Assembly (NCBI GenBank): GCA_963735895.1
Contig: CAVTMQ010000002.1
Coordinates: 305,938-369,937, forward strand
Reading direction: 5' to 3'
Length of the DNA stretch: 64,000 nucleotides
Source: an uncultured Acidobacteriaceae bacterium
GTDB lineage: Bacteria > Acidobacteriota > Terriglobia > Terriglobales > Acidobacteriaceae
This document shows positions 1-64,000 of this stretch, piece by piece. The notes under the pieces are model-generated. The model searched no databases. It was not told the DNA's origin and saw only the letters and a list, made by a program, of their open reading frames with translations. Made by a program: the position numbers and the translations under genes. Positions within the stretch are counted from its first letter, which is position 1, and the number at the start of each line of letters is the position of its first letter.

Positions 1-1
1 A

Positions 2-145
2 ACAGCGACGGAGTTCGAGCACTGGTTTGGCCCATCGGAGCTCAGAATCATCGACTTTGCGCCCCGCCCCTCGACCGGCGTCGCCACCAGTATGTCGAAC
101 ATGAGCGTCGCTGGCCTTACCGGTGCACTGACGGGAGCGGTGTAG
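2..145 (+). CDS. 3' end of a gene running in from the left edge; probable PilM-like pilus/T2SS assembly protein
   Basis: Open frame TATEFEHWFGPSELRIIDFAPRPSTG...AGLTGALTGAV* ends at TAG 143-145, 1 nt before the PilN-like gene. Identity is inferred from operon position only. Confidence 0.5.
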   Translation, partial: TATEFEHWFGPSELRIIDFAPRPSTGVATSMSNMSVAGLTGALTGAV

Positions 146-146
146 A

Positions 147-911
147 GTGCGTGTAGCAATCAATCTCGCCTCACGGCCGTTTGCCGATCTCGCGCCGGCG
201 CTGAAGAACCTGCGCATCGCCATGGGCGCGCTGGCTTTGGTCGCTATCGGCCTCGTCCTCGGCCTCCATGCACTGCACGACAAGGCCGAAGCCGCCCGTA
301 CCCGTGCTCACTCCCTCGACGGAAAGATTGCGCAGATTACCCAGGAGCGCCATGGCTACCAGGCCATGATGCAGCAGCCGGACAATGCCCGCACCCTCCA
401 GCAGGCCGAGAGTCTCAATCAGCTCTTTGACGAGAAATCCTTTTCGTGGACCCTCGCCATGGAAGACCTTGAGACTGTCCTCCCCGCCGGTGTCCAGGTT
501 ACGACCCTTGAACCCACCGTGAAGGGCGACCAAATCACCGTGCGCCTGCGCGTCGCTGGCCCGCGCGATCGTGACGTTGAATTGGTGCAGAACCTTGAAC
601 GCTCACGCCACTTTCTCTTACCGCGCATCGTAGGCGAAACAGCGGAGTCAGAAGGCGGCCCCAATCAGCGCCCCGAGCCGGTAAGCGCTTCGAACCGCGT
701 CAACTTCGACATGCTTGCTGACTACACCCCTGGTGCACCGGAAGAGCGCAAGCTGGCCCGGGAAAAATCTGCCGCCGCATCAAAGGGCCATGGCAATGAC
801 AATCCCGGTGCGGCAATCCCGCAGACGGGGACCGCGTCCGGCCGCTCTCCCCACACCGGCATGCCCCGGCCGCGCGTCCCGTTGCAGCCCAATAGAGGAG
901 CGCCGCGATGA
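147..911 (+). CDS. pilN: PilN-domain (fimbrial assembly/GspL-like) inner-membrane protein
   Basis: INLASRPF N-terminus, one TM helix, coiled coil, then 'W..MEDLETVLPAGVQVTTL' and 'LVQNLERSRHF' ferredoxin-like PilN pattern. Overlaps the next start. Confidence 0.75.
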   Translation: MRVAINLASRPFADLAPALKNLRIAMGALALVAIGLVLGLHALHDKAEAARTRAHSLDGKIAQITQERHGYQAMMQQPDNARTLQQAESLNQLFDEKSFSWTLAMEDLETVLPAGVQVTTLEPTVKGDQITVRLRVAGPRDRDVELVQNLERSRHFLLPRIVGETAESEGGPNQRPEPVSASNRVNFDMLADYTPGAPEERKLAREKSAAASKGHGNDNPGAAIPQTGTASGRSPHTGMPRPRVPLQPNRGAPR

Positions 912-1540
912 GCCCGAATCCCGTCACGGCGCGCGAGCGGCTGGCTTCTCCCTTGACCTGGCACTACGCAGGTCTGGCCATCATGATCCTCATCGTCGCT
1001 GGCCTCGCCATCCGTCTCGGAATGGACTGGTCGGCGACCGACTCCAGTTCGAATGATGCCCTGGTGAACAAGCAAATTGAGCTGAAGACTCTCGAAGTGC
1101 AGACGGCTCCTCTCCGCGGATTGGAAGAGCGCGTGAAACAATCGCGCACCCAGATCCAGGATTTCTACGCAAAGCGCATTCCCGCTAACTACTCCTCCAT
1201 CGCACTGGAGGTTGGAAATCTGAGATTGAAGTCCGGCGTGCTGCTTTCACGTGTGCAGTACACCCAGGGCGCAACCGCGGGCGACCTCACCGAGATCTCG
1301 CTCGACTGTTCCATCAGCGGCGAATACCAGCAGATCATGCAGTTCGTGAATGGCCTCGAACGCGCCAAGACCTTTTTCGTGATTCGCTCGATGGCTTTCA
1401 CAGGCCAGCAGGGCGGACTCGTAAGTTTGCGCCTGCGCGTCTCCACCTGGCTCCGCCCCCCGGACGTGCCGGGTTGGATGACACCGACGCCCGCGGATAC
1501 ACCCGCGACCACGGCTCCGACAGCGCAGGAGGGCGAGTAG
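908..1540 (+). CDS. pilO: PilO/GspM-like assembly protein
   Basis: TM helix plus coiled coil plus '[26 protein letters not shown]' PilO-like motif. ATGA overlap with pilN. Confidence 0.7.
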
Positions 1541-1541
1541 C

Positions 1542-2159
1542 ATGGCCATCCCTCTTGGAATTGAAAACAAGCGACAGGTCTACATCGTGATCGCACTCGC
1601 GATCATCATCCTCAGTGCTGGTGGTTATGAGCTCTACAACTCCTTCAGCACACCATCGACGCCCGTAGTGACCGCGCCGGCTCGTCCCAATGTCGCTGCA
1701 CGCCCCGGCAACGGAACAAATCAGCGGGCAACCGCCGCCGCAGGCCCCCAGGCTCAACACGTCGCCAGCAATAATATCGATCCGACTCTGCACTTCGACA
1801 AGCTCGCCCAGAGCGAAGACGTGGTCTACGCGGGCACGGGCCGCAACATTTTCTCCGCCCAGTCAGCGCCCGTGATCCCCCAGCCAATAGCGCCGGCGAG
1901 ACCCAACCAGAACAATGTGGCCGATACTGTGCCGCAAGTGCCGCGTCCGCCCGCGATCGACCTGAAGTACTTCGGCTATTCGCAAAGCCGCGATAAATCC
2001 ATGCAGGCGTTTCTCGTTCGCGGCGACGACATCTTCCTGGCACGACCTGGCGACGTTGTGGATCACCGCTACAAGGTCGACTCCATCATGCCGGGGTCCG
2101 TACAGATCACCGACCTCGGCTACAACAACACCCAAACCGTCCCCCTCTCCGTGAATTAG
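1542..2159 (+). CDS. PilP/GspC-like accessory membrane protein (hypothetical)
   Basis: N-terminal TM, Pro-rich linker, 'GRNIF', and C-terminal beta domain 'LKYFGY...[22 protein letters not shown]'. Fourth position in the operon. Confidence 0.6.
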
Positions 2160-2206
2160 GTATGAGCCACGTTGAATGCAATCGCTGCAGTTTTCCCAAA
2201 TGGAAG

Positions 2207-2282
2207 TGTCATCCTGAGCGGAGCGGCCTGGGGCCCCGCAGACGGAAGTCTGTGGGGTAAGCGGAGCGAAGGACCTGCTTTT
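2207..2282 (+). repeat. REP-like palindromic repeat, family A (TGTCATCCTGAGCG...GAAGGA(C/T)CTGC), copy 1
   Basis: Shares its ends with copies at 10261, 30071, 31303 and 34208. Internal hairpin CCCCGCAGAC-GGAA-GTCTGTGGGG. Confidence 0.85.
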
Positions 2283-2308
2283 CCTGAGGAGACACAACCA
2301 ATCAAGCA

Positions 2309-3205
2309 ATGAACCCGCCTACCCCAAACCGTCGTCGTCCCTCCGAAGAGGGCTACATCCTCGTCGCCGTCATCTTCATGATGGCCATCCTCATCCTGTC
2401 GCTCGCCATCGCCGTCCCGCGCGTGCGCGAAAGCATTCAGCGCGATCGCGAAGAAGAAACCATGCAGCGCGGCAAGCAATACGTTCGCGCCGTCCAGCTC
2501 TATTACCGCAAGTTCAACGCCTACCCGCCCAACGTGGACGCGCTGGTCAAGACCAACAACATCCGCTTCCTTCGCAAGAAGTACGTCGATCCCACAACCG
2601 GCAAGGATGAGTGGAAATCGATTCAGTTCGGCCAGAACAAGACCCCGCAGGCGATGGGCTTCTTTGGCCAACCTCTGGCAGCCGCAAACGGTGCAGGCAT
2701 CGGTCCCAGCGGCGGAAACACGGGCACGACCACAGGAATTGGAGGGACAAGCTCCACCACGAATAGTGGCCTCTTCAACAGCAGCCCCACCAGTTCCACG
2801 GATTCTGGAGCCGGTACGACAGGTCAAAGCGGATCTGCCGGCACCGATGCCAACGGCAACCCCATCTCCGGAACGGGTACAACGGGAACGACCGGCTCAT
2901 CCGGCTCCGCGTTCGGCTCCTCCAGCAATCCCACCGGCAGCGGGCAGTCCTTCGGCGGCGGTGGCATCATCGGCTTCTCACCCCAGAGCCCCAAGCAATC
3001 CCTGATGATCTACAAAAAGAAAAACCATTACAACGAGTGGGAGTTTCTCTACAGCCCGATGATGGACCAGCAGAACATGGTGGGAGGAAACACTGGCGCG
3101 GTCGGCCAGCCTGCGAGCGGAACGACGACGCCCATTGGCGGCGGCACAGGCACCACACCCACTGCACCAACCACCCCCACAACGCCTACGACGCCGCAGC
3201 AATAG
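2309..3205 (+). CDS. Type II secretion/type IV pilin-like pseudopilin with Gly/Thr/Ser-rich insert
   Basis: Basic leader then class III-like 'EEG|YILVAVIFMMAIL' hydrophobic helix; 'RFLRKKYVDPTTG' and 'HYNEWEFLY' motifs. Confidence 0.7.
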   Translation: MNPPTPNRRRPSEEGYILVAVIFMMAILILSLAIAVPRVRESIQRDREEETMQRGKQYVRAVQLYYRKFNAYPPNVDALVKTNNIRFLRKKYVDPTTGKDEWKSIQFGQNKTPQAMGFFGQPLAAANGAGIGPSGGNTGTTTGIGGTSSTTNSGLFNSSPTSSTDSGAGTTGQSGSAGTDANGNPISGTGTTGTTGSSGSAFGSSSNPTGSGQSFGGGGIIGFSPQSPKQSLMIYKKKNHYNEWEFLYSPMMDQQNMVGGNTGAVGQPASGTTTPIGGGTGTTPTAPTTPTTPTTPQQ

Positions 3206-3231
3206 AAATCGCCCGAACTCCTCCAGACGCA

Positions 3232-3261
3232 AGAGAGCCCGTCCATCAGGACGGGCTCTCT
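3232..3261. terminator. Hairpin between convergent genes (probable bidirectional terminator)
   Basis: AGAGAGCCCGTCC-ATCA-GGACGGGCTCTCT, perfect 13-bp stem. Confidence 0.7.
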
Positions 3262-3284
3262 GCACGCTTCAACCCAGAGGCGCA

Positions 3285-3656
3285 CTAAACGCTGAACGAT
3301 GATCCGCAGCCGCAGGTCGACTTCACCTGGGGATTCTCAAACTTGAAGCCAGCCGCCTCAAGAGTCTCGACATAATCGACCGTGCAGCCGTTCAGATACA
3401 TCAGCGAAGTGGCATCAACAAATAGCTTCAGGTCATCAAAGTTGAAGACCTTGTCCATCATGCCGGCCTGGTTCTCAAATGCCATCGAGTACTGGAAGCC
3501 GGAGCAGCCGCCGCCCACCACTCCAATGCGCAGACCGGCAGGAAGCGGATCCTGGGTAGCCATAATCTCGCGTACCTTGGCGATTGCCTGCGGTGTGAGC
3601 AAAAGAGGAGCCTTCTTTTCGGTTTCCTGCGTGGGTGCTGTGGTGGTAGTTGCCAT
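3285..3656 (-). CDS. iscA: HesB/IscA/ErpA-family A-type Fe-S carrier
   Basis: GGGCSGFQY and C-terminal CGCGSSF signatures. Confidence 0.92.
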   Translation of the reverse strand: MATTTTAPTQETEKKAPLLLTPQAIAKVREIMATQDPLPAGLRIGVVGGGCSGFQYSMAFENQAGMMDKVFNFDDLKLFVDATSLMYLNGCTVDYVETLEAAGFKFENPQVKSTCGCGSSFSV

Positions 3657-3883
3657 GGTTTCTCCCGGTTATGCTGAAATCTTTCCTGATATTACTGTAC
3701 TTCCCCGCAATGGGCTGTACAAGTCCATTAGTCACTCGTTCTGTTTGATGCTGCGGGGGATATGAAAGTCGCGAACTTGCCACGAGCCCCTTCTTCATCC
3801 CCACACCGTCCGGCGCCCGTCATTAATCGCTGCATTCTCAATCAATTCGAGCTTCCCAGCTCTTCCCAAAGCCGCAAATTACC

Positions 3884-3927
3884 TGTGATTCGCGTCACGA
3901 AGAAGCCGCATCTTTCGGGGCTATGAT
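3884..3927 (+). promoter_or_regulatory. CRP/FNR-family-like box with downstream -10 element (class II geometry)
   Basis: TGTGA-N6-TCACG at 3884-3899 and TATGAT at 3922-3927. The box centre is about 42 nt upstream of the predicted start site. Confidence 0.45.
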
Positions 3928-4016
3928 TTCAGCCGTACAACCACCGGATCGAGGCAGATCCTCCAAATCTACGGATCCTGCCGATAGCTGGGTGGAAACT
4001 CGCTGGAGGTAACTTT

Positions 4017-4289
4017 ATGACATTTGTTTCTGTTATGTGGTCCGTGTGGGGGCTCACGGTCCTGGTGATGGCGGTCATGTTCTTATATCGCTCCCGGCTA
4101 ACCAAGGATGAGGCAGATCAGATCTTCCTCGATGATTCTTTCAAGAGTGAGCAGACCGCCCAGCAGGCGATCGCTGAGAAGGTGAAAAGGTTTCAGCCTT
4201 TGATCCGGGTTTCGGAGATCGTTGCCGCTGTCGCAACCCTCTTCGTCATCGGCTATTACGTCAACGACATAATCAATCAGTTCAAATAG
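4017..4289 (+). CDS. Small two-TM membrane protein (hypothetical)
   Basis: GGAGGT RBS, two hydrophobic helices, followed by a terminator. Confidence 0.8.
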   Translation: MTFVSVMWSVWGLTVLVMAVMFLYRSRLTKDEADQIFLDDSFKSEQTAQQAIAEKVKRFQPLIRVSEIVAAVATLFVIGYYVNDIINQFK

Positions 4290-4310
4290 AGCGTAGTCGC
4301 CCGTCTCCCT

Positions 4311-4354
4311 CCAAAGAACAAGGGGCAGCCCGGTGGCTGCCCCTTGTTCTTTGG
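4311..4354. terminator. Bidirectional intrinsic terminator
   Basis: Perfect 20-bp inverted repeat CCAAAGAACAAGGGGCAGCC-CGGT-GGCTGCCCCTTGTTCTTTGG between convergent genes. Confidence 0.8.
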
Positions 4355-4365
4355 TTCTTTGAGCC

Positions 4366-5601
4366 TTACTCCACTTCCTGCTTCGCTCTATAACCATCAC
4401 GCGCGATGACGTCGTATTTCAAAGGCTTGTGCTTCTCATCCTGGAAGCGCAAAGGTTTCCCTTCATCGTCCACCAGTTCAACGCGCAATTTCCGATAGGT
4501 TCCATCCTGCTTCGCGTCGCTCGGGTGATAAACCAGTTCGTATTTTGACCGGATTGCCTTATTGATATCCGCAAAAATATCCGGCATCTCGCCCACAAAC
4601 CGCGGCGCAAAAAACATTCCGCCGGTCATTTTCGCAAAGGTCCTCATCTGGTTGTCGGCCTGCAGGTAGTCGATGTCGCGCATCTGGGCGCCCACGCCTG
4701 GACCGCCCTCCGTCATGGTGCGCATTGCGCCCCCCGTCGAAATCGCGAAAATCGTAATATCCGGCGTTGTCTTCACCTTCTGGTAGATCTTGTCGAGCGT
4801 GATCTTCGAGAACGTGTCCCGTCCCGAAGCAATCAGGATGATGTATTTGTGCCCATCTATCCGGGTCAGGCGATCTTCTGCCTCATAAAGAGCATCGAAG
4901 AGGTTCCGCTCCGAGAATCCTGGAATCACCAGTGACTGAATCGCATTCAACAGCTGTCGCTTGTCCTGCGTGAAATCCAACCAGATCTGGGTGCGCATGT
5001 CGAAGGTCATCAGCGCCACATAATCCTGCGGCCGCAGCTGCTGAGCAAACTCCCAGGCCGCGTTCCGCATGTCATAGAGAAAGCTGTAGGTGTAGTTGCT
5101 GTTTGCAAACTCGCACAGCATCAGTGCGGTAATCGGCGCTTCCACGCGCTTGAATCCCGTGACCTTCTGCTCCACGCCGTTTTCATACACTTTGAAATTT
5201 GCCGGTTTCAGCCCCGGAACGAACTGTCCCGTCTTCTCCAGCAGCACGCCCACATCCACCGTGACCTCGGGAACATCCACTCGCAGCGAATAGTCCCCTG
5301 CCCCCTCCGGGTTCTTGAACTTCGGTGCTGCCGGTGCCGGTGGCGGCGTGTCGTCGGATTTGTCCTTCTTCTTCGGCATCGCAATCGCGCCGTTATCGCC
5401 GGTAGGCCCACCCGCATCGGGCGCAGTTTGATCCGGCTGCTGCGCCGGTGGGTTCGTTTGCGGCTGCGTGGATGGCGTCTGTTGCGGCTGAGCTGGCGGA
5501 GTGCTCTGCGCCAAGCCCACTGGAACAAGCACCAAAGCAGCCAGCAGGGTTAGTGAAACAAAACGGCAACGGCGAGAATTGTACGGGCGAATCGTTGGCA
5601 T
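4366..5601 (-). CDS. Secreted VWA-domain protein (acidobacterial VWFA-related type)
   Basis: Signal peptide, Pro/Gln linker, 'FVPGLKPANFKVYENGVEQKVTGF', 'NLFDALY', 'DGTYRKLRVEL', 'ARDGYRA'. Start placed at ATG 5601. Confidence 0.85.
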   Translation of the reverse strand: MPTIRPYNSRRCRFVSLTLLAALVLVPVGLAQSTPPAQPQQTPSTQPQTNPPAQQPDQTAPDAGGPTGDNGAIAMPKKKDKSDDTPPPAPAAPKFKNPEGAGDYSLRVDVPEVTVDVGVLLEKTGQFVPGLKPANFKVYENGVEQKVTGFKRVEAPITALMLCEFANSNYTYSFLYDMRNAAWEFAQQLRPQDYVALMTFDMRTQIWLDFTQDKRQLLNAIQSLVIPGFSERNLFDALYEAEDRLTRIDGHKYIILIASGRDTFSKITLDKIYQKVKTTPDITIFAISTGGAMRTMTEGGPGVGAQMRDIDYLQADNQMRTFAKMTGGMFFAPRFVGEMPDIFADINKAIRSKYELVYHPSDAKQDGTYRKLRVELVDDEGKPLRFQDEKHKPLKYDVIARDGYRAKQEVE

Positions 5602-5770
5602 GACGGCCTCTGTGTTCACAGCATAGGGATTGCCCAAAGGAATCGGCAAGCAAAGCAGCACAACTGTCGAAACAACCACCAACTTTGGGCGTCAAAACCT
5701 TAGACGCATGGCAAACAGAACGAAAAAGCAATTTTCCGGTGCAATGCCGCTCCGGTTTAATCTTATAGAC

Positions 5771-7645
5771 GTGAAACTCCGCCTCAAGGCAATCTCGCGC
5801 CCGCTTCGAACGCTGACCCAAGCATCGGCTGCCGTCTTGCTCGCCACGGCCCTGTCGGTCCCGCTCACAGCACAAGATACACCTGCGCCCCTCGGTCCCC
5901 CACCGTCCGGGGAGGCTTTCTACCCCCTGAGCCAGGTCCATCGCGGGCAGATGGCCACGGCCTGGACGGTTTTCACCGGCACCAAACCGGAGCCCATGCA
6001 GGTCGAAATCCTCGGTGTGCTTCGCGGTGCGCGCGGCCCGGGAGAGGACATGATCCTCGCCAAGTTGCTCGGTGCAAAGCCCGAATACACTGGCGTCGTC
6101 GCCGGGATGAGCGGCAGCCCCGTCTATATCGGCAACCGGCTCCTCGGCTCCCTCTCTTACCGCATCGGCCAGTTTGCCAAGGATCCCATTGCCGGCATCA
6201 CTCCCATCGCGCAGATGCTCGAAGTCAAAGACATGCCGGTCAGCACTCAATGGGCCTCGGCATCGCCTTCGACCCGTCACCCGTCGGCGGAAAATGGCGT
6301 TTCATCCGATGAAATGGGCTTTCAGGCCATGGAAACGCCGCTGGTGATGAGCGGTTTTCACCCTGAGGCCATCCGTCTATGGCAAAAAGAAATGGCCGGC
6401 ACGGGCCTCGAAATGGTCGCTGCCGGAGGCGGGAGCGGTTCGTCGAAGTCCGATGCCGACGGCTCCTTCGGCGCGATCTCTCCTTCGGCCGTCGCCAGCA
6501 TCGTCCCCGGTTCCGCAGTGAGTGCGCAGCTGGTTCGCGGCGATCTTGAAGTCTCCGCCACTTGCACCGTTACCTATGTCGACCCCAAACAGCTTCTGGC
6601 GTGCGGACACCCGATCCTTCAGGCCGGCACCGTCTCGCTGCCCATGACCACCGCCGAAGTGGTCGAGACGTTGGCCTCGCCCCTGAACGCATTCAAGATC
6701 ATCAACACCGGCGACCCCATCGGCACTTTCACTGAAGATCGCGACTCCGCGATTCGAGGCGTCCTCGGCGTCCGGCCGCACATGATCCCGGTGCACATCA
6801 CCGTGCATGGCGAGGGCCCTGACCGCAAGCTGAACATCGAGGTGGTCGATCTGCCTTCGCTCACCCCGCAGGCAATTCTCGTATCGCTCTACGACGCTCT
6901 ACTTGAGAACAATCAAAGCAGTCTCGAAACCAGTTACCACGTCAGGGGCAATGTCAACATCGACGGCTATCCCCCGTCGCCGCTCGATCTCTGGGCACCG
7001 GCCGGCGATCAAGGCTCCGCGCAGCTCTCCGCAGCCATGCAAACCGATCAGAGCTTTTCCCTGCTCTACGCCAACGGCGCGCGTCAGGGTGCCATCAAGG
7101 CTGTCGACCTCGATGTGGACTCGATTCCGAGACGCGCACAGGTGGAACTCGAAACCGCGCGCATCGACTCCGGCAACATCGTTCATGCCGGCGACACCGT
7201 CCTCGTTGAAGCCACCGTCCGCCCCTGGCAGCAGCCCGCACGAAACATCCGCATCCCCATCAACCTGCCTCCCGGAATCCCCGCCGGAACGGTTCGCCTG
7301 CTCGTCTCCGATGCCGGAACCCTCGACCACGCCCTGAATCAGCCGCGCATCACCAACCGCAGCGTGGACCTCGAGACCGCGCTCGCGCAGGCGCGCAGCC
7401 AGCATCCCGCTGATCGCATCTTTGTCAGCCTCCTGTTGCCCGACGCCCAAGCCGGCGTAGACGGCCAAACCCTCTCCGCTCTTCCGCTGTCTGTCGCCAA
7501 TGCTCTGGAACCTCTGCGCACCGCCAAGGACGTAACGCTGAATGGAGAGTCCGCCGTCGTCGCCGCCGAAGCGCCTGCTGGCGGCGTCCTCAGCGGATTT
7601 CAAATCCTCAACCTGCACGTCGAGCCGGGCGGCGGTTTACACTAG
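5771..7645 (+). CDS. SpoIVB-family (S55) serine peptidase
   Basis: 'GVVAGMSGSPVYI...LLGSLSY...AGITPI' S55 catalytic-Ser motif and a signal peptide. Start uncertain (GTG 5771). Confidence 0.85.
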   Translation: MKLRLKAISRPLRTLTQASAAVLLATALSVPLTAQDTPAPLGPPPSGEAFYPLSQVHRGQMATAWTVFTGTKPEPMQVEILGVLRGARGPGEDMILAKLLGAKPEYTGVVAGMSGSPVYIGNRLLGSLSYRIGQFAKDPIAGITPIAQMLEVKDMPVSTQWASASPSTRHPSAENGVSSDEMGFQAMETPLVMSGFHPEAIRLWQKEMAGTGLEMVAAGGGSGSSKSDADGSFGAISPSAVASIVPGSAVSAQLVRGDLEVSATCTVTYVDPKQLLACGHPILQAGTVSLPMTTAEVVETLASPLNAFKIINTGDPIGTFTEDRDSAIRGVLGVRPHMIPVHITVHGEGPDRKLNIEVVDLPSLTPQAILVSLYDALLENNQSSLETSYHVRGNVNIDGYPPSPLDLWAPAGDQGSAQLSAAMQTDQSFSLLYANGARQGAIKAVDLDVDSIPRRAQVELETARIDSGNIVHAGDTVLVEATVRPWQQPARNIRIPINLPPGIPAGTVRLLVSDAGTLDHALNQPRITNRSVDLETALAQARSQHPADRIFVSLLLPDAQAGVDGQTLSALPLSVANALEPLRTAKDVTLNGESAVVAAEAPAGGVLSGFQILNLHVEPGGGLH

Positions 7646-7741
7646 ACTTAACCTGCACCGCTTACGTAAATTCGTCGCACTCGTACGGCCCAGGAATTTG
7701 GCCCCTTTTTGCGACCCCCCAGCGAGGACTGCGGAACGACC

Positions 7742-8749
7742 ATGGCCCTAATTCAAGGACTAGCAGCTCACGCAGCGGGCGCCGAACTTTTGCCTTTTCG
7801 CTACGAACCCGGTGAACTGGGCGTGCAGGAAGTCGAAATCGGCATTACCCACTGCGGCATTTGTCATAGTGACCTCCACCTGATTTCAAACGACTGGGGT
7901 ATCAGTCAGTATCCTTTCATCCCTGGACACGAAATCATCGGCATTATCACCGCCGTCGGGCCCCAGGTGCGCTCGCTTAAGGTTGGCCAGCGCGTCGGCC
8001 TTGGCTGGCAGTCCAACTCCTGCGGCGAATGCGAATGGTGCAGCCGCGGCCTTGAGAATCTGTGCCCCTCGATGGAGGCCACCTGCGTTCATCGCAACGG
8101 CGGTTACGCTGACCGTGTGCGTGCCAATGCCCGCTTCGTCATGCGCATTCACGACGCCCTCTCCAGCGAACAGGCCGCTCCTCTGCTCTGCGGCGGCATC
8201 ACTGTCTATAGCCCAATGCGGGACCACTGCATCAATCCATCGTCACGCGTAGGCGTCGTCGGAATCGGCGGCCTGGGACACATCGCCATTCAGTTTGCGC
8301 GCGTCTTCGGCGCAGAGGTCACCGCCTTCTCCACCTCGACTAGCAAGGAAGAAGAGGCTCTTGCACTCGGCGCGCATCGCTTCGTGCATTCACGTGAATC
8401 GAAAGCCATGAAAGAAGTCGCCGGCTCACTCGACTTCATTTTGAACACCGCCAATGCCGATCAGGATTGGAACGTCTACATTCAGGCGCTCCGTCCAACC
8501 GGCACGCTATGTTTTGTTGGCGTGCCCCCTTCGCCAGTGTCGCTGCAGGCGTTCCCACTCATCTCCGGCATTCGCACCATCACCGGCAGCCCCATCGGCA
8601 GCCCGCAAAGGATGCGCGAGATGCTCGATGTGGCCGCCCGCCATGGGGTCAAGGCCACAACCGAGGCCTTCGCCATGACCAAGGCCAATGAGGCCATCGA
8701 AAGAGTGAAGAAGAACAAGGTGCGCTATCGCGCCGTCCTTGCCAACTGA
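7742..8749 (+). CDS. Zn-dependent NAD(P)H alcohol/aldehyde dehydrogenase (Ahr/YahK cinnamyl-ADH family)
   Basis: CGICHSDLH, GHE, CxxCxxC...C structural Zn, APLLCGGITVYSP, GIGGLG. Confidence 0.92.
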   Translation: MALIQGLAAHAAGAELLPFRYEPGELGVQEVEIGITHCGICHSDLHLISNDWGISQYPFIPGHEIIGIITAVGPQVRSLKVGQRVGLGWQSNSCGECEWCSRGLENLCPSMEATCVHRNGGYADRVRANARFVMRIHDALSSEQAAPLLCGGITVYSPMRDHCINPSSRVGVVGIGGLGHIAIQFARVFGAEVTAFSTSTSKEEEALALGAHRFVHSRESKAMKEVAGSLDFILNTANADQDWNVYIQALRPTGTLCFVGVPPSPVSLQAFPLISGIRTITGSPIGSPQRMREMLDVAARHGVKATTEAFAMTKANEAIERVKKNKVRYRAVLAN

Positions 8750-8753
8750 ACCG

Positions 8754-8778
8754 AACGGGCGCCCCGCGGGCGCCCGTT
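8754..8778. terminator. GC-rich hairpin between convergent genes
   Basis: AACGGGCGCCC-CGC-GGGCGCCCGTT. Confidence 0.55.
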
Positions 8779-8815
8779 GACTTTGCTGCGAGGAACACTC
8801 TGCGCAGGGCCTGCT

Positions 8816-9199
8816 CTATTGCGCCGCCACAGGAACTTGCTTGCTCTTCAGCCCTTCCGACACCCGTCGCAGCAGATCCTGCGGGTGCAACGGCTTGTTC
8901 AACAGGGTGAAATGATGCCCATTTTCGCGTGCACTAGCCAGCAGATCGGCTGTCGATGCCTGCCCGGAGAAAAGAATAATCTTGCATTCGGGAAAGATCC
9001 GCCGCACTGAAATCGCAAGTTCAATGCCCGTCATGCCCGGAAGAACCACATCTGTAATTAGCATCGCAGGTGGCGTCAGCAGCGCAGTTTCCAGCGCGCT
9101 GTCTCCATCGTATTCAGCCACTCCGTGATACCCGCTTCGCGAGAGAATCTCAGCCAGGGTATCTGCAATCACGCTCTCGTCGTCAACGACCAGGACCAC
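8816..9199 (-). CDS. Single-domain response regulator (receiver). True start probably GTG near 9281 with a small indel.
   Basis: VLVVDDE...LITDVVLPGMTG...FSG...KP receiver motifs. Upstream MSKVKIFPTVPLREVP lies in a different frame behind GAGGTG. Confidence 0.85.
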   Translation of the reverse strand: MVLVVDDESVIADTLAEILSRSGYHGVAEYDGDSALETALLTPPAMLITDVVLPGMTGIELAISVRRIFPECKIILFSGQASTADLLASARENGHHFTLLNKPLHPQDLLRRVSEGLKSKQVPVAAQ

Positions 9200-9518
9200 G
9201 GGCCGATGACCTCCGGCTTTACTATCCTCGGGGCGGGGACTTCCCTAAGCGGAACGGTGGGAAAAATCTTGACCTTGCTCACTTGTATTCACCTCTCGAA
9301 TTCAACCTAGCAGGTATTTTCGCATACGGGGTATCTCTTTGAGATTACGCTCTAAATGATTACAATATCGAGAGTTATATGAAATTGATAGACTAACCTT
9401 ATGAGTTTGACAGTTACTGCCTGAATAGTAATAGGATAGCTTTACGATGGTTTAGCCATACGTTAAGAACACGTCTCCCGAACGATGAGGAGCAAACCCC
9501 ATCCCGAGGACGCTTCCC

Positions 9519-9800
9519 ATGGCCACGAATCCGAATTCCGATACGCCGGCAATGAATTACCAGTCAATCAAACAGATTGATGTCCCGAAAGGGCGGGATG
9601 GCAAGCACAAGCAAATCGTCAATCAGCTCCTGAGCGACATTGAACAGCTGGAGCCGGACCGCGCGCTCAAGATCCCGCTTGAAGCACTGCCCGACAGTAA
9701 GGAAAACATCCGCTCAGCGTTGAATCGCGCCACTCACCAGAAAGGCGTTGAGGTCGCGACGTCGAGCGATGCCGATTTCCTCTATATCTGGAGAATTTAA
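9519..9800 (+). CDS. Small conserved-looking hypothetical protein
   Basis: GAGG RBS, typical codon usage, globular composition. Function not recognised. Confidence 0.75.
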   Translation: MATNPNSDTPAMNYQSIKQIDVPKGRDGKHKQIVNQLLSDIEQLEPDRALKIPLEALPDSKENIRSALNRATHQKGVEVATSSDADFLYIWRI

Positions 9801-9835
9801 AACGCGGGCTTCCTGATGCATTCCCGCGAGATCTT

Positions 9836-10234
9836 GTGACGTCTGGGCAAAACGTGAATTCCGTCCGCATCGACAAATGGCTTTGGGCTGCGCGCTTCTT
9901 CAAGACGCGCGCCCTCGCCTCGAAGGCTTGCGACCTGGGCCGCATTCGCTCCAACGACATCGAAGCCAAGCCTGCACGCGACGTTCGGATCGGCGATATG
10001 CTCCGCATCAAAAACGAAGGCGGCGAGTTTCACATCGAGGTTTTGCAGATCAGCGAGATGCGCGGTCCGGCCGCTGTCGCGCAGGCTCTCTACCGAGAAA
10101 CCGAAGCCAGCAAGGAGCAACGGCAGCGCGAAGCCGCCGAACGCAAGGCGATGCAGCAATACGCTCCCCTTCCCGAACACCGCCCCTCCAAACGCGACCG
10201 CCGCCGCATCATCCAGTTCCGCACCGGACAATGA
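9836..10234 (+). CDS. hslR: Ribosome-associated heat shock protein Hsp15 (S4 domain)
   Basis: VRIDKWLWAARFFKTR, 'RGPA..AQALY.ET', RPSKRDRR. Confidence 0.92.
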   Translation: MTSGQNVNSVRIDKWLWAARFFKTRALASKACDLGRIRSNDIEAKPARDVRIGDMLRIKNEGGEFHIEVLQISEMRGPAAVAQALYRETEASKEQRQREAAERKAMQQYAPLPEHRPSKRDRRRIIQFRTGQ

Positions 10235-10260
10235 ACTTTACGGCACTTCTATGCGAGAAG

Positions 10261-10338
10261 CGTAATCCTGAGTGCCGCAAGCCTGGGGCCTCGCAGACGA
10301 GAGTCTGCGGGGTAAGAAGGCGCGAAGGATCTGCTTTT
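10261..10338 (+). repeat. REP-like palindromic repeat, family A, copy 2
   Basis: CGTAATCCTGAGTG...GAAGGATCTGCTTTT. Inner GCCTGGGGCCTCGCAGAC-GAGA-GTCTGCGGGGTAAG is nearly identical to copy 1. Confidence 0.85.
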
Positions 10339-10414
10339 ATGTTCGTCACGGGCTGCGACCGCCATTCGCTCCGCCCCCGCACGCCCGCCCCGCTTTAGTA
10401 GACTCAACGTCAGA

Positions 10415-12750
10415 ATGGTTGCAGCAAAACTTCCAACTCCTCCCCGTCTCCTGTTCGCGTTCGGCTGCGCCGCTTTTGCGGCAACTTTCGTGGTCCCACC
10501 CCTCGTCGGCCAGGGCACACATCTCTGGACCCAATCGCGCATTGACGAATTTGAAAAGGGCACCCCGCAAGGCGTTGCCATCGGCAGCAACGGCCATCTG
10601 CGCGAAGGCCCTGGTCTGACCGACTTCCTCACCACTCCCTCCACGTTCGTGTGGTCCGTGGCCGTAGACAAAAACGGCACGCCATACCTCGGCACCGGCT
10701 CACCGGCCACGGTGCTGCGCGGGAGCGCACAGAAAGACGGCAAGCCCACCACGCTCTTCGAATCGCGCGACGTGAGTGTGCAGGTCGTGCGCATCGGTCC
10801 AGACGGCTCCCTCTACGCCGCCGCAGTTCCCAGTGGCAAAGTCTACAAGTTGAATCCCAATGCGACGGCGAAGCAGGACGAGCCCAGCGCCAAAGTTGTT
10901 TTCGATGCAGCCAAGGCAGAGAGCTCAGATAGCACGTCATAGCCGCGAATCAAAATCGCACTACATCTGGGACATGACCTTCGATGCCGCCGGCAAGCTC
11001 TACATCGCTGTCGGCGGACCCGGGCGCCGTCTATCGCGTTGATCCCGCCAAGCCCGATGCCAACCCCGAAATCGTTCTTCAAGAGCGACGAGCAGCACAT
11101 CCGCAGCACTCGCGTGGGACGCGAAAGGGAACCTGATCGCCGGTTCTGACGGCTCCGGCCTCGTCTATCGCATCAGCCCTCAAGGCAAAGGCTACGTGCT
11201 CTTTGAAGCACCGCGCCGTGAAATCACATCCGTCGCTGTCGCCGCCAACGGCACGATCTTCGCGGCCAGCGTCGGCGACAAAAGCCACAATCCCCTGCCG
11301 CCGCTTCCCGTGCAAGGTGTCGGAACCATCACCTTCACCATCGTGCAGCCTGGCTCGCTGCAGGCCGCCAACGCCAGCACTTCAACACCGGAAGGCACTG
11401 AGATCTACGCCATCGCTGAGGACCAGGCCCCTCGCAAAATCTGGTCGAGCAAAGACGACATCGTCTACGCCCTCGCCGCACAATCTGACGGCCTGCTCGC
11501 CATCAGCGGCAATCGCGGGCACATCTTCCGCATCCAGGAGAATGGCGACTACGCCGACGTCGCCCACGTCGAGGCGCAGCAAGGCCTTAAGTCTGACTGA
11601 CGTTCACGGCAGCGCCGGTAACGCTGTTCTCATCGGCACTGGCAACACCGGCAAGCTCTACTCTCTCGGCAAGTCCGAAATCCACGAGTACGCCAGCGAT
11701 GTCCTCGACGCCGGCGCATTCGCCCGCTTCGGCCGCATCGAAGTCGACCCCGATTCGGAGAACTACGAAATCTTCACCCGTACCGGCAACGTCGAGCAGC
11801 CCGTTCGCGGTCGCGGCGACTGGGGCTGGTCCGACTGGCAGCCGCTTAAAGATGGCGCCGTCCAATCGCCACCCGGCCGCTTCCTTCAATGGAAAGCCGT
11901 ACTGCAGCGCAGGCGGTAAACTCGCGCGGCGTAGGCGTGAACTATCTCCCCGTTAACGCCGCACCCGAAATTGATGACATGGTTGTCGCTGCCGGCGCCC
12001 GCCTCAACGCGCAAACCTCCGTCGCAAGCCAACAGCAGACCGTCAACATCAGCTTCCCTTCCTCAAATCAGCAAATGGTCGTTCCCGTTGACACCGGCAG
12101 TGCCAACTCCCCACTCCCAGCCATCAAGGACCGAACTGCCGTCACCGTTCGCTGGGCGGCTCATGATGACAACGGCGACGACCTGGTCTACTCGCTCTAT
12201 CTCCGCGGCGACGGTGAACATGATTGGCATCTGCTTGAAAGATGGCATCACGGAAAAGGCCTACAGCTTCGACGCCGCGCTCATTCCCGACGGCGGCTAT
12301 CGCGTCAAAGTCGTCGCATCCGATTCCCCCTCCCACACCCCCGGCGAAGCCCTAACCGATTCCAAGGAAAGCGAGCGCTTCGAAATCGACACCACGCCCC
12401 CGGTTGTCAGCAATCTACATCCTGAAGAAGCCTTGGCCAAATGCGTGCAGGCGCCCTGCCCAGCTCCGATCCGCGTAACCTTCGACGCAGAGGACGCAGC
12501 ATCGCCCATCGCTCGCGCCGAGTACGCACTCGATGCCGGCACCTGGCAGTACATCGACCCCATCGGCAAGCTCTCCGACTCCAAACGCGAGCACTACGAT
12601 ATCCAGATCCCCGCCAAGGCCGTCGAAGGCAAAACCGGCGAACACCTGATCACCGTGCGCGTCTACGACCGTCACGACAACATCGGCGTAGCCAAAACCG
12701 TCTTCGGCGCAGTCCAGCCACAACGAAGTAGCAGGCAAGATGCGATTTGA
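10415..12750 (+). CDS. Large secreted beta-propeller (WD40/YVTN-like) protein with C-terminal Ig/Fn3-like domains; split by several frameshifts in this assembly
   Basis: Consecutive frame pieces (10415-10942, 11196-11600, 11203-11919, 11889-12425, 11971-12750) each carry propeller blades (VWSVAVDKNGTPYLGTG, ITSVAVAANGTIFAA, DGGYRVKVVASD). Confidence 0.7.
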
Positions 12751-13989
12751 GCTCTATGTAGCGGCCCGGTACCTCAAAGCCAAGCGGCGGCAAGCTGTCG
12801 TCGGCGTGGTCACTGCCATCTCCATCGCCGGAGTCGCCGCCGGAGTCGCCGCGCTCATCATCGCTCTCGCCATCACCAACGGCATGCGCCGCGACCTGCA
12901 GGATCGTCTCGTCGCCTCCAGCGCCCACATCCAACTCATGCGCGTGAAGAACGACGGCATCCGCGACTGGCGGCCGCTCGTCGAACCGCCTGTCCAGGCT
13001 GCCCCACGTCGTCGCCGCCGCGCCGGAACTCGACGAACAGGTCATGGTCGCCCGCGGAGCTCGCGCCGGCTATGCTCTCGTCGAAGGCGTCGTGCCAGGA
13101 CAGGAGCAAAGACGTCAGCAGCGTCCTTTCCAACGCTCCCGTCGCCGCCGTGCGCGCCCTCGATCCAGCGCCTCCGCCATCCGATCCCGCAAACGCCGAA
13201 TTACCGCCCGTCGTCCTCGGCAAAGACCTGGCAGATTCGATCGGCGCAAACGTCGGCGACTCCATCCTGCTGGTCAGCCCGCAAGGTGATCTTACGCCAG
13301 TCGGGGTTGTCCCCAACGTCCGGCATTTCCGGCTCGCCGGCATTTATCACACAGGCTTTTATCAATACGATTCCGCATGGGGATTCGTCCGCCTTGCCGA
13401 TGCGCAGCGTCTCTATGACGAACCCGACCTCGTCTCCGTCATCAGCTTCAAAATCGACGACCTCAACAGCGCGCCTCAGATCGCAAAGCAGATCGAACAA
13501 GCCGCAGGCCCCGGCTTCATGACTACCAACTGGATGGAGCAGAACCGCGAGCTCTTCCGCGCGCTCAAGCTCGAGCAGATCGTCACCTTCATCGTTATCA
13601 CTCTCATCGTGATCGTTGCCGCGCTCAACATCCTCATCGCGCTCACCATGATGGTGATGGAGAAAACTCGCGACATCGCCGTCCTCATGAGCTTCGGCGT
13701 CGACCCCGGACAGGTGCGCCGCATCTTCCTACTGCAGGGCTTCCTCATCAGCATCGTCGGAACCGCGCTCGGCCTTATCCTCGGCTACATCGGTGCGTGG
13801 GCTGGCAGCCACTATCACATCCAACTCTCACCCGACGTCTACGCCATCGACACGCTTCCCTTCGCGCCAAGATGGCTCGATGGAATCCTCGTCTCTGCGG
13901 TCTCCATCGGAATCTCGCTCCTCGCGACTCTCTATCCCTCATGGACCGCCGCCCGCATCCGTCCAGCCGAGGCGCTCCGCTACGAATAG
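12740..13989 (+). CDS. lolE: LolC/LolE (FtsX-like) lipoprotein-releasing ABC permease; frameshifted near 12990-13090
   Basis: MRFELYVAARYLKAKRRQ...ISIAGVAAGVAALII N-terminus. C-terminal half has MMVMEKTRDIAVL...PAEALRYE in another frame. Confidence 0.85.
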
Positions 13990-14056
13990 CTGCGTCGCTT
14001 CTTCGATCTCCGACCGTAAAGCCAGAGTCTGTTAGATTGCGCGAATGCTCGACCTG

Positions 14057-15685
14057 CTATTGCTTCTCTTCGGTCGCGGTGACCTCGGTCTTCTCTCTCT
14101 CGAAGTAGAACCGGAGCATCCAGACACTCCGCCTGGGATCGCCGTTCCGCATCGGTGGCGTAAATTCCCATGACAACGCTGTCCGTTGTGCAAGTCTGGC
14201 GAAATAATTCCCTGGGCCCGGCGAAACATATGAGGCATCGGCCACCCTTCCCTCTTCGTTCACCGAGACGCGTATCAGGACCTCTACAGGCCTGCGCATC
14301 CCGCTCAGGGCGCCCGGCGATACGGCGGGCAGTACTCGTCTTGCAACTTCCCCATCTGCATTCTCCACAACCCGCGCGTGATGCGGAACCGATGGTTCGG
14401 ACGGCTGTGGGGCCGGTTCGCTCACCGTTGGCGCGCTCTGCGTTTCAGCCGGCGAAGAGTCGGTAGGCTGCGTTTCCGATGCAGGCTGACTAGTGTCAGG
14501 CTCTGTTTGACTTGCCACCGGTGGAGCAGGGGCAGGAGCGGGGGTAGGGGCGGCGGGTTGCTGCTGCGGTACAGGCGGGCTGATCGCGGGCGCACTCTGA
14601 TTCGCCGTTGCTGGCGGAGTGTTCATCTTCTGGTATTTGCGCACCAGCAGGAACGAGACAATCGCAATCACTGCGAGAAGGACAATCGCATAAGGTATAA
14701 CCCGAAACCGGTGTAGCGGTGTTTCTTCAAAGTGCGTAAGCGACTTGGAGAAAAGAACCGGTTCGGTAGTTTCTTCCGCGTCGATTTCTTCTATGCGCGA
14801 ACGGAGTTTTGTCGGCGCGTCTTTGATCGGAATCTCGCTTGCCGGGGCTGGCGTCGCGGCAGGCACGGGGATATCCATCTTGACCGGAATCGGACTTACG
14901 CTATCGGCAAGCGGGATGGATTTGCTCGTGTCCAGTCGTTCCAGAACAGACTCGATTGTGCACCGGCGGAGAGGATCGACTCGAAGACAGTCCTGCACAA
15001 TCTGGCGAAAGGGACAAGGCAGCGCTTCCGTGACGGTGGGATCCTCATTACGCGATGAGTCCCAGGAGAGCGGAGTTCCGGTCATCGCTTCCCACATGGT
15101 CATACCAACTGACCACACATCTGCCGCCGCCGTCACCACGCCATGCTGCAGCTCGGGCGCATCGTATTTGCCAGTTCCTGGGATGCTCCTTTTGGCCGAG
15201 CCCGCAACTAGCAAATCGGTCATTGCCAGCTTCGGCTTTAAGTCAGCCAACTGGATGTTCGATGGATTTACAAAACCGTGGACGACACTGTTCTTGTGAA
15301 GGTAAGAAAGCGCGTCGAGAACCGGATTAAAGAACTCCCTGGCCGGGTCTGCTTTCAGCCTTCTGTCTTCAATCATCTTTGAAAGAGTCGCGTAGGGGCG
15401 TTCCGTGACAACATATACCAGGTCGCGACCATCGATGACGCATCGACCCGCCGCAAATACCTTTGCTAAATGCGGATGAGACAGGCTCATTGCGAAAGTC
15501 CACTGACCAATGAATGCGTCCGCCTCGACACCACCCGCCAGATTCAGTTGAATGAGGGCTTCCTGCATCCCCTGCAGGACGGTAAGAAACGAGCAGGATT
15601 TCTCCGAGCCTTCCAACCATTCCAGGAGCGGAAATCGCCCCTCGACAACGCGCCCCTCCCACCCGTTGCCAAAAACCATCCCCAT
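14057..15685 (-). CDS. Ser/Thr-kinase-like (degenerate) domain + TM + Pro-rich linker + TonB C-terminal domain
   Basis: LSHPHLAKV, LDALSYLH, VHG..NPSNI, YDAPE, ADVWSVG kinase scaffold. C-terminus VLIRVSVNEEGRV..A...YFARLA..TALSWEFTP is TonB_C-like. Confidence 0.75.
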   Translation of the reverse strand: MGMVFGNGWEGRVVEGRFPLLEWLEGSEKSCSFLTVLQGMQEALIQLNLAGGVEADAFIGQWTFAMSLSHPHLAKVFAAGRCVIDGRDLVYVVTERPYATLSKMIEDRRLKADPAREFFNPVLDALSYLHKNSVVHGFVNPSNIQLADLKPKLAMTDLLVAGSAKRSIPGTGKYDAPELQHGVVTAAADVWSVGMTMWEAMTGTPLSWDSSRNEDPTVTEALPCPFRQIVQDCLRVDPLRRCTIESVLERLDTSKSIPLADSVSPIPVKMDIPVPAATPAPASEIPIKDAPTKLRSRIEEIDAEETTEPVLFSKSLTHFEETPLHRFRVIPYAIVLLAVIAIVSFLLVRKYQKMNTPPATANQSAPAISPPVPQQQPAAPTPAPAPAPPVASQTEPDTSQPASETQPTDSSPAETQSAPTVSEPAPQPSEPSVPHHARVVENADGEVARRVLPAVSPGALSGMRRPVEVLIRVSVNEEGRVADASYVSPGPGNYFARLAQRTALSWEFTPPMRNGDPRRSVWMLRFYFEREKTEVTATEEKQ

Positions 15686-15895
15686 GGGAACTAATTCTAT
15701 CCAAAGGCACAGTGATGTCTCGCCTGCTTACTCTCCCAGTCGCATTTTTTGGTAATGTACTGATGAAAAACGTCCCATATGTATCGTGCTTTCTCTTGAT
15801 TTACTGTTGAAACCGATTGGATTGAAGGAAATAACTCCTCACCTTGGGATCGAGCGAATCCAGACGAATCGCCCTTCGGCCGGAGATTCTCCGGT

Positions 15896-16393
15896 TCAAC
15901 GCATTGCCCGCACCATCTCATACTCCGTGATAGCCGAGTCGTTCGGATACACCTCGGTCTTCCCCGTCATCCCGAACCCCATGCGTTCGTAGAATGCGAT
16001 CGCACCCTGATTGACGCTCGTCACCATCAGCTTTACCTGGTGGATCCCACGCAATCGCGCCCACTCCACGACTGCGTCAATCAATCTGCTCCCCACGCCT
16101 TCCCGCCGAACCTCTGGAGCAACCCACATCGAAACCACGTGTACGCGGCGCGCATCCTGCTCCTCGGCAAAGGTGAAAACCATCCCGCACCCGCAATCTC
16201 CGTCAAACGCGAGGAATCCGGCGGATCCACCGCTGCTCCAACGCGCTGCGCGTTTCCTCCATTCCGCATCGGGGAGTTGCGATTCTTTCGCGTAGGTACT
16301 GGAAAACGCCGTGGGAGAATCCTTCAGAGCGCGCAGGCGAATGTCTTTGAAGACAAGAGAGGCCTCTGGCGTGATGCGCTCAATAACGATCAA
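15896..16393 (-). CDS. GNAT-family acetyltransferase
   Basis: SMWVAPEVRREGVGSRL and NQGAIAFYERMGF. Start placed at TTG 16393 behind GGAG. Confidence 0.88.
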   Translation of the reverse strand: MIVIERITPEASLVFKDIRLRALKDSPTAFSSTYAKESQLPDAEWRKRAARWSSGGSAGFLAFDGDCGCGMVFTFAEEQDARRVHVVSMWVAPEVRREGVGSRLIDAVVEWARLRGIHQVKLMVTSVNQGAIAFYERMGFGMTGKTEVYPNDSAITEYEMVRAMR

Positions 16394-16418
16394 TGCAACT
16401 CCGCATGTACAGCGGGAT

Positions 16419-16619
16419 TTACTGCGGCGTGATAATTCCGCCAACCGCATGTCGCCGCGGCAGCACGATACCGCGATGATCCACCTCAGCCGGCGCGGCC
16501 TTTGCCGTAGAAGACGGCAGCTCGGCACGCTCCACCAGCGCGCCTCCGCATGCTGGACACCAGTCCGCCTTCGTGTCCGAAGCCAGCGCAGCGTGGCAAT
16601 GTGTGCACATCCGTTCCAT
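16419..16619 (-). CDS. Small zinc-ribbon protein (CxxC-x12-CxxC)
   Basis: MERMCTHC...WCPACGG. A TAGACT -10-like hexamer sits 6 nt upstream of the ATG (leaderless pattern). Confidence 0.55.
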   Translation of the reverse strand: MERMCTHCHAALASDTKADWCPACGGALVERAELPSSTAKAAPAEVDHRGIVLPRRHAVGGIITPQ

Positions 16620-16694
16620 ACACCCAGTCTACCCAATCTCGTGAATCCGAGGTTCGTGCTTGGAATGAACTGGTCTCCAGCGATTGCAAATCGG

Positions 16695-17102
16695 TCATTT
16701 GGCTCCCGGAAAATGCTCCACGTGAAATCCTCCCTGGCGCCCGAAGTAGATCACCTTCTTGCCGGTCAGAAACGCCCAATATGCAACCACACCTGCTGCA
16801 CAAGCCTGGCGCATGAACTCGGGATAGCGAATTTCATCGCGTTGCGCGGCGCGGATCGCCGCGACAATTCCGCCTTCTGAAAACTCCTCTGCGACCGCGT
16901 CCATCGTCAGGTGCATTTTGACTGCCAGGGTTGTGCCGTCCCGCAGGTAGACGATGTCCTCAGCTCGCGGCACATCCACAAAGTAAGACTCAACTCCGGC
17001 GGCCAGCATTCGGCCCACTACTTCAGGGAATATCAGCTTCCCCGCATGCGTTTCTGCAAGAATCTCGCGAATTGCTTGTTCATTCATTACTTGCGTATCC
17101 AT
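16695..17102 (-). CDS. DUF1398 (YbcV-like) protein
   Basis: FPEVVGRMLAAGVESYFVD...YPEFM...AAGV..Y......KVIYFGRQG.FHVEHFP. Confidence 0.75.
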   Translation of the reverse strand: MDTQVMNEQAIREILAETHAGKLIFPEVVGRMLAAGVESYFVDVPRAEDIVYLRDGTTLAVKMHLTMDAVAEEFSEGGIVAAIRAAQRDEIRYPEFMRQACAAGVVAYWAFLTGKKVIYFGRQGGFHVEHFPGAK

Positions 17103-17110
17103 AACCCTCC

Positions 17111-17584
17111 TCATTGTGTGGGAACCTTGTTCAATTTGTGTGCTTGCGCCAGCCTTTTCAGAATTGCCAGCAGTTCCCTGCGCTCGCCGGCAGTGAGCGG
17201 CGCAAAGAATTCTCGATCGTTGCGATCGGCCAGCGTCGCCAGTGCAGGCACCAACTGTGTGCCTGCATCAGTCAACCGAATGTCCTGGTAGCGACGGTCG
17301 TCGCTTCGTTCCTCGCGCGAGATCAGGCGCTTCTCTACCAGGCGGTCGATCAGTTTCGATGCCGCGCCCCTTGTCATTCCAGTCAGTTCGGCAATCTTGC
17401 TCGGAGAGGTACAGTCGTGGTCGTACATCTCGCGCAGCACCACCCACTCGGCAACCGTTACTCTGCTCTTCTGGATCTTCTGCGAAAAAGAGTGAGAAAC
17501 ATGGTTTGATACACCCCGCATCCAGAACCCGATGTGATCACGTAAATCGCTGACCGGATGCGCGGCTGCTTCGCCTTTACTCAT
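17111..17584 (-). CDS. MarR-family transcriptional regulator
   Basis: wHTH 'SPSKIAELTGMTRGAASKLIDRLVEK.LI.R....DDRR...I.LT..G'. Confidence 0.92.
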   Translation of the reverse strand: MSKGEAAAHPVSDLRDHIGFWMRGVSNHVSHSFSQKIQKSRVTVAEWVVLREMYDHDCTSPSKIAELTGMTRGAASKLIDRLVEKRLISREERSDDRRYQDIRLTDAGTQLVPALATLADRNDREFFAPLTAGERRELLAILKRLAQAHKLNKVPTQ

Positions 17585-17590
17585 GAAAAG

Positions 17591-17624
17591 AGCTTAGCTT
17601 GAAATTGGTTTCTTAGTCAACTAT
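17591..17624 (-). promoter_or_regulatory. Leaderless promoter of marR with overlapping imperfect palindrome (probable autoregulatory operator)
   Basis: TTGACT-18-TAAGCT-6 nt-ATG. The imperfect inverted repeat ATTGGTTTCTTAGTCAACTAT overlaps the -35. Confidence 0.5.
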
Positions 17625-17839
17625 TTATTAGGATACTAATAACCGGCCGTTCGGCGTTGCAGCCTTCGTTCTAGGTATTCGGCATCGACCGTCTAGGTCA
17701 GAATCCAATCCCGCTCTCGAGCATCGAAAGCGGGCAGCTTTACCACCACTCCGAATGGGAACAGCGATTCAATTGGCGCGGAACTTGCAGTCTTTAAATG
17801 CGTTACCGACTGAGAGCCATCTCCCGGTACACTAGATTC

Positions 17840-18721
17840 ATGCATCCCCCCGTTCGCCTCGTGGCGATCGACATGGACGGCACACTGCTGCCCACTTTCA
17901 GCCAGACCATCAGCCCCCGCAACGTGCAGGCGCTCCTGCGCCGCGCAACAGGCCGGAATTACCGTGGCCATCGCCACCGGTCGCCGCACGGCCTACACGG
18001 CTCCCCTGCTTGAAGGACTCGGCCTGCAAGCGGATATGCCCCTCATCACGTCCAATGGAGCAGTGACTCGAACTCTCGACGGCGCCCCATCGACCGCTCC
18101 CAACTCGAAGCCCGTGTGGCGCGAGGCCTCTGCGGATTGCTCCGCCCCTTCGGAACACTGGTCTTTACCTTCGATCAGCTTGGGCCAGGCGAATTGGTCC
18201 TCGAAGATTTCGAGCAGGCGCATCAGAGAATCGCCTTGTGGGTCGAAGCCAATCGCGACGCCATCGATGTGGTCAAGCCACTTGAAATGGCACTCGAAGA
18301 CGGGAATGACCCCATTCAGGGCATGGTCACGGGCGGCCTCGATAAAATGCGTCTCGCCGAGAAGGCTCTCAAATCCAGCGAATGGAGCAGCTTCTGCGAG
18401 GCCGTCCGCACCGAATACCCTTCGCGCGACCTCTCCATCCTCGACCTGCTGCCCCCGGGAGTCTCGAAAGGATGGGCGCTCCAGCGGCTCGCCGCCCGCC
18501 TAGGCGTCGACCGCAAAGAGACCATGGCCATTGGCGACAACTGGAACGACGTCGATATGCTCGAATGGGCAGGGCAGGCGGTCTTGATGTCCAACGCTGC
18601 TCACGACCTGCGCACCCTCGCCAAAACCCGCGGCTGGAAGCAAACGCCGCCCAATGATGAAGATGGCGTGGCCGTGACTTTGGAGATGGCCGTGGCGCGC
18701 CGCGTCTCTGCTAAAGTCTGA
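17840..18721 (+). CDS. Cof-type HAD-IIB hydrolase; two apparent frameshifts
   Basis: Motif I AIDMDGTLL, motif II IATGRR...ITSNGA, and motifs III/IV VSKG...IGDNWNDVDML lie in three successive frames. Confidence 0.85.
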
Positions 18722-18738
18722 AGCAACAGGAAATCCGT

Positions 18739-19473
18739 TTGCGTTTACCTCTTCAAATCGTCGCCATCGTCCTGACCTTCGCCGCCGCGCTCGTCTCTCC
18801 GGCCTTCGCCGCCGAGCGCGTTCTTCTCGCCAATGGATTTGACATGCGCTGCAATCACCACGCCGCCGTCGGCTCGATGGTCCGCCTCTACATGAACCCC
18901 GGCCAGAGCAGCTATATCGAATTCCGACCCGAGGAAATAGCGAGTTTCGAAACCGTCCCCGATCCTCCGCCTCCGCAGCTTTCAAACACTGCCAAGCTGG
19001 GTACTGACGCAAGACTCAACCCCGCCGACCTCAACGAAATGCTCGCCGCGGCCGGCCAGCAGCACAACCTCGACGCAGATCTGCTCGCAAGCGTCGTCAA
19101 GGCTGAGAGCAACGGCAACACCCGCGCCGTCAGTCGCGCCGGTGCCCGCGGCCTCATGCAGCTCATGCCCGGGACCGCCGCGGAACAGGGCGTCGACGAC
19201 AGCTTCCGGCCAGATGAAAACGTGCGTGGCGGCTCAGCCTACTTGAATGACCTGCTCGTGAAATACCACGACAACATCGCCCTCGCCCTCGCCGCCTACA
19301 ACGCCGGCCCCGCAGCCGTCGACAAATACCACGGCATCCCGCCTTACCACGAGACCCGCGCCTATGTGGCCCGAGTCATCCATGAATTCAACCGCCGCGT
19401 GCTCGCCCGCGAAGCCGAGGCCCGCAAAAGCGGTGCCGCTGCTGCCAGCCTCAGCGCCTTCCATGTCCGATAG
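18739..19473 (+). CDS. Soluble lytic transglycosylase (SLT domain), exported
   Basis: AES.GN..AVSRAGARGLMQLMP, ENV.GG..YL, ALAAYNAGP, ETRAYV. Confidence 0.92.
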   Translation: MRLPLQIVAIVLTFAAALVSPAFAAERVLLANGFDMRCNHHAAVGSMVRLYMNPGQSSYIEFRPEEIASFETVPDPPPPQLSNTAKLGTDARLNPADLNEMLAAAGQQHNLDADLLASVVKAESNGNTRAVSRAGARGLMQLMPGTAAEQGVDDSFRPDENVRGGSAYLNDLLVKYHDNIALALAAYNAGPAAVDKYHGIPPYHETRAYVARVIHEFNRRVLAREAEARKSGAAAASLSAFHVR

Positions 19474-19575
19474 TCCTCTTCCCACCCATTCGCGATATCA
19501 CGAACTTCGCATCTCCGTAACCTCCCGAAAAAGCCCCGGCCATACAATAAAATCAACAATCGAAACGGAGAACGC

Positions 19576-20691
19576 TTGAAGAAGAAACAGTTGATATTGG
19601 GCTTGGTCGTCTTGGCCGCGCTGGTAGCGCTCTTTATCTGGGGACGGCAGAAATTCCACTTCGAGTTTGGCGTCTTCCGCACACAACTGGCTGAAGCCGA
19701 CTGGCGCAGAATCGCTCTCGGCATCGGCTGCATCTACCTGGGCTTCGTCTTCCGCTCGGTCCGCTGGGCCGCCCTGCTCAAGCACAACAAGAGAGTCCCT
19801 CCATTTTCGCTTCTGGGAACCCAGGTCATCGGCTTCACTGCCATCGCTCTCATCGGTCGCGTGGCAGACCCCGTCCGTCCTTATCTTGTTTCAAAAAAAA
19901 CCGGCCTTCCCCTGAGCTCTCAATTTGCCGTCTATATCGTTGAGCGGCTCTTCGACGCTGGATCAATGGCGCTGATCTTTTCTGTCGCCATGCTTTGGAT
20001 ACCGCAAGCCGACATTGTCAAGGCAACTAGCCACTCTGGCATGGTCTCCACCATGCAGCACCATTCACCTCTGCTTGCAGCATTCTTCGCGCGATACGGC
20101 GGACTGGCACTGACCTTCCTCGGCGCGCTCTTCCTTGTCGCCGTGCGTCTCTGGGGCGCTTCAGTTGCCTCATTCTGCGAACACAGCTTTGGCCTCGTTT
20201 CAAAAAGACTCGGAGCCGCCATCGGCGAGAAGATCCGCACCTTCCATGCGGGCCTCGACACCATGCGTTCCTTCTCGGAATTCGCGGTCACCGCCTCGCT
20301 CTCAATCGCCATGTGGGCCCTCATCGCATACGCCTACCTGACTACCTGTCGCGCCTTCACGGCAAGCCCCGAACTGGCTTCACTCACTCCTCCCAAGTGC
20401 GTGCTCCTTATGATCGCTAGCGGCGGCGCCAGCATCTTCCAGCTTCCCGTGCTCGGCTGGTTCACGCAAATTGGAATTGTTGCCGCAGCAATCACAGGCC
20501 TCATCGGTGCGTCTCCCGAAGCAGCCACTGCTTGCGCAGCCTCGCTGCTCCTTGTCACATTCCTTTCGACGATCCCCGTCGGCCTCATCTGGGCGCAGTT
20601 CGAGCACGTCAGCCTGCGCAAGGTCGCCCACGAAAGCGAGGTTGCCGAAGAAATCGCTGTCGACAGCCCCGCAACTAACGCGGCTGAGTAA
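19576..20691 (+). CDS. Lysylphosphatidylglycerol-synthase TM (UPF0104/AglD-like flippase) protein
   Basis: Multi-TM, 'RSVRW..LL', 'GRVAD.VR.YL', 'VERLFD'. Confidence 0.85.
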   Translation: MKKKQLILGLVVLAALVALFIWGRQKFHFEFGVFRTQLAEADWRRIALGIGCIYLGFVFRSVRWAALLKHNKRVPPFSLLGTQVIGFTAIALIGRVADPVRPYLVSKKTGLPLSSQFAVYIVERLFDAGSMALIFSVAMLWIPQADIVKATSHSGMVSTMQHHSPLLAAFFARYGGLALTFLGALFLVAVRLWGASVASFCEHSFGLVSKRLGAAIGEKIRTFHAGLDTMRSFSEFAVTASLSIAMWALIAYAYLTTCRAFTASPELASLTPPKCVLLMIASGGASIFQLPVLGWFTQIGIVAAAITGLIGASPEAATACAASLLLVTFLSTIPVGLIWAQFEHVSLRKVAHESEVAEEIAVDSPATNAAE

Positions 20692-21382
20692 GCACCGCAG
20701 CCGACTCGTTCGGCAATGCCTCCGGCTGCGAGAACTGCAGGCTCTCCGGCGCCACCGCGCCTCCCGTCATGAGCATGCTCATTGCCTGCTCCATCGTCAG
20801 ATCCGTGCTGGTCACCCGGCTCAGCGGCAGCAGTTGCAGAAACGCCGATGTCGGATTGATCGCATTCGGCAGCAGAACTGCTGCCAGTTCTTCGCCGGTG
20901 TTTGAGTCGACCATCGTGCGCGTCAAAAACCCGATGCTCTTCTGTCCGGCAATCGGAAAATCCACCAGTACTACCCTCTGACTGGTGTCCTTCTTCGCCA
21001 TCATCGAGTCCAGCAATTGCCGCACCGATGTATACACCTTGGCCACAAATGGGAGACGCTCCAGCAGCGACTCAAACAGGCCGAACGCCTGCCGCCCGAT
21101 CACCAGCGAAGTCACGCGTCCAAGCACATACAGCACCACCAGCGTCAGTACGACCGCCACCACCGACTGCGCCCACGGCTGCGCCAGTCCTTCTTGGGGA
21201 AAGACCGACGTCAGCATATGCACGAGCGGCAAACCCGCCTTTGCCAGGTTCCCAAGCACAAAACTGAATACGAGCCACGTCACAAACAGCGGCCCTATCG
21301 TGATGATCCCAGCCAGAATATTGCGCTGCAAACTGCGCAAAGGACGTGCAATTACTCGTTTCACACTTGGCTCCTGCTCCAA
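20675..21382 (-). CDS. DUF502 membrane protein
   Basis: ILAGIITIGPLFVT, 'RLPFVAKVYTSVRQL', 'LPNAINPTSAFL', 'EQAMSMLMTGG'. Confidence 0.85.
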   Translation of the reverse strand: MEQEPSVKRVIARPLRSLQRNILAGIITIGPLFVTWLVFSFVLGNLAKAGLPLVHMLTSVFPQEGLAQPWAQSVVAVVLTLVVLYVLGRVTSLVIGRQAFGLFESLLERLPFVAKVYTSVRQLLDSMMAKKDTSQRVVLVDFPIAGQKSIGFLTRTMVDSNTGEELAAVLLPNAINPTSAFLQLLPLSRVTSTDLTMEQAMSMLMTGGAVAPESLQFSQPEALPNESAAVLTQPR

Positions 21383-21462
21383 AGCATACGAGAATTGCGT
21401 CCCGGTTTTTCAGAATTGGGCTTTCGCGCGGCTTCCCCTATAGTGAAAAGAACGGTGCTTCC

Positions 21463-22146
21463 ATGATTGATCCCATTGGTCCAGATCCGACCGACCCTAT
21501 CGCATCTTCCCGCCAGGTAGCTGAAGTAGTCCCTGAATCCGCGGCTCGGGAATCGATGTCCCCACTCAGGCCAAAGGTTCGCCACGCCAACTACGACAGC
21601 CCGGAAGCACTGTCCAGGCCAGCTCCACCTCCTCAACCGATCGCAGCCGTTCTCCCGCCTCCAACCTACAAACCGGTTCCGATTCCAACTGCCCTCGCCC
21701 GCTCCTCGCCTAATCCACAAAAACCCACCAGGTTCGAACGCGCCATCGGCATCGCAAAAACGGTTCTGCCTCTCGTCGGCAAGATGCTACCGCTGCTCGA
21801 AGGCAACGTCGTCGCTGCGGCATCCAATCTGCTCAATCACCCTGCACAGCAGGTGAATCTCAAGCCACTGGAAGAGTCAATCTCCCGCCTCCAGGCCGAT
21901 CACCGTGCCCTCGCTTTCCACACCAGCGAGCAGAAACGTACCCTGCGCCGCCTTGAAGACGACTTCGCCGCGCTCCAGGAATCTGTGCAGAAAAATGCTG
22001 CTGATCAGGCCGAGTTGATCGAACATGTCGCCAAACTCGCCAAACGTACCTCTTCCTTCATGCGCCTGGTCGTGATCCTCCTGGTCGTCTCCATCCTGTT
22101 TTCTGCCCTGCTATGTATCCGGATTGCCTACCTCATTCGTTTCTAA
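21463..22146 (+). CDS. Hypothetical protein (Pro-rich N-terminus, coiled coil, C-terminal TM anchor)
   Basis: Composition and codon usage. Start at ATG 21463. Confidence 0.7.
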   Translation: MIDPIGPDPTDPIASSRQVAEVVPESAARESMSPLRPKVRHANYDSPEALSRPAPPPQPIAAVLPPPTYKPVPIPTALARSSPNPQKPTRFERAIGIAKTVLPLVGKMLPLLEGNVVAAASNLLNHPAQQVNLKPLEESISRLQADHRALAFHTSEQKRTLRRLEDDFAALQESVQKNAADQAELIEHVAKLAKRTSSFMRLVVILLVVSILFSALLCIRIAYLIRF

Positions 22147-22463
22147 GCGACGTCCCTCTGCCCCAAACAGAGCTCTCGCTGGCCCCAAAACTGTCCATCT
22201 CACCCAAATCCAGCCCCTGTTTCTCCAGATTTTGATGTAGGAAATAATAATTTGCGTATTGTGAATATGTTTTAAATCTCCCTACTCACCTTTTACGATC
22301 TTCGTGATGCAAAACATTGCCAGTCGTCTTATGGCGGGACTACTATTCCCGGTAGTTCAATTGGGGATCATTCGCCCTGTGTCGAACCGCTGTCCACACT
22401 GAGTTCACAGAGCTTCACTAACGAGCGGCGCTTACCCGCGTCCCGCACACGGAGTGCCTCCAT

Positions 22464-23273
22464 ATGGCATGGTATGCCTATTGCATTGGTGAAAAACAAG
22501 CCTTCCCTGAACTAGCACGCCACCGAAAACCCGTTCCGCTTGAAGCAGTCCACGGAGTAAGCGGAAATCAGGTTTTCCTCTACCCAGCCAGTGACCTCGC
22601 CATTATCGTTAGCGAACACAACCCGGCAGAAAGTTTGAACCAGAAATCGGGTGTGGATCATGCAAGAGTCATTGCTGATTGCTTCAAGCACTCCACCGTC
22701 CTTCCTTTCCGCTTCGGCACCATCTTCAATGACGACGAAAGCCTCCGCAAATCCATCCGATCTAACCAGCGACAGTTCCTCGGTAACATCGACAAGCTGC
22801 GCGGCAAAACCGAGATGCACCTCAAGATCCTCGTCGACGACTGCGCTTGCGGTCGCGAATTGACCCAGCTCCCGGCAGACAAAGTGGGCCGTGGTTATTT
22901 GACCAATCTGCGCGAAACGGCAGCACGCCAGCGGGAACGCCAGACCAGGGCCCGCGCGGTCAGCTTCCAGATGCACCGCCTCTTCATGCCCCTCGATGAA
23001 GAAGTAAGCTGTCGCCTCACCGAAACCGGAAAGATGGTCCTCGATATCGCCCACCTGATCGATCGCAAGTACGTGGAGCGCTACCAGAACAAATTCACCA
23101 CAACCAGCGCCATGATGCACGACTGCCAGATGCAGGTATCCGGCCCCTGGCCTCCGTATCATTTCGTGCACCGCCTCACCCGCGGCGCACACATCCCGGC
23201 GCAGCCCACATCTACGGAGATAGTCACGACTGTGGCGACATCAACGCCACAGCCCGTAGCCGCAATGGTGTAA
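22464..23273 (+). CDS. GvpL/GvpF-family protein (orphan)
   Basis: YAYCI, 'DHARVI...TVLPFRFGTIF', 'LDIAHLI', 'VSGPWPPYHFV'. Confidence 0.85.
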   Translation: MAWYAYCIGEKQAFPELARHRKPVPLEAVHGVSGNQVFLYPASDLAIIVSEHNPAESLNQKSGVDHARVIADCFKHSTVLPFRFGTIFNDDESLRKSIRSNQRQFLGNIDKLRGKTEMHLKILVDDCACGRELTQLPADKVGRGYLTNLRETAARQRERQTRARAVSFQMHRLFMPLDEEVSCRLTETGKMVLDIAHLIDRKYVERYQNKFTTTSAMMHDCQMQVSGPWPPYHFVHRLTRGAHIPAQPTSTEIVTTVATSTPQPVAAMV

Positions 23274-23293
23274 CCAACTTGCTGGATCAACCC

Positions 23294-23319
23294 AAAAGCC
23301 CGGCTTCGGCCGGGCTTTT
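23294..23319 (+). terminator. Intrinsic terminator (UUCG loop), potentially bidirectional
   Basis: AAAAGCCCGGC-TTCG-GCCGGGCTTTT. Confidence 0.85.
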
Positions 23320-23377
23320 CGCTGGCCTGAAACTGGTCATAAACATTGCATAACGACGAGCCAAGCCTCTCCCAATC

Positions 23378-23418
23378 AAAGCGCCCTCACCAGGTTCAAC
23401 TGGGTGAGGGCGTTTTTT
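23378..23418. terminator. Second intrinsic terminator hairpin
   Basis: CGCCCTCACC...GGTGAGGGCG flanked by A and T runs. Confidence 0.7.
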
Positions 23419-23447
23419 GTTGGTTCAGATTCTCTGAAATTCGACTC

Positions 23448-24488
23448 CTACGCCGCCACTTCCACTTCGGCGCTCAGCGCTACGATCGCCGCCAGGCAAT
23501 CGTTGCGGCTGACATCGTGATGCGTAACGACTCGGATCGCATTCGGCCCCACTGTGCTCATCAATATGCCGCGAGCCTTCAATCGCGCCACAAGCTCCGC
23601 CGCACTCACCTCACCAGTGAGCTTGAAGATCACGATGTTGGTCTCTACCGAATCGACGTCGATTTCCACGCAGTCGAGATGCGAAAGTGCCTCCGCAATC
23701 AGCCGTGCATTTGCATGATCCTCATGCAGCCGCGCCGGCATCTGTTCCAGCGCAATCAACCCCGCCGCCGCCAGCACGCCTACCTGCCGCATTCCGCCGC
23801 CCAGCGCCTTGCGATAGATCCGCGCCTGCCCCATCAGCTCCGCCGATCCCACCAGCATCGACCCCACCGGCGCACACAGTCCCTTTGACAGGCAGAACAT
23901 GACGGTGTCAAATCCACGCGTCAGCGTCTTGACATCTACGCCCAGCGCCGTGGAAGCGTTGAAAATTCGTGCGCCATCCAGGTGCACTGGCAGCTTGCGC
24001 TCTTTCGCGTTCGTCCAAATCTCTTCCATTATCTTGAGAGACGTGCAGCGCCCGCCGGTGAGGTTCGCCGTGTTTTCAATCTCGATCAAACCGGTCGCTG
24101 CGCGAAACGATCCGCACTTGTAGATCACTGGCTCAATGTCGGCCCAGGTCAGTGTGCCGCGCTCCGTCGGCACCGCGCGCACCAGGCAGCCTGAGAACAC
24201 CGCCGTCGTCGCCATCTCCCAATCGAGGATGTGCGAGCGCGATTCACAGACCACTTCCTGCCCCGGCTGGGTCAGCAATCGGATCGCAATCTGATTCCCC
24301 ATCGTGCCCGTCGGCACAAATAGCGCATCCTCGCGCCCGAAGATCTCCGCAGCCCGCTTCTCCAGCAGGTTGGCGGTCGGATCCTCGCCGTACACATCAT
24401 CACCCACCTCAGCAGCCGCCATTGCCGCGCGCATCTCCGGCGTAGGCCGCGTCACCGTATCCGACCGCAAATCAATCAATCTCACCAA
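23448..24488 (-). CDS. ltaE: Low-specificity L-threonine aldolase
   Basis: [44 protein letters not shown] (PLP lysine), LGGGMRQ. Confidence 0.95.
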
Positions 24489-24513
24489 ACCTCGCTCCTC
24501 ATTTCAACAACTC

Positions 24514-24551
24514 TGATCACTGTTCACTGGCCACTGTCCACTTCTTCACTG
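24514..24551. repeat. Short tandem heptamer repeat (TGNYCAC, about 5 units)
   Basis: TGATCAC TGTTCAC TGGCCAC TGTCCAC TTCTTCAC TG in the intergenic spacer. Confidence 0.6.
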
Positions 24552-24575
24552 CGAACTCTGAACCGTGAGCTGCCT

Positions 24576-25565
24576 TTACGGTATCTGCGCCATCGGCAAT
24601 TCCATCACTGGCGTCACCTTCCCGTTCGTCGACGCATAGGCCCACATCCCATGAAAGTTCTCGCGCAATCCCGGCTGCGCCTTCAGCAGTGCGCCCAGCA
24701 CGGCAATCGCTTCTGTCCGCGCTACTGCAGGATCGCCTGTTCCCGTCGACTCATACGTCACGCCCAGGTCCGGCTCGTGCAGCGATGCATCCAGCCGAAT
24801 GCCATCGATCTTCCAGGTACGATCGCCGCTGGTCACAGAATACGGAAATGTGTCTTCCGATGGGCCACCCTTGATCTGCGATTGCTCCTGGATCAGCTTG
24901 TCCAGGTTTGGCGATGAGAGAAAGTCCACCGGCAGTTCCAGGTAGCGCGCGGCATCGTAGCAGTACCACGCAGCCCACGGCAGATTGCTGTGCGCCAGTT
25001 CGCGCGCACGCGTCCAGTACCACACTCCGTCATGCCCGTCGAAGGCGCCCTGCCGCGCTGAAAATCCGCCTAGCTTCCAGCCCGAAGCACCTGTCGTATC
25101 CCACGCGAGTACAAATCCCATCTGCCCCGCCAAAGGCGATCCCGCCGCATCCGAAAGCAGCACTGCGTACTTCCCCGGCGGCAGCGCATGCATGCTGATT
25201 GTCACGGTCATCGATCCATTGGCATTCGAGCAGAAGAACTGCGTGTCCGATGGCGCCGTCAACGTGGTTGCATCCAGCAGATACACGTTGCGGAGCTGAA
25301 CCTTGCCGCCTTTTACCAACGGCGCAGCCTGCTCCACGGCCCCGCGAATCCCGTCCCATTGCCCCGCCAGGGATGGGAGCAGTACAGTCTGCAGCGCGCT
25401 CGTATCCTGTCGCAGCACAGCGTCGGAAAGCTGCTCTCCCAGGGATGCCAGCGTGCCACGGTCTTCCGGCGTTAATGCCGACTGCGTTGTGCAACTTGCG
25501 GCAAATCCCGCCGCTGGGGCCGCTATCAAAATTGCGGCAATGAAACTCCTCAAGCAGAGGCGCAT
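24576..25565 (-). CDS. Exported hypothetical protein
   Basis: Signal peptide MRLCLRSFIAAILIAAPAAGFA, globular body. Function not recognised. Confidence 0.8.
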   Translation of the reverse strand: MRLCLRSFIAAILIAAPAAGFAASCTTQSALTPEDRGTLASLGEQLSDAVLRQDTSALQTVLLPSLAGQWDGIRGAVEQAAPLVKGGKVQLRNVYLLDATTLTAPSDTQFFCSNANGSMTVTISMHALPPGKYAVLLSDAAGSPLAGQMGFVLAWDTTGASGWKLGGFSARQGAFDGHDGVWYWTRARELAHSNLPWAAWYCYDAARYLELPVDFLSSPNLDKLIQEQSQIKGGPSEDTFPYSVTSGDRTWKIDGIRLDASLHEPDLGVTYESTGTGDPAVARTEAIAVLGALLKAQPGLRENFHGMWAYASTNGKVTPVMELPMAQIP

Positions 25566-25800
25566 TTGTTGCGTTTCCTCTCTTCCGCAAAGCGTGCTTC
25601 GAAACTTGAGTGCTCTCCGCTTCACCGAATGTGGGACCGGGAGACAAGCCGGTTCCATGAACTTCGCCGGCCGCATACGCCGATTTACGAAACACGCTCT
25701 GAAAACTATATGAGCGTTCGACGGCCACTGATAGTCTAATGCAGTGGGGTGGTTCGAATCCGACCCTGCGGGCGCGCCCGACCCCATCGAAGTGTTTCCC

Positions 25801-26583
25801 ATGCGTACATTTGCAGCGCTGCAATTTCGCATCCCTCCACCCTCCACTTGGCAGTGTGTGGTGCTATCCAGCGCATTCCTGGCTGGCAGCCTGATTTGCG
25901 GCTCGTTGAGTGTGGCGCAATCCACGTCTCCCGGCGCTGAACAACCGCACGCGAAACAACCACGCTCCCATAAAGCATCCGCGAATCAGCAGTCCGCTCC
26001 TGCTCCCGTCGCACAAACTCCGCCTCCCATGCCCGATTGGCCGGTGAATGACAAGCCCAATCCCGCTTCGGTCGTATGGGATGCCACCGGCCTGCGCATC
26101 AATGCCTCCAATGCCAGCCTCCAGCAGATTCTCAGCGAGGTCTCTACTGAGACGGGCACGAAGATCGAAGGTATGGGCGCCGACCTCCGCGTTTATGGAA
26201 ATTACGGTCCAGGTGAGGCGCGCGATGTGATCTCGCAACTTTTACAGGGCTCTGGATACAACGTGCTGCTTGCGGGAAACATTGGCCACGGCGCTCCGCG
26301 CGAAGTTGTCCTTAGCCCCCGCCAGTCCCGCTCCTCGAGCGCTGCGCCCAACTCCATGAATCGCCCGCAGCAGGACGGGGATGAGGACATTTCCGAGCAG
26401 CCAGAGGAGCAACCTCAACCCCAGGCTCCAGTTCAGCCTCCTCAGACACCAAACGGCCCGCGTCCGGGATTCGGCCCCAATGGCCCCGTCCGCACTCCAC
26501 AGCAGGTGATGGAAGAGATGCAGCAGCGGCAACTCCTGCAGCAGCAGCAAATACAGCAGCAGCAACAGAATCCTCAGCAATAA
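25801..26583 (+). CDS. Exported protein with secretin/TonB short-N-like domain and Pro/Gln-rich tail
   Basis: 'LRINASNASLQQILSEVSTETGTKIEG...DVISQLLQGSGYNVL' resembles STN/N0 domains. Poly-Gln C-terminus. Confidence 0.6.
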   Translation: MRTFAALQFRIPPPSTWQCVVLSSAFLAGSLICGSLSVAQSTSPGAEQPHAKQPRSHKASANQQSAPAPVAQTPPPMPDWPVNDKPNPASVVWDATGLRINASNASLQQILSEVSTETGTKIEGMGADLRVYGNYGPGEARDVISQLLQGSGYNVLLAGNIGHGAPREVVLSPRQSRSSSAAPNSMNRPQQDGDEDISEQPEEQPQPQAPVQPPQTPNGPRPGFGPNGPVRTPQQVMEEMQQRQLLQQQQIQQQQQNPQQ

Positions 26584-26709
26584 AGCACGGTTAATGCCAC
26601 GGTTTCCCGCTTTTTAGCTGCATTTTTGATCGAAAAATAGCCAGAAAAGCAGATAATTCGAGACCGCCGCATCCTGCAGCAGTCAATGATTCTTTACTTG
26701 GAGGTTCGA

Positions 26710-26874
26710 TTATTCAGGGGCTAGTTGCGGCTGCACCTTCATGGGCACCGGCGCTGTACGCGGCCGCATCAGCGCAAAGCCAACGCGAAATATTGCATAA
26801 GCGGTAAGAACACCAAACGCCATCGATCCAACTGCGGCGCAAACCAACATCACTAAGGAAAATACGTCTGCCAT
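26710..26874 (-). CDS. Small membrane protein, 54 aa (below the ORF-track cutoff)
   Basis: MADVFSLVMLVCAAVGSMAFGVLTAYAIFRVGFALMRPRTAPVPMKVQPQLAPE*. Long hydrophobic segment in an otherwise empty intergenic gap. Confidence 0.6.
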   Translation of the reverse strand: MADVFSLVMLVCAAVGSMAFGVLTAYAIFRVGFALMRPRTAPVPMKVQPQLAPE

Positions 26875-26995
26875 CTTTTTAGACCCCCGTCGAATATCGC
26901 TGGGGAAAGTTCCTCTTCATTTATTTGCTTCATGCTTCCATTTTCATTAGACGCTGAAGCTTTGTTGCAAGGATTGTCGCAGAAAATCAGGCGCG

Positions 26996-27025
26996 TTGAC
27001 CCTTGTTTCTGTTGCCAAATAGAAT
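26996..27025 (+). promoter_or_regulatory. Probable sigma70 promoter of uvrA
   Basis: TTGACC-18-TAGAAT. Confidence 0.5.
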
Positions 27026-27105
27026 ACCCCTAAGTACGTCCGTAATCCTGGACGGGGCTCTATAACGAAGGTTCACAGCACCCGCCGTCTCCACTTCGCC
27101 TGACC

Positions 27106-30207
<3,102 letters not shown>

Positions 30208-30211
<4 letters not shown>

Positions 30212-31278
30212 GCACATTCCCCGAACCAATGCCGAACGAGCCCGAGGATTCACTCGCCGGCGAAGACGTCGCACCGCCTTCCACAGATCCCCTCGCACCT
30301 GAAAACACCCCAGCACCGCCCGCAGAATGGACCGGCGAACCCGAAGATCCCAACCCGTCGTCTGACCTCGCCGCACCCGCGATCAACGGTGCACTTCCCG
30401 TCGGCGAAGAGCTTTTCCGTGAACCGACATTTGACGTCCAACCGCAGCCATCACTCACTTCTTTCAGTGAAGAACGCATTCCACATCTCGGCCACGTCGC
30501 GCTGCTCGGCCTGCTGATTCTTTTCGGCTTGATCGGGACCATGATGATCGTGCCGCTCGGGCTGCACTTCCGTATCTTTGGCATCACCAGCCTCGCCGAA
30601 GCCGCTACCGATTACCGTTACGCGCTGGGCAGTCAGGCGGCTCAGTACTTCATCACCTTTGCTGGTTGTCTCATCGTCTTCCCCATCATCTGGCGTAAGC
30701 CTTTCTTCGACGGGATTCATTGGAACGGCGAAACAGCGTTCCGCCGCAGAGGACGGCTCATCAGCGCCGCCGTCGTTTGCTTCTTCGTGGCCATGATCAA
30801 CGGTGTGCTCATGCCCGGTCCCGCGAACGCGCCCATTGACGACCTCTTTAAGGCACCCGGAGCCGCCTGGGTCCTCTTCGCCTTTGGTGTAACGCTCGCA
30901 CCCTTCTTTGAAGAAATGGCGTTCCGCGGATTTCTGCTCCCCGCGCTTTGTACTGCATACGATTGGTGCTTCGAACACTTCACCGGCGCGCCCCGGCGTC
31001 CGCTTGACGAGGACGACAACCCGCAGTGGTCTCTTTCCGCCATGATCGTGGCTTCCCTGCTCACCAGCATTCCCTTTGCGCTCATGCATGGCGCGCAGAC
31101 CAGCTGGTCATTGGGTCCGTTTCTGCTGCTCATTTTTGTCAGCCTCGTCCTCTGCTGGGTTCGCCTTCGCACCCGTTCGCTCGCCGCAAGCACCATAGTT
31201 CATGCCTGCTACAACTTCATGCTCTTCTCCTTCATGCTGCTAGGCACCGGCGGTTTCAAACACCTCGACAAGATGTGA
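30208..31278 (+). CDS. CPBP (Abi/CAAX-type II) intramembrane metalloprotease
   Basis: APFFEEMAFRGFL, FALMH, IVHACYNF motifs. Multi-TM. Confidence 0.9.
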
Positions 31279-31302
31279 GAGAAGGCTTTCCCAAATTAGC
31301 GA

Positions 31303-31372
31303 TGTCATTCTGAGTGAACGAGGCTCCAAACGCTTTTCAGTTTGGAGGTGGCAAGCGAAGAATCTGGTTTTG
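31303..31372 (+). repeat. REP-like repeat, family A, copy 4 (variant)
   Basis: TGTCATTCTGAGTG...GAAGAATCTGG, with a compensatory ATTC/GAAT in place of ATCC/GGAT. Inner hairpin CTCCAAAC...GTTTGGAG. Confidence 0.75.
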
Positions 31373-31473
31373 CATTTCTGTTTCGGATTGAGAGACTCAG
31401 ACTCACTGACTACCCTGAACGCCAGGGGCTAATAGCTGGAAGCTGGCGACTTTGGGCCTTTACAATCGCATTG

Positions 31474-32079
31474 ATGTCCACCCACGCCGCACAACTCCTC
31501 TCTCTCCTCGCCCGCACCAGCTTCAAGCTTGGCCAGTTCAAGCTCTCCTCCGGTGGCACCAGCGACTACTACATCGACTGCCGCACCACCACCCTCCACG
31601 CCGAAGGCGGCCGCCTCACCGGACATGCCGTGCTTGAACTCCTGGAGGAGAATCATATCGACGCCGACGCCGTCGGCGGACTCACCATGGGCGCCGACCC
31701 CATCGTCTCCAACGTCGCCACGGCCAGCGCCTGGCGCGCGCAACAGCTTCCCGGATCACCCCTTCTCCACGGCTTCCTCGTTCGCAAGGCCGAAAAGGCT
31801 CATGGCACCGGCCGCCGCATCGAAGGCTTCTGCCGCGAGGGCGCCCGCGTCGTCATCGTCGACGACGTCTGCACCACCGGCGCCTCCACCATCGCCGCCA
31901 TTGAAGCAGCGCGCGAAGCGGGCATGATCGTCGCCGCCGTCGTCTGCATTGTTGAACGCGAAGAAGCGAATGGCCGCCCCGCAGTCGAGGTCGCTGCGCA
32001 AGGAGCACCTTTCTTAAGCCTCTTCACCGCCACCCAGGTCCGTGCCGAACACATCCGCCAGCTCGAGTCGGCTCGTTGA
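31474..32079 (+). CDS. pyrE: Orotate phosphoribosyltransferase
   Basis: F.LSSG..SDYYIDCR, VGGLTMGADP, VRK..K.HGT, VIVDDVCTTGAS. TACAAT lies 7 nt upstream of the ATG. Confidence 0.95.
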   Translation: MSTHAAQLLSLLARTSFKLGQFKLSSGGTSDYYIDCRTTTLHAEGGRLTGHAVLELLEENHIDADAVGGLTMGADPIVSNVATASAWRAQQLPGSPLLHGFLVRKAEKAHGTGRRIEGFCREGARVVIVDDVCTTGASTIAAIEAAREAGMIVAAVVCIVEREEANGRPAVEVAAQGAPFLSLFTATQVRAEHIRQLESAR

Positions 32080-32094
32080 TATTTCCGCCAAAGG

Positions 32095-32130
32095 AAAACA
32101 GGCCATCCGGGTTTACCCTGGATGGCCTGT
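32095..32130 (-). terminator. Intrinsic terminator between pyrE and the OmpA gene
   Basis: ACAGGCCATCC...GGATGGCCTGT, with the T run on the minus strand. Confidence 0.75.
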
Positions 32131-32141
32131 AACTCTTGGTG

Positions 32142-32246
32142 CTTTAATTTATCGATTCTTTTTATCGATATTGGCTCACGCCTTTAATCATCTATTTAGG
32201 CTTTCAACTCACGCCTTTAATCTTTCTATCTTTAATCTCCCTAATC
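32142..32246 (-). repeat. AT-rich repeated-motif tract in the 3' region of the OmpA gene
   Basis: CTCACGCCTTTAATC twice (32175-32189, 32208-32222), further CTTTAAT/CCTAATC units, and TTTATCGAT twice. Confidence 0.7.
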
Positions 32247-32267
32247 TATGAACAGCTCGAACGATCT

Positions 32268-33008
32268 TTAGTTGCTGCTGGGTGGCGGCGGCGCGGCCTG
32301 CGAAGTTGTTGCAGGTGCCTGTCCGTTGCTCATATTGCTCAACAGCTGTATTTCCACGCGGCGATTCTGCTTGCGTCCCTCAGCGGTATTGTTGGGGGCA
32401 ACTTCCTTGTCCTTGCCGATGCCGATCAGGTAGAAGCGATGTGCCGCAACGCCGTACTTCGAAGCCAGGTACTGCACCACGGCATCGGCGCGACGATTAC
32501 TCAGGTCGTAGTTGTATTCGGCAGAGCCGATCGAGTCTGTCCCTCCAGTAACTTCGAGGATGTAGCTCTTCGCGGTTCCAAGCTGCGCTGCGAAGCTGTC
32601 GAGCTGATCCTTGTCGTCCTTGGTCAGCACAGCCTTGTCAAAGCCGAAATTCACCGTGACATTCGCCATCGACTTGTAATTATCCAAGCCCTTCACAACC
32701 GAATCCAGTGAGTCCGCGCGGTGAACGGCATCGTTTGCCGCTGTATCCGCATCGCCGGCAGCCTTGGTCGCGTTCTGTGCGTTCTGGGTAGCGGAATCGG
32801 CTGCGCTCTGCGCCTGCTTGATGCCCGCCGTGGCACGGTCATCCACATCATGTATGGCGCGGTTGTTGTCGGCTGTCTTCTGTTCCAGTTGGTTGGTGTG
32901 GTCAACAATAGGCGCTGTCTGGGATTTCACGTAGTTCTTGGTCGTGCAACCCGTCACGCCAACAAACGCTACGGCAGCTGCAATCAGCAATCCATGTGAA
33001 TTCTTCAT
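32268..33008 (-). CDS. OmpA-family peptidoglycan-associated lipoprotein with coiled-coil linker
   Basis: Lipobox VTGC; FGFDKA.L, GGTDSIGS.EYN..LS.RRA.AV..YL, NRRVEI. Confidence 0.9.
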   Translation of the reverse strand: MKNSHGLLIAAAVAFVGVTGCTTKNYVKSQTAPIVDHTNQLEQKTADNNRAIHDVDDRATAGIKQAQSAADSATQNAQNATKAAGDADTAANDAVHRADSLDSVVKGLDNYKSMANVTVNFGFDKAVLTKDDKDQLDSFAAQLGTAKSYILEVTGGTDSIGSAEYNYDLSNRRADAVVQYLASKYGVAAHRFYLIGIGKDKEVAPNNTAEGRKQNRRVEIQLLSNMSNGQAPATTSQAAPPPPSSN

Positions 33009-33302
33009 TGGTCTCCCCATTCCTTTACCGCCTCGATATTGCCTGACCCTCTTTTTTGACCACCACCAGGCGGGCGGCGACATTTCGTGTCGCCTTCTAC
33101 ACTGCATTCCTCCCTCCAAACAACGCTATTCTTGCAACTCGTTCAAATTAAGCAAGCTATGTCCTATCTGTGGAAAAATAGACGATGGTTCGGGATATGT
33201 ATTTTTTACCCTGTACTGTAAGCTTTGCATCTCCCGTCTTTTGGCCCCTTTTCGTCGAGGCCGGTATTCTAGGAATTGGCGCCTGAGGCGCTGCCCCCAT
33301 CA

Positions 33303-35468
33303 ATGGATCTCATCGGGAAAATCCGGCTCCTTCCCACCCAGCCCGGCGTGTATCTCTACAAGAACGCCGACGGCGACGTCATCTACGTCGGCAAGGCAAA
33401 GAATCTCCGCTCACGTGTCCGCTCCTACCTGCTCGAAGCTTCCCAGGCCAACGCCAAGACCGGCTCCCTCATGCGCGAGGCCGTCGACATCGACTACATC
33501 TTGGTCGCCAACGAACACGAAGCGCTTGCCCTCGAAAACAACCTCATTAAGCAGCGCAAACCACGCTTCAACATCCTCCTGCGCGACGACAAGACCTACC
33601 CCTACGTCAAGCTCACTCTCGCCGATCGCTTCCCCAAAGTCTTTGTCACTCGCCGCCTGCGCAAGGATGGCTCCGCCTACTACGGCCCCTACTTTCCCGG
33701 TAATCTCGCCTATCGAGTCGTTGAACTCATCCATCGCAGCTTCCTCATCCCCAGTTGCAAGGTCGATCTCTCGCGCTACCATCCCCGCGCCTGCCTGCAG
33801 TACTACATTCATCGCTGCCTCGGCCCCTGCGTCGAAGAACTCACCACGCCGGAGATTTACAAACAAGCCGTTCGCGACGCGCAGCTCTTCCTCGAAGGCC
33901 GCCAGTCTGAGCTCGAGCGCTCTCTCACTGCGCGTATGACAGCCGCCGCTGAGTCGGAGCAATTCGAAGCCGCTGCCCGCCTGCGCGACCAGCTCTCGAC
34001 GGTCCACCAGCTTCAGGAAAAACAGCGCATCGCCACCGCCGAACAAAGCGACGATGCCGACGTCTTCGGCTACCACTTTGAAGATGGCAGCCTCGCCATC
34101 AATCTGTTCCATATGCGCGGCGGCAAAATTGTCGACCGCCGAGAATTCTTCTGGGAAGACCTCCCGGAGTTGTTCGAAGCTCTCGATGATGGATCAGATT
34201 CGGAACCTGTCATCCTGAGCGACCGAAGCGGAGCGCAGGGAGTCGAAGGATCTGCGGTTGCTCTTTCGGCGGCGGGCAGCGCACTATCCGCTTCGGATGG
34301 CCACGGCTCAGGGAACCCATGTAGTGGGTCGCGTGCTGTTGAAGTGCAAAAAGAGAAAGGAGCTTTACCTCGTGAGCAAAATCCCACCTTCGACGCCGGC
34401 CAAGTCTTCTCCGCTCTTCTCAAACAGCTCTATATCGACCAGCACTACGTCCCCCGCTCAATCCTCGTCCCCGTCGATTTCGACGATCGCGATACCCTCG
34501 CCGCGCTCCTCAGCGAGCGCATCGACCACCGTGTCGAAATCGCCGTCCCGCAGCGCGGCGAAAAACGCTCTCTCGTCGATCTCGCAGGACAGAATGCCAA
34601 CCAGTCTTACATCCAGCGCTTTCGTGTTCTTGAGCCCTCTCGAAAAGCTATCCAGGAATCTCTCGCCGACATTCTCATGCTTCCTGAACTCCCGACGCGC
34701 ATTGAGTGTTTCGACATCTCCCACATCCAGGGATCAGAAACCGTCGCCTCCATGGTTGTCTGGGAAGACGGCAAGATGAACAAGTCGCAATACCGAAAAT
34801 TCAAAGTCATGACCGTACTCGGTGTCGACGACTTCGCCTCCATGCGCGAAGTCGTCACGCGCCGCTATCGCCGCATTCGCGACGACGCCGATGCCAAAGA
34901 AGGAAAAACTACCCCTGCATCCAACATGGAAGCGGCAAACAATGAGAACTTGGGTGCCCCATCCATGACGAAGTCATGGGCGGGAAACCGCGAATCTTCA
35001 TCCAAAGAACCCACCACCATGCCCTCCTTGATCCTGATCGACGGCGGCCTCGGGCAGCTTCACGCCGCCGCTGAAGCACTGGAGTCTCTCGGCTTCACCT
35101 CGCAGCCGCTTGCGTCAATCGCAAAAAAAGAAGAAGTGATCTACCTCTACGGCAACGAAGATGAACCCGTTGTCCTCGATCGCCGCTCGCCCGTACTCCA
35201 CCTCATTCAGATGATTCGCGACGAGAGCCATCGCTTCGCTATCGGCTATCACCGCCAGCGTCGAGCCATGCGCGACCGCGACTCCGAGCTTCTCAACATT
35301 CCCGGCGTCGGGCAACAAACTCGTCAGCGCCTGCTGACTCATTTCGGCAGCTTGCGCGACGTGCAGCAAGCCACCGCCGACTCGCTCGCCGCGGTCGTCT
35401 CCCGCAAAACCGCCGAATCCATCTGGCGCCATTTCCACGAGCAACCCGCTGAGATTCCGCCACTGTAA
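33303..35468 (+). CDS. uvrC: Excinuclease ABC subunit C, intact, with two in-frame insertions
   Basis: GIY-YIG (PGVYLY...IYVGKAKNLRSRV), UVR motif, RIECFDISH, LILIDGGLGQ, RDESHRFA, HhH IPGVG. Confidence 0.97.
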   Translation: MDLIGKIRLLPTQPGVYLYKNADGDVIYVGKAKNLRSRVRSYLLEASQANAKTGSLMREAVDIDYILVANEHEALALENNLIKQRKPRFNILLRDDKTYPYVKLTLADRFPKVFVTRRLRKDGSAYYGPYFPGNLAYRVVELIHRSFLIPSCKVDLSRYHPRACLQYYIHRCLGPCVEELTTPEIYKQAVRDAQLFLEGRQSELERSLTARMTAAAESEQFEAAARLRDQLSTVHQLQEKQRIATAEQSDDADVFGYHFEDGSLAINLFHMRGGKIVDRREFFWEDLPELFEALDDGSDSEPVILSDRSGAQGVEGSAVALSAAGSALSASDGHGSGNPCSGSRAVEVQKEKGALPREQNPTFDAGQVFSALLKQLYIDQHYVPRSILVPVDFDDRDTLAALLSERIDHRVEIAVPQRGEKRSLVDLAGQNANQSYIQRFRVLEPSRKAIQESLADILMLPELPTRIECFDISHIQGSETVASMVVWEDGKMNKSQYRKFKVMTVLGVDDFASMREVVTRRYRRIRDDADAKEGKTTPASNMEAANNENLGAPSMTKSWAGNRESSSKEPTTMPSLILIDGGLGQLHAAAEALESLGFTSQPLASIAKKEEVIYLYGNEDEPVVLDRRSPVLHLIQMIRDESHRFAIGYHRQRRAMRDRDSELLNIPGVGQQTRQRLLTHFGSLRDVQQATADSLAAVVSRKTAESIWRHFHEQPAEIPPL
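34208..34263 (+). repeat. REP-like repeat, family A, copy 5, in frame inside uvrC
   Basis: TGTCATCCTGAGCGACC...GAAGGATCTGCGGTTGCTC, translated as VILSDRSGAQGVEGSAVA. Confidence 0.85.
34952..34985 (+). repeat. REP-like repeat, family B, in frame inside uvrC
   Basis: GGGTGCCCCATCC-ATGACGAAGTCAT-GGGCGGGA, translated as GAPSMTKSWAG. Confidence 0.7.
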
Positions 35469-35553
35469 TTGCACGTGGCGCCATCCCACAAAACGAACAA
35501 CCGTGCCATCCTCTCCCGCATCCCAACTGGTGTCAGCCGAGGTGAATAGCATC

Positions 35554-36126
35554 ATGTGCCACTTTGGTTCACGCCCACTTCCGCCCTTCGCAGCCACTTC
35601 ACTAATCACCGTAATTATGGTCCTCACGGGTTGCATGCGCAGCGATCATCCCGACGTTAAGTTGGCTGTATACAACGCGCTCGATCAGCACGACCTGCGC
35701 AGCGTGACCGTCTCCGAAGACCGGCAAGCCGGCGTCATCACGCTGAGCGGAATCGTCGGCGCAACCGATCGCAAGCAACGAGCCGAACTGGTTGCCCGGC
35801 AGGCAGCTCCCGGCTACTCCATTGTCGATCGCATCCAGGTAGACAACGCCGGACTACAAGGTGAAGTGAAGGCCGCGACGCAATCAGCGCAGCTCGACAG
35901 CGCCATCGAAGATCACTTCAGGGCAACCCTCGCGTCGCATCGTGCCTTGAAAACACAGGATATTCAGTTCGCGGCAAACAATGGCACTCTCACGCTGAAG
36001 GGCACCGTGAGAACCGCTCAGGAGAGGAGAGAAGCCGAGGATCTGGCAAAGAAAGAACCCCAGGTTCAGCACGTCGTCAATGAAATCCAGATCAACGGCG
36101 GCAAACCGTCTCCGGCCAACTCCTGA
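35554..36126 (+). CDS. Double BON-domain lipoprotein
   Basis: Lipobox LTGC and two BON domains (GVITLSG.V; GTLTLKGTV...VVNEIQI). Confidence 0.88.
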   Translation: MCHFGSRPLPPFAATSLITVIMVLTGCMRSDHPDVKLAVYNALDQHDLRSVTVSEDRQAGVITLSGIVGATDRKQRAELVARQAAPGYSIVDRIQVDNAGLQGEVKAATQSAQLDSAIEDHFRATLASHRALKTQDIQFAANNGTLTLKGTVRTAQERREAEDLAKKEPQVQHVVNEIQINGGKPSPANS

Positions 36127-36140
36127 TACACACTCTGAAG

Positions 36141-36507
36141 TGTCAAGTGGGGTTCAGCCCTTGAGCCGTCTAACTTGGTCATTCCGCACCACAAAGAAAG
36201 TCGTCCCGATTTGCCGGTTATTTCCTGCTGTCCGCGCATAATTGGAATTGTCTGGAGCTAGTGCCGGATGAGCGGGATATCCGCGAGCTGCTCAGTCTAA
36301 CCCCCGCGCCGTTCAGATCGAGGAACAATGCGAGAATCTGCGCGCGCCGATTCTTTTGTCAGGGACATCTGATTCCCAGCTTAGGTCCTAAGTCGTTTGT
36401 GCAGAGGACTCTACGGATAAGTCTAATCTGTAGAAGACTTTGCGGTGGCTTGGCTCACGTAAGCCAAAGAAATGACATAACTTCTTTACAGAGTATGGGG
36501 GGGAGGG
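36141..36507. other. Non-coding element with degenerate AAGTC-N12-GACTY dyads and a G-tract end
   Basis: Dyads at 36390-36411 and 36419-36440, a weaker third near 36461, and GGGGGGGAGGG at 36497-36507. Confidence 0.4.
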
Positions 36508-36545
36508 CTAACCTGCAACCGATTAGTTGCATAATGGGCCTCCGG

Positions 36546-36959
36546 CTACCGCGCTCCCGCCACGCCGTCGTGATCGGTGATGGCAAACTTCTTGGTGCAC
36601 ACCGGACATTCGTGTTCCTTCGCGTCATCCATGCTGATCATCCGTGTTCCGCACGACGGACACTTGCCTCTGTGCTCGCCCATGCCCACCACCGGCCCAT
36701 ACAGCGGCGCGAGAATGCCGAGCACGATCATCGGTACGCCAAAAAAGATGCCCCAACCGAGCAGGCAGAGCAATATACCGGGGATGATCAGAATGGGAGC
36801 CGCGACGAGGCCAAAGTACAAGCCGCCAAACGCGCCGCGCGCCGGGTGATGTTCGTGCTCGCGCAGGTGTACTTCGTGCGCCACCGCAGTTCCACACTGC
36901 GGGCAGAAACTCCACGGCGATGAGAGATGAGTTCCGCACTTTGAACAGTTAGTGTTCAT
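36546..36959 (-). CDS. Zinc-ribbon membrane protein (double zinc ribbon, 2 TM, second Zn ribbon)
   Basis: CSKCG...FCPQCG, two TM helices, CPSCG...CPVC. Confidence 0.8.
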   Translation of the reverse strand: MNTNCSKCGTHLSSPWSFCPQCGTAVAHEVHLREHEHHPARGAFGGLYFGLVAAPILIIPGILLCLLGWGIFFGVPMIVLGILAPLYGPVVGMGEHRGKCPSCGTRMISMDDAKEHECPVCTKKFAITDHDGVAGAR

Positions 36960-37302
36960 AGGCCGACCGCTCCTCACGGTCTGTGCAGTCGACCGGAGCG
37001 CCTCAATTGCGATGCGCATCCATCGCCTGTTGCCCAGACGTTACCGCCGGCCCAACACCGTTGCCGGTGACACCCGTCACGTCTCGGTTCTACCTTTATT
37101 GGTCAACCACTTGCATTACGCTCCGATCGAATTAGATCTGATCCTGGGAATCTCTTCTGCATCGGTGCGCCTTCCAACTTTGATACGCTCGCGATATTCC
37201 CAACAGAACAGGCACCCGTCCACAAGGAGGCAACGCGGTTTCTTCGACGCGCCGAAGGCAGTCGGCCATGCCGCAGGTGCCGTGCTACCCTCACATCACC
37301 GC

Positions 37303-38706
37303 ATGAGCCAACAACTTTCTGCCATCCCCAACCAAGCTCAAGCTCCGGCCGATCTCCCCCGCGTACTCGGCGCATCGCAGGCCACCGCCATCGTGGTCGG
37401 AACCATCATTGGCAGCGGCATCTTTCTCGTGCCCACCGAGATGATGCGCGACACCGGCTCCTCCACCCTCGTCTATCTCGCCTGGATCGTCGGAGGCCTG
37501 CTCTCGCTCTTCGGCGCCATGACCTATGCCGAACTCGGCGCCATGCTTCCCTACGCTGGTGGCGAATATGTCTACCTCCGCGGAGCCTACGGCGACACAC
37601 CAGCTTTCCTCTACATGTGGACGTGGTTCGCGGTAGCCAAGCCCGCCTCCATCGCCGCTGTCACCATCGGCCTTGCGCGTACCCTGGAGTTCTTCCCCGC
37701 ATTCCACTTCCTGACGAACCACGTTGCTGGCACGCCAATCCTCTGGTCGCAAGTCTTTGCCATCGCCGTCACCTGGTTCATGACAGGACTCAACTATCTC
37801 GGCATCAAAAAAGCCGGCGACTTCCAACTCATCTTCACCATCCTCAAGGCCGTCCTCATCCTGATCGTCGCGGCACTCTGCTTCGCGTCAGCGACCGGTT
37901 CGTTCTCAAACTTCGCAACATCGCTGCCCCACGCTACCGGGGGCTTCAGCGGATTTATGCTCGCCCTCATCGCGACCCTTTGGGCCTACGACGGATGGAA
38001 CGACCTCACCATGGTCGCCGGCGAAGTCCGCCGCCCCGAGCGCTCGCTTCCCATCGCTCTCATCGGCGGGCTCTTCATCGTCGGCATTCTTTTCATGGCC
38101 ACCAACGCCGCCATTCAATACATCCTGCCCGCTACGCAGATTGCTGCCTCCGAGCGCCCAGCCGTCGCCGCGCTTTCCGTTGTCGCAGGCCCGCGAGGTG
38201 CAGGATTTGTCGCCGCCGCCATGGCCCTCAGCATCTTCGTCACGCTCAATGGAACCATCATGTCGGGCGCTCGCATCCCCTTCGCCGCCGCGCGTGACCG
38301 CCTCTTCTTCCGCCAGTTCGCGCGCATCAGCCCGCGCTTCCAGTCCCCGTCCACTTCCCTCATCGTCCAGGGACTGCTCTCCACCGTGTTGCTGCTTTTC
38401 CTCTCGCAATTCCAACAGCATTTCGAACTCGCCGTCTTCGCCGAGTGGCTCTTCTACATGCTTACCGCGACAACAGTGTTCGTTTATCGCCGGCGCCATC
38501 CCGATCTCGCCCGCCCCTATCGCGTCTGGGGATATCCGATCCTCCCCGCCATCTTCGTCCTCTGCGCTGCTGCAGTTCTCATCTACAGCTATGCCGGCAA
38601 CCTGAAAGGATCGCTACTGGGCACTGCCCTCATCCTTTTGGGCCTCCCAGTTCTATGGCTAGTCCGCAAAATTTACGGCGAGTCGCTCCCGTCATCTTTG
38701 CGCTGA
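37303..38706 (+). CDS. APC-family amino acid permease
   Basis: VGTIIGSGIF, YAELGAMLPYAGGEYVYL, WAYDGW, RPYRVWGYP. Confidence 0.93.
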   Translation: MSQQLSAIPNQAQAPADLPRVLGASQATAIVVGTIIGSGIFLVPTEMMRDTGSSTLVYLAWIVGGLLSLFGAMTYAELGAMLPYAGGEYVYLRGAYGDTPAFLYMWTWFAVAKPASIAAVTIGLARTLEFFPAFHFLTNHVAGTPILWSQVFAIAVTWFMTGLNYLGIKKAGDFQLIFTILKAVLILIVAALCFASATGSFSNFATSLPHATGGFSGFMLALIATLWAYDGWNDLTMVAGEVRRPERSLPIALIGGLFIVGILFMATNAAIQYILPATQIAASERPAVAALSVVAGPRGAGFVAAAMALSIFVTLNGTIMSGARIPFAAARDRLFFRQFARISPRFQSPSTSLIVQGLLSTVLLLFLSQFQQHFELAVFAEWLFYMLTATTVFVYRRRHPDLARPYRVWGYPILPAIFVLCAAAVLIYSYAGNLKGSLLGTALILLGLPVLWLVRKIYGESLPSSLR

Positions 38707-38762
38707 AGTATGCTGGGTCAGCGAGCCGATTGGTTCATCAACCCGCATTAGGGAGATTCCCG

Positions 38763-39179
38763 TTGTCCAATATCAAGACCCAGCTATGGCAAAGTCCGAA
38801 ATTCGCCATTGAACGCATCGAGGACGAGGAGCGAGGCGTCCTCATCTTCCGGTTCACGGGAGCCTTTGCAGCGAACGAAATGTACAGCGTCCTCAAACCC
38901 CTGGCCGTCGTCAACATCTTCGAATTCGAGCCTGCGCCTGGCAAGGAACGCCCAACCCTCAACATCTTCGATATCACCGACGTTCCCACACTGGACTCCT
39001 CCGGCCTCGGTCTGGTCATCAGTCATTTCATTCGCTCTCGCGCGCGAGGTGTTCGTGTCATTGCCGTCGGAGCCAGCGCGAACGTCCAACAACTTTTCAA
39101 ATTCACCAGAGTCGATGCCCTTATCCCCACCGCTGCAACTGTTGCGGAAGCCATCGCCGCTCCGATCTCGAGAACCTGA
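38763..39179 (+). CDS. STAS-domain anti-sigma-factor antagonist (paralog 1)
   Basis: FDITDVPTLDSSGLG...VQQLFKFTRVD. TTG start behind AGGGAG. Confidence 0.85.
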   Translation: MSNIKTQLWQSPKFAIERIEDEERGVLIFRFTGAFAANEMYSVLKPLAVVNIFEFEPAPGKERPTLNIFDITDVPTLDSSGLGLVISHFIRSRARGVRVIAVGASANVQQLFKFTRVDALIPTAATVAEAIAAPISRT

Positions 39180-39273
39180 AAGCAGTGACATTTGACACAG
39201 CCTGTGCGCAGTTCACCTTTCCGAAACAAACCCCTTCCGCCGGTTCCCGGGCGCCAAGTACAATCCAATAGAA

Positions 39274-39675
39274 ATGTCTCTCACCCACACAGAGCTCTGG
39301 AAAAGCGCCACATTCACGATAGAAAGAATTGAAGGCCGGGCCCCGGGAACTTTGATCTACCGCATCAGCGGGCCATTCAACGCGCGCGACATGTACGGCA
39401 GCATGAAGCAGGTCGCGCTGGGCAACATCTTCGACTTCAAGACGGCCCCCGGTGCAGAGACCCCCACGCTTCATCTCTTCGACATCTCCGCTGTCCCGCA
39501 GATGGACTCCTCTGCCCTGGGAACGATCGTCAGCCACTTCATCAGCTGCCGGAACAAGGGGATCCGTGTGGTCGCGGTTGCGCCCAGTCCGAACGTCATT
39601 CAACTTTTCAAATTTACCAAGGTCGATACGCTCATTCCTACCGCAGAGACCATCGAAGAAGCGTTGGGCGCGTGA
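39274..39675 (+). CDS. STAS-domain anti-sigma-factor antagonist (paralog 2)
   Basis: FDISAVPQMDSSALG...VIQLFKFTKVD. Confidence 0.88.
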   Translation: MSLTHTELWKSATFTIERIEGRAPGTLIYRISGPFNARDMYGSMKQVALGNIFDFKTAPGAETPTLHLFDISAVPQMDSSALGTIVSHFISCRNKGIRVVAVAPSPNVIQLFKFTKVDTLIPTAETIEEALGA

Positions 39676-39762
39676 TTCGGAATCGGCGGCACGTTGTACT
39701 CGGCATCTCGCCCAACTCCGCAGCGATCGACTGGCGCGCCGAAGATAGCCAGGACCGCTGAG

Positions 39763-40527
39763 ATGGTTCTAAATCCAGCTCGATACCTCATCCGACTCGA
39801 CGATCTTTGTCCAACCATGCGTCGTGACCGGTACGAGCATTTCTTGTCGATCGCCGCACGCTATAAGGTACCTCCGATTCTCGCCGTTGTTCCCGCCAAT
39901 CAGGATCCGGAATTGGATCTGCAGTCTCCCGATCCCGAATTCTGGGAGCGGATGCGATCCTGCGAAGATGCAGGAGCCACGATCGCGATGCATGGCTATC
40001 GCCACCAGTGCACGAACCAGGGCAAGTCCCTCCTCGGGCTGCACGAGGACACTGAATTCGCTGGCGTCGAGGAATCACTACAGAGGAAATGGATTCGCTG
40101 CGGTCTCGCAATACTTCGCGGGCATGGTCTCAATCCACGCCTATTTGTCGCTCCCCGCCATGGATTCGATGACGCTACGCTCCGCGCCCTTGCCTGCGAG
40201 GGCCTGGGAATCCTGTCCGATGGTTTCGCCAGTCGCCCCTTCATGCGCAGCGATATCCTATGGATCCCGCAACAACTCTGGGAACCGGTCCCGAAAAAGA
40301 CCGGCCTCTGGACCATTTGCATTCACCCCAACACCACTTCTGCCGCTCACGAGGCCAAATTACAGGAATTCCTTGCCGAAAACGACGATCGGTTTACCAG
40401 TTTCGACGACGTGGTTGCTGACGCCCCACCCAACCGTCTCCGCTGGAACGAGCGTGTCGAGGAGGCTCTGACAAATCTCCGGGTAAGAGTCTCGCGCGCA
40501 AAATCCCGCACGGCACTCTCGAACTGA
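39763..40527 (+). CDS. DUF2334 / CE4-like polysaccharide deacetylase
   Basis: YLIRLDD, AVVP, IAMHGYRH, EF, FVAPRH, CIHP. Confidence 0.8.
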   Translation: MVLNPARYLIRLDDLCPTMRRDRYEHFLSIAARYKVPPILAVVPANQDPELDLQSPDPEFWERMRSCEDAGATIAMHGYRHQCTNQGKSLLGLHEDTEFAGVEESLQRKWIRCGLAILRGHGLNPRLFVAPRHGFDDATLRALACEGLGILSDGFASRPFMRSDILWIPQQLWEPVPKKTGLWTICIHPNTTSAAHEAKLQEFLAENDDRFTSFDDVVADAPPNRLRWNERVEEALTNLRVRVSRAKSRTALSN

Positions 40528-40666
40528 TCATCGGGAAGATCGAATGCTCGGTGCACTCTCATGTGAGACGCACTTCGGAGGCAGGACCAGTGAGCTTGTC
40601 TGCATCGTCGTCATGCGCCTTTGGCGACAGCTACGGAAGGGCGTCTGGGTTTAAACTTGCAGACAC

Positions 40667-41176
40667 ATGCGAGTATTTGGAATTGACTGCGGAACCGAGA
40701 TCACCGGGTTCGGCGTAGTGGAATCGGATGACTCCGGTCCACTGACCCGAATTGTGTGCAAAACCTCGGGAGCCATCCGTCTCGCGAAGTCTAAATCCCT
40801 CCCCGAAAGACTTGCCGAGGTTTACTGCTCGCTCTCCGCGGAGTTGGAGCGTTGGCAGCCGGAAGTTGTTGCGATTGAAGAGGTTTTCTATTCCGTAAAC
40901 GCGAAGTCGGCACTCAAGCTCGGACAGGTGCGCGGAGTGGCATTGCTGGCCGCAGCGCAGCGGCACCTGCCAGTGGCAGAATATGCGCCGCTCAGTATAA
41001 AGTCGTCTGTCGTGGGCTACGGACTGGCAAAAAAGGAGCAGGTTCAGTTCATGGTCGCTCGGCTTTTGGACCTGCCGGAGCTTCCGCAACCCGCAGACGC
41101 CGCCGATGCGTTGGCAATCGCCATCTGTCACCTGCACACCGCACAGACCTTGGCTTTCCAGGAGGGCCGCCGATGA
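40667..41176 (+). CDS. ruvC: Holliday junction resolvase RuvC
   Basis: FGIDCG...GFGVV, AIEEVF, KLGQVRG, GYGLAKKEQVQFMV, DAADALAIAICH. Confidence 0.96.
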   Translation: MRVFGIDCGTEITGFGVVESDDSGPLTRIVCKTSGAIRLAKSKSLPERLAEVYCSLSAELERWQPEVVAIEEVFYSVNAKSALKLGQVRGVALLAAAQRHLPVAEYAPLSIKSSVVGYGLAKKEQVQFMVARLLDLPELPQPADAADALAIAICHLHTAQTLAFQEGRR

Positions 41177-41823
41177 AAATTGCGCTTGCCTTCATGGCAT
41201 TACTGGTTGCGATCCCGGCTCGTGGAGAATCCGATGCAATGGTCCGGGTCGACTTCTCCAACCCTGGACTCTACCCCGCGCAATGGACCCTGGTGATTCA
41301 CCCCGACGGCAGCGGCCATTTTCACGCAGAGGGGGGCAACAAACCCGATGATCAAGATGCGATGATCTCGCCGGCGAAGGTGGATCGCGACGTGAATCTT
41401 AGCGGCGACTTTGTGAATCACGTCTTCTCCGTCGCCCACGAGAGCCGTATTCTCCACGGCAAATGCGAGAGCCACCTGAAAGTCGCATTCCAGGGATGGA
41501 AGAAGATCAGCTACAGTGGCCCTGATGGGGTGGGTGGGTGCGAATTCAACTACTCCACGGACAAGGATATCCAGGAACTGGGTGACTCTCTAGTTGCAGT
41601 GGGATCGACGCTGATCGAGGGCGCGCGGCTTGAGTTGCTGCTGCAGCACGATCCACTCGGCCTCGACAAGGCGATCCAGTATGTTGTGGAGGCTTCAGAC
41701 GACGGCCGTTTGCAGCAGATTTGCGCGATTCGAGACATCCTGGAGCGCCTTCAAGACGATCCTCATGTCCTTGAAAGAGTAAGAAAGAGGGCTCGAATGC
41801 TGCTGGCGCGCGCAGGAAGCTAA
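41173..41823 (+). CDS. Exported hypothetical protein
   Basis: Signal peptide; ATGA overlap with ruvC. Confidence 0.8.
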   Translation: MKIALAFMALLVAIPARGESDAMVRVDFSNPGLYPAQWTLVIHPDGSGHFHAEGGNKPDDQDAMISPAKVDRDVNLSGDFVNHVFSVAHESRILHGKCESHLKVAFQGWKKISYSGPDGVGGCEFNYSTDKDIQELGDSLVAVGSTLIEGARLELLLQHDPLGLDKAIQYVVEASDDGRLQQICAIRDILERLQDDPHVLERVRKRARMLLARAGS

Positions 41824-41942
41824 ATCGGCTTGGTTTGCGGAATTCGGGCGCGACTTTCGCCTGTTTTAACGGTCTGAATAGGTGTGGGCTCCTCGCGATG
41901 CGAATCTCTCATCGGAGGCCAAGGGGAAAGGGTGGGGGCTCC

Positions 41943-43472
41943 ATGATGAATAGATTAAACAAAGGTCAATTGGGGCCAGCCGTCGGTTTTCTGGAGCTGG
42001 CTTTGTTTTTGGCGGCGGCTTCCGCTACCCTCTGCGCGCAGCAGCCAGACCCCAACGTACGCGCTGCCCGCCTGGGCTTTGTGGAAGGCGACGTACAGCT
42101 GACCCAGGGCAGCCAGGTGCTGGCCAACCCGGCATTGGTGAATACCCCTCTGTTCGAGGGAACCGAGATCACGACGAAAGAAGATGGAAGGGCCGAGATT
42201 CAGTTCGATGACGGCAGCGTAGCCCGCATCTCGCCCAACAGTTCGCTCAAGATTGCAGCGCTCCGGCAGGACGGGGGCGCAGCCAAAGTTGAATTACAGC
42301 TTGAGAGCGGGTTGGCTTACTTCGAGATGCAGGGTGACACCGCCGCGGGCCGAATGACTGCCCGCTTTGGCGATAGCACCGTGACCGCCAGTGGATTTAC
42401 AGTGCTTCGCATCAGCCTTGACAATCCTCCCGGCGAACTCGCCGTGTTTTCCGGCAACGCCCACTTGGAGCGCGATAATACCCTTTCGATGGACCTGCAC
42501 GGTGGCGAAAGCGTCGCTCTCAACGCCACGGATCCCAATCTCTACAACCTCTCTGAAACCATCGAACCGGACTCATGGGACGCATGGAACGCCGACCGTG
42601 ACCAGGAGCTGAACTCGCAGGAAGCCGCCAAGACCGCAGCCAGTGGCAGCTCGATCAACAGCAACAATCCGGCCTGGGGCGACCTGGACGCCAACGGCAA
42701 CTGGTACAACGTTCCCGGCCAGGGCTACGTGTGGTCTCCGTACGCCGCAGCCTCAGGCAACTGGGATCCTTACGGTTGCGGCAACTGGGTTTGGACACCG
42801 CAGTTCGGCTACGTTTGGGTCTCCTGTGAACAGTGGGGCTACCTGCCTTACACGAGCGGGAATTGGAACTACTACGATGGATTCGGGTGGGGTTGGGCAC
42901 CCGGTTTTGGATATCCGTGGTGGACCACCGGGGCCTGGGGATGGAATGTCGGCACCAGACCGCCTCGGTATCTGCCGCCGCACCGCCCACGCGGAACTCC
43001 GGTTCGTCCGCCAAACCAGCCAATCAGGCGTGGAGGCTTCTATCAACCCAACCCGGTGATCGCGGTCAATCGAATTCCGAGTTCTCCGGCCGCGAATCCT
43101 GCCCACATGGTTGGCGGCCCGGTAACGATCGGCGGAGCAACCGTCGAAGCCCTGAGACCGCTGTCACCTCGGCCGACGTATAACCCATCGACTGCCTCTG
43201 CCTTTAACCGATCCAATTCGGGCTATGGCTATGCCGGAACACCCTACGGAAGGTCCGGCTATGTTCCGTGGGCTAACTCAGCAACAGGTCGCCCCGGCGC
43301 CTGGACGATGCCGACGGCGCCCGGCGGCTACCGCGGTCCGGCGCCCAGCCGCGGATACACCGGCGGCGCTTCGCACGTGAGTAGCGGCGGAGGCGGTGGT
43401 GGGCACGTCAGCAGCGGAGGTGGCGGCGGAGCTCACGCTGGTGGCGGCGGGGGTGCGGCGGGTCACCACTAG
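41943..43472 (+). CDS. FecR-domain protein with W/G/Y-rich (DUF6600-like) repeats and Gly-rich tail
   Basis: ARLGFVEGDV...GRAEIQFDDGSVARI FecR-like; DLDANGNW...YVWSP...WGYLPYTSGNW. 30-nt tandem (HVSSGGGGG) repeats near 43374-43465. Confidence 0.8.
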   Translation: MMNRLNKGQLGPAVGFLELALFLAAASATLCAQQPDPNVRAARLGFVEGDVQLTQGSQVLANPALVNTPLFEGTEITTKEDGRAEIQFDDGSVARISPNSSLKIAALRQDGGAAKVELQLESGLAYFEMQGDTAAGRMTARFGDSTVTASGFTVLRISLDNPPGELAVFSGNAHLERDNTLSMDLHGGESVALNATDPNLYNLSETIEPDSWDAWNADRDQELNSQEAAKTAASGSSINSNNPAWGDLDANGNWYNVPGQGYVWSPYAAASGNWDPYGCGNWVWTPQFGYVWVSCEQWGYLPYTSGNWNYYDGFGWGWAPGFGYPWWTTGAWGWNVGTRPPRYLPPHRPRGTPVRPPNQPIRRGGFYQPNPVIAVNRIPSSPAANPAHMVGGPVTIGGATVEALRPLSPRPTYNPSTASAFNRSNSGYGYAGTPYGRSGYVPWANSATGRPGAWTMPTAPGGYRGPAPSRGYTGGASHVSSGGGGGGHVSSGGGGGAHAGGGGGAAGHH

Positions 43473-43481
43473 ACTCAGATC

Positions 43482-44345
43482 TTAATGAACTGTGGGAGCC
43501 ACTTCGTCCGACGAAATGGCTCCTGTTTTTTTCAGACTTCGCCATAGTGCGGCAAGTACCTCGACCGCGAGAGACTCCGCGCGCGCTTTGGGATCAATCC
43601 CAGCGTCGGAAAGTGCTGCTGCGATTGCTGCTCCGTCGATGCCCGCCGCACGAAGGTTATTCGCCAGCGTCTTGCGTTTCAACGCAAACACCTGCCGCAT
43701 GAACCTCAGGAATTGCTCCCGGTCAACTTTGAGTTCCTCAAAGCGCGGGGCGAATCGCCAGCGAAACACCGTAGAGTGCACCTCTGGTGGTGGTGTGAAC
43801 GCGCTCGGCGGCAAAGTGAAGAGCCGCTCCGCGGGCCCATGCATTTGCACTGTGACCGAAAGAAGACCGTAGTCGCGCGAACCAGGCTCGGCGGTAACGC
43901 GATCAGCCACTTCGCGCTGCACCATCAGCACGGAGCGATCGAGTGCGCCGGCGTTTTCTGCCAGCTTCAGCAGAATGGGCGAGGTGATGTAGTAGGGCAG
44001 GTTTCCTGCGACGATCAATCGCTGACCTGCTGCTGCGGAGGCTGCCGCGAAATCAAAGGACAGCACGTCGACCGTTTCAATTTCTACATTCGAACCAACA
44101 GCGTGCGCGACCAGGTCTGCTTCGCCGCCGGAGAATTCAGTCGACAACCGCACTGCAAGCTCAGGATCGAGTTCCAGGGCCAGCACCCTGCCGGCTTTTG
44201 CGGCCAGTTCTCGCGTAATTGCGCCCCTGCCGGGACCGATTTCAACGACTGTGCGGTCTCCGCACTCGCCCAGCGCCGCAACAATGCGACGAACGGCCGG
44301 CTGATCGTGCAGAAAATTCTGGCCGAGTCTGGATTTGGGAGGCAC
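43482..44345 (-). CDS. rsmA: 16S rRNA (adenine1518/1519-N6)-dimethyltransferase KsgA
   Basis: LGQNFL, VVEIGPGRGAIT, AGNLPYYIT, MVQREVADR, F.P.PEV.S. Confidence 0.96.
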   Translation of the reverse strand: MPPKSRLGQNFLHDQPAVRRIVAALGECGDRTVVEIGPGRGAITRELAAKAGRVLALELDPELAVRLSTEFSGGEADLVAHAVGSNVEIETVDVLSFDFAAASAAAGQRLIVAGNLPYYITSPILLKLAENAGALDRSVLMVQREVADRVTAEPGSRDYGLLSVTVQMHGPAERLFTLPPSAFTPPPEVHSTVFRWRFAPRFEELKVDREQFLRFMRQVFALKRKTLANNLRAAGIDGAAIAAALSDAGIDPKARAESLAVEVLAALWRSLKKTGAISSDEVAPTVH

Positions 44346-44599
44346 GACTCGATGTTAGTTGAAGAGGCCTCAGTCGTTCAGTGTTTTGCCTTTCAGTTCT
44401 CCACACGAAGCATGCTGGGAATTGCTCGAATTGAGGACGATCTTCCGCTCTTTCTGTCATAATTGCCCTTCTTTTCTGTCGTGGCAAGCATTTCCGGCAC
44501 TGAATTCCTCCCGTTTTCGGCAGAAATCCTTCCAACTCCTTTATGTTTTCGGGGCTACGCTTACGCTATTGACCGGGCAAGACTCTCAGGAGGAATCCC

Positions 44600-46135
44600 G
44601 TGCTAACTCATACATGCAGGCCGCTGCGCCGAGTCCTGGCGCAGCTTGTTTCTTTAGGACTACTGTTTCCTCTCGCCGCAGCCGCCCAACCCGACGAAGG
44701 CGAAGTGCAACAACTCAAGACTCAGGTCGAGGAGCTGAAGGCGCTCGTCGGCTCTTTGCAGTCGCGTGTAGCTGTCCTGGAGAACCGAAACGGAAACTTG
44801 CGGGCGTCCTCCACGGCCGGACAGCAGGATGCTGCCGCCCTCGTCAGAGCTGCAGCGGAACTGCGCTTAACCCCGGATCAAAGTGCGCCGCTCACAACTC
44901 TTGCATTCGCTTCCGAACGACCCGCTAACTCCGTGGTCAGAGCCCCATCCTCACAAGGGCCTCCGCAATCAGCCGCTACAACCCCCGCCGCCGGGCAGCG
45001 TCCCGAGACGCTGCCCGGCGGAGCAACGCTCAACCTCTATTTCGATGGCTACTTCGAAAACAACTTCAACAACCCGACAGGCCGCGTGAACGACCTTCGC
45101 GCCTACGACGTGTTGAGCCGGGTCTTCAGCATCAACCAGACCGATCTCATTGTCGCGCTCGATCCAGATGTGCAGGGTGGCCGTCGCTATGGTATGCGTG
45201 TCGATCTCCAGTTTGGACAGGCCACCGAAACTCTCCAGGGAAATCCCGTGAACGAGCCCCGTCCCGACATCTACCGCAACATTTTTCAGGCGTACGGCAC
45301 ATACGTCATCCCCGAGGGCAGCGGGCTCAACTTCGACTTTGGCAAATGGGCCAGTTCTCTGGGTATCGAGGGCAACTACACCAAAGACCAGATGAACTAC
45401 TCACGATCGTTCTACTTCTACTTTCTGCCCTTCTATCACGCGGGCGTGCGACTGCACTACAACGTGAACAGCAAGCTGGGCGTGAACTACTGGATCGTCA
45501 ACGGCACCAACCATTCGGAGCCCACCAACGGCTACAAGGACGAACTGTTTGGAGTGGTGCTGCAACCGACGAAAACACTGAGTTGGACCGTGAACTACTA
45601 CCTGGGCCAGGAGCATCCTGACGCTGCCCCGGCCAATAATTGCGTCGTCCCGGTACAGCCCGGTCTTTGCTTTACGCCCATCACGCCCGCGCCCAATGGC
45701 AAGCTGCACATCTTTGACAGCTACGCCACATGGAACGCCACGCCCAAGTTGACGTTTGCAGGCGAAGGCGATTACGTGATCCAGCGAGAATGGGCCAATG
45801 CCGCTCCCGGCGAATCCTCCGCGCCTTCCCACACTGACGGGGGCGCTGGCTATGTGCAGTACCAGTTCTCGCCGCGTCACATAGTCGCCGGCCGCGCTGA
45901 ATATCTCTCCGATCGGGGCGGCATGTTCAGCAATGCCACGCAGGCTTTGAAGGAAGTGACAGCCACTTACCGCTACAACTTCGGAGACGGGTTTGCGACC
46001 TTCCTCGAGTACCGCCGCGACTGGAGCAACATTCCCTACTTCGTCACCAGCAATCCTGGGATACTCTCCACACATCAGGACACACTGGGAGCAGGGCTGG
46101 TGTGGTGGTACGGCGGAAAGCAGGGCCCGTGGTAG
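44600..46135 (+). CDS. Outer-membrane beta-barrel porin (putative OMP/BBP2-like) with N-terminal coiled coil
   Basis: Signal peptide, coiled coil, 'FQAYGTY...FDFGKWASSLG.EGNY.KDQMNYSRSF', EYRRDWS. Confidence 0.78.
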   Translation: MLTHTCRPLRRVLAQLVSLGLLFPLAAAAQPDEGEVQQLKTQVEELKALVGSLQSRVAVLENRNGNLRASSTAGQQDAAALVRAAAELRLTPDQSAPLTTLAFASERPANSVVRAPSSQGPPQSAATTPAAGQRPETLPGGATLNLYFDGYFENNFNNPTGRVNDLRAYDVLSRVFSINQTDLIVALDPDVQGGRRYGMRVDLQFGQATETLQGNPVNEPRPDIYRNIFQAYGTYVIPEGSGLNFDFGKWASSLGIEGNYTKDQMNYSRSFYFYFLPFYHAGVRLHYNVNSKLGVNYWIVNGTNHSEPTNGYKDELFGVVLQPTKTLSWTVNYYLGQEHPDAAPANNCVVPVQPGLCFTPITPAPNGKLHIFDSYATWNATPKLTFAGEGDYVIQREWANAAPGESSAPSHTDGGAGYVQYQFSPRHIVAGRAEYLSDRGGMFSNATQALKEVTATYRYNFGDGFATFLEYRRDWSNIPYFVTSNPGILSTHQDTLGAGLVWWYGGKQGPW

Positions 46136-46154
46136 AGGCTGATCTGATTGACCG

Positions 46155-46910
46155 CTACGTTTCGTTCTTGATCACAGCCAGATGGAAAATGCGACGGTGG
46201 GTGAAGCCGAGGCGCTGATAAAGCCGAACGGCGGGATTATCGTCGAATGCGTGGAGAAAAGGCGTTCGGTTTTCGTCTGCGATGTCGCGGATCACCTCGC
46301 ACATCGCAACGCCGGCGTAGCCTCGTCCGCGCGCTTCGGGATGCGTGCAGACGGCGCTGACTTCGACGAAACCTGGAACCCGCATTCGCTGCCCGGCCAT
46401 GGCAAGCAGCCGGCCGCCAGCCAAGATGCCGTGGAATTTCCCGAGCTCAATGGTGCGCTCACGGAAGGGTCCGGGCTCGGTGAGCTTTGCGAGTTCCATC
46501 ATCGCCGGGACGTCGGCACTCCCGAGCCGGCGAAGAGTTATGTCTTTTTCGAGTTTGCGCGCCTCGTCCAGATTCGGCCTCCGGCAGATCATCTGCGTAA
46601 GAATCCCACCGCGAAAGAGGCTCCAGCCTTTCGGCAGTGCGGGCGGATCGTGCAGGAAGAGAGCGACGAGACCGCCGGGGCCTGCGAGCCGCCGCAGCGC
46701 ATCGTAGCCCGCCTGCGATTGATCCGGTGTGCCGGCAAGCGGGCCGATCGCTGCCGGATAACGACGAGCGAGTCCGTAGACGAGGGCCAGTGATTCGTGC
46801 TCATTGAGGAGCGCATTCAAAATGGGATTGTCGAGGAGCGATTCGGAAGCTGCCGACGCGGCAGAATCAGCCGTGGCGGCTGCATCAGAGTCGGCATGAG
46901 GAACGGGCAT
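46155..46910 (-). CDS. GNAT-family (FR47-like) acetyltransferase
   Basis: LDNP, TEPGPF.ERTIELG, MAGQR, EVSAVCTHPEARGRGYA, LYQRLGF. Confidence 0.88.
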   Translation of the reverse strand: MPVPHADSDAAATADSAASAASESLLDNPILNALLNEHESLALVYGLARRYPAAIGPLAGTPDQSQAGYDALRRLAGPGGLVALFLHDPPALPKGWSLFRGGILTQMICRRPNLDEARKLEKDITLRRLGSADVPAMMELAKLTEPGPFRERTIELGKFHGILAGGRLLAMAGQRMRVPGFVEVSAVCTHPEARGRGYAGVAMCEVIRDIADENRTPFLHAFDDNPAVRLYQRLGFTHRRIFHLAVIKNET

Positions 46911-47065
46911 ATATCCAAGATGATCCTGTCGCGCAAGTAGATGCGGAATCCTCGCCGCGAAAACCAGCGTCAAAGGATGAGCATGTAAACTTGGCGGTTG
47001 ACCACAGTCCAAATTCACGAGTCGTGCCCGGGAATCATCACCTGGCGGGAGTAAGGAGAGGAACG

Positions 47066-48520
47066 ATGCAGATTGTCTTTGCCGCGTCCGAGTGTGTTCC
47101 GTTTGCGAAGTCGGGCGGACTCGCCGATGTGGTGGGTGCGCTGCCCAAGGAAATCTTCAAGTTGGGTCACGAAGTTACGGTTTATCTACCTCTATATGCG
47201 ATAGTTAGATCCAAGTTAACCGGCGAGTTGAAGTTCGCAATCCGATCCATTACGATTCCTTTTCCACATGGGAACCGCTTCGCTGGGATTGTCGATGGCG
47301 GGGTGCACGACGGGGTGAAGTTTTACTTCATAGATTGCCCGGAGATGTTTGATCGGCAGGGATTTTACGGAAGTAATGGCGACAGCTACGGGGACAATGC
47401 CGAGCGCTTTGGCCTTTTCTGCCGGGCAGTGCTGGAGTCGACAAAACTCCTCGGCATGCCGGACATTTTCCACGTACACGACTGGCAGGCCGCACTGATT
47501 CCGGTTCTGCTGCGAACGGTCTACAGCGCCGATCCTGTTCTCAAAAACTGCGGAACAGTGCTTACCATCCATAACGCCGGATACCAGGGATGGTTCCCAC
47601 CAGCAACGACTGAGCAACTGTTGCTTCCGTGGGATATTTTCACCTACGACAAGTTGGAACATTACAACACCTTCAACTTCCTCAAAGGCGGCATCGTCTA
47701 TGCCGATGCGCTTACGACGGTAAGCCCCAGGTATGCAGAGGAGATTCAAACGCCGGAGTTTGGGAACGGTCTCGACGGAGCACTCCGTCAGCGCCGCGCC
47801 GACCTGCATGGCATCCTCAACGGCGTGGACTACGCGGAATGGGACCCCGCGACCGACGGCAACCTTGCCGCGCATTACACGCCTGCAGATCTCTCCGGCA
47901 AGCGCAAATGCCGCAAGGATCTGTTGCACGCCTTCGGTCTCGATGTACCCGAGCAGACGCCTGTGATCGGGATTTGCTCCCGCTTCGCGTCACAGAAGGG
48001 CTTTGACCTCCTGGAGCAGATCGCGAGCCGACTCGCAGAACGCGATGTCGCCGTGGTCGCACTGGGAACGGGAGAACCCTACTACGAGAAGTTCTTTCGC
48101 GACTTTGCCTATTCCAACTCCAGCCATTTTGCCGTCCAGATCCGCTACGACGAAGCTCTCGCGCACAAGGTCGAGGCTGGCGCAGACATTTTTCTAATGC
48201 CAAGCAGATTCGAGCCATGCGGACTGAACCAGATCTATTCCCTCAAGTACGGAACCGTGCCCGTTGTGCGGGCGACCGGCGGGCTTGACGACACGGTGGA
48301 AGAATGGAATCCCGATTTGAATACAGGGACTGGATTCAAGTTCGATCGCTATGATGCACAGGCGCTGCTCGATGTGATTGATCGCGCTCTTGCAGCCTTC
48401 AACGACAAAAAGCAATGGACTCAACTAATGCAGAACGGTATGGCGCAAAACTTCAGCTGGGAAAAACCCTCGCGGGAGTACGCCGCGGTATACGGAGAAG
48501 TGGCGCGGAGGAAAGCTTGA
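47066..48520 (+). CDS. glgA: Glycogen synthase
   Basis: KSGGLADV, HVHDWQ, TIHN, GILNGVDY, QKG, PSRFEPCGLNQ, TGGLDDTV. Confidence 0.96.
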   Translation: MQIVFAASECVPFAKSGGLADVVGALPKEIFKLGHEVTVYLPLYAIVRSKLTGELKFAIRSITIPFPHGNRFAGIVDGGVHDGVKFYFIDCPEMFDRQGFYGSNGDSYGDNAERFGLFCRAVLESTKLLGMPDIFHVHDWQAALIPVLLRTVYSADPVLKNCGTVLTIHNAGYQGWFPPATTEQLLLPWDIFTYDKLEHYNTFNFLKGGIVYADALTTVSPRYAEEIQTPEFGNGLDGALRQRRADLHGILNGVDYAEWDPATDGNLAAHYTPADLSGKRKCRKDLLHAFGLDVPEQTPVIGICSRFASQKGFDLLEQIASRLAERDVAVVALGTGEPYYEKFFRDFAYSNSSHFAVQIRYDEALAHKVEAGADIFLMPSRFEPCGLNQIYSLKYGTVPVVRATGGLDDTVEEWNPDLNTGTGFKFDRYDAQALLDVIDRALAAFNDKKQWTQLMQNGMAQNFSWEKPSREYAAVYGEVARRKA

Positions 48521-48548
48521 AGAAAGTGCTTGGGGCGATTGGAGTGCG

Positions 48549-49028
48549 TTAAGCTCCGTGCCCCAGGGCTTTGGGCACGTCGATGCCGAGGGCCGTGGCG
48601 AGGTCGTGCTGGTGTTCCTGCTCCTGCGAGATGATCATGCGCAACTGCTCGGCCAGGGCATAGTGCCCGAGCGCTTCAGCCTGACGGACGCGTTCGCGAT
48701 AATTCTTGATTGTTACCGTTTCGTTATCCAGATCAAAGCGCAGCATCTCTTCGGGCTTATCGGAGAGCTTTACCTCTTTAGGCGTCGCTGTTGGCATGCC
48801 GCCGAGATAGTCAATCTGATCGGCGATAATGAGCGCGTGCTGCAACTCTTCAGTGGCGTGCTTTCTCAACTCGCCCGCAATGTTCATCCACTGCGCGCCC
48901 TTAAGCACGTTGCTATATACGGTGTATGCGATGATCGCCTGGTATTCGCGAGCGAGATCCTCATTGAGCGCTTTGATTAAGTCCTGAACGGCCTTTTCAT
49001 TCTGCTGGTCATTCTTCTGTTCCGGCAT
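48549..49028 (-). CDS. Ferritin-like (bacterioferritin-type) protein
   Basis: LNEDLAREYQAI, EELQHA..IADQI.YLGG, E..TI..Y, QEQEH ferroxidase-type residues. Confidence 0.85.
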   Translation of the reverse strand: MPEQKNDQQNEKAVQDLIKALNEDLAREYQAIIAYTVYSNVLKGAQWMNIAGELRKHATEELQHALIIADQIDYLGGMPTATPKEVKLSDKPEEMLRFDLDNETVTIKNYRERVRQAEALGHYALAEQLRMIISQEQEHQHDLATALGIDVPKALGHGA

Positions 49029-49782
49029 GTATTCAATCCTCTTTCTCGAGCGAGGCTTCTACCCGCAAACAGAGGTTGTGATGCCAAAGACAAAGAGATT
49101 GTTGGTTCGAACTCATTTGCAGGTCAGTCGCGCACGGCGCTGCTGGAATCACGGGCAGAATGATCTGCGACGAAAGCTGCGCGTCGAGGTAGATCGCATT
49201 GCACCACCTGGGTGCGGCCGATTGTCGTTCAACGGTTCGCCAGCCGATTTGAATATCGCCGACAACATCGAGCGGGCCCGCTATCGCCATGGACCGTCAA
49301 GGCTGAGATGATTAAACAGGGCGAGCGCGTCCAGTTCATCATCGAGATGCACCCACGCCCATGATGTTCAAGAAGGGCACCGCATTCCTTGCCGGTGTGA
49401 ACTTTTTCGATTGGACTGGGCCGCGGCTGATGAAATCTGTGATATTTTGCAAACTGCTGATTCCACAATATCTGGATGGTCAATAAATTGTACATGGCGG
49501 GTTGGCAGCTGTCAGGACGACGAAACGGGCGCTAGTTTGCTGGACCTCGGAAGCACGCTTTCTTCAGCAAGTCTACTGGCGATATTACGCACCTCTGCAT
49601 CATAGTAAGTAGGTATTAGGCGCTGTATTCATTCTTCCCCGGGCCCCTGACCATCTTGTGCGAGCTTGGTTTTTGTTCGCATGCGTAAGTTCGGCTCTAT
49701 GCCATTCAACCAGTGCAGGTCGTCGTTACAGACCAACCTGAAATTCAGGAGACGTGAAATGGTCGAAATCAGGAGATCTGAA

Positions 49783-50373
49783 ATGGGCGCGAAGCTCCTT
49801 CTCGCCCTGGCTGTCAGTTTTGTTTCGCTTTCGTGCACAGCGCAAGTAGTGCCTGCGGTCGTTCGGCCTCGGCTAGCCCCGACAGTTGGCGTAGGAATGA
49901 ACTATTGGTCGGGTGATTGGGGAAGCGGGGACATCAACAGGTGGGGGCCTTCAGCCTGGGCCACCTTATCGATCTTTCATGACCTCAGTGTCATTGCGGA
50001 AGGACACTCCGCGTTCTTTGGTGGAAACCAAAATGCGTCCAATTTCAAATACTTCACGGGCGGAGGCGGCCTCATCTACACCTCGGGATACTGGGGCAGG
50101 TTTCAGCCCTTTGCGAAAGGCGAAGCCGGCTATGCAAGCCTGACGCACCCCTCGAATTTCACCGGCCATTATCACGATACAAGCAATATCTGGACGCTCG
50201 GGGGCGGCGTGGAATACCACACCTGGGGCCAGTGGTGGACGCGAGTGGAGTACTCCTATGATTTCTTTCCGGACTTTCACAGCAGCGTCACCAACCAGAA
50301 CCACACCCTGAATCCGCGAGGCTTCACTTTTGGAGAGACGTATCGTTTCGGTCCGTCAGGCTCCCGTTTCTGA
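49783..50373 (+). CDS. Small outer-membrane beta-barrel protein
   Basis: Signal peptide and amphipathic strands (PFAKGEAG, LGGGVEY, RVEYSY, TYRF). Confidence 0.82.
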   Translation: MGAKLLLALAVSFVSLSCTAQVVPAVVRPRLAPTVGVGMNYWSGDWGSGDINRWGPSAWATLSIFHDLSVIAEGHSAFFGGNQNASNFKYFTGGGGLIYTSGYWGRFQPFAKGEAGYASLTHPSNFTGHYHDTSNIWTLGGGVEYHTWGQWWTRVEYSYDFFPDFHSSVTNQNHTLNPRGFTFGETYRFGPSGSRF

Positions 50374-50456
50374 TCTAACCGGCGCTGCCTAAAAACCTTG
50401 TGTACAACGCAGCATGTCGCTGACCATTCACAAAATCAGCGCAAAATCCAGAGGAC

Positions 50457-50493
50457 ATAAGAAAACCCCGCACAAACAGCGGGGTTTTCTTAT
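50457..50493. terminator. Bidirectional intrinsic terminator
   Basis: Perfect 15-bp inverted repeat ATAAGAAAACCCCGC-N7-GCGGGGTTTTCTTAT. Confidence 0.85.
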
Positions 50494-50718
50494 CGGTAAA
50501 CTGTTGGGATTGGACTAAGGCCATCGCGCTGCCGCGAGTGCCCCCGCATTTTCGCTCTTGCTCTTCGCCGGAGCCCATTCATCCAAGTGCCAATTTCCTT
50601 AAGGAATCGACACCTTGCGATAAGCTGCAAAGGCTACGGTTGAAGGGAAAATGCCTGAGTGACCCGGCCGGTAAAGTCCTTTCCGCCGGGGCTAATCTGG
50701 GGTCTTGGGCGCGATGCC

Positions 50719-50769
50719 CTAGGCCTCAGTCACCTCACGTAAGAAACTACTGGAACAATCATTTTGCAT
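50719..50769 (-). CDS. 16-aa small ORF MQNDCSSSFLREVTEA behind a hyper-extended Shine-Dalgarno
   Basis: GAAAGGAGGTTGATCCAGCC-T-ATG; stop TAG at 50719-50721. Confidence 0.5.
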   Translation of the reverse strand: MQNDCSSSFLREVTEA

Positions 50770-50802
50770 AGGCTGGATCAACCTCCTTTCCCGTGTAGCT
50801 TC

Positions 50803-50831
50803 ACGCTAACGCGGAACCGGTGGCTCGTCAA
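50803..50831 (-). promoter_or_regulatory. Sigma70-type promoter driving the 50457-50797 transcript
   Basis: TTGACG (50831-50826) - 17 nt - TAGCGT (50808-50803). Confidence 0.65.
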
Positions 50832-50868
50832 GTCACAGCAATCTATCTGTTCGGATGGTGAAGAGCTT

Positions 50869-51153
50869 CTACAACCGTTCTTCCAACACCACGCTCACGC
50901 GATCGACGACATCCTTGCCGATCTGTTTGCGAATCTCTTCCTTCACCGGCAGTTTGTGCCTGCCGTCCCCCAAAGCCATGAACGAACTTTGGAACTGCAC
51001 GCTGTCTACCTTGCCGCGCACCTTCACCAGCCCGCGCGTTCCAAAAAATTCCGCAGACTCCGGCCACACAACATAGGTCCATCCACCCTTGTCAGGACTC
51101 TTCTCAAGGATGGCCGTGAATTGTTTGTTCAGTTTTCCACGCGCATTTGCCAT
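50869..51153 (-). CDS. DUF1905-domain protein
   Basis: KGGWTYV....[15 protein letters not shown]...[15 protein letters not shown]...IRK.IGK. Confidence 0.85.
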
Positions 51154-51172
51154 TGTCCACGCGAGTGCTCCG

Positions 51173-52057
51173 CTAAGCCAGAGCCAGGTTCATGTTGTCG
51201 ATGGCTTCGTCGATCTCCTGCGTGCTCTTGAAGCCAACGGTGGCGCAATCGATACCCGCGTGCTGAAACGCGAATCGCATCGCGGCCTGGCGATCTTCAT
51301 GCTTAGTGAAGGTCCCGTCGCCGCAGAGCTTCATGCTGATCACGCCCATGCCCTCGCTTTTGACCTGTTTCACGTGCGCCACAACCTCGGGAATGACGCT
51401 TGGATTGTTCGCGTCTTCCCCAACCGGTGCATCCATGCGCGTACCGTTGTGGTTCATGCGGATCATTGCTACTTCGAGGAACTTGTTTCCGGGCACTTGC
51501 CGCAGCGCCGGCAGACCGTGGACCGAAGCGCCTCGAGTCTTGATGATCTGCTTTGACTGGGCTTCGAGCATGCCGTCCTGCCATTGCTTCGTCTCCGAGA
51601 CCCAGTCGCCGGTGTGCTGCCAATGGAGCAACATGATGTCGAAGTACTCCGTTTGCGAAACTCGGCGCATCTCGTCAAACCGCTTCTGAGGATCAACTCC
51701 CTGATCAGTCGTCACCTTATTCATCAACTGGTAGCTGTCGCGCGGATACGGCTTCAACGCCTCGCCCAGCATCGCGGGCGTCATATACGACTCGGCAGTC
51801 TCGAAGAAACGAATTCCGTGGTCGTAAGCGTAAGCGATCAGCCGCGAAAACTCCTTCTGCCCCAGCGCCGCCTGCACGTGGCCGTTATTGCTGCCTGTGC
51901 CGAAGGCGAGCCGCGTCACTTTCATCCCGGAGTTTCCCAGTGTCACAATGTCAGTAGCTGTACGACGGGTGGCATGCAACGGCAGCGTGCCCACGCTGGC
52001 GGCAGCGCCAGCGACAATCGTGGTCTTCAGAAAATCGCGTCGATTCAACGGGCTCAT
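51173..52057 (-). CDS. Aldo/keto reductase with twin-arginine (Tat) signal
   Basis: NRRDFLK leader; [37 protein letters not shown]. Confidence 0.88.
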
Positions 52058-52246
52058 CGGGACCTCCGTGTTTGGGAAACTGCTCGCGCAGCCTTTAGCC
52101 GAGATGTTAGCACGACGCGGTGAAGATCAGAGGCTGCTAGAGCCTGACGCGGTTTTCAATATTGAACCAGACTCGAAAACCAATTCAGCAGCTATACGAA
52201 GCAAAGGACTTATCATAATGATGGAAATAGAGCCTGCCCTGCTCGG

Positions 52247-53170
52247 ATGAAGAAACCGCACACACTTCTCTATTACGCGCCGTTGGTGATTCTGTCCCTT
52301 CTGCTTGCGTTTTATCCGGGTATATCCGGCGACCCCACACCACCCAAAGCGCCTCCATTTCCGTCCGGCGCCCCCGATGTTCGCTTACCTTTGAAGCCCG
52401 GGTCGGTGCGCTGGGCGGTGATTGGCGACAACGGCACCGGCGAGCAGCCCGAAATGGAAATTGCAAATCAGATGGAGCGTTACTGGTCCGTGGTGAAGTA
52501 CGACTTCGTCACCATGGACGGCGACAACATCTACGGCGATCATTCGCCCGAAGACTTCCGAATCAAGTTTGAAGATCCTTACAGACCGCTGCTGGATGAG
52601 GGCGTTCGATTCTATGCGTCGCTGGGCAACCACGACGACGCGAAGATCGAGGTGAGTTACAAGCCTTACAACATGAATGGCAACCGCTACTACACGTTTC
52701 AGAAAGGAAACGTGGAGTTCTTCGTCCTGGACAGCACTGTGATGACTCCGCAGCAGCTCTCGTGGCTTGAGGAGCAATTAAAAGCCTCCACTGCTCAGTG
52801 GAAGATCGCCTATTTCCATCACCCGCTGTTTACCTGCGCCATGTTTCACGGGCCCTCAGTGAATCTCCGCAAACAGCTCATGCCGCTCTTCACCAAATAC
52901 GGAGTCAACGCTGTCTGGAGCGGACACGAGCACGTCTACGAGCGCCTCAAGCCGCAAAGCGGGATCTATTTCTTCCTCGAAGGCGAGTCCGGTCAACTTC
53001 GCTATAACAACATTCGCCGTTCCTGCGATCTCGACCAGGCCAGGTTCGATACGGACCGCACCTTCATGCTGGTCGAAGTTGACGGCGCCGTCATGTACTT
53101 CCAGACCATCGCGCGCTCCGGCGCCATTGTGGACACCGGGAGTCTCACGCTACAAAGCACGCAAAAGTAG
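52247..53170 (+). CDS. Exported calcineurin-like metallophosphoesterase (purple-acid-phosphatase-like)
   Basis: IGDNG, GDNIY, LGNHD, FHHP, SGHEHVYER. Confidence 0.92.
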   Translation: MKKPHTLLYYAPLVILSLLLAFYPGISGDPTPPKAPPFPSGAPDVRLPLKPGSVRWAVIGDNGTGEQPEMEIANQMERYWSVVKYDFVTMDGDNIYGDHSPEDFRIKFEDPYRPLLDEGVRFYASLGNHDDAKIEVSYKPYNMNGNRYYTFQKGNVEFFVLDSTVMTPQQLSWLEEQLKASTAQWKIAYFHHPLFTCAMFHGPSVNLRKQLMPLFTKYGVNAVWSGHEHVYERLKPQSGIYFFLEGESGQLRYNNIRRSCDLDQARFDTDRTFMLVEVDGAVMYFQTIARSGAIVDTGSLTLQSTQK

Positions 53171-53206
53171 ATTTCGCCGCGCCCAAACAACTCTGAAGAT
53201 TCTCTC

Positions 53207-53241
53207 TTGACATTATAACGGTTCGTGCTAACTTACCGTTA
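53207..53241 (+). promoter_or_regulatory. Leaderless promoter with operator palindrome for the ArsR-SRPBCC operon
   Basis: TTGACA-16-TAACTT (with TG extension), GTG 7 nt downstream. Inverted repeat TAACGGT-N12-ACCGTTA overlaps the promoter. Confidence 0.6.
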
Positions 53242-53601
53242 GTGGACGCTTACCTACAAGCCGGGCTCGATGCGCTCGCAGACTCAACCCGCATGGCGAT
53301 CTTTCAGAAGCTCTCGGGCGGCCCAATCGCCGTCAACGAGCTCGCGCGGATGCTCCCGGTAACGCGTCCCGCCGTTTCGCAGCACTTGAAGGTTCTGAAG
53401 GATGTGGGCCTCGTGAGCGACACCAAGACAGGAACGCGCAGGCTCTACCAGCTCGACCCTGAGGGCGTGGCTCGTTTGCGCGCACATTTCGATCAGATGT
53501 GGACCCGGGCGCTGGGCGCATTTCAGGAAACCATAGAAAAACCCACCGGAGGAGGTAGTCATGGCAAACCAGGCAGAAGCACTCGATCTAAGAGTGTTTA
53601 A
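53242..53601 (+). CDS. ArsR/SmtB-family transcriptional regulator
   Basis: ALADSTR..I, LPVTRPAVSQHLKVLKD.GLV, GTRRLY.L. Confidence 0.92.
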   Translation: MDAYLQAGLDALADSTRMAIFQKLSGGPIAVNELARMLPVTRPAVSQHLKVLKDVGLVSDTKTGTRRLYQLDPEGVARLRAHFDQMWTRALGAFQETIEKPTGGGSHGKPGRSTRSKSV

Positions 53602-54064
53602 GAGCATTCGCGTGAAAGCGCCCATCGAGCGTGCCTTCTCGGTCTTCGTCGAGCAGATGGAGACGTGGTGGCCCGCCACGCATCACATTGGCAAAGCTCC
53701 CTTCGAGGCAATCTTCGTCGAGCCCCGCGTCGGCGGCCGCTGGTACGAGCGCAACGTGGAGGGCGCGCAGTGCGATTGGGGTACGGTGCTCAAGTGGGAA
53801 CCGCCTCATTTGGTCTGCCTCTCCTGGCACGTCGGGCCGGGGCACGACTCGCCTGACTGGACCTTTAATGGCGATATGACGAAGGCTAGCGAGGTCGAGA
53901 TCCGCTTCCTCGCCGAAGGCCCAAACAGCACACTGGTCGAACTCGAACACCGCAAGATCGAACGCCATGGCGAAGGTGCCGAACAGCTTCGGGCGCTCTT
54001 CGACGGACCGGGTGCCTGGTCTGGAATCCTGGATTGCTTCGCCAAGCGGATCGAGGCACTCTAG
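53561..54064 (+). CDS. SRPBCC/AHSA1-family protein
   Basis: APIERAF.VF...WWP, EPRVGGRWYE, WEPP, EVEIRF, T.VELEH. Confidence 0.9.
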   Translation: MANQAEALDLRVFKSIRVKAPIERAFSVFVEQMETWWPATHHIGKAPFEAIFVEPRVGGRWYERNVEGAQCDWGTVLKWEPPHLVCLSWHVGPGHDSPDWTFNGDMTKASEVEIRFLAEGPNSTLVELEHRKIERHGEGAEQLRALFDGPGAWSGILDCFAKRIEAL

Positions 54065-54136
54065 CATCACTTACGCGGCCGGATCCATCTTAAAGCGAAC
54101 CCGGCCGCGTTTGCTGTGTTTGAAATCGGAGGCAGC

Positions 54137-54604
54137 ATGAAACCGGTCATTTACCTGCGAATCGCGTCCATTATGACGCTCATCCACTCGATCCTGCACA
54201 CTGTTGGGGGCGTTTTCGGCAAAGCTCCAGCGGGCCAGGCGGCCATCGTCGCCGCATCGATGCGATACCGTTTCGAGGTCTTTGGCGTGATGCGCAGTTA
54301 CGCCGACTTCTATCGCGGCATGGGTCTCGGCATCACCATCGCTCTGACCATGGATGCCGCCATCCTGTGGCTGCTCGCCTCGCTGGCAAAGTCGGATGCC
54401 GCGCGCCTCCGGCCTATCCTGGCCGTCTTCTTCGTGGGCTATCTCGCGCTGGCGCTGAACTCCTACACGTTCTTCTTTTCCGGCCCTGTTATTGCGGAGC
54501 TTCTCATCGTGCTGTGTATCGGGGCGGCCATCTTTACTGCGAAGCGCGCCGATGAGCGCGAGGAGTCTGGCACGCAATCCGAGATGAAGACTGCGCAGTT
54601 TTGA
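54137..54604 (+). CDS. Four-TM membrane protein (LIC_13387-like)
   Basis: ILHTVG...RSYADFYRGMG...FFSGP pattern. GGAGG RBS. Confidence 0.65.
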   Translation: MKPVIYLRIASIMTLIHSILHTVGGVFGKAPAGQAAIVAASMRYRFEVFGVMRSYADFYRGMGLGITIALTMDAAILWLLASLAKSDAARLRPILAVFFVGYLALALNSYTFFFSGPVIAELLIVLCIGAAIFTAKRADEREESGTQSEMKTAQF

Positions 54605-54654
54605 GTATTCCCTTCAAGGGTGCGCGATTTTGAAGCGTGCTCTCGGGGTTGGTG

Positions 54655-54750
54655 AAAGGGCTAATGTACGGACTGAAGTCCGTACCCTTCAAAGCCGAAA
54701 CCATCATTTGAGTTTGTTTCGCAAGCTGCAAAGCGTGCCCTGATACAAGA
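54655..54750. repeat. REP-like palindromic element (family C) between convergent genes
   Basis: GTACGGAC-TGAA-GTCCGTAC hairpin enclosed by AAGGG/CCCTT. Single copy in the window, so repeat status is inferred. Confidence 0.45.
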
Positions 54751-54774
54751 CTGGGTTTTTAGCCCGCTGTCTTT

Positions 54775-55602
54775 TCACCAACTGTGGAGCCACTCTTCGT
54801 CGCGGCCAATTCGGACCGGGGTGTTGAAGAGTTCGCTCAGCTTTGGTGCAGTCAGCAGTTCCTCGCGCGGGCCATCGCCAACGATGCGTCCGCCGCGCAT
54901 CAGGATCACACGTTCGATCTCCGGCAGGATGTCGCCCAAATGATGCGTAACCAGCACCAGTCCCGTGCGTTCCTGCGCCAGTCGCCGCAACGTTTCGCGC
55001 AGTTCTCGTTGCGCAGCGAGGTCCAACGCGTTTGAGGGCTCATCGAGCAATAGCTGTCGCGGACGATGCACCAACGCGCGCGCAATCAAGATGCGACGCT
55101 TCTCGCCAGCAGACATTTCTCCCACAAGCTGGTTCGCGAGGTGCGCGGCTTCGATCCGTTCGAGCGCTTCGGCAGCGCGCTCGCGCATCTCGTCGGTCAC
55201 ATGGAGATTCGGCCACAGCGTGGATGCGGAGAAAAATCCTGCTATCACCGCATCCAGTCCTGTCGTCACCGCTGTGCGCTCGCCAGGAAGTTCCGTGCCC
55301 ATTAGTCCTGAACCCACAACACCAAAGTGCTTACGAAGTTGCGTCAAATCCCAACGCTCGCGCCCGAAGATTCGCACTTGCATTCCCGGCTGCACGATGG
55401 GATAAATCTGGCAGGTGATGGTAAAAATCAGCGTCGACTTGCCGCATCCATTCGGCCCAAGAATCGCAACATGCTCGCCCGCGCGAATCGACAAGTCGAT
55501 GTCATGCAGTACCACGCGGTCTCCACGCGCCACGTTCACATGGGCGAGTTCCAGGAACTGCTCGTCATTGCCAGCCGCTTCTTCGTTCCGGCTCTCCGTC
55601 AT
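54775..55602 (-). CDS. ABC transporter ATP-binding protein (ModF-like)
   Basis: GPNGCGKST, MSAGEKRR, LLLDEP, VTHH. Confidence 0.92.
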   Translation of the reverse strand: MTESRNEEAAGNDEQFLELAHVNVARGDRVVLHDIDLSIRAGEHVAILGPNGCGKSTLIFTITCQIYPIVQPGMQVRIFGRERWDLTQLRKHFGVVGSGLMGTELPGERTAVTTGLDAVIAGFFSASTLWPNLHVTDEMRERAAEALERIEAAHLANQLVGEMSAGEKRRILIARALVHRPRQLLLDEPSNALDLAAQRELRETLRRLAQERTGLVLVTHHLGDILPEIERVILMRGGRIVGDGPREELLTAPKLSELFNTPVRIGRDEEWLHSW

Positions 55603-55684
55603 CCAGCCTCCGTTTGTTAGATTAAATGGATTGACTCCTTTATCCGAGTGAAGGCCCGACAGACAATATCCGGCAATCAAATCA

Positions 55685-56926
55685 ATGAGCGACCTCTCTC
55701 AATCTGTCATTCCGCGCGGCTTCCGTTTCGGAGCCACCAAAGCAGGCCTCAAGCAGAGCGGCCGCACTGATTTCGCGCTGATCGTTGCCGATGCACCGGC
55801 GTCTGCCGCGGCGGCATTCACAGGAAATCGCGTCAAAGCTGCTCCTCTGCTCGTCGATGCGGAGCATCTCCGCGCCACCGGCGGCAAGGTGCGCGTTGTC
55901 GCCATCAATGCCGGCAACGCCAACTGCGCAGGGGGTCAGCCGGGCATCGACGCTGCCCTCGCCACCTGCAAAGCAGCTGCTGAAACCTTCGGCTGCAAAC
56001 CCGAAGAGGTTTTCCCTTCTTCAACTGGCGTGATCGGCGTCCCCCTGCCTGCCGAAAAACTTATCGCTGTGCTGCCGGCGCTCGCCAAATCGATCGGCTC
56101 TGAGTCCGACCATTTTCAACAGGTCGCAGAGGCTATCATCACCACCGATACAGTGGAGAAAACTGCATTCGCGCGCTTTACCGTCACTACTCCAGAGATC
56201 GACGGAGCCGGAGAGATTCGCCAGGAAGTGCGCATCGCCGCTGTTTGCAAGGGTTCTGGCATGATTCACCCGCAACTCGTGCCCCACGCTACGATGCTGG
56301 TCTACATCCTCACCGATGCGGCCATTGAACCCGCTGCACTCGACGGCTACTTGCGCGACGCCATCGACGTCAGCTTCAACCGCATTTCCGTCGACGGCGA
56401 CACCTCCACGAATGACACCGTTCTATTGCTCGCCTCCGGCGCGAGCGGTGCCGCAATTGGTTCCAACAACCCGGAGTTTGCCTCCACGCTCACGCATATC
56501 TGCACATCGCTGGCACGCCAAATCGTGGCGGACGGCGAGGGGGTTTCCCACGTCGTTGAATTGCAGATCCATGGCGCCGCCACCAATGCCGATGCTCTTC
56601 GCGTCGCGAAAGCCATCGCCCACTCGCCACTTGTTAAAACTGCGTGGGCCGGGTGCGATCCCAATTGGGGCCGCCTCATGGCCGCTATCGGCTATTCAGG
56701 TGCGCAGATCGATCCGCAAGCCATCGACATTTCGTTCGGCGAACTTCCGATCTGCCGCAACGGTGGGCGCGCCGCCGAGTATGATGAAGCCGCCGCGCAC
56801 GGCTACATCCAGCAGCCCGAATTCTCGATCTCGATCCATCTTCACCAGGGTGAAGGCCATTGCAAATTCTGGACCACCGACCTTACACATGAGTACATTC
56901 GCATCAACGCCGACTACACTACTTAG
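55685..56926 (+). CDS. argJ: Ornithine acetyltransferase / N-acetylglutamate synthase
   Basis: NAGNAN, SSTGVIG, ITTDT, KGSGMIHP...HATML, FNRISVDGDTSTNDT, DGEG, DPNWGR, INADY. Confidence 0.96.
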   Translation: MSDLSQSVIPRGFRFGATKAGLKQSGRTDFALIVADAPASAAAAFTGNRVKAAPLLVDAEHLRATGGKVRVVAINAGNANCAGGQPGIDAALATCKAAAETFGCKPEEVFPSSTGVIGVPLPAEKLIAVLPALAKSIGSESDHFQQVAEAIITTDTVEKTAFARFTVTTPEIDGAGEIRQEVRIAAVCKGSGMIHPQLVPHATMLVYILTDAAIEPAALDGYLRDAIDVSFNRISVDGDTSTNDTVLLLASGASGAAIGSNNPEFASTLTHICTSLARQIVADGEGVSHVVELQIHGAATNADALRVAKAIAHSPLVKTAWAGCDPNWGRLMAAIGYSGAQIDPQAIDISFGELPICRNGGRAAEYDEAAAHGYIQQPEFSISIHLHQGEGHCKFWTTDLTHEYIRINADYTT

Positions 56927-56996
56927 CATCTAACGTAGTTGAATCAGTACACCTGCCCGTTAGACTATTCACGACAGCCTCACCCAATCAATCAAA

Positions 56997-57953
56997 ATGC
57001 CAAAGATCCTCAAGTCAACACCGGAACGCAAAATAAAATCCACGCCGGCGCCGGAAGGTTTCTCTCTCATCTCGAATGAGAAGTTGGTCGCGATCTACTC
57101 CGCGATGGTCAAGTGCAGAATCCTCCAGCAGCGGGCCAGCTCGCTTTTCCAGCATGGAAAGCTCGCGTCTGATCTGCACGCATCCTACGGCTGCGAGGCG
57201 GTTGCGGCCGCAGTCGCGGTCGATCTCCAGCCCAACGACACACTGAGCCTGTTGCCCGGCGATTTGCTTCCCGGATTCGTCAAAGGTCTTTCGCTCGAGA
57301 GTCTCTTTCACTTGCTGACTTCTGACACCGCTTCGATCAACGTGCAAAAAACGTTCGCCTCTTCTGATCTGAAACAAAAGTATATTCTCATTGCCGATGA
57401 ATCCCGTCGGCCCGAAGCGGTCCGCGATCGCGCCACGGTTGCGCAGGCAGCGAAGGAAGGCGCAATCGTCGCTGCTATGCTTCCCTCCGGCGACGGGTGG
57501 CTTGCTTCATGGCACAGCGTCATGGCGACGGCAGCTTCCCAAAGGCTGCCCATCTTATTCGTGCATCACGTGGATCATGGATACGAGCCGAGCGATCCGT
57601 CTTCGAATCGCAAAGCCAAAAATCCAGATGCTCTCCTCCTCGGCGTACCTGCGATAGCGGTCGATGCGCTTGATGCCGTCGCTGTTTACCGCGTAGCCTA
57701 CGAGGCCATCATCCGGGCGCGCCAGGGTCGCGGTGCAACCTTGCTTCAGTGCGCTGCCCATTTCGGAATGCCGGACAAGGCGACCCGACGAATCTCCAGG
57801 CCATCCGCCAATCCTGCGCTCACTGCCGACCCTGTTTCCCTGATGGAAAACTATCTCAAGCGAAAAGGCATCAAATCAGAACAGCATAACTCCGAAATTG
57901 TCGCGGCCTTGAATCTTGATCTGGATCTTGCTACCCGATTCCTCGATCATTAG
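56997..57953 (+). CDS. Degenerate TPP-dependent dehydrogenase E1-alpha-like protein (stand-alone)
   Basis: Y..M...R, G.EA, LPILFV, VDALDAVAVYRVAYEAIIRARQGRGATLL, DPV..ME.YL. The NN and RxxGH motifs are missing. Confidence 0.7.
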   Translation: MPKILKSTPERKIKSTPAPEGFSLISNEKLVAIYSAMVKCRILQQRASSLFQHGKLASDLHASYGCEAVAAAVAVDLQPNDTLSLLPGDLLPGFVKGLSLESLFHLLTSDTASINVQKTFASSDLKQKYILIADESRRPEAVRDRATVAQAAKEGAIVAAMLPSGDGWLASWHSVMATAASQRLPILFVHHVDHGYEPSDPSSNRKAKNPDALLLGVPAIAVDALDAVAVYRVAYEAIIRARQGRGATLLQCAAHFGMPDKATRRISRPSANPALTADPVSLMENYLKRKGIKSEQHNSEIVAALNLDLDLATRFLDH

Positions 57954-58049
57954 TCAAAGAACATTACTGAGCCACACCAATTTGTCTATCTTCCGGGGAA
58001 CACAAGACATAGGGACTAAGCCGGACAACGCGAATGGTAAAGTGAGGAA

Positions 58050-59948
58050 ATGATCGTCAGTAAGCGCGCAGGCATTGCTTGTGTCATCTCAAGTGCGATC
58101 TTTTTGGCGGGATTTTTCAGCTTCAATCCAGCCCCACTTGCAGCCGAGACACCCGGAGCAGGCGAAGGCGTGGCTCAAACAGGTCCAGACAGCGGCCGTC
58201 CCGTCCCTGTCTGTGAGCCCTCAACACTCGGTTCGCCCTACCTCCCCGTCGACAGCTGGATCTATCCCGCGGTCCTTCGCCTCTATGGACTCGGATACAT
58301 CGACACCGTCTTTCTTGGCATGCGCCCGTGGACCCGCTCCAGCGTCGCTCACATGCTCGAACAGGCCGGCGCACGTATCGAAGATGCGCAGGACTCTCCA
58401 GACGCTGCTTTAGATCAGGCGCAGGAGATCTACGACGCCCTCGATCGCGAGCTTCACCCCGACATGCAGGGCCCCTGCCGCGCATTCAAAGGCACCGCGC
58501 GCGTCGAGTCCATCTACTCTGCCTCCCTCGCTATCTCCGGCACATCGCTCGACGACAGCTTTCATCTCGGCCAGACAGTGATCAACAACTACGGCCGCCC
58601 GTATGAAAACGGGTTCAATAACTACAGCGGCGTAAGCGGCTACGCCATCGCTGGCCGATTCACGCTGTATCTGCGCGGCGAATTGCAGTTCGCTCCGTCC
58701 GCCAGCGGCTATTCGGCACCGCTGGCACAGGTTCTCTCGCAGGTTGATCAGATTCCGTTCATCAATCCTGCCACCGGGCTCCCCTACAATCAGGCCACCA
58801 TTCCCCTGGGACCCATCGATTCCATCGTGCGCGCTCGCTGGGTTGAGGCCTATGTATCAGCCAACGTTCTCAATCACGAGATCTCTTTTGGCAAGCAGGA
58901 CGACTGGCTCGGTCCAGGCCTCGGCGGCGGCTTTGCCTACTCCAACAATGCGGAAAACATCTACACTTTTCGCATTAATCGCGTAGAGCCGCTGCATGTT
59001 CCGGGCCTCTCCTATATCACCGGACCATTTCGCTATGAGTTTCTCATCGGCGGTCTCCACGGCCACACCTACGTGCCCAACCCTGCGTATCCTGGACCCG
59101 GTCAGCCCAACGTTATCAACCCAGGCGATCCCTGGATGCATGAAGAAAAAGTCAGCTTCCGTCCCACCGAGAACCTCGAATTCGGCTTCCAGCGTACAGT
59201 CATCTGGGGCGGAGAGGGCCATGGGCCGATTACCCTGCATACGTTTCTAAAGAGCTTCTTTAGTTTCTCTTCACCAACAAATGGGGATAAGCTTGGCCGC
59301 GACGATCCCGGTGCGCGTTTCGGCGCATTCGACTTCTCCTACCGCCTCCCTTACTTCCGCCACTGGCTCACGCTCTACACCGACAGTGAAGTGCACGATG
59401 ACATCTCACCCATCGACGCGCCGCGCCGTGCCGGCTGGCGCCCCGGCCTCTACCTTTCGCATGTTCCCGGCGTGCCCAGACTCGATGTGCGCGCCGAGGC
59501 CGTCTACACCGACCCGCCGGTCTCCACTAGCACTGGCGGGCTCTTTATGTATCGCGAGTCTATCCAGAAACAGGGCTACACCAACAACGGCCAAATCTTT
59601 GGCGATTGGATCGGCCGCGAAGCGAAAGGCGGCCAGGGCTGGATCACCTGGCATCTCAGCGGCAACGAGTGGCTCCAGGTCGGCATGAGAAACCAGAAAG
59701 TCGCGAAGGATTTCATTCCCGGCTCAACTACACAAATTGATCCCTCTACCAGTGTGCTCATCGAGGGCGGCACTACGCTCGACGACATCAATTTCCAGGC
59801 GGTCAAGCGCATCGGCAAGGATTTCGAAATCAACGGCAATTTCGCCCTCGAACACTGGAAGGCTCCGATCTATCTCCCAGGCCAGCAAACGGTCACAACG
59901 ACCGCGATCAAGCTGACATGGTATCCCCAGCGCAAATTGAGCTTCTGA
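58050..59948 (+). CDS. Capsule assembly Wzi-family outer-membrane protein
   Basis: Y.PVDSWIYP...RL, RPWTR, SFGKQDDWLGPG.GG...SNNA, C-terminal Phe. Confidence 0.82.
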   Translation: MIVSKRAGIACVISSAIFLAGFFSFNPAPLAAETPGAGEGVAQTGPDSGRPVPVCEPSTLGSPYLPVDSWIYPAVLRLYGLGYIDTVFLGMRPWTRSSVAHMLEQAGARIEDAQDSPDAALDQAQEIYDALDRELHPDMQGPCRAFKGTARVESIYSASLAISGTSLDDSFHLGQTVINNYGRPYENGFNNYSGVSGYAIAGRFTLYLRGELQFAPSASGYSAPLAQVLSQVDQIPFINPATGLPYNQATIPLGPIDSIVRARWVEAYVSANVLNHEISFGKQDDWLGPGLGGGFAYSNNAENIYTFRINRVEPLHVPGLSYITGPFRYEFLIGGLHGHTYVPNPAYPGPGQPNVINPGDPWMHEEKVSFRPTENLEFGFQRTVIWGGEGHGPITLHTFLKSFFSFSSPTNGDKLGRDDPGARFGAFDFSYRLPYFRHWLTLYTDSEVHDDISPIDAPRRAGWRPGLYLSHVPGVPRLDVRAEAVYTDPPVSTSTGGLFMYRESIQKQGYTNNGQIFGDWIGREAKGGQGWITWHLSGNEWLQVGMRNQKVAKDFIPGSTTQIDPSTSVLIEGGTTLDDINFQAVKRIGKDFEINGNFALEHWKAPIYLPGQQTVTTTAIKLTWYPQRKLSF

Positions 59949-59981
59949 TCTTTGCCAGTCTCGTTCAGCAAACGCGTCGAC

Positions 59982-62406
59982 TCACTCCTCCCGCATCAGC
60001 ATCATGGGATTGACCGCCAGCGCCTTCTGCGCCGGAATCCAGGCTGCCACAAGCCCGAGCATCAGCATCGTGAAAACCACGCCGCCTAGCACCACCGGAT
60101 CGTTCGGCGCAGCCTGGTACACGATGTACGACAGCACCTTCGTCGCCAGAAGGCCCAGCACCAGTCCAGCCACCGAGCCAACCAACAGCAGAACGAACGC
60201 GCGGCCCAGCGCCGTGCGCAGCACCTGCTTGCGCCGCGCGCCCAGCGCCATGCGAATGCCCAGTTCGCGCAGCCGTTTGCTCACGGTATACGAGGCCATG
60301 CCGAAGATCCCGGTCACCGCCAGCATCGCGCCCAGCAGCCCCAGCACGCCCAGCGCCACCGAGGCCACGCGTGCGGCAAACAACGCTGAACTCATTTCCT
60401 GGTTCCACGTCCTGACGACGATAGGCATCGCCGAATCAAGCCCGTGCAGGGCCTTCTCCAGCGCCGCCGAAATTTCCTGCGGATCGCGCTTTGACCGCAC
60501 CAGCAGCCATGTGCCGCTCGACGGCTGCTGCAGAAACGAGAAGAACATCGCCGGCTGCTGATCCTCGGTCAGCGTCCGGTATTTTCCGTCTTCCACCACG
60601 CCCACCACTTCCGCCCGCTGTCCGCCATCGAACTTGAAATGCCCGCCGATCGCCTTGTCCACCGATCCGAAAACTTTGACCGCAAATTGCCGGTTGACCA
60701 GGGCCACCTTCGGCGCCTTGCTGTCGTCCTGCATCGTCAGGTCTCTGCCCGCCAGCAGGTTGGTGCCTGCGGCCTGCGATGTAGCCCGGCGAGATGTGGT
60801 AGTTCATGGCGTCAGCGGCCACGTTGGTGGGCCGGTAATCGGTGGTGCTGTCGGTGTAGACATACGAGTCGCCGCCCTCCAGACCCAGCGGCAAGTGGTC
60901 GACATAGCCCACTGCCGTCACGCCCGGAATGGCCGACTGCCGCATCCAGCATGCGCCGCTGCATCTGCGGCATCTCGCTCGTCGGTGTAGCCCGCCATAT
61001 GCAACTCGGTGCCTCACGAGCATCACGTTCTGCGGCACAAAACCGAAATTGCTGTGCATCGATCGCGCCAGCCCGCGCACCGCCACCAGCGAAGATGTCA
61101 CCAGCACCGCACAAATCGCAATCTGCACCGCCAGCAGAACATCGCGCAGCGTGAATCGCCGCAGCCCGCCCACATTTGCCGCGCCCGTGCGAATCACCTG
61201 CCACGGATCGGCCCGCAGACACCTGCCGCACCGGCACCATGCCGAACAGCAGGCCGCTCGCCAGCGCAAGCACCAGCGCCACCACGTAGGTGGCTGCATC
61301 CGGATTCACCGGCACGTTAATCGGAGTATCCGGAATCGGCTGCCACGCACTCAGCAAGCGCAGGATCGCGACACCTCCCGCTAGCCCCAGCGCTCCGCCT
61401 GCGAGCGATACCAGCACCGCTTCCGTCAGCATCTGCCGCAGGATCATCCCGCGTCGCGAGCCCAGCGCCAGCCGCAGCGCCGTTTCCTTAGCACGATCCG
61501 CCGCTCGCGCTGCAAACAGGCTTCCCAGGTTCGCGCATGCCGCCAGCAGAATCAACCCGGCCAGCAACATCAGGCCCGCCATGAACGCCCGTGCCGGTCC
61601 GCCCAGCATGTCCCCGATCAGCCCAGGACGCGCCAGGGTGAACTTCACGCCCTCGTCGTCACTCGGATAGGTTTTCGCGAGCCACGCTCCAAGGGTATTC
61701 AGGTCCTGCGTCGCCTGTGCCGCCGTCACTCCCGGCTTCAAGCCGTCCCACCACAAACGCGCCATGATTGCCGCGCTGGTTCAGCTGGTCATAGCCTTCG
61801 ATCGTGGGCTGCTCCACCATCGGAATCCACATCGCCGGCGCAAAGAAGAGCTCGGTGCCCCGAAACTCCGGCGGCGCCACGCCAATGATCGTGAGCTGGT
61901 GCTTGTTCATCCGCACCGTCCGCCCGACTACACTCGGCATCCTCGTGAAAATGTCCGTGCCAGTACGCGTAGCTCAACACCACATACGGAGCGCTGCCTG
62001 CCCCTTGCTCATCGGCGGCGTGATAGAAACGCCCCAGGTAGGGTTGAATTCCCAGCGCGTCGAAATAATTTCCACTCGCCAGGTAGGGCCACGCGCTCGA
62101 CGGACTTCCCCCGCTATCCACCCCAACCGGGCCCATGATCTCGGACATCACGATGCCTTCAAACGCCCGGTTCCGGTCCCGCAGATCGACGTAATCGAGA
62201 TACGACTGCGACGGATACTGGAAACGCTGCACCATGTAGAGATTCTGCGCATTCGGCACCTTCACAGGCCGCAGCACCACAGCGTTCATCACGCTGAACA
62301 CCACCGCGTTCGCCCCGATGCCCAGCGCCAGGGTCAAAATCGCCGTCACCGTGAATCCCGGAGACTTCCACAACTTCCGGAACGCAATTCTCAGATCTGT
62401 CGTCAT
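59982..62406 (-). CDS. ADOP-family (duplicated orphan) MacB/FtsX-like ABC permease; multiple frameshifts
   Basis: DLRIAFRKL.KSPGFT..AILTLALGIGAN, ILLAACANL...R.ALG, VLLAVQIAIC.VL, YTVSKR.RELGIRMALGA...PA.KA..VNP...MREE in four frames. Confidence 0.88.
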
Positions 62407-62658
62407 AATGGGCCGCCCTTGGAATCAACTACGCCAGCGCCCTGCACACAGTTCCCCCGAATTGCCGTCGGCCGTTTGCTGCCAACTCTTTCCCATTTTG
62501 GAACTCCGCTTGTCCCTTCAGACTGCCCTGCATGAGATCCAGCAAGACGCACGTTTCGCCGGTTCGGGCGAACTGTGAAGTTTACTCAGATCGATGCTGA
62601 CTCGCTCCGCCGTGCGAAAATGCGATGGTGGAAGTTAACGAAGATCGAGATTGAACCT

Positions 62659-63744
62659 ATGGACACCCCCAACGAGCTCAATGAGGTCGTTCTTCCGCAG
62701 ACTGTCGTCGGTCCGCTGACTCGGTCGGCGATCTTTCTGGTCCTGAGCATCCACCAAGACGAGGACGCTTACGCGCGTATGCGCGCCTTTTGTGCGGGTC
62801 TCTCCGGGCTGATTCGCGCGGTGGAGTTTCGCGATGTAGAGGCGGGCCTTACCTGCATCGCCGGATTCGGGTCTGAGGCCTGGGACAAGCTCTTTGCGGC
62901 GCCTCGTCCGGCCGAGCTGCATCCGTTTCAAGAGATTCGCTCGGGGGGACGCCATGCCGTCTCCACGCCCGGAGACGTTCTCTTCCACATTCGAGCCAAA
63001 CGCATGGACCTCTGTTTCGAACTGGCTACGCAGATCATGGAGAGCATCGGGGATGTCGTCTCGGTGGCCGACGAGGTACACGGCTTCCGCTATTTCGACG
63101 ACCGCGATGTCATGGGATTCGTCGACGGCACAGAGAATCCGCGAGGAGATGCGGCGCGCGAGGCCGCGATCGTCGGCGGCGAAGACCCGGCCTTTGCCGG
63201 CGGCAGCTACGTTATCGTGCAGAAGTACATTCATGATCTGAAGGCGTGGAATGCGCTTCCGGTTGAGACGCAGGAACGCATCATTGGCCGTCGCAAACTC
63301 TCTGACGTGGAACTCAGCGATGAGGACAAGCCTGCGTACGCGCACAACGCGCTCACCAATATTGAGGAGAATGGACGCCAGCTGCAGATCCTGCGGGATA
63401 ACATGCCCTTCGGGCGTCCGGGTCACGGCGAATTCGGAACCTACTTTATCGGCTACAGCCGCACACCGCGGGTCACCGAGATCATGCTTGAGAACATGTT
63501 TGTCGGCCGGCCGCCGGGAAACTACGATCGGCTGCTTGATTTCAGCCGGCCCGCAACGGGCAGCTTATTCTTCGTGCCATCGGCAACATTTCTCGACAAC
63601 GTCACTGCAGGCGCACCGGATGCAGCAGAAAATGGGAAGGAACCGTCTGCCGAAGCGCCTTCGCCGGAGCCTTTACCTGCGCCCGCCGCTGCGCGCGACA
63701 CATCGCTCGGAATAGGATCACTGAAGGGAGAGAACGATGAATAA
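62659..63744 (+). CDS. DyP-type peroxidase with C-terminal encapsulin-targeting peptide
   Basis: GFVDGTENP, VQKYIHD, IIGR.K, ILRDNMPFG; flexible linker then DTSLGIGSLKG. Confidence 0.95.
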   Translation: MDTPNELNEVVLPQTVVGPLTRSAIFLVLSIHQDEDAYARMRAFCAGLSGLIRAVEFRDVEAGLTCIAGFGSEAWDKLFAAPRPAELHPFQEIRSGGRHAVSTPGDVLFHIRAKRMDLCFELATQIMESIGDVVSVADEVHGFRYFDDRDVMGFVDGTENPRGDAAREAAIVGGEDPAFAGGSYVIVQKYIHDLKAWNALPVETQERIIGRRKLSDVELSDEDKPAYAHNALTNIEENGRQLQILRDNMPFGRPGHGEFGTYFIGYSRTPRVTEIMLENMFVGRPPGNYDRLLDFSRPATGSLFFVPSATFLDNVTAGAPDAAENGKEPSAEAPSPEPLPAPAAARDTSLGIGSLKGENDE

Positions 63745-64000
63745 CCTCCATCGGGAGCTAGCGCCCGTCTCTGACTTAGCATGGGCGCAAATCGAAGACG
63801 AGACGACGAGAACGCTGAAACGCTATCTCGCTGGGCGACGCATTGTGGATGTTCCTTCGCCGGGAGGAATTGCGCTGCCTGGCGTTGGGACCGGGCACCT
63901 GAAGTCAATCTCCGCTCCCGATGAGGGCATCATCGCAAGGCAGCGCGAGGTGAAACCGCTGGTGGAGCTGCGGGTTCCGTTTGAACTGTTGCGTCAGACG
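63737..64000 (+). CDS. Family 1 encapsulin shell protein (linocin M18/CFP29-like), truncated by the window edge
   Basis: MNNLHRELAPVSDLAWAQIEDETTRTLKRYLAGRRIVDV...VGTGHL...PLVELRVPF; overlaps the DyP stop. Confidence 0.95.
   Translation, partial: MNNLHRELAPVSDLAWAQIEDETTRTLKRYLAGRRIVDVPSPGGIALPGVGTGHLKSISAPDEGIIARQREVKPLVELRVPFELLRQT

Follow-up and report, generated by a model that had tools for sequence, protein, structure and literature searches.

A conserved small RNA gene of Acidobacteria with two matches to the 16S rRNA tail, distantly related to Ms_IGR-5

The described systems closest to the RNA analysed here are Ms_IGR-5 (RF02471; Actinobacteria), which is IGR-5 of Mycobacterium smegmatis, and the rre messages. 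Ribosome-protected reads of Ms_IGR-5 in mycobacteria are reported in PMC4974804. IGR-5 is described as a stand-alone transcript in PMC8780764 and PMC8079986 and as a longer transcript in PMC10454040, and the NAD-capped RNA is called 'uncharacterized' in a preprint (bioRxiv 2021.12.14.472595). According to PMC5711450, rreB co-sediments with 30S, binds tightly and is translated weakly; its half-life rises from 10 to 37 min without the start codon, with a shorter product; twentyfold overexpression leaves growth unchanged; the RreB and RreR peptides are unstructured; and rreB has no known function in that account. CC2171 (RF01867, Alphaproteobacteria) has been validated by Northern blotting (bioRxiv 2022.01.24.477521) and appears as a table row in PMC11701678. 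No paper on the second Shine–Dalgarno (SD) tract, on helix P0 (both described below) or on the acidobacterial RNA was found in the open-access literature; the main text of PMC11109978, in the part available, leaves Acidobacteria unmentioned, and its supplement may bear on the subject. Rae1 (PMC10351889, in part) was considered and found not to be relevant to this RNA.

The window is the whole stretch of 64,000 nucleotides analysed here, from an uncultured Acidobacteriaceae bacterium (GCA_963735895.1, contig CAVTMQ010000002.1). All features of the RNA lie on its minus strand. A first-pass annotation of the window had proposed a promoter, an extended SD, a 16-codon ORF, a fold and a terminator, and inspection of the sequence located each of these elements where it had been placed. 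The sigma-70-type promoter TTGACG-17-TAGCGT (50803..50831) consists of TTGACG at 50831-50826, a 17-nt spacer and TAGCGT at 50808-50803, and is supported by its sequence and by conservation upstream of homologues: a -35 TTG with a -10 TANNNT occurs in 183 of 187 distinct homologous upstream regions, and in 0/187 when the control window is placed 50 nt further up. A consensus promoter/terminator scan flagged neither the promoter (8/12 matches) nor the terminator of the locus. The putative 5' end is marked by a conserved (U)ACAC leader (50791..50797), and ACAC is also present in the Ms_IGR-5 consensus. Homology begins at 50797 in most relatives, from which the start site itself is inferred.

The unit is preceded on the same strand by a DUF1905 gene, and the gene on its 3' side encodes a convergent outer-membrane beta-barrel protein (49666-50373). 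Among the proteins downstream of 13 hand-picked loci, ten had a Pfam match, six of them on the same strand and four convergent; the same-strand genes at various loci encode ThiG, RuvC, DinB, ADH, NUDIX and GH18, and a convergent downstream gene is also found at L004, L010, L013 and L356. Even inside the genus the downstream genes are unrelated to each other. A cruder tally of ORF orientation (86 loci: 45 opposite, 37 same, four none) includes shadow ORFs and was not relied on. Because the neighbours differ and face both ways, the RNA is taken to be a free-standing gene and not a leader; the earlier view of a self-contained transcription unit thus stands, with its own promoter, its own terminator and unrelated neighbours. 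By these comparative signs, the locus is a real stand-alone small RNA gene that is conserved across Acidobacteria.

Using blastn, the unit was found in 57 of 60 genomes of the same genus, with homology from 50797 to 50494, and in 0/40 genomes outside the genus, a figure that marks a limit of sensitivity since sequence patterns find the element there. A pattern combining the first SD tract (SD1) with the start codon matched at least 117 loci in GTDB contigs, with about 590 stretches estimated. Acidobacterial labels were carried by 112 of these 117 loci among the matches listed, including Terracidiphilus, Occallatibacter, Terriglobus, Granulicella, Edaphobacter and Acidobacterium. Three of the five loci with other labels are typical of Acidobacteriaceae in sequence and are probably mislabelled; the remaining two, labelled Rokubacteria and Chloroflexota, are distinct sequences. 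A looser pattern gave matches, background included, in 115 of 401 genomes of the phylum (a tally that includes the unpublished G255), and a strict two-SD pattern gave 0/151 in the phylum of G102.

The window genome (G000) carries three copies. The paralogues, at G000:C1 about 521071-521366 (-) (L002) and G000:C10 about 286818-287150 (-) (L066), are of the long form, with an intact promoter, a 16-codon frame ending in REVAVA, helix P0 and a weaker SD1 that lacks the helix-45 complement. Decayed copies were also recognized (L045, L069, L084, L171 and L410), in which the start codon was lost, the frame was shifted, or the stop was lost and the 3' domain replaced. No match was found in the phage collection, and one of 41 pattern matches in viral contigs was a real copy. 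L333, a complete copy of the acidobacterial type, lies close to the end of a viral contig of 42 kb, where it may be host flank or a carried gene. The plasmid blast returned mostly short matches, likely 16S ends.

SD1 (50771..50790) is an extended complement of the 16S 3' end, with 9 bp, a bulge and 5 bp on the free tail and five more reaching into helix 45. With a 16S end that was taken from four of five relatives and ends in GAUCACC, the calculated duplex amounts to -20.5 kcal/mol on the free tail and to -35.3 kcal/mol with helix 45 included. The 19-nt complement of the 16S end occurs at a single place in the 5.2-Mb genome within two edits, and just one other site in the genome surpasses SD1 in pairing with the last 23 nt of 16S. 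The super-SD proposed by the first-pass annotation is therefore present as a long complementarity, which is imperfect in that one base is bulged. The distance from SD1 (after GGAGG) to the AUG is 12 nt in 172 of 202 loci. The paralogues, several acidobacterial families and Ms_IGR-5 have lost the helix-45 part (CAGCC); as it is not kept outside the main Acidobacteriaceae copy, helix-45 invasion was rejected as a general function. Two more GAAAGGAGGUGAG tracts, neither with an adjacent AUG, are present in the window genome at C2 243244 (+) and C3 499117 (-), the former preceded by CACCUCC, which could sequester it. They are possibly further small genes.

The ORF MQNDCSSSFLREVTEA followed by UAG (50719..50769, 16 codons) is supported by conservation of its frame. 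A 16-codon frame was present in all 31 loci found at the outset, and among 202 loci with both SD motifs, 167 of the 168 distinct segments from the start codon to the second SD tract (SD2) are in frame. In-frame stops were found in 0/168 segments, where shuffles lead one to expect 89 ± 6, so the frame is held open by selection; the translated ORF of the first-pass annotation is borne out to this extent. Frame lengths range between 11 and 22 aa and differ by multiples of three bases. REVTEA is encoded in 107 of the 117 GTDB loci among the matches listed, and in 114 ORFs of 14–20 aa, again among the matches listed, the codons of the conserved end are CGT (109), GAG (113), GTG (113), ACT (108) and GAG (109), with very few synonymous changes in REVTE. 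Only GAG GTG is constant throughout the phylum, where the last three residues vary freely. By these patterns, translation is under selection and the peptide sequence mostly is not.

At least one Cys is encoded by 134 of the 168 segments, and the composition before SD2 (Ser 25%, Arg 11%, Cys 11%, Asp 8%, Lys 7%) is not that of the hydrophobic membrane peptide of a type I toxin mRNA. The idea of a type I toxin or signalling peptide, raised in the earlier annotation, fares poorly: the peptide is hydrophilic, its middle is variable and its conserved end shows next to no synonymous change. No antisense promoter for an antitoxin was flagged by the consensus scan, the same scan that missed the real promoter. 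In the middles of the ORFs, one alternative frame contains a stop in 140/168 segments and the other in 14/168. The U of GUGAGG is invariant despite its mismatch to the 16S tail.

The codons of the conserved end coincide with SD2, GUGAGGUGA (50730..50738), which was identified by conservation and in which GAGGUG stands 9 nt before the stop codon. Its calculated duplex with the free 16S tail is -11.4 kcal/mol. It lies in frame in 115 of the 117 GTDB loci among the matches listed. The spacing was also assessed at loci picked on SD1 alone, for which 33 looser-pattern matches with an unbulged SD1 were available and 32 were examined, G255 being left out. An in-frame GAGGUG followed by exactly 9 nt and a stop was found in 26 of the 32, from six families, three of these 26 also carrying an earlier GAGGUG; the remaining six lack SD2 and resemble chance matches in coding DNA. 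The same arrangement is present in a Rokubacteria-labelled contig.

SD2 has a second potential partner within the RNA. The 3' tail CAGUUUACC (50495..50503; family consensus CAG-N-UCACC) mimics the 16S end and provides the 3' strand of helix P0, in which 50727..50734 pairs with 50503-50495, as supported by covariation. Between P1 and P0 lies the conserved loop CAAUCCCAA (50504..50512), which is invariant in 25 of 25 short same-genus copies and reads AAUuCC in Ms_IGR-5. Over 16 types of SD2, P0 was more stable with the RNA's own tails (-11.7 kcal/mol) than with swapped tails (-9.2 ± 0.6 kcal/mol; 0/2000 permutations); this advantage over the mean foreign tail is seen in just 43 of 62 distinct pairs, the Acidobacteriaceae tails being among the weak ones. 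In 33 acidobacterial-type rows, 92.8% of cells are paired and two of eight pairs are changed on both sides; in 19 Ms_IGR-5-type rows the values are 95.9% and four of nine, figures which come from hand-picked alignments and in which kinship among the sequences inflates covariation and pair counts. Slid controls gave far lower pairing. Pair 9-157 is unpaired in 16 of the 33 rows because the bulge floats. The P0 of the window is weak, at -6.0 kcal/mol alone, and forcing it costs 2.6 kcal/mol relative to the best fold. That GAGGUG never changes fits a second, invariant partner, 16S, reading the same motif. With homologues across Acidobacteriota and two-sided changes in P0, the wide conservation with covariation that the earlier annotation had named as a check is in evidence. 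That annotation had overlooked SD2, with its constant spacing to the stop and its pairing with the tail, as well as the paralogous copies and the hints that the 3' end is used for integration.

The predicted 341-nt RNA is more stable than 100 of 100 shuffles (z -3.25, terminator included), and without the terminator and the 5' part z is -1.95 on the minus strand against -0.26 on the plus strand. Helix P1 covers the stop codon, and a comparison of registers across clades pairs its 5' strand 50709..50722 with 50529-50515. The closing helix originally described consists of an alternative register, a 10-bp complement of 50731-50722 with 50522-50513 that excludes P0, continued by a second half, 50715-50709 with 50529-50523. 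Both halves do pair, as two near-equal registers (within 0.3 kcal/mol in the window) and not as one continuous helix. In a crude comparison of 29 hand-picked loci, the original register was the stronger in 11, mostly Acidobacteriaceae, and the shifted one in 18. RNAalifold returned the original register for 25 short same-genus copies, with no two-sided change in its ten pairs, from an alignment that ends before the tail and leaves P0 outside its reach. According to these models, the window RNA can adopt two folds of nearly the same stability where the ribosome would terminate.

An inner hairpin (50661..50697; originally about 50690-50663) is common to the short and long forms. The inner stem drawn before, 50654-50647 with 50553-50546, falls within an optional 115-nt insert (50543..50657), which has GCAUUUUC/GAAAAUGC as its closing stem and represents the domain of the long paralogues in shortened form. 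The insert is missing in close relatives (by blastn, query 45-203 joins 319-367); 133 of 154 copies are short and 17 long. The closing stem of the long-paralogue domain recurs with changes in the long-form alignment, and inner domains are unrelated between clades. A multibranch domain of ~220 nt as the core of the RNA, as had been supposed, is not supported, since most homologues do without 50543-50657. From the sequence alignments, the transcript is predicted to be about 340 nt here and about 225 nt in most relatives.

The terminator of the window is a perfect 15-bp hairpin (50457..50493; 50493-50479 with 50471-50457) of a type seen beside tyrosine integrases, which is not the usual one of the family; this type was found in ten loci. 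At L008, a tyrosine integrase (124-1329 (-); Pfam E 2.8e-17) directly follows the terminator, similar integrase-like starts were recognized by eye at L025, L090 and L130, and at L058 the 3' end of the RNA is duplicated 1.5 kb downstream. Mobile elements likely use the 3' end as their attachment site, and the terminator of the window would be a relic of an integrated element. A short frame and use as an integration site are also features of tmRNA.

In the peat metatranscriptome X3, 93 contigs from relatives fell on bins 50461-50817 with a summed word depth of up to 14,500; tmRNA in the same run reached 76,000. None of the listed pieces or loose ends extends to the promoter, and the absence of flank cover carries no meaning as flanks differ between relatives. 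Depth in runs X1, X2 and X4 was about 10 or less, and contigs of X1 and X4 enter the promoter or flank and may be DNA. X3 places the family in an RNA library and says nothing on the ends, strand or level of the window gene.

The comparison of sequences establishes the promoter, the open frame, SD1, SD2 at a fixed distance from the stop, and P0, and with SD1 and a translated frame it lends weight to the earlier claim that the RNA is built to engage the ribosome. Our main reading, to which we give a probability of roughly one half, is a switch operated by translation, in which two matches to the 16S tail would keep a ribosome on the RNA's own stop codon. Given its 12-nt spacing, SD1 is predicted to load 30S tightly with weak initiation; the combination of tight binding and weak translation has been shown only for rreB. 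Ribosomes would likely run through the 16-codon frame to the stop. At rest, SD2 would be paired with the RNA's own 3' tail in P0 and the stop codon would lie inside P1, and both helices would melt as the ribosome arrives. Once the stop is in the A site, SD2 (its GAGG end) would stand 8 nt upstream of the P-site codon, a spacing like that of initiation, for which 5–9 nt is given as canonical (Hahn et al., PMC5711450), and the 16S tail could take the place of the RNA's tail. The ribosome would then be retained on the RNA during or after termination, with the downstream rod freed. RNA and ribosome together, rather than the peptide, would form the working unit, which would park ribosomes or report on termination or recycling. 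Against the switch, rreB-type loci lack an exact SD2 (0/6), so the class does not need it everywhere, and growth was unaffected by rreB overexpression (PMC5711450). Slowing of ribosomes by internal SD tracts is disputed.

The RNA might instead be a throttled mRNA with the 16-aa peptide as its product, either a regulator or a stalling peptide with EV three residues from the end. The strong selection on the frame, the recurrence of REVTEA and of Cys, and the weak translation of rreB speak for such a product, which we nevertheless regard as unlikely given REVTE codons almost free of synonymous change, a length of 11–22 aa, a middle and last three residues that change freely across the phylum, and the lack of structure in RreB and RreR and of any growth effect of extra RreB (PMC5711450). 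A role of translation in setting the half-life or processing of the RNA, as in the rre model, with a released folded 3' piece acting on another partner, would accommodate the longer half-life and shorter product of rreB without its start codon and the large clade-specific folded domains inside the rod; one RNA run is also far deeper over 50716-50766 than over 50767-50817, a weak sign as contigs cannot show ends. It is likewise improbable in our view, because the inner domains are dispensable and unrelated between clades and the elements constant across phyla are SD1, SD2, the stop and the tail.

SD1 could also be the sole active part, making the RNA a simple sponge for 30S or a guide that pairs antisense with the 16S 3' end and possibly opens helix 45. 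Such a role would agree with the rank of SD1 in the genome and with the deep RNA of relatives in one peat run, yet it leaves the kept frame, SD2 and P0 unexplained; the loss of CAGCC in the paralogues, several acidobacterial families and Ms_IGR-5, and the unslowed growth under twentyfold rreB overexpression (PMC5711450), make it decidedly unlikely. Least to be expected is a leader-peptide attenuator of the downstream gene: the order of promoter, small ORF, alternative helices and terminator suits one and same-strand downstream genes do occur, but the next gene is convergent in the window and at the four further loci named above, no same-strand downstream operon is constant and the downstream genes are unrelated within the genus, so that we consider it very improbable. 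Should the switch reading hold, the RNA would be a widespread bacterial RNA acting on terminating ribosomes. A bolder extension, which we hold to be doubtful, is an unrecognised and abundant housekeeping RNA of several phyla: Acidobacteriota, Actinobacteria (there known as Ms_IGR-5) and Rokubacteria, the rre messages of Alphaproteobacteria being a reduced branch. It would capture ribosomes at the start, exchange its 16S-mimic tail for the real 16S tail at the stop and so park or sense ribosomes after termination, taking a place beside tmRNA as an RNA that acts in hibernation or recycling.

The locus was compared with known families at several levels. Rfam returned for 48000-53000 at E <= 10 just leader matches driven by the terminator (best E 0.57), so that no family match reached threshold, in line with the first-pass annotation, and ARAGORN returned nothing on the locus. 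tmRNA, 6S, SRP RNA and RNase P RNA are also stand-alone folded RNAs; none of their models matched the locus, as had been noted by eye. In the window genome, tmRNA, SRP RNA and a weak 6S match lie elsewhere, and L032 (G000:C5:207940-208127 +) is a full-length 6S match of 38.8 bits (Rfam cut-off 46.4); RNase P went undetected in this genome, which is 85% complete, but was found in five of five complete relatives. With the Ms_IGR-5 model (gathering cut-off 45 bits), the region gave no match at E <= 10 and the genome none at E <= 1.

A metagenome pattern of SD1, SD2, 9 nt and TRR, which has SD2 and the stop built in and is thus no test of spacing, matched 117 loci, and 15 of 20 hand-picked ones pass the Ms_IGR-5 cut-off. 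Of the loci with 5' features outside the pattern, 56/56 have a true stop (TGG being allowed) and 54/56 an in-frame start; 16 of the other 61 have both. An HMM built from acidobacterial copies only scored all 15 Rfam-positive Ms_IGR-5 loci at 12.5–36.6 bits and 45 of the 61 other pattern matches at 2 bits or less, a test of homology with some circularity, SD1/SD2 terms having been used to find the loci. CC2171 (gathering score 75 bits) gave no match at the locus, distant homologues scoring 15–22 bits over SD1 only, and 0/61 genomes in the class of G103, which is probably not Alphaproteobacteria. Six of nine rre-type loci score with CC2171, below the cut-off; GAGGUG with 9 nt and a stop occurs in 0/6 of these and GAGGUC with 6 nt and a stop in 3/6. 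In L416, L422 and L424 (rreB/CC2171-type), the frames end in GAG GUC, two codons and a stop (EVAR, EVRA), an echo of the EVAAR of Ms_IGR-5.

The rreB/rreR messages resemble the window RNA as stand-alone small mRNAs whose complementarity to the 16S end is extended and whose frame, of 14–18 aa in rre (PMC5711450), is conserved, and the CC2171 consensus opens with the same SD1. In rre, a perfect complementarity of 16–17 nt runs into a GUG start, with an ATG exception noted in Azospirillum (PMC5711450), whereas the window RNA has 9 bp, a bulge and 10 bp, 12-nt spacing and AUG, short of the >=16 nt of perfect pairing by which rre is defined. The Ms_IGR-5 and rreB/CC2171 types possibly form one deeper clan. 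With Ms_IGR-5, the window RNA has the same parts in the same order: the ACAC 5' end, an extended SD1, a short frame, GUGAGGUG with 9 nt and UAG, a helix over the stop, the AAU-CC loop and the CAG-UCACC tail before the terminator. It differs in its phylum, its bulged SD1 and P0, a far larger rod with optional domains, its three paralogues and an AUG start with 16 codons, compared with the mostly UUG start and the unannotated frame of about 12 codons of Ms_IGR-5-type loci (L188-L304), which also have the P0 helix. As the Rfam threshold was not reached, these likenesses in sequence identify the window RNA as a distant homologue of Ms_IGR-5 and not a member, and the 'new system' of the first-pass annotation becomes a distant relative of Ms_IGR-5 that resembles rreB. 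The Rfam consensus structure of Ms_IGR-5 contains neither P0 nor the ORF and pairs SD1 with the SD2 region; the two SD tracts, the fixed distance from SD to stop and the 16S-mimicking tail are absent from that model and from the literature found, and with this anatomy an orphan RNA of several phyla becomes open to direct testing. Both Ms_IGR-5 and rreB come from well-studied lineages and are catalogued as orphans, and the present locus extends their class to a dominant soil phylum.

Follow-up and report, generated by a model that had tools for sequence, protein, structure and literature searches.

The window, i.e. the whole analysed stretch of 64,000 nucleotides from an uncultured Acidobacteriaceae bacterium (source genome G000, 84.7% complete), carried a predicted small RNA gene of ~340 nt on the minus strand at positions 50455..50796. 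The gene was preceded by a predicted −35 box TTGACG (50826..50831) and, 17 nt further on, by a predicted −10 box TAGCGT (50803..50808). The TTGA was found 42-43 nt upstream of the first Shine-Dalgarno element in 74/87 homologues, and the −10 box appeared as TA...T in the alignment of congeners (genomes of the same genus). The boxes were separated by 17-18 nt in the homologues, and the DNA between them diverged. A strict consensus scan for promoters and terminators returned 0 sites, flagging neither the predicted boxes nor the predicted hairpin. As judged from its conservation, the ACAC with which the RNA began, equivalent to position 1 of the Rfam family Ms_IGR-5, was probably the transcript start.

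The first element of the RNA was SD1 (50771..50791, bulge at 50781), the innermost bases of which, 50771-50774, belonged to a 5-nt spacer before AUG. It was followed by a 16-codon ORF (50719..50769) encoding MQNDCSSSFLREVTEA and ending in TAG, which was recognised by frame and stop statistics. Within the ORF lay a second element, SD2 (GUGAGGUGA, 50730..50738), whose GAGGUG core ended 9 nt short of the stop codon. The switch region (50709..50731) consisted of strand X, the last codons (50722-50731), and strand Y, the stop codon and following bases (50709-50721); either could pair with strand Z (50512..50529). Further downstream there were a conserved AAUCCCAA box (50504-50511), resembled by a box in the Ms_IGR-5 consensus, a CAG-N-NYACC linker complementary to SD2 (50495-50503), and a terminator-like hairpin with a 15-bp stem (50457..50494). 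All these elements were on the minus strand. Hairpins of differing sequence occupied the terminator position in the homologues; in the window the hairpin was probably common to the RNA gene and a convergent outer-membrane beta-barrel gene.

The relatives' RNA typically measured ~180 nt to the 3' linker, plus the terminator. In the window it was enlarged by a 115-nt hairpin expansion (50543..50657, minus strand), specific to G000, which was absent from genome G001 and most congeners and had no other copy in G000 or the fetched loci. Several congeners (loci L011, L015 and L018) had expansions of at least ~115 nt at the corresponding place of the 3' domain. A closing stem resembling CATTTTC/GAAAATG was common to the expansions of the window, L015 and L018, and their insides differed.

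The genes neighbouring the RNA varied among loci. A gene for an aldo/keto reductase bearing a Tat signal (50869-52057, minus strand) lay upstream in the window and in 7/19 other congeneric loci with 1.5-kb flanks. A DUF1905 gene between this gene and the RNA was present in G000 and locus L005 only.

Complementarity to the 16S rRNA tail

A reading of the sequence alone had reported a 20-nt match to the 16S rRNA 3' end on the plus strand. The 20-mer was found exactly at 50771-50790, and 19 of its 20 letters were matched with one insertion, in agreement with the reported complementarity of about 18-19 nt plus one extra base. The match itself was indeed on the plus strand; the functional strand was the minus one. 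An assembled 16S gene was not found in G000, and congeneric 16S genes were used for comparison. An Rfam-confirmed gene was present in 4/5 congeneric genomes searched, and all four lacked the extra base, ending in the standard tail plus CT.

SD1 formed 16 base pairs with the 16-nt free tail, arranged as 10 + 1-nt bulge + 6 and including one G-U pair, at −26.7 kcal/mol. No other site in G000 came within 2 edits of the 18-nt tail complement, and of the 9,104 GGAGG sites of that genome this one paired most strongly with the free tail. Hence, the match was beyond chance, and far longer than a normal Shine-Dalgarno sequence, as had been stated. The runner-up in G000 (−25.8 kcal/mol, contig C3 near 499113, minus strand) was not a copy of the small RNA. 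It stood at the start of a ~55-codon ORF, which may encode something like a small DNA-binding repressor.

The flanks were also correctly described as unlike rRNA: no rRNA sequence flanking the motif was found, and the Rfam scan gave no rRNA match in the window. No family matched in the window-wide scan at the gathering threshold, and an E-value scan of 50370-50900 gave weak matches alone, nearly all on the terminator hairpin. Neither tRNA nor tmRNA was detected in the window.

Two sets of loci were used for the conservation analysis. The order set (the order of the source genome) comprised 90 loci, of which 87 were parsed, L087-L089 having been removed by a filter; of the roughly 200 first-pattern matches, 70 were fetched. 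The GTDB sample comprised 120 loci from 2/64 parts scanned with a pattern of SD1, SD2 and stop codon, which did not demand a reading frame.

The extra base had been suspected to be a homopolymer error. It was present in all 20 aligned congeneric copies with varying identity, and in 75 of the 87 order loci, being missing in 12. As for the suggested check of reads for A or AA, contigs from two DNA runs (X1, possibly the source sample, and X4) and two RNA runs (X18 and X20) crossed it without a gap. The bulge was therefore a real and, as only 21/120 loci of the GTDB sample contained it, lineage-specific feature.

The homologues kept not only GGAGG, the pattern that would have spoken against the match, but GRTC(C) as well. 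The counted change within GRTCC was A to G, in 18/87 order loci, with a G-U pair retained. The base 5' of AAAGG was G in 118/120 GTDB loci, though it was not part of the search pattern. The spacer between SD1 and AUG measured 5 nt in 51/87 and 5-7 nt in 74/87 order loci. On these comparative grounds, the 20-nt match was considered a real and selected complement of the 16S 3' tail, and SD1 probably binds 30S subunits.

Reading frame, SD2 and folding of the 3' domain

The first start codon was in frame with GAG GTG in 86/87 order loci, the exception having an in-frame GTG. No in-frame stop codon preceded GAG GTG in any of the 87 loci, as against 82 and 69 loci in the other two frames. In the GTDB sample, the first start was in frame in 108/120 loci, 9 lacked a common start and 3 were out of frame; an in-frame stop occurred in a single locus, compared with 94 and 50 in the other frames. 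The stop codon was placed 9 nt after GAGGTG in 86/87 order loci, a spacing not imposed by the search; all three stop codons, TAG, TAA and TGA, were in use there. Only 3 of 2,179 long ORFs of G000 had GAGGTG at this distance. From these sequence statistics, the frame of 14-22 codons is under selection for translation.

When synonymous codons were allowed in the Glu-Val pattern, all of the 122 matches read GAG GTG (counted by eye), and the 123rd genome, G237, carried GAG GTG further on. Since no synonymous change was seen in GAG GTG, the comparison places the constraint on SD2 at the nucleotide level. The peptide was 14-20 aa long in the order loci and reached 22 aa in g65, one of the genera of the order. 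Its N-terminal two thirds varied in sequence and length, and its end was EV[T/A]EA or near it. The same bulged SD and a REVTEA ending were present in named Terracidiphilus records, and the source organism is probably a Terracidiphilus-like one within Acidobacteriaceae.

NGU codons made up 34.5% of the variable ORF part versus 3.2% in G000 genes. The bias held by residue, with 61% AGU among Ser codons (8% in G000), 79% UGU among Cys codons (23%) and 83% CGU among Arg codons (14%). It was also observed that the A/U-rich ORFs of the homologues, and of the window at 50739-50766 (minus strand), were biased to out-of-frame stop codons. As a speculation, the NGU bias might give a weak, 3-nt-periodic anti-SD pairing.

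The earlier reading had advised examining downstream sORFs and structures and had named none; the conserved ORF and a structured 3' domain were found on the minus strand. Pairing of SD2 with the linker was supported by 97.3% of cells for 8 pairs in 41 sequences, compared with 23-53% when the strands were slid. Six of the eight pairs were invariant, one pair showed a two-sided change, and the shuffle control was modest, 12/500 shuffles scoring as high. For X-Z, 93.4% of cells were paired, with no two-sided changes. Cognate Y-Z duplexes had −18.2 kcal/mol against −13.1 kcal/mol for swapped ones (65 distinct sets, 0/2,000 permutations), a difference inflated by the kinship of the sequences.

Folding was performed for 83 of the 87 order RNAs. 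At full length, the SD2-linker helix reached at least 2 bp in 19/83 RNAs and 0.1 bp in the window RNA. X-Z and Y-Z each reached at least 4 bp in 35/83 RNAs when folding was unconstrained. With the 5' end and ORF held unpaired, Y-Z at this level rose from 35 to 50/83, and in the window it increased from 3.6 to 11.9 bp. A two-fold switch of the 3' domain is thus a plausible prediction of the folding model. A much larger middle domain with conserved motifs of its own, e.g. CCGGTGA...GGAT, was observed in loci L227-L248 (genera g65 and g72) and is possibly a separate structured module.

Occurrence and known relatives

With a 311-nt query, a single strong match (E no higher than 1e-21) was obtained in 22/24 other congeneric genomes, the two genomes with no match being 74% and 90% complete. 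A pattern of the 5' part only was matched in 123/151 genomes of the order, in single copy and with 0 reversed-control matches. The first pattern matched 202/301 order genomes (genome G311 counted once) with 2 reversed-control matches. Its absence from genera g65 (0/39) and g72 (0/14) proved to be an artefact of that pattern. The RNA was present in 12/12 fetched g65 regions and was found by the model in 14/16 g72 genomes, in both genera with a one-base variant of SD1. A looser phylum-wide pattern (71/151) was discarded as mostly noise with many control matches. In genomes G252 and G296, two identical matches each lay on different contigs and were probably assembly duplicates.

Extrapolation of the GTDB scan gave ~6,900 genome stretches, with ~4 expected by chance as estimated for even base use. 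The record titles were mostly Actinomycetota and Acidobacteriota, with single Ignavibacteria, Leptospira, Syntrophobacter and Sumerlaeota. Among viral contigs there was one match to the full pattern (L249); set against the ~6,900 GTDB stretches, it made the layout look chromosomal and old. R1, a model built from the order's loci that scores sequence only and has no structure term, matched 25/37 loci outside its training set, including Ms_IGR-5 members, most of these loci having been picked by a shared pattern. Twelve pattern matches, among them the Leptospira locus L147, were not confirmed by R1. Locus L160, on a contig labelled Ktedonobacteraceae, scored 127 bits with the order model, like a family member, and was probably mis-binned or transferred.

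The relatives were represented in a peat RNA run by 99 contigs, which covered the conserved RNA parts only and had a summed depth of up to ~18,000; this is consistent with expression of the relatives' RNA. Contigs of RNA runs lay inside the predicted gene limits; they carry no strand, transcript ends or expression level. The empty flanks in run X19 provided no contrast, because flanks are not conserved.

The RNA resembled Ms_IGR-5 (RF02471, Actinobacteria sRNA) in the order of its motifs. Both had the ACAC start, an extended SD, GUGAGGUG with a stop codon three codons downstream at a helix base, an AAUYCC box, a CACC linker (ACC in the ordered set scored for the window) and a terminator. In the window RNA, by contrast, SD1 was bulged, the ORF was longer and rich in Ser and Cys, and the 3' domain was larger and could be expanded. 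RF02471 matched neither the window region (E up to 10) nor G000, the gathering threshold of 45 bits not being reached. Other acidobacterial loci scored 47.7, 43.8, 41.0, 33.8 and 31.2 bits, and 9/20 GTDB loci scanned matched, four actinobacterial ones at 95-98 bits. In the opposite direction, the order model matched the Streptomyces Ms_IGR-5 member L107 over positions 1-223 (E 7.8e-9). The window RNA is therefore a probable distant homologue of Ms_IGR-5 and was not counted as a member, because no RF02471 score was obtained for the window. Ms_IGR-5 is filed in Rfam as a non-coding sRNA; it is read here as ORF-bearing and double-SD.

According to the available part of bioRxiv 10.1101/2021.12.14.472595, IGR-5 of M. 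smegmatis is validated, uncharacterised and NAD-capped. In the available parts of PMC8079986, PMC10454040 and bioRxiv 10.1101/2022.01.24.477521, only expression was reported for Ms_IGR-5 or CC2171. Neither the ORF nor the pair of SD motifs of Ms_IGR-5 came up in the text consulted. A 3' extension of the E. coli 16S rRNA is the subject, as far as its accessible text goes, of bioRxiv 10.1101/2025.09.11.675593. A literature search covering few subscription papers yielded no functional study of Ms_IGR-5, no follow-up on rreB function and no account of this small RNA in Acidobacteria.

The second known kind of RNA with such a layout was rreB/rreR of Alphaproteobacteria, likewise a small stand-alone transcript with an RpoD-type promoter, an SD spanning the whole free tail, an ORF of 14-18 codons and a structured 3' part. 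The rreB RNA has a 17-nt SD, co-sediments with 30S and is weakly translated; loss of its start codon raised its half-life from 10 to 37 min, and its function was described as elusive (Hahn et al., PMC5711450). Like rre RNAs, the window RNA had at least 16 nt complementary to the 16S 3' end, though split 10 + 6, and was, by its predicted promoter and terminator, a stand-alone transcript with a 16-codon ORF. The rre match is unbroken over 16-17 nt and ends in a GUG start, whereas that of the window RNA was bulged at 50781 and its AUG followed GATCC by 5 nt. Moreover, the rreB ORF contains an internal anti-SD and, unlike that of the window RNA, lacks SD2 (0/26 rreB-type ORFs). GAGGTG at 9 nt before the stop was found in 0/116 complete ORFs obtained with the rreB primer motif, and the order model matched 0/12 rre-type loci.

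CC2171 (RF01867, Caulobacter sRNA) was similar in having an rre-type SD and a short ORF at its start, and its 3' structure differed from that of the window RNA. It had no match in G000 at the 75-bit cut-off, the Caulobacter control being positive. Of 20 loci with the rreB primer motif, 19 matched CC2171, 9 of them above the cut-off. In rre/CC2171-type ORFs, G[AG]GGT stood at the window's stop distance in 15/90 and one codon closer in 13/90. Among loci L250-L369, rreB-type loci scored 39-50 bits against CC2171 and related loci up to 101, and by these scores rre and CC2171 look like one family; in some of the ORFs, GAG GT or GGG GT preceded the stop by two or three codons.

A third likeness concerned attenuator leader peptides and the model post-termination complexes described in the accessible text of PMC5737721, in which an SD lies shortly before the stop of a short ORF and is linked with alternative folds. 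In comparison with that text, the window SD2 was one codon further from the stop than in the model mRNA, and the window transcript had no downstream regulated gene. Taken together, the window RNA is a variant of a known, unexplained kind of RNA, and the present tests concerned the SD2 core, constant in its nucleotides and in its distance to the stop, the extra base, the helix-45 idea, which failed, and the relationship to Ms_IGR-5.

Proposed mechanism and alternatives

We proposed that the RNA is a stand-alone mini-mRNA operating as an RNA switch driven by the ribosome, its function not lying in the peptide, a reading to which we gave an even chance of being correct. By its sequence, SD1 would pair with all 16 free-tail bases with one bulge and a 5-nt spacer to AUG, and by analogy with rreB the 30S binding would be tight and initiation weak. 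The rreB data carry over to this step only, because rreB lacks SD2. The available part of PMC13009471 describes extended SD helices in an initiation complex, one base being flipped out of the helix. The frame of 14-22 codons would then be translated, as its conservation suggests. At rest, SD2 and the last codons are predicted to be hidden in a helix with the 3' part of the RNA, which a translating ribosome would unzip.

Once the stop codon is in the A site, SD2 would be separated from the P-site codon by 5 unpaired bases and could pair with the 16S tail. This spacing is equal to that of SD1 at initiation, and therefore a grip at start and at stop is proposed. The RNA would be held on the post-termination ribosome until splitting, and the 3' domain would flip to its second fold, exposing the AAUCCC box and the linker. 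In the portion of PMC5737721 available, an SD 9-14 nt before a stop made mRNA release 50-fold slower, splitting was not slowed, and the mRNA was proposed to leave quickly after splitting; therefore, the hold by SD2 may be brief. In the least certain step, the flip might set decay of the RNA or binding of a partner, so that the RNA would report or adjust the level of free, working ribosomes in the cell. No target or partner of the RNA was found. The invariance of SD2 could be fixed instead by internal pairing plus the peptide, as judged from the sequences, because 6/8 pairs were invariant and the shuffle control was modest. If the proposal is correct, the RNA would be a natural case of an SD acting at termination with nothing downstream in the transcript. 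Reading Ms_IGR-5 as a translated, double-SD mini-mRNA makes the question of rre-type function testable in Streptomyces and M. smegmatis.

A wider form of this reading, which we put forward tentatively, is that Ms_IGR-5, the acidobacterial RNA and the scattered members in other phyla are one old class and a dedicated ribosome gauge. It is equally no more than a possible, rather doubtful idea that such a gauge works by 30S loading on an oversized SD, one-round unzipping, a second grip by SD2 at the stop, with initiation-like spacing, and a flip to a fold exposing a signal box. Single-copy RNAs kept across distant phyla, such as tmRNA, 6S and SRP, usually serve housekeeping, and to our knowledge few of them still lack a function. 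If the gauge reading is true, the RNA would be a housekeeping device for translation feedback that was overlooked as the E. coli and Bacillus models do not match.

It is also conceivable, and in our view unlikely, that the RNA senses amino acids or decoding, its Ser/Cys-rich, NGU-biased codons slowing or stalling the ribosome under shortage and the stall position picking the 3' fold. Such an attenuator-like leader acting in trans would be mostly compatible with the switch and would differ in its input. The NGU excess (34.5% versus 3.2%), together with the enrichment of Ser AGU, Cys UGU and Arg CGU over G000, argues in its favour. However, the residue at NGU codons varied freely among S, C, G and R, pointing to a constraint on nucleotides, the transcript contained no downstream gene, and the neighbouring genes varied.

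Another function, distinctly unlikely, is that of a 30S sink or store, in which an abundant RNA would park small subunits through SD1 and SD2, translation being the release step. SD1 as the strongest 16S-tail site of G000, the co-sedimentation of rreB with 30S (PMC5711450) and the 99 contigs with a depth of up to ~18,000 in one peat RNA run, which is not a measure of level, would fit with it. A 20-fold overexpression of rreB nevertheless left growth unchanged, and ribosomes far outnumber rreB (PMC5711450); for a sink, moreover, the conserved stop position and the two folds would be needless. The earlier suggestion that the pairing traps 30S subunits was thus upheld in part: 30S binding is probable, and simple trapping is disfavoured, as the site opens a conserved in-frame ORF.

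The view that the peptide is the product, either as a Cys/Ser-rich small protein or as an EV[T/A]EA arrest peptide with the long SD keeping its synthesis low, was considered improbable. It would account for the strictly kept ORF, for the nearly invariant C-terminal EV[T/A]EA in the order and for the EV[A/T] common to Actinomycetota, the latter being partly imposed by the pattern. Against it, the N-terminal two thirds varied over a length of 14-22 aa, GAG GTG had no synonymous changes, the last two residues differed among phyla, and the synthetic RreB and RreR peptides were unstructured (PMC5711450).

A very improbable role is that of a chaperone or checkpoint of the 16S 3' end, invading helix 45 or binding pre-16S rRNA and linked to RsmA. 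The window match did extend 4 bases (AGCC, 50771-50774) into the 3' strand of h45, and the SD1 pairing would reach −36.2 kcal/mol with h45 open, a gain of 9.5 kcal/mol. These four bases were kept in only 29/87 order and 9/120 GTDB loci, the h45 hairpin alone was worth −16.3 kcal/mol, and in co-folding it stayed closed while SD1 paired with the free tail. The rsmA gene was 6.4 kb off in the window and ~7 kb in G001, but the other four congeners tested had it at ~52 kb, 12 kb or 460 kb or on a different contig, so its proximity was a coincidence, as the sequence-only reading had assumed. Helix-45 invasion, raised there as well, is unsupported, because the matching bases were poorly kept, h45 stayed closed and the rsmA distance was variable.

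Finally, it is barely credible that the motif is an anti-SD small RNA of the plus strand, a relic of rRNA or an artefact of priming, chimerism or assembly: the plus strand does look like the end of a 16S gene there and is similar to primer 1541R, yet no rRNA match occurred in the window, the promoter boxes, ORF and terminator were conserved on the minus strand, contigs spanned the motif, and the locus was present in 123/151 independent assemblies of the order.
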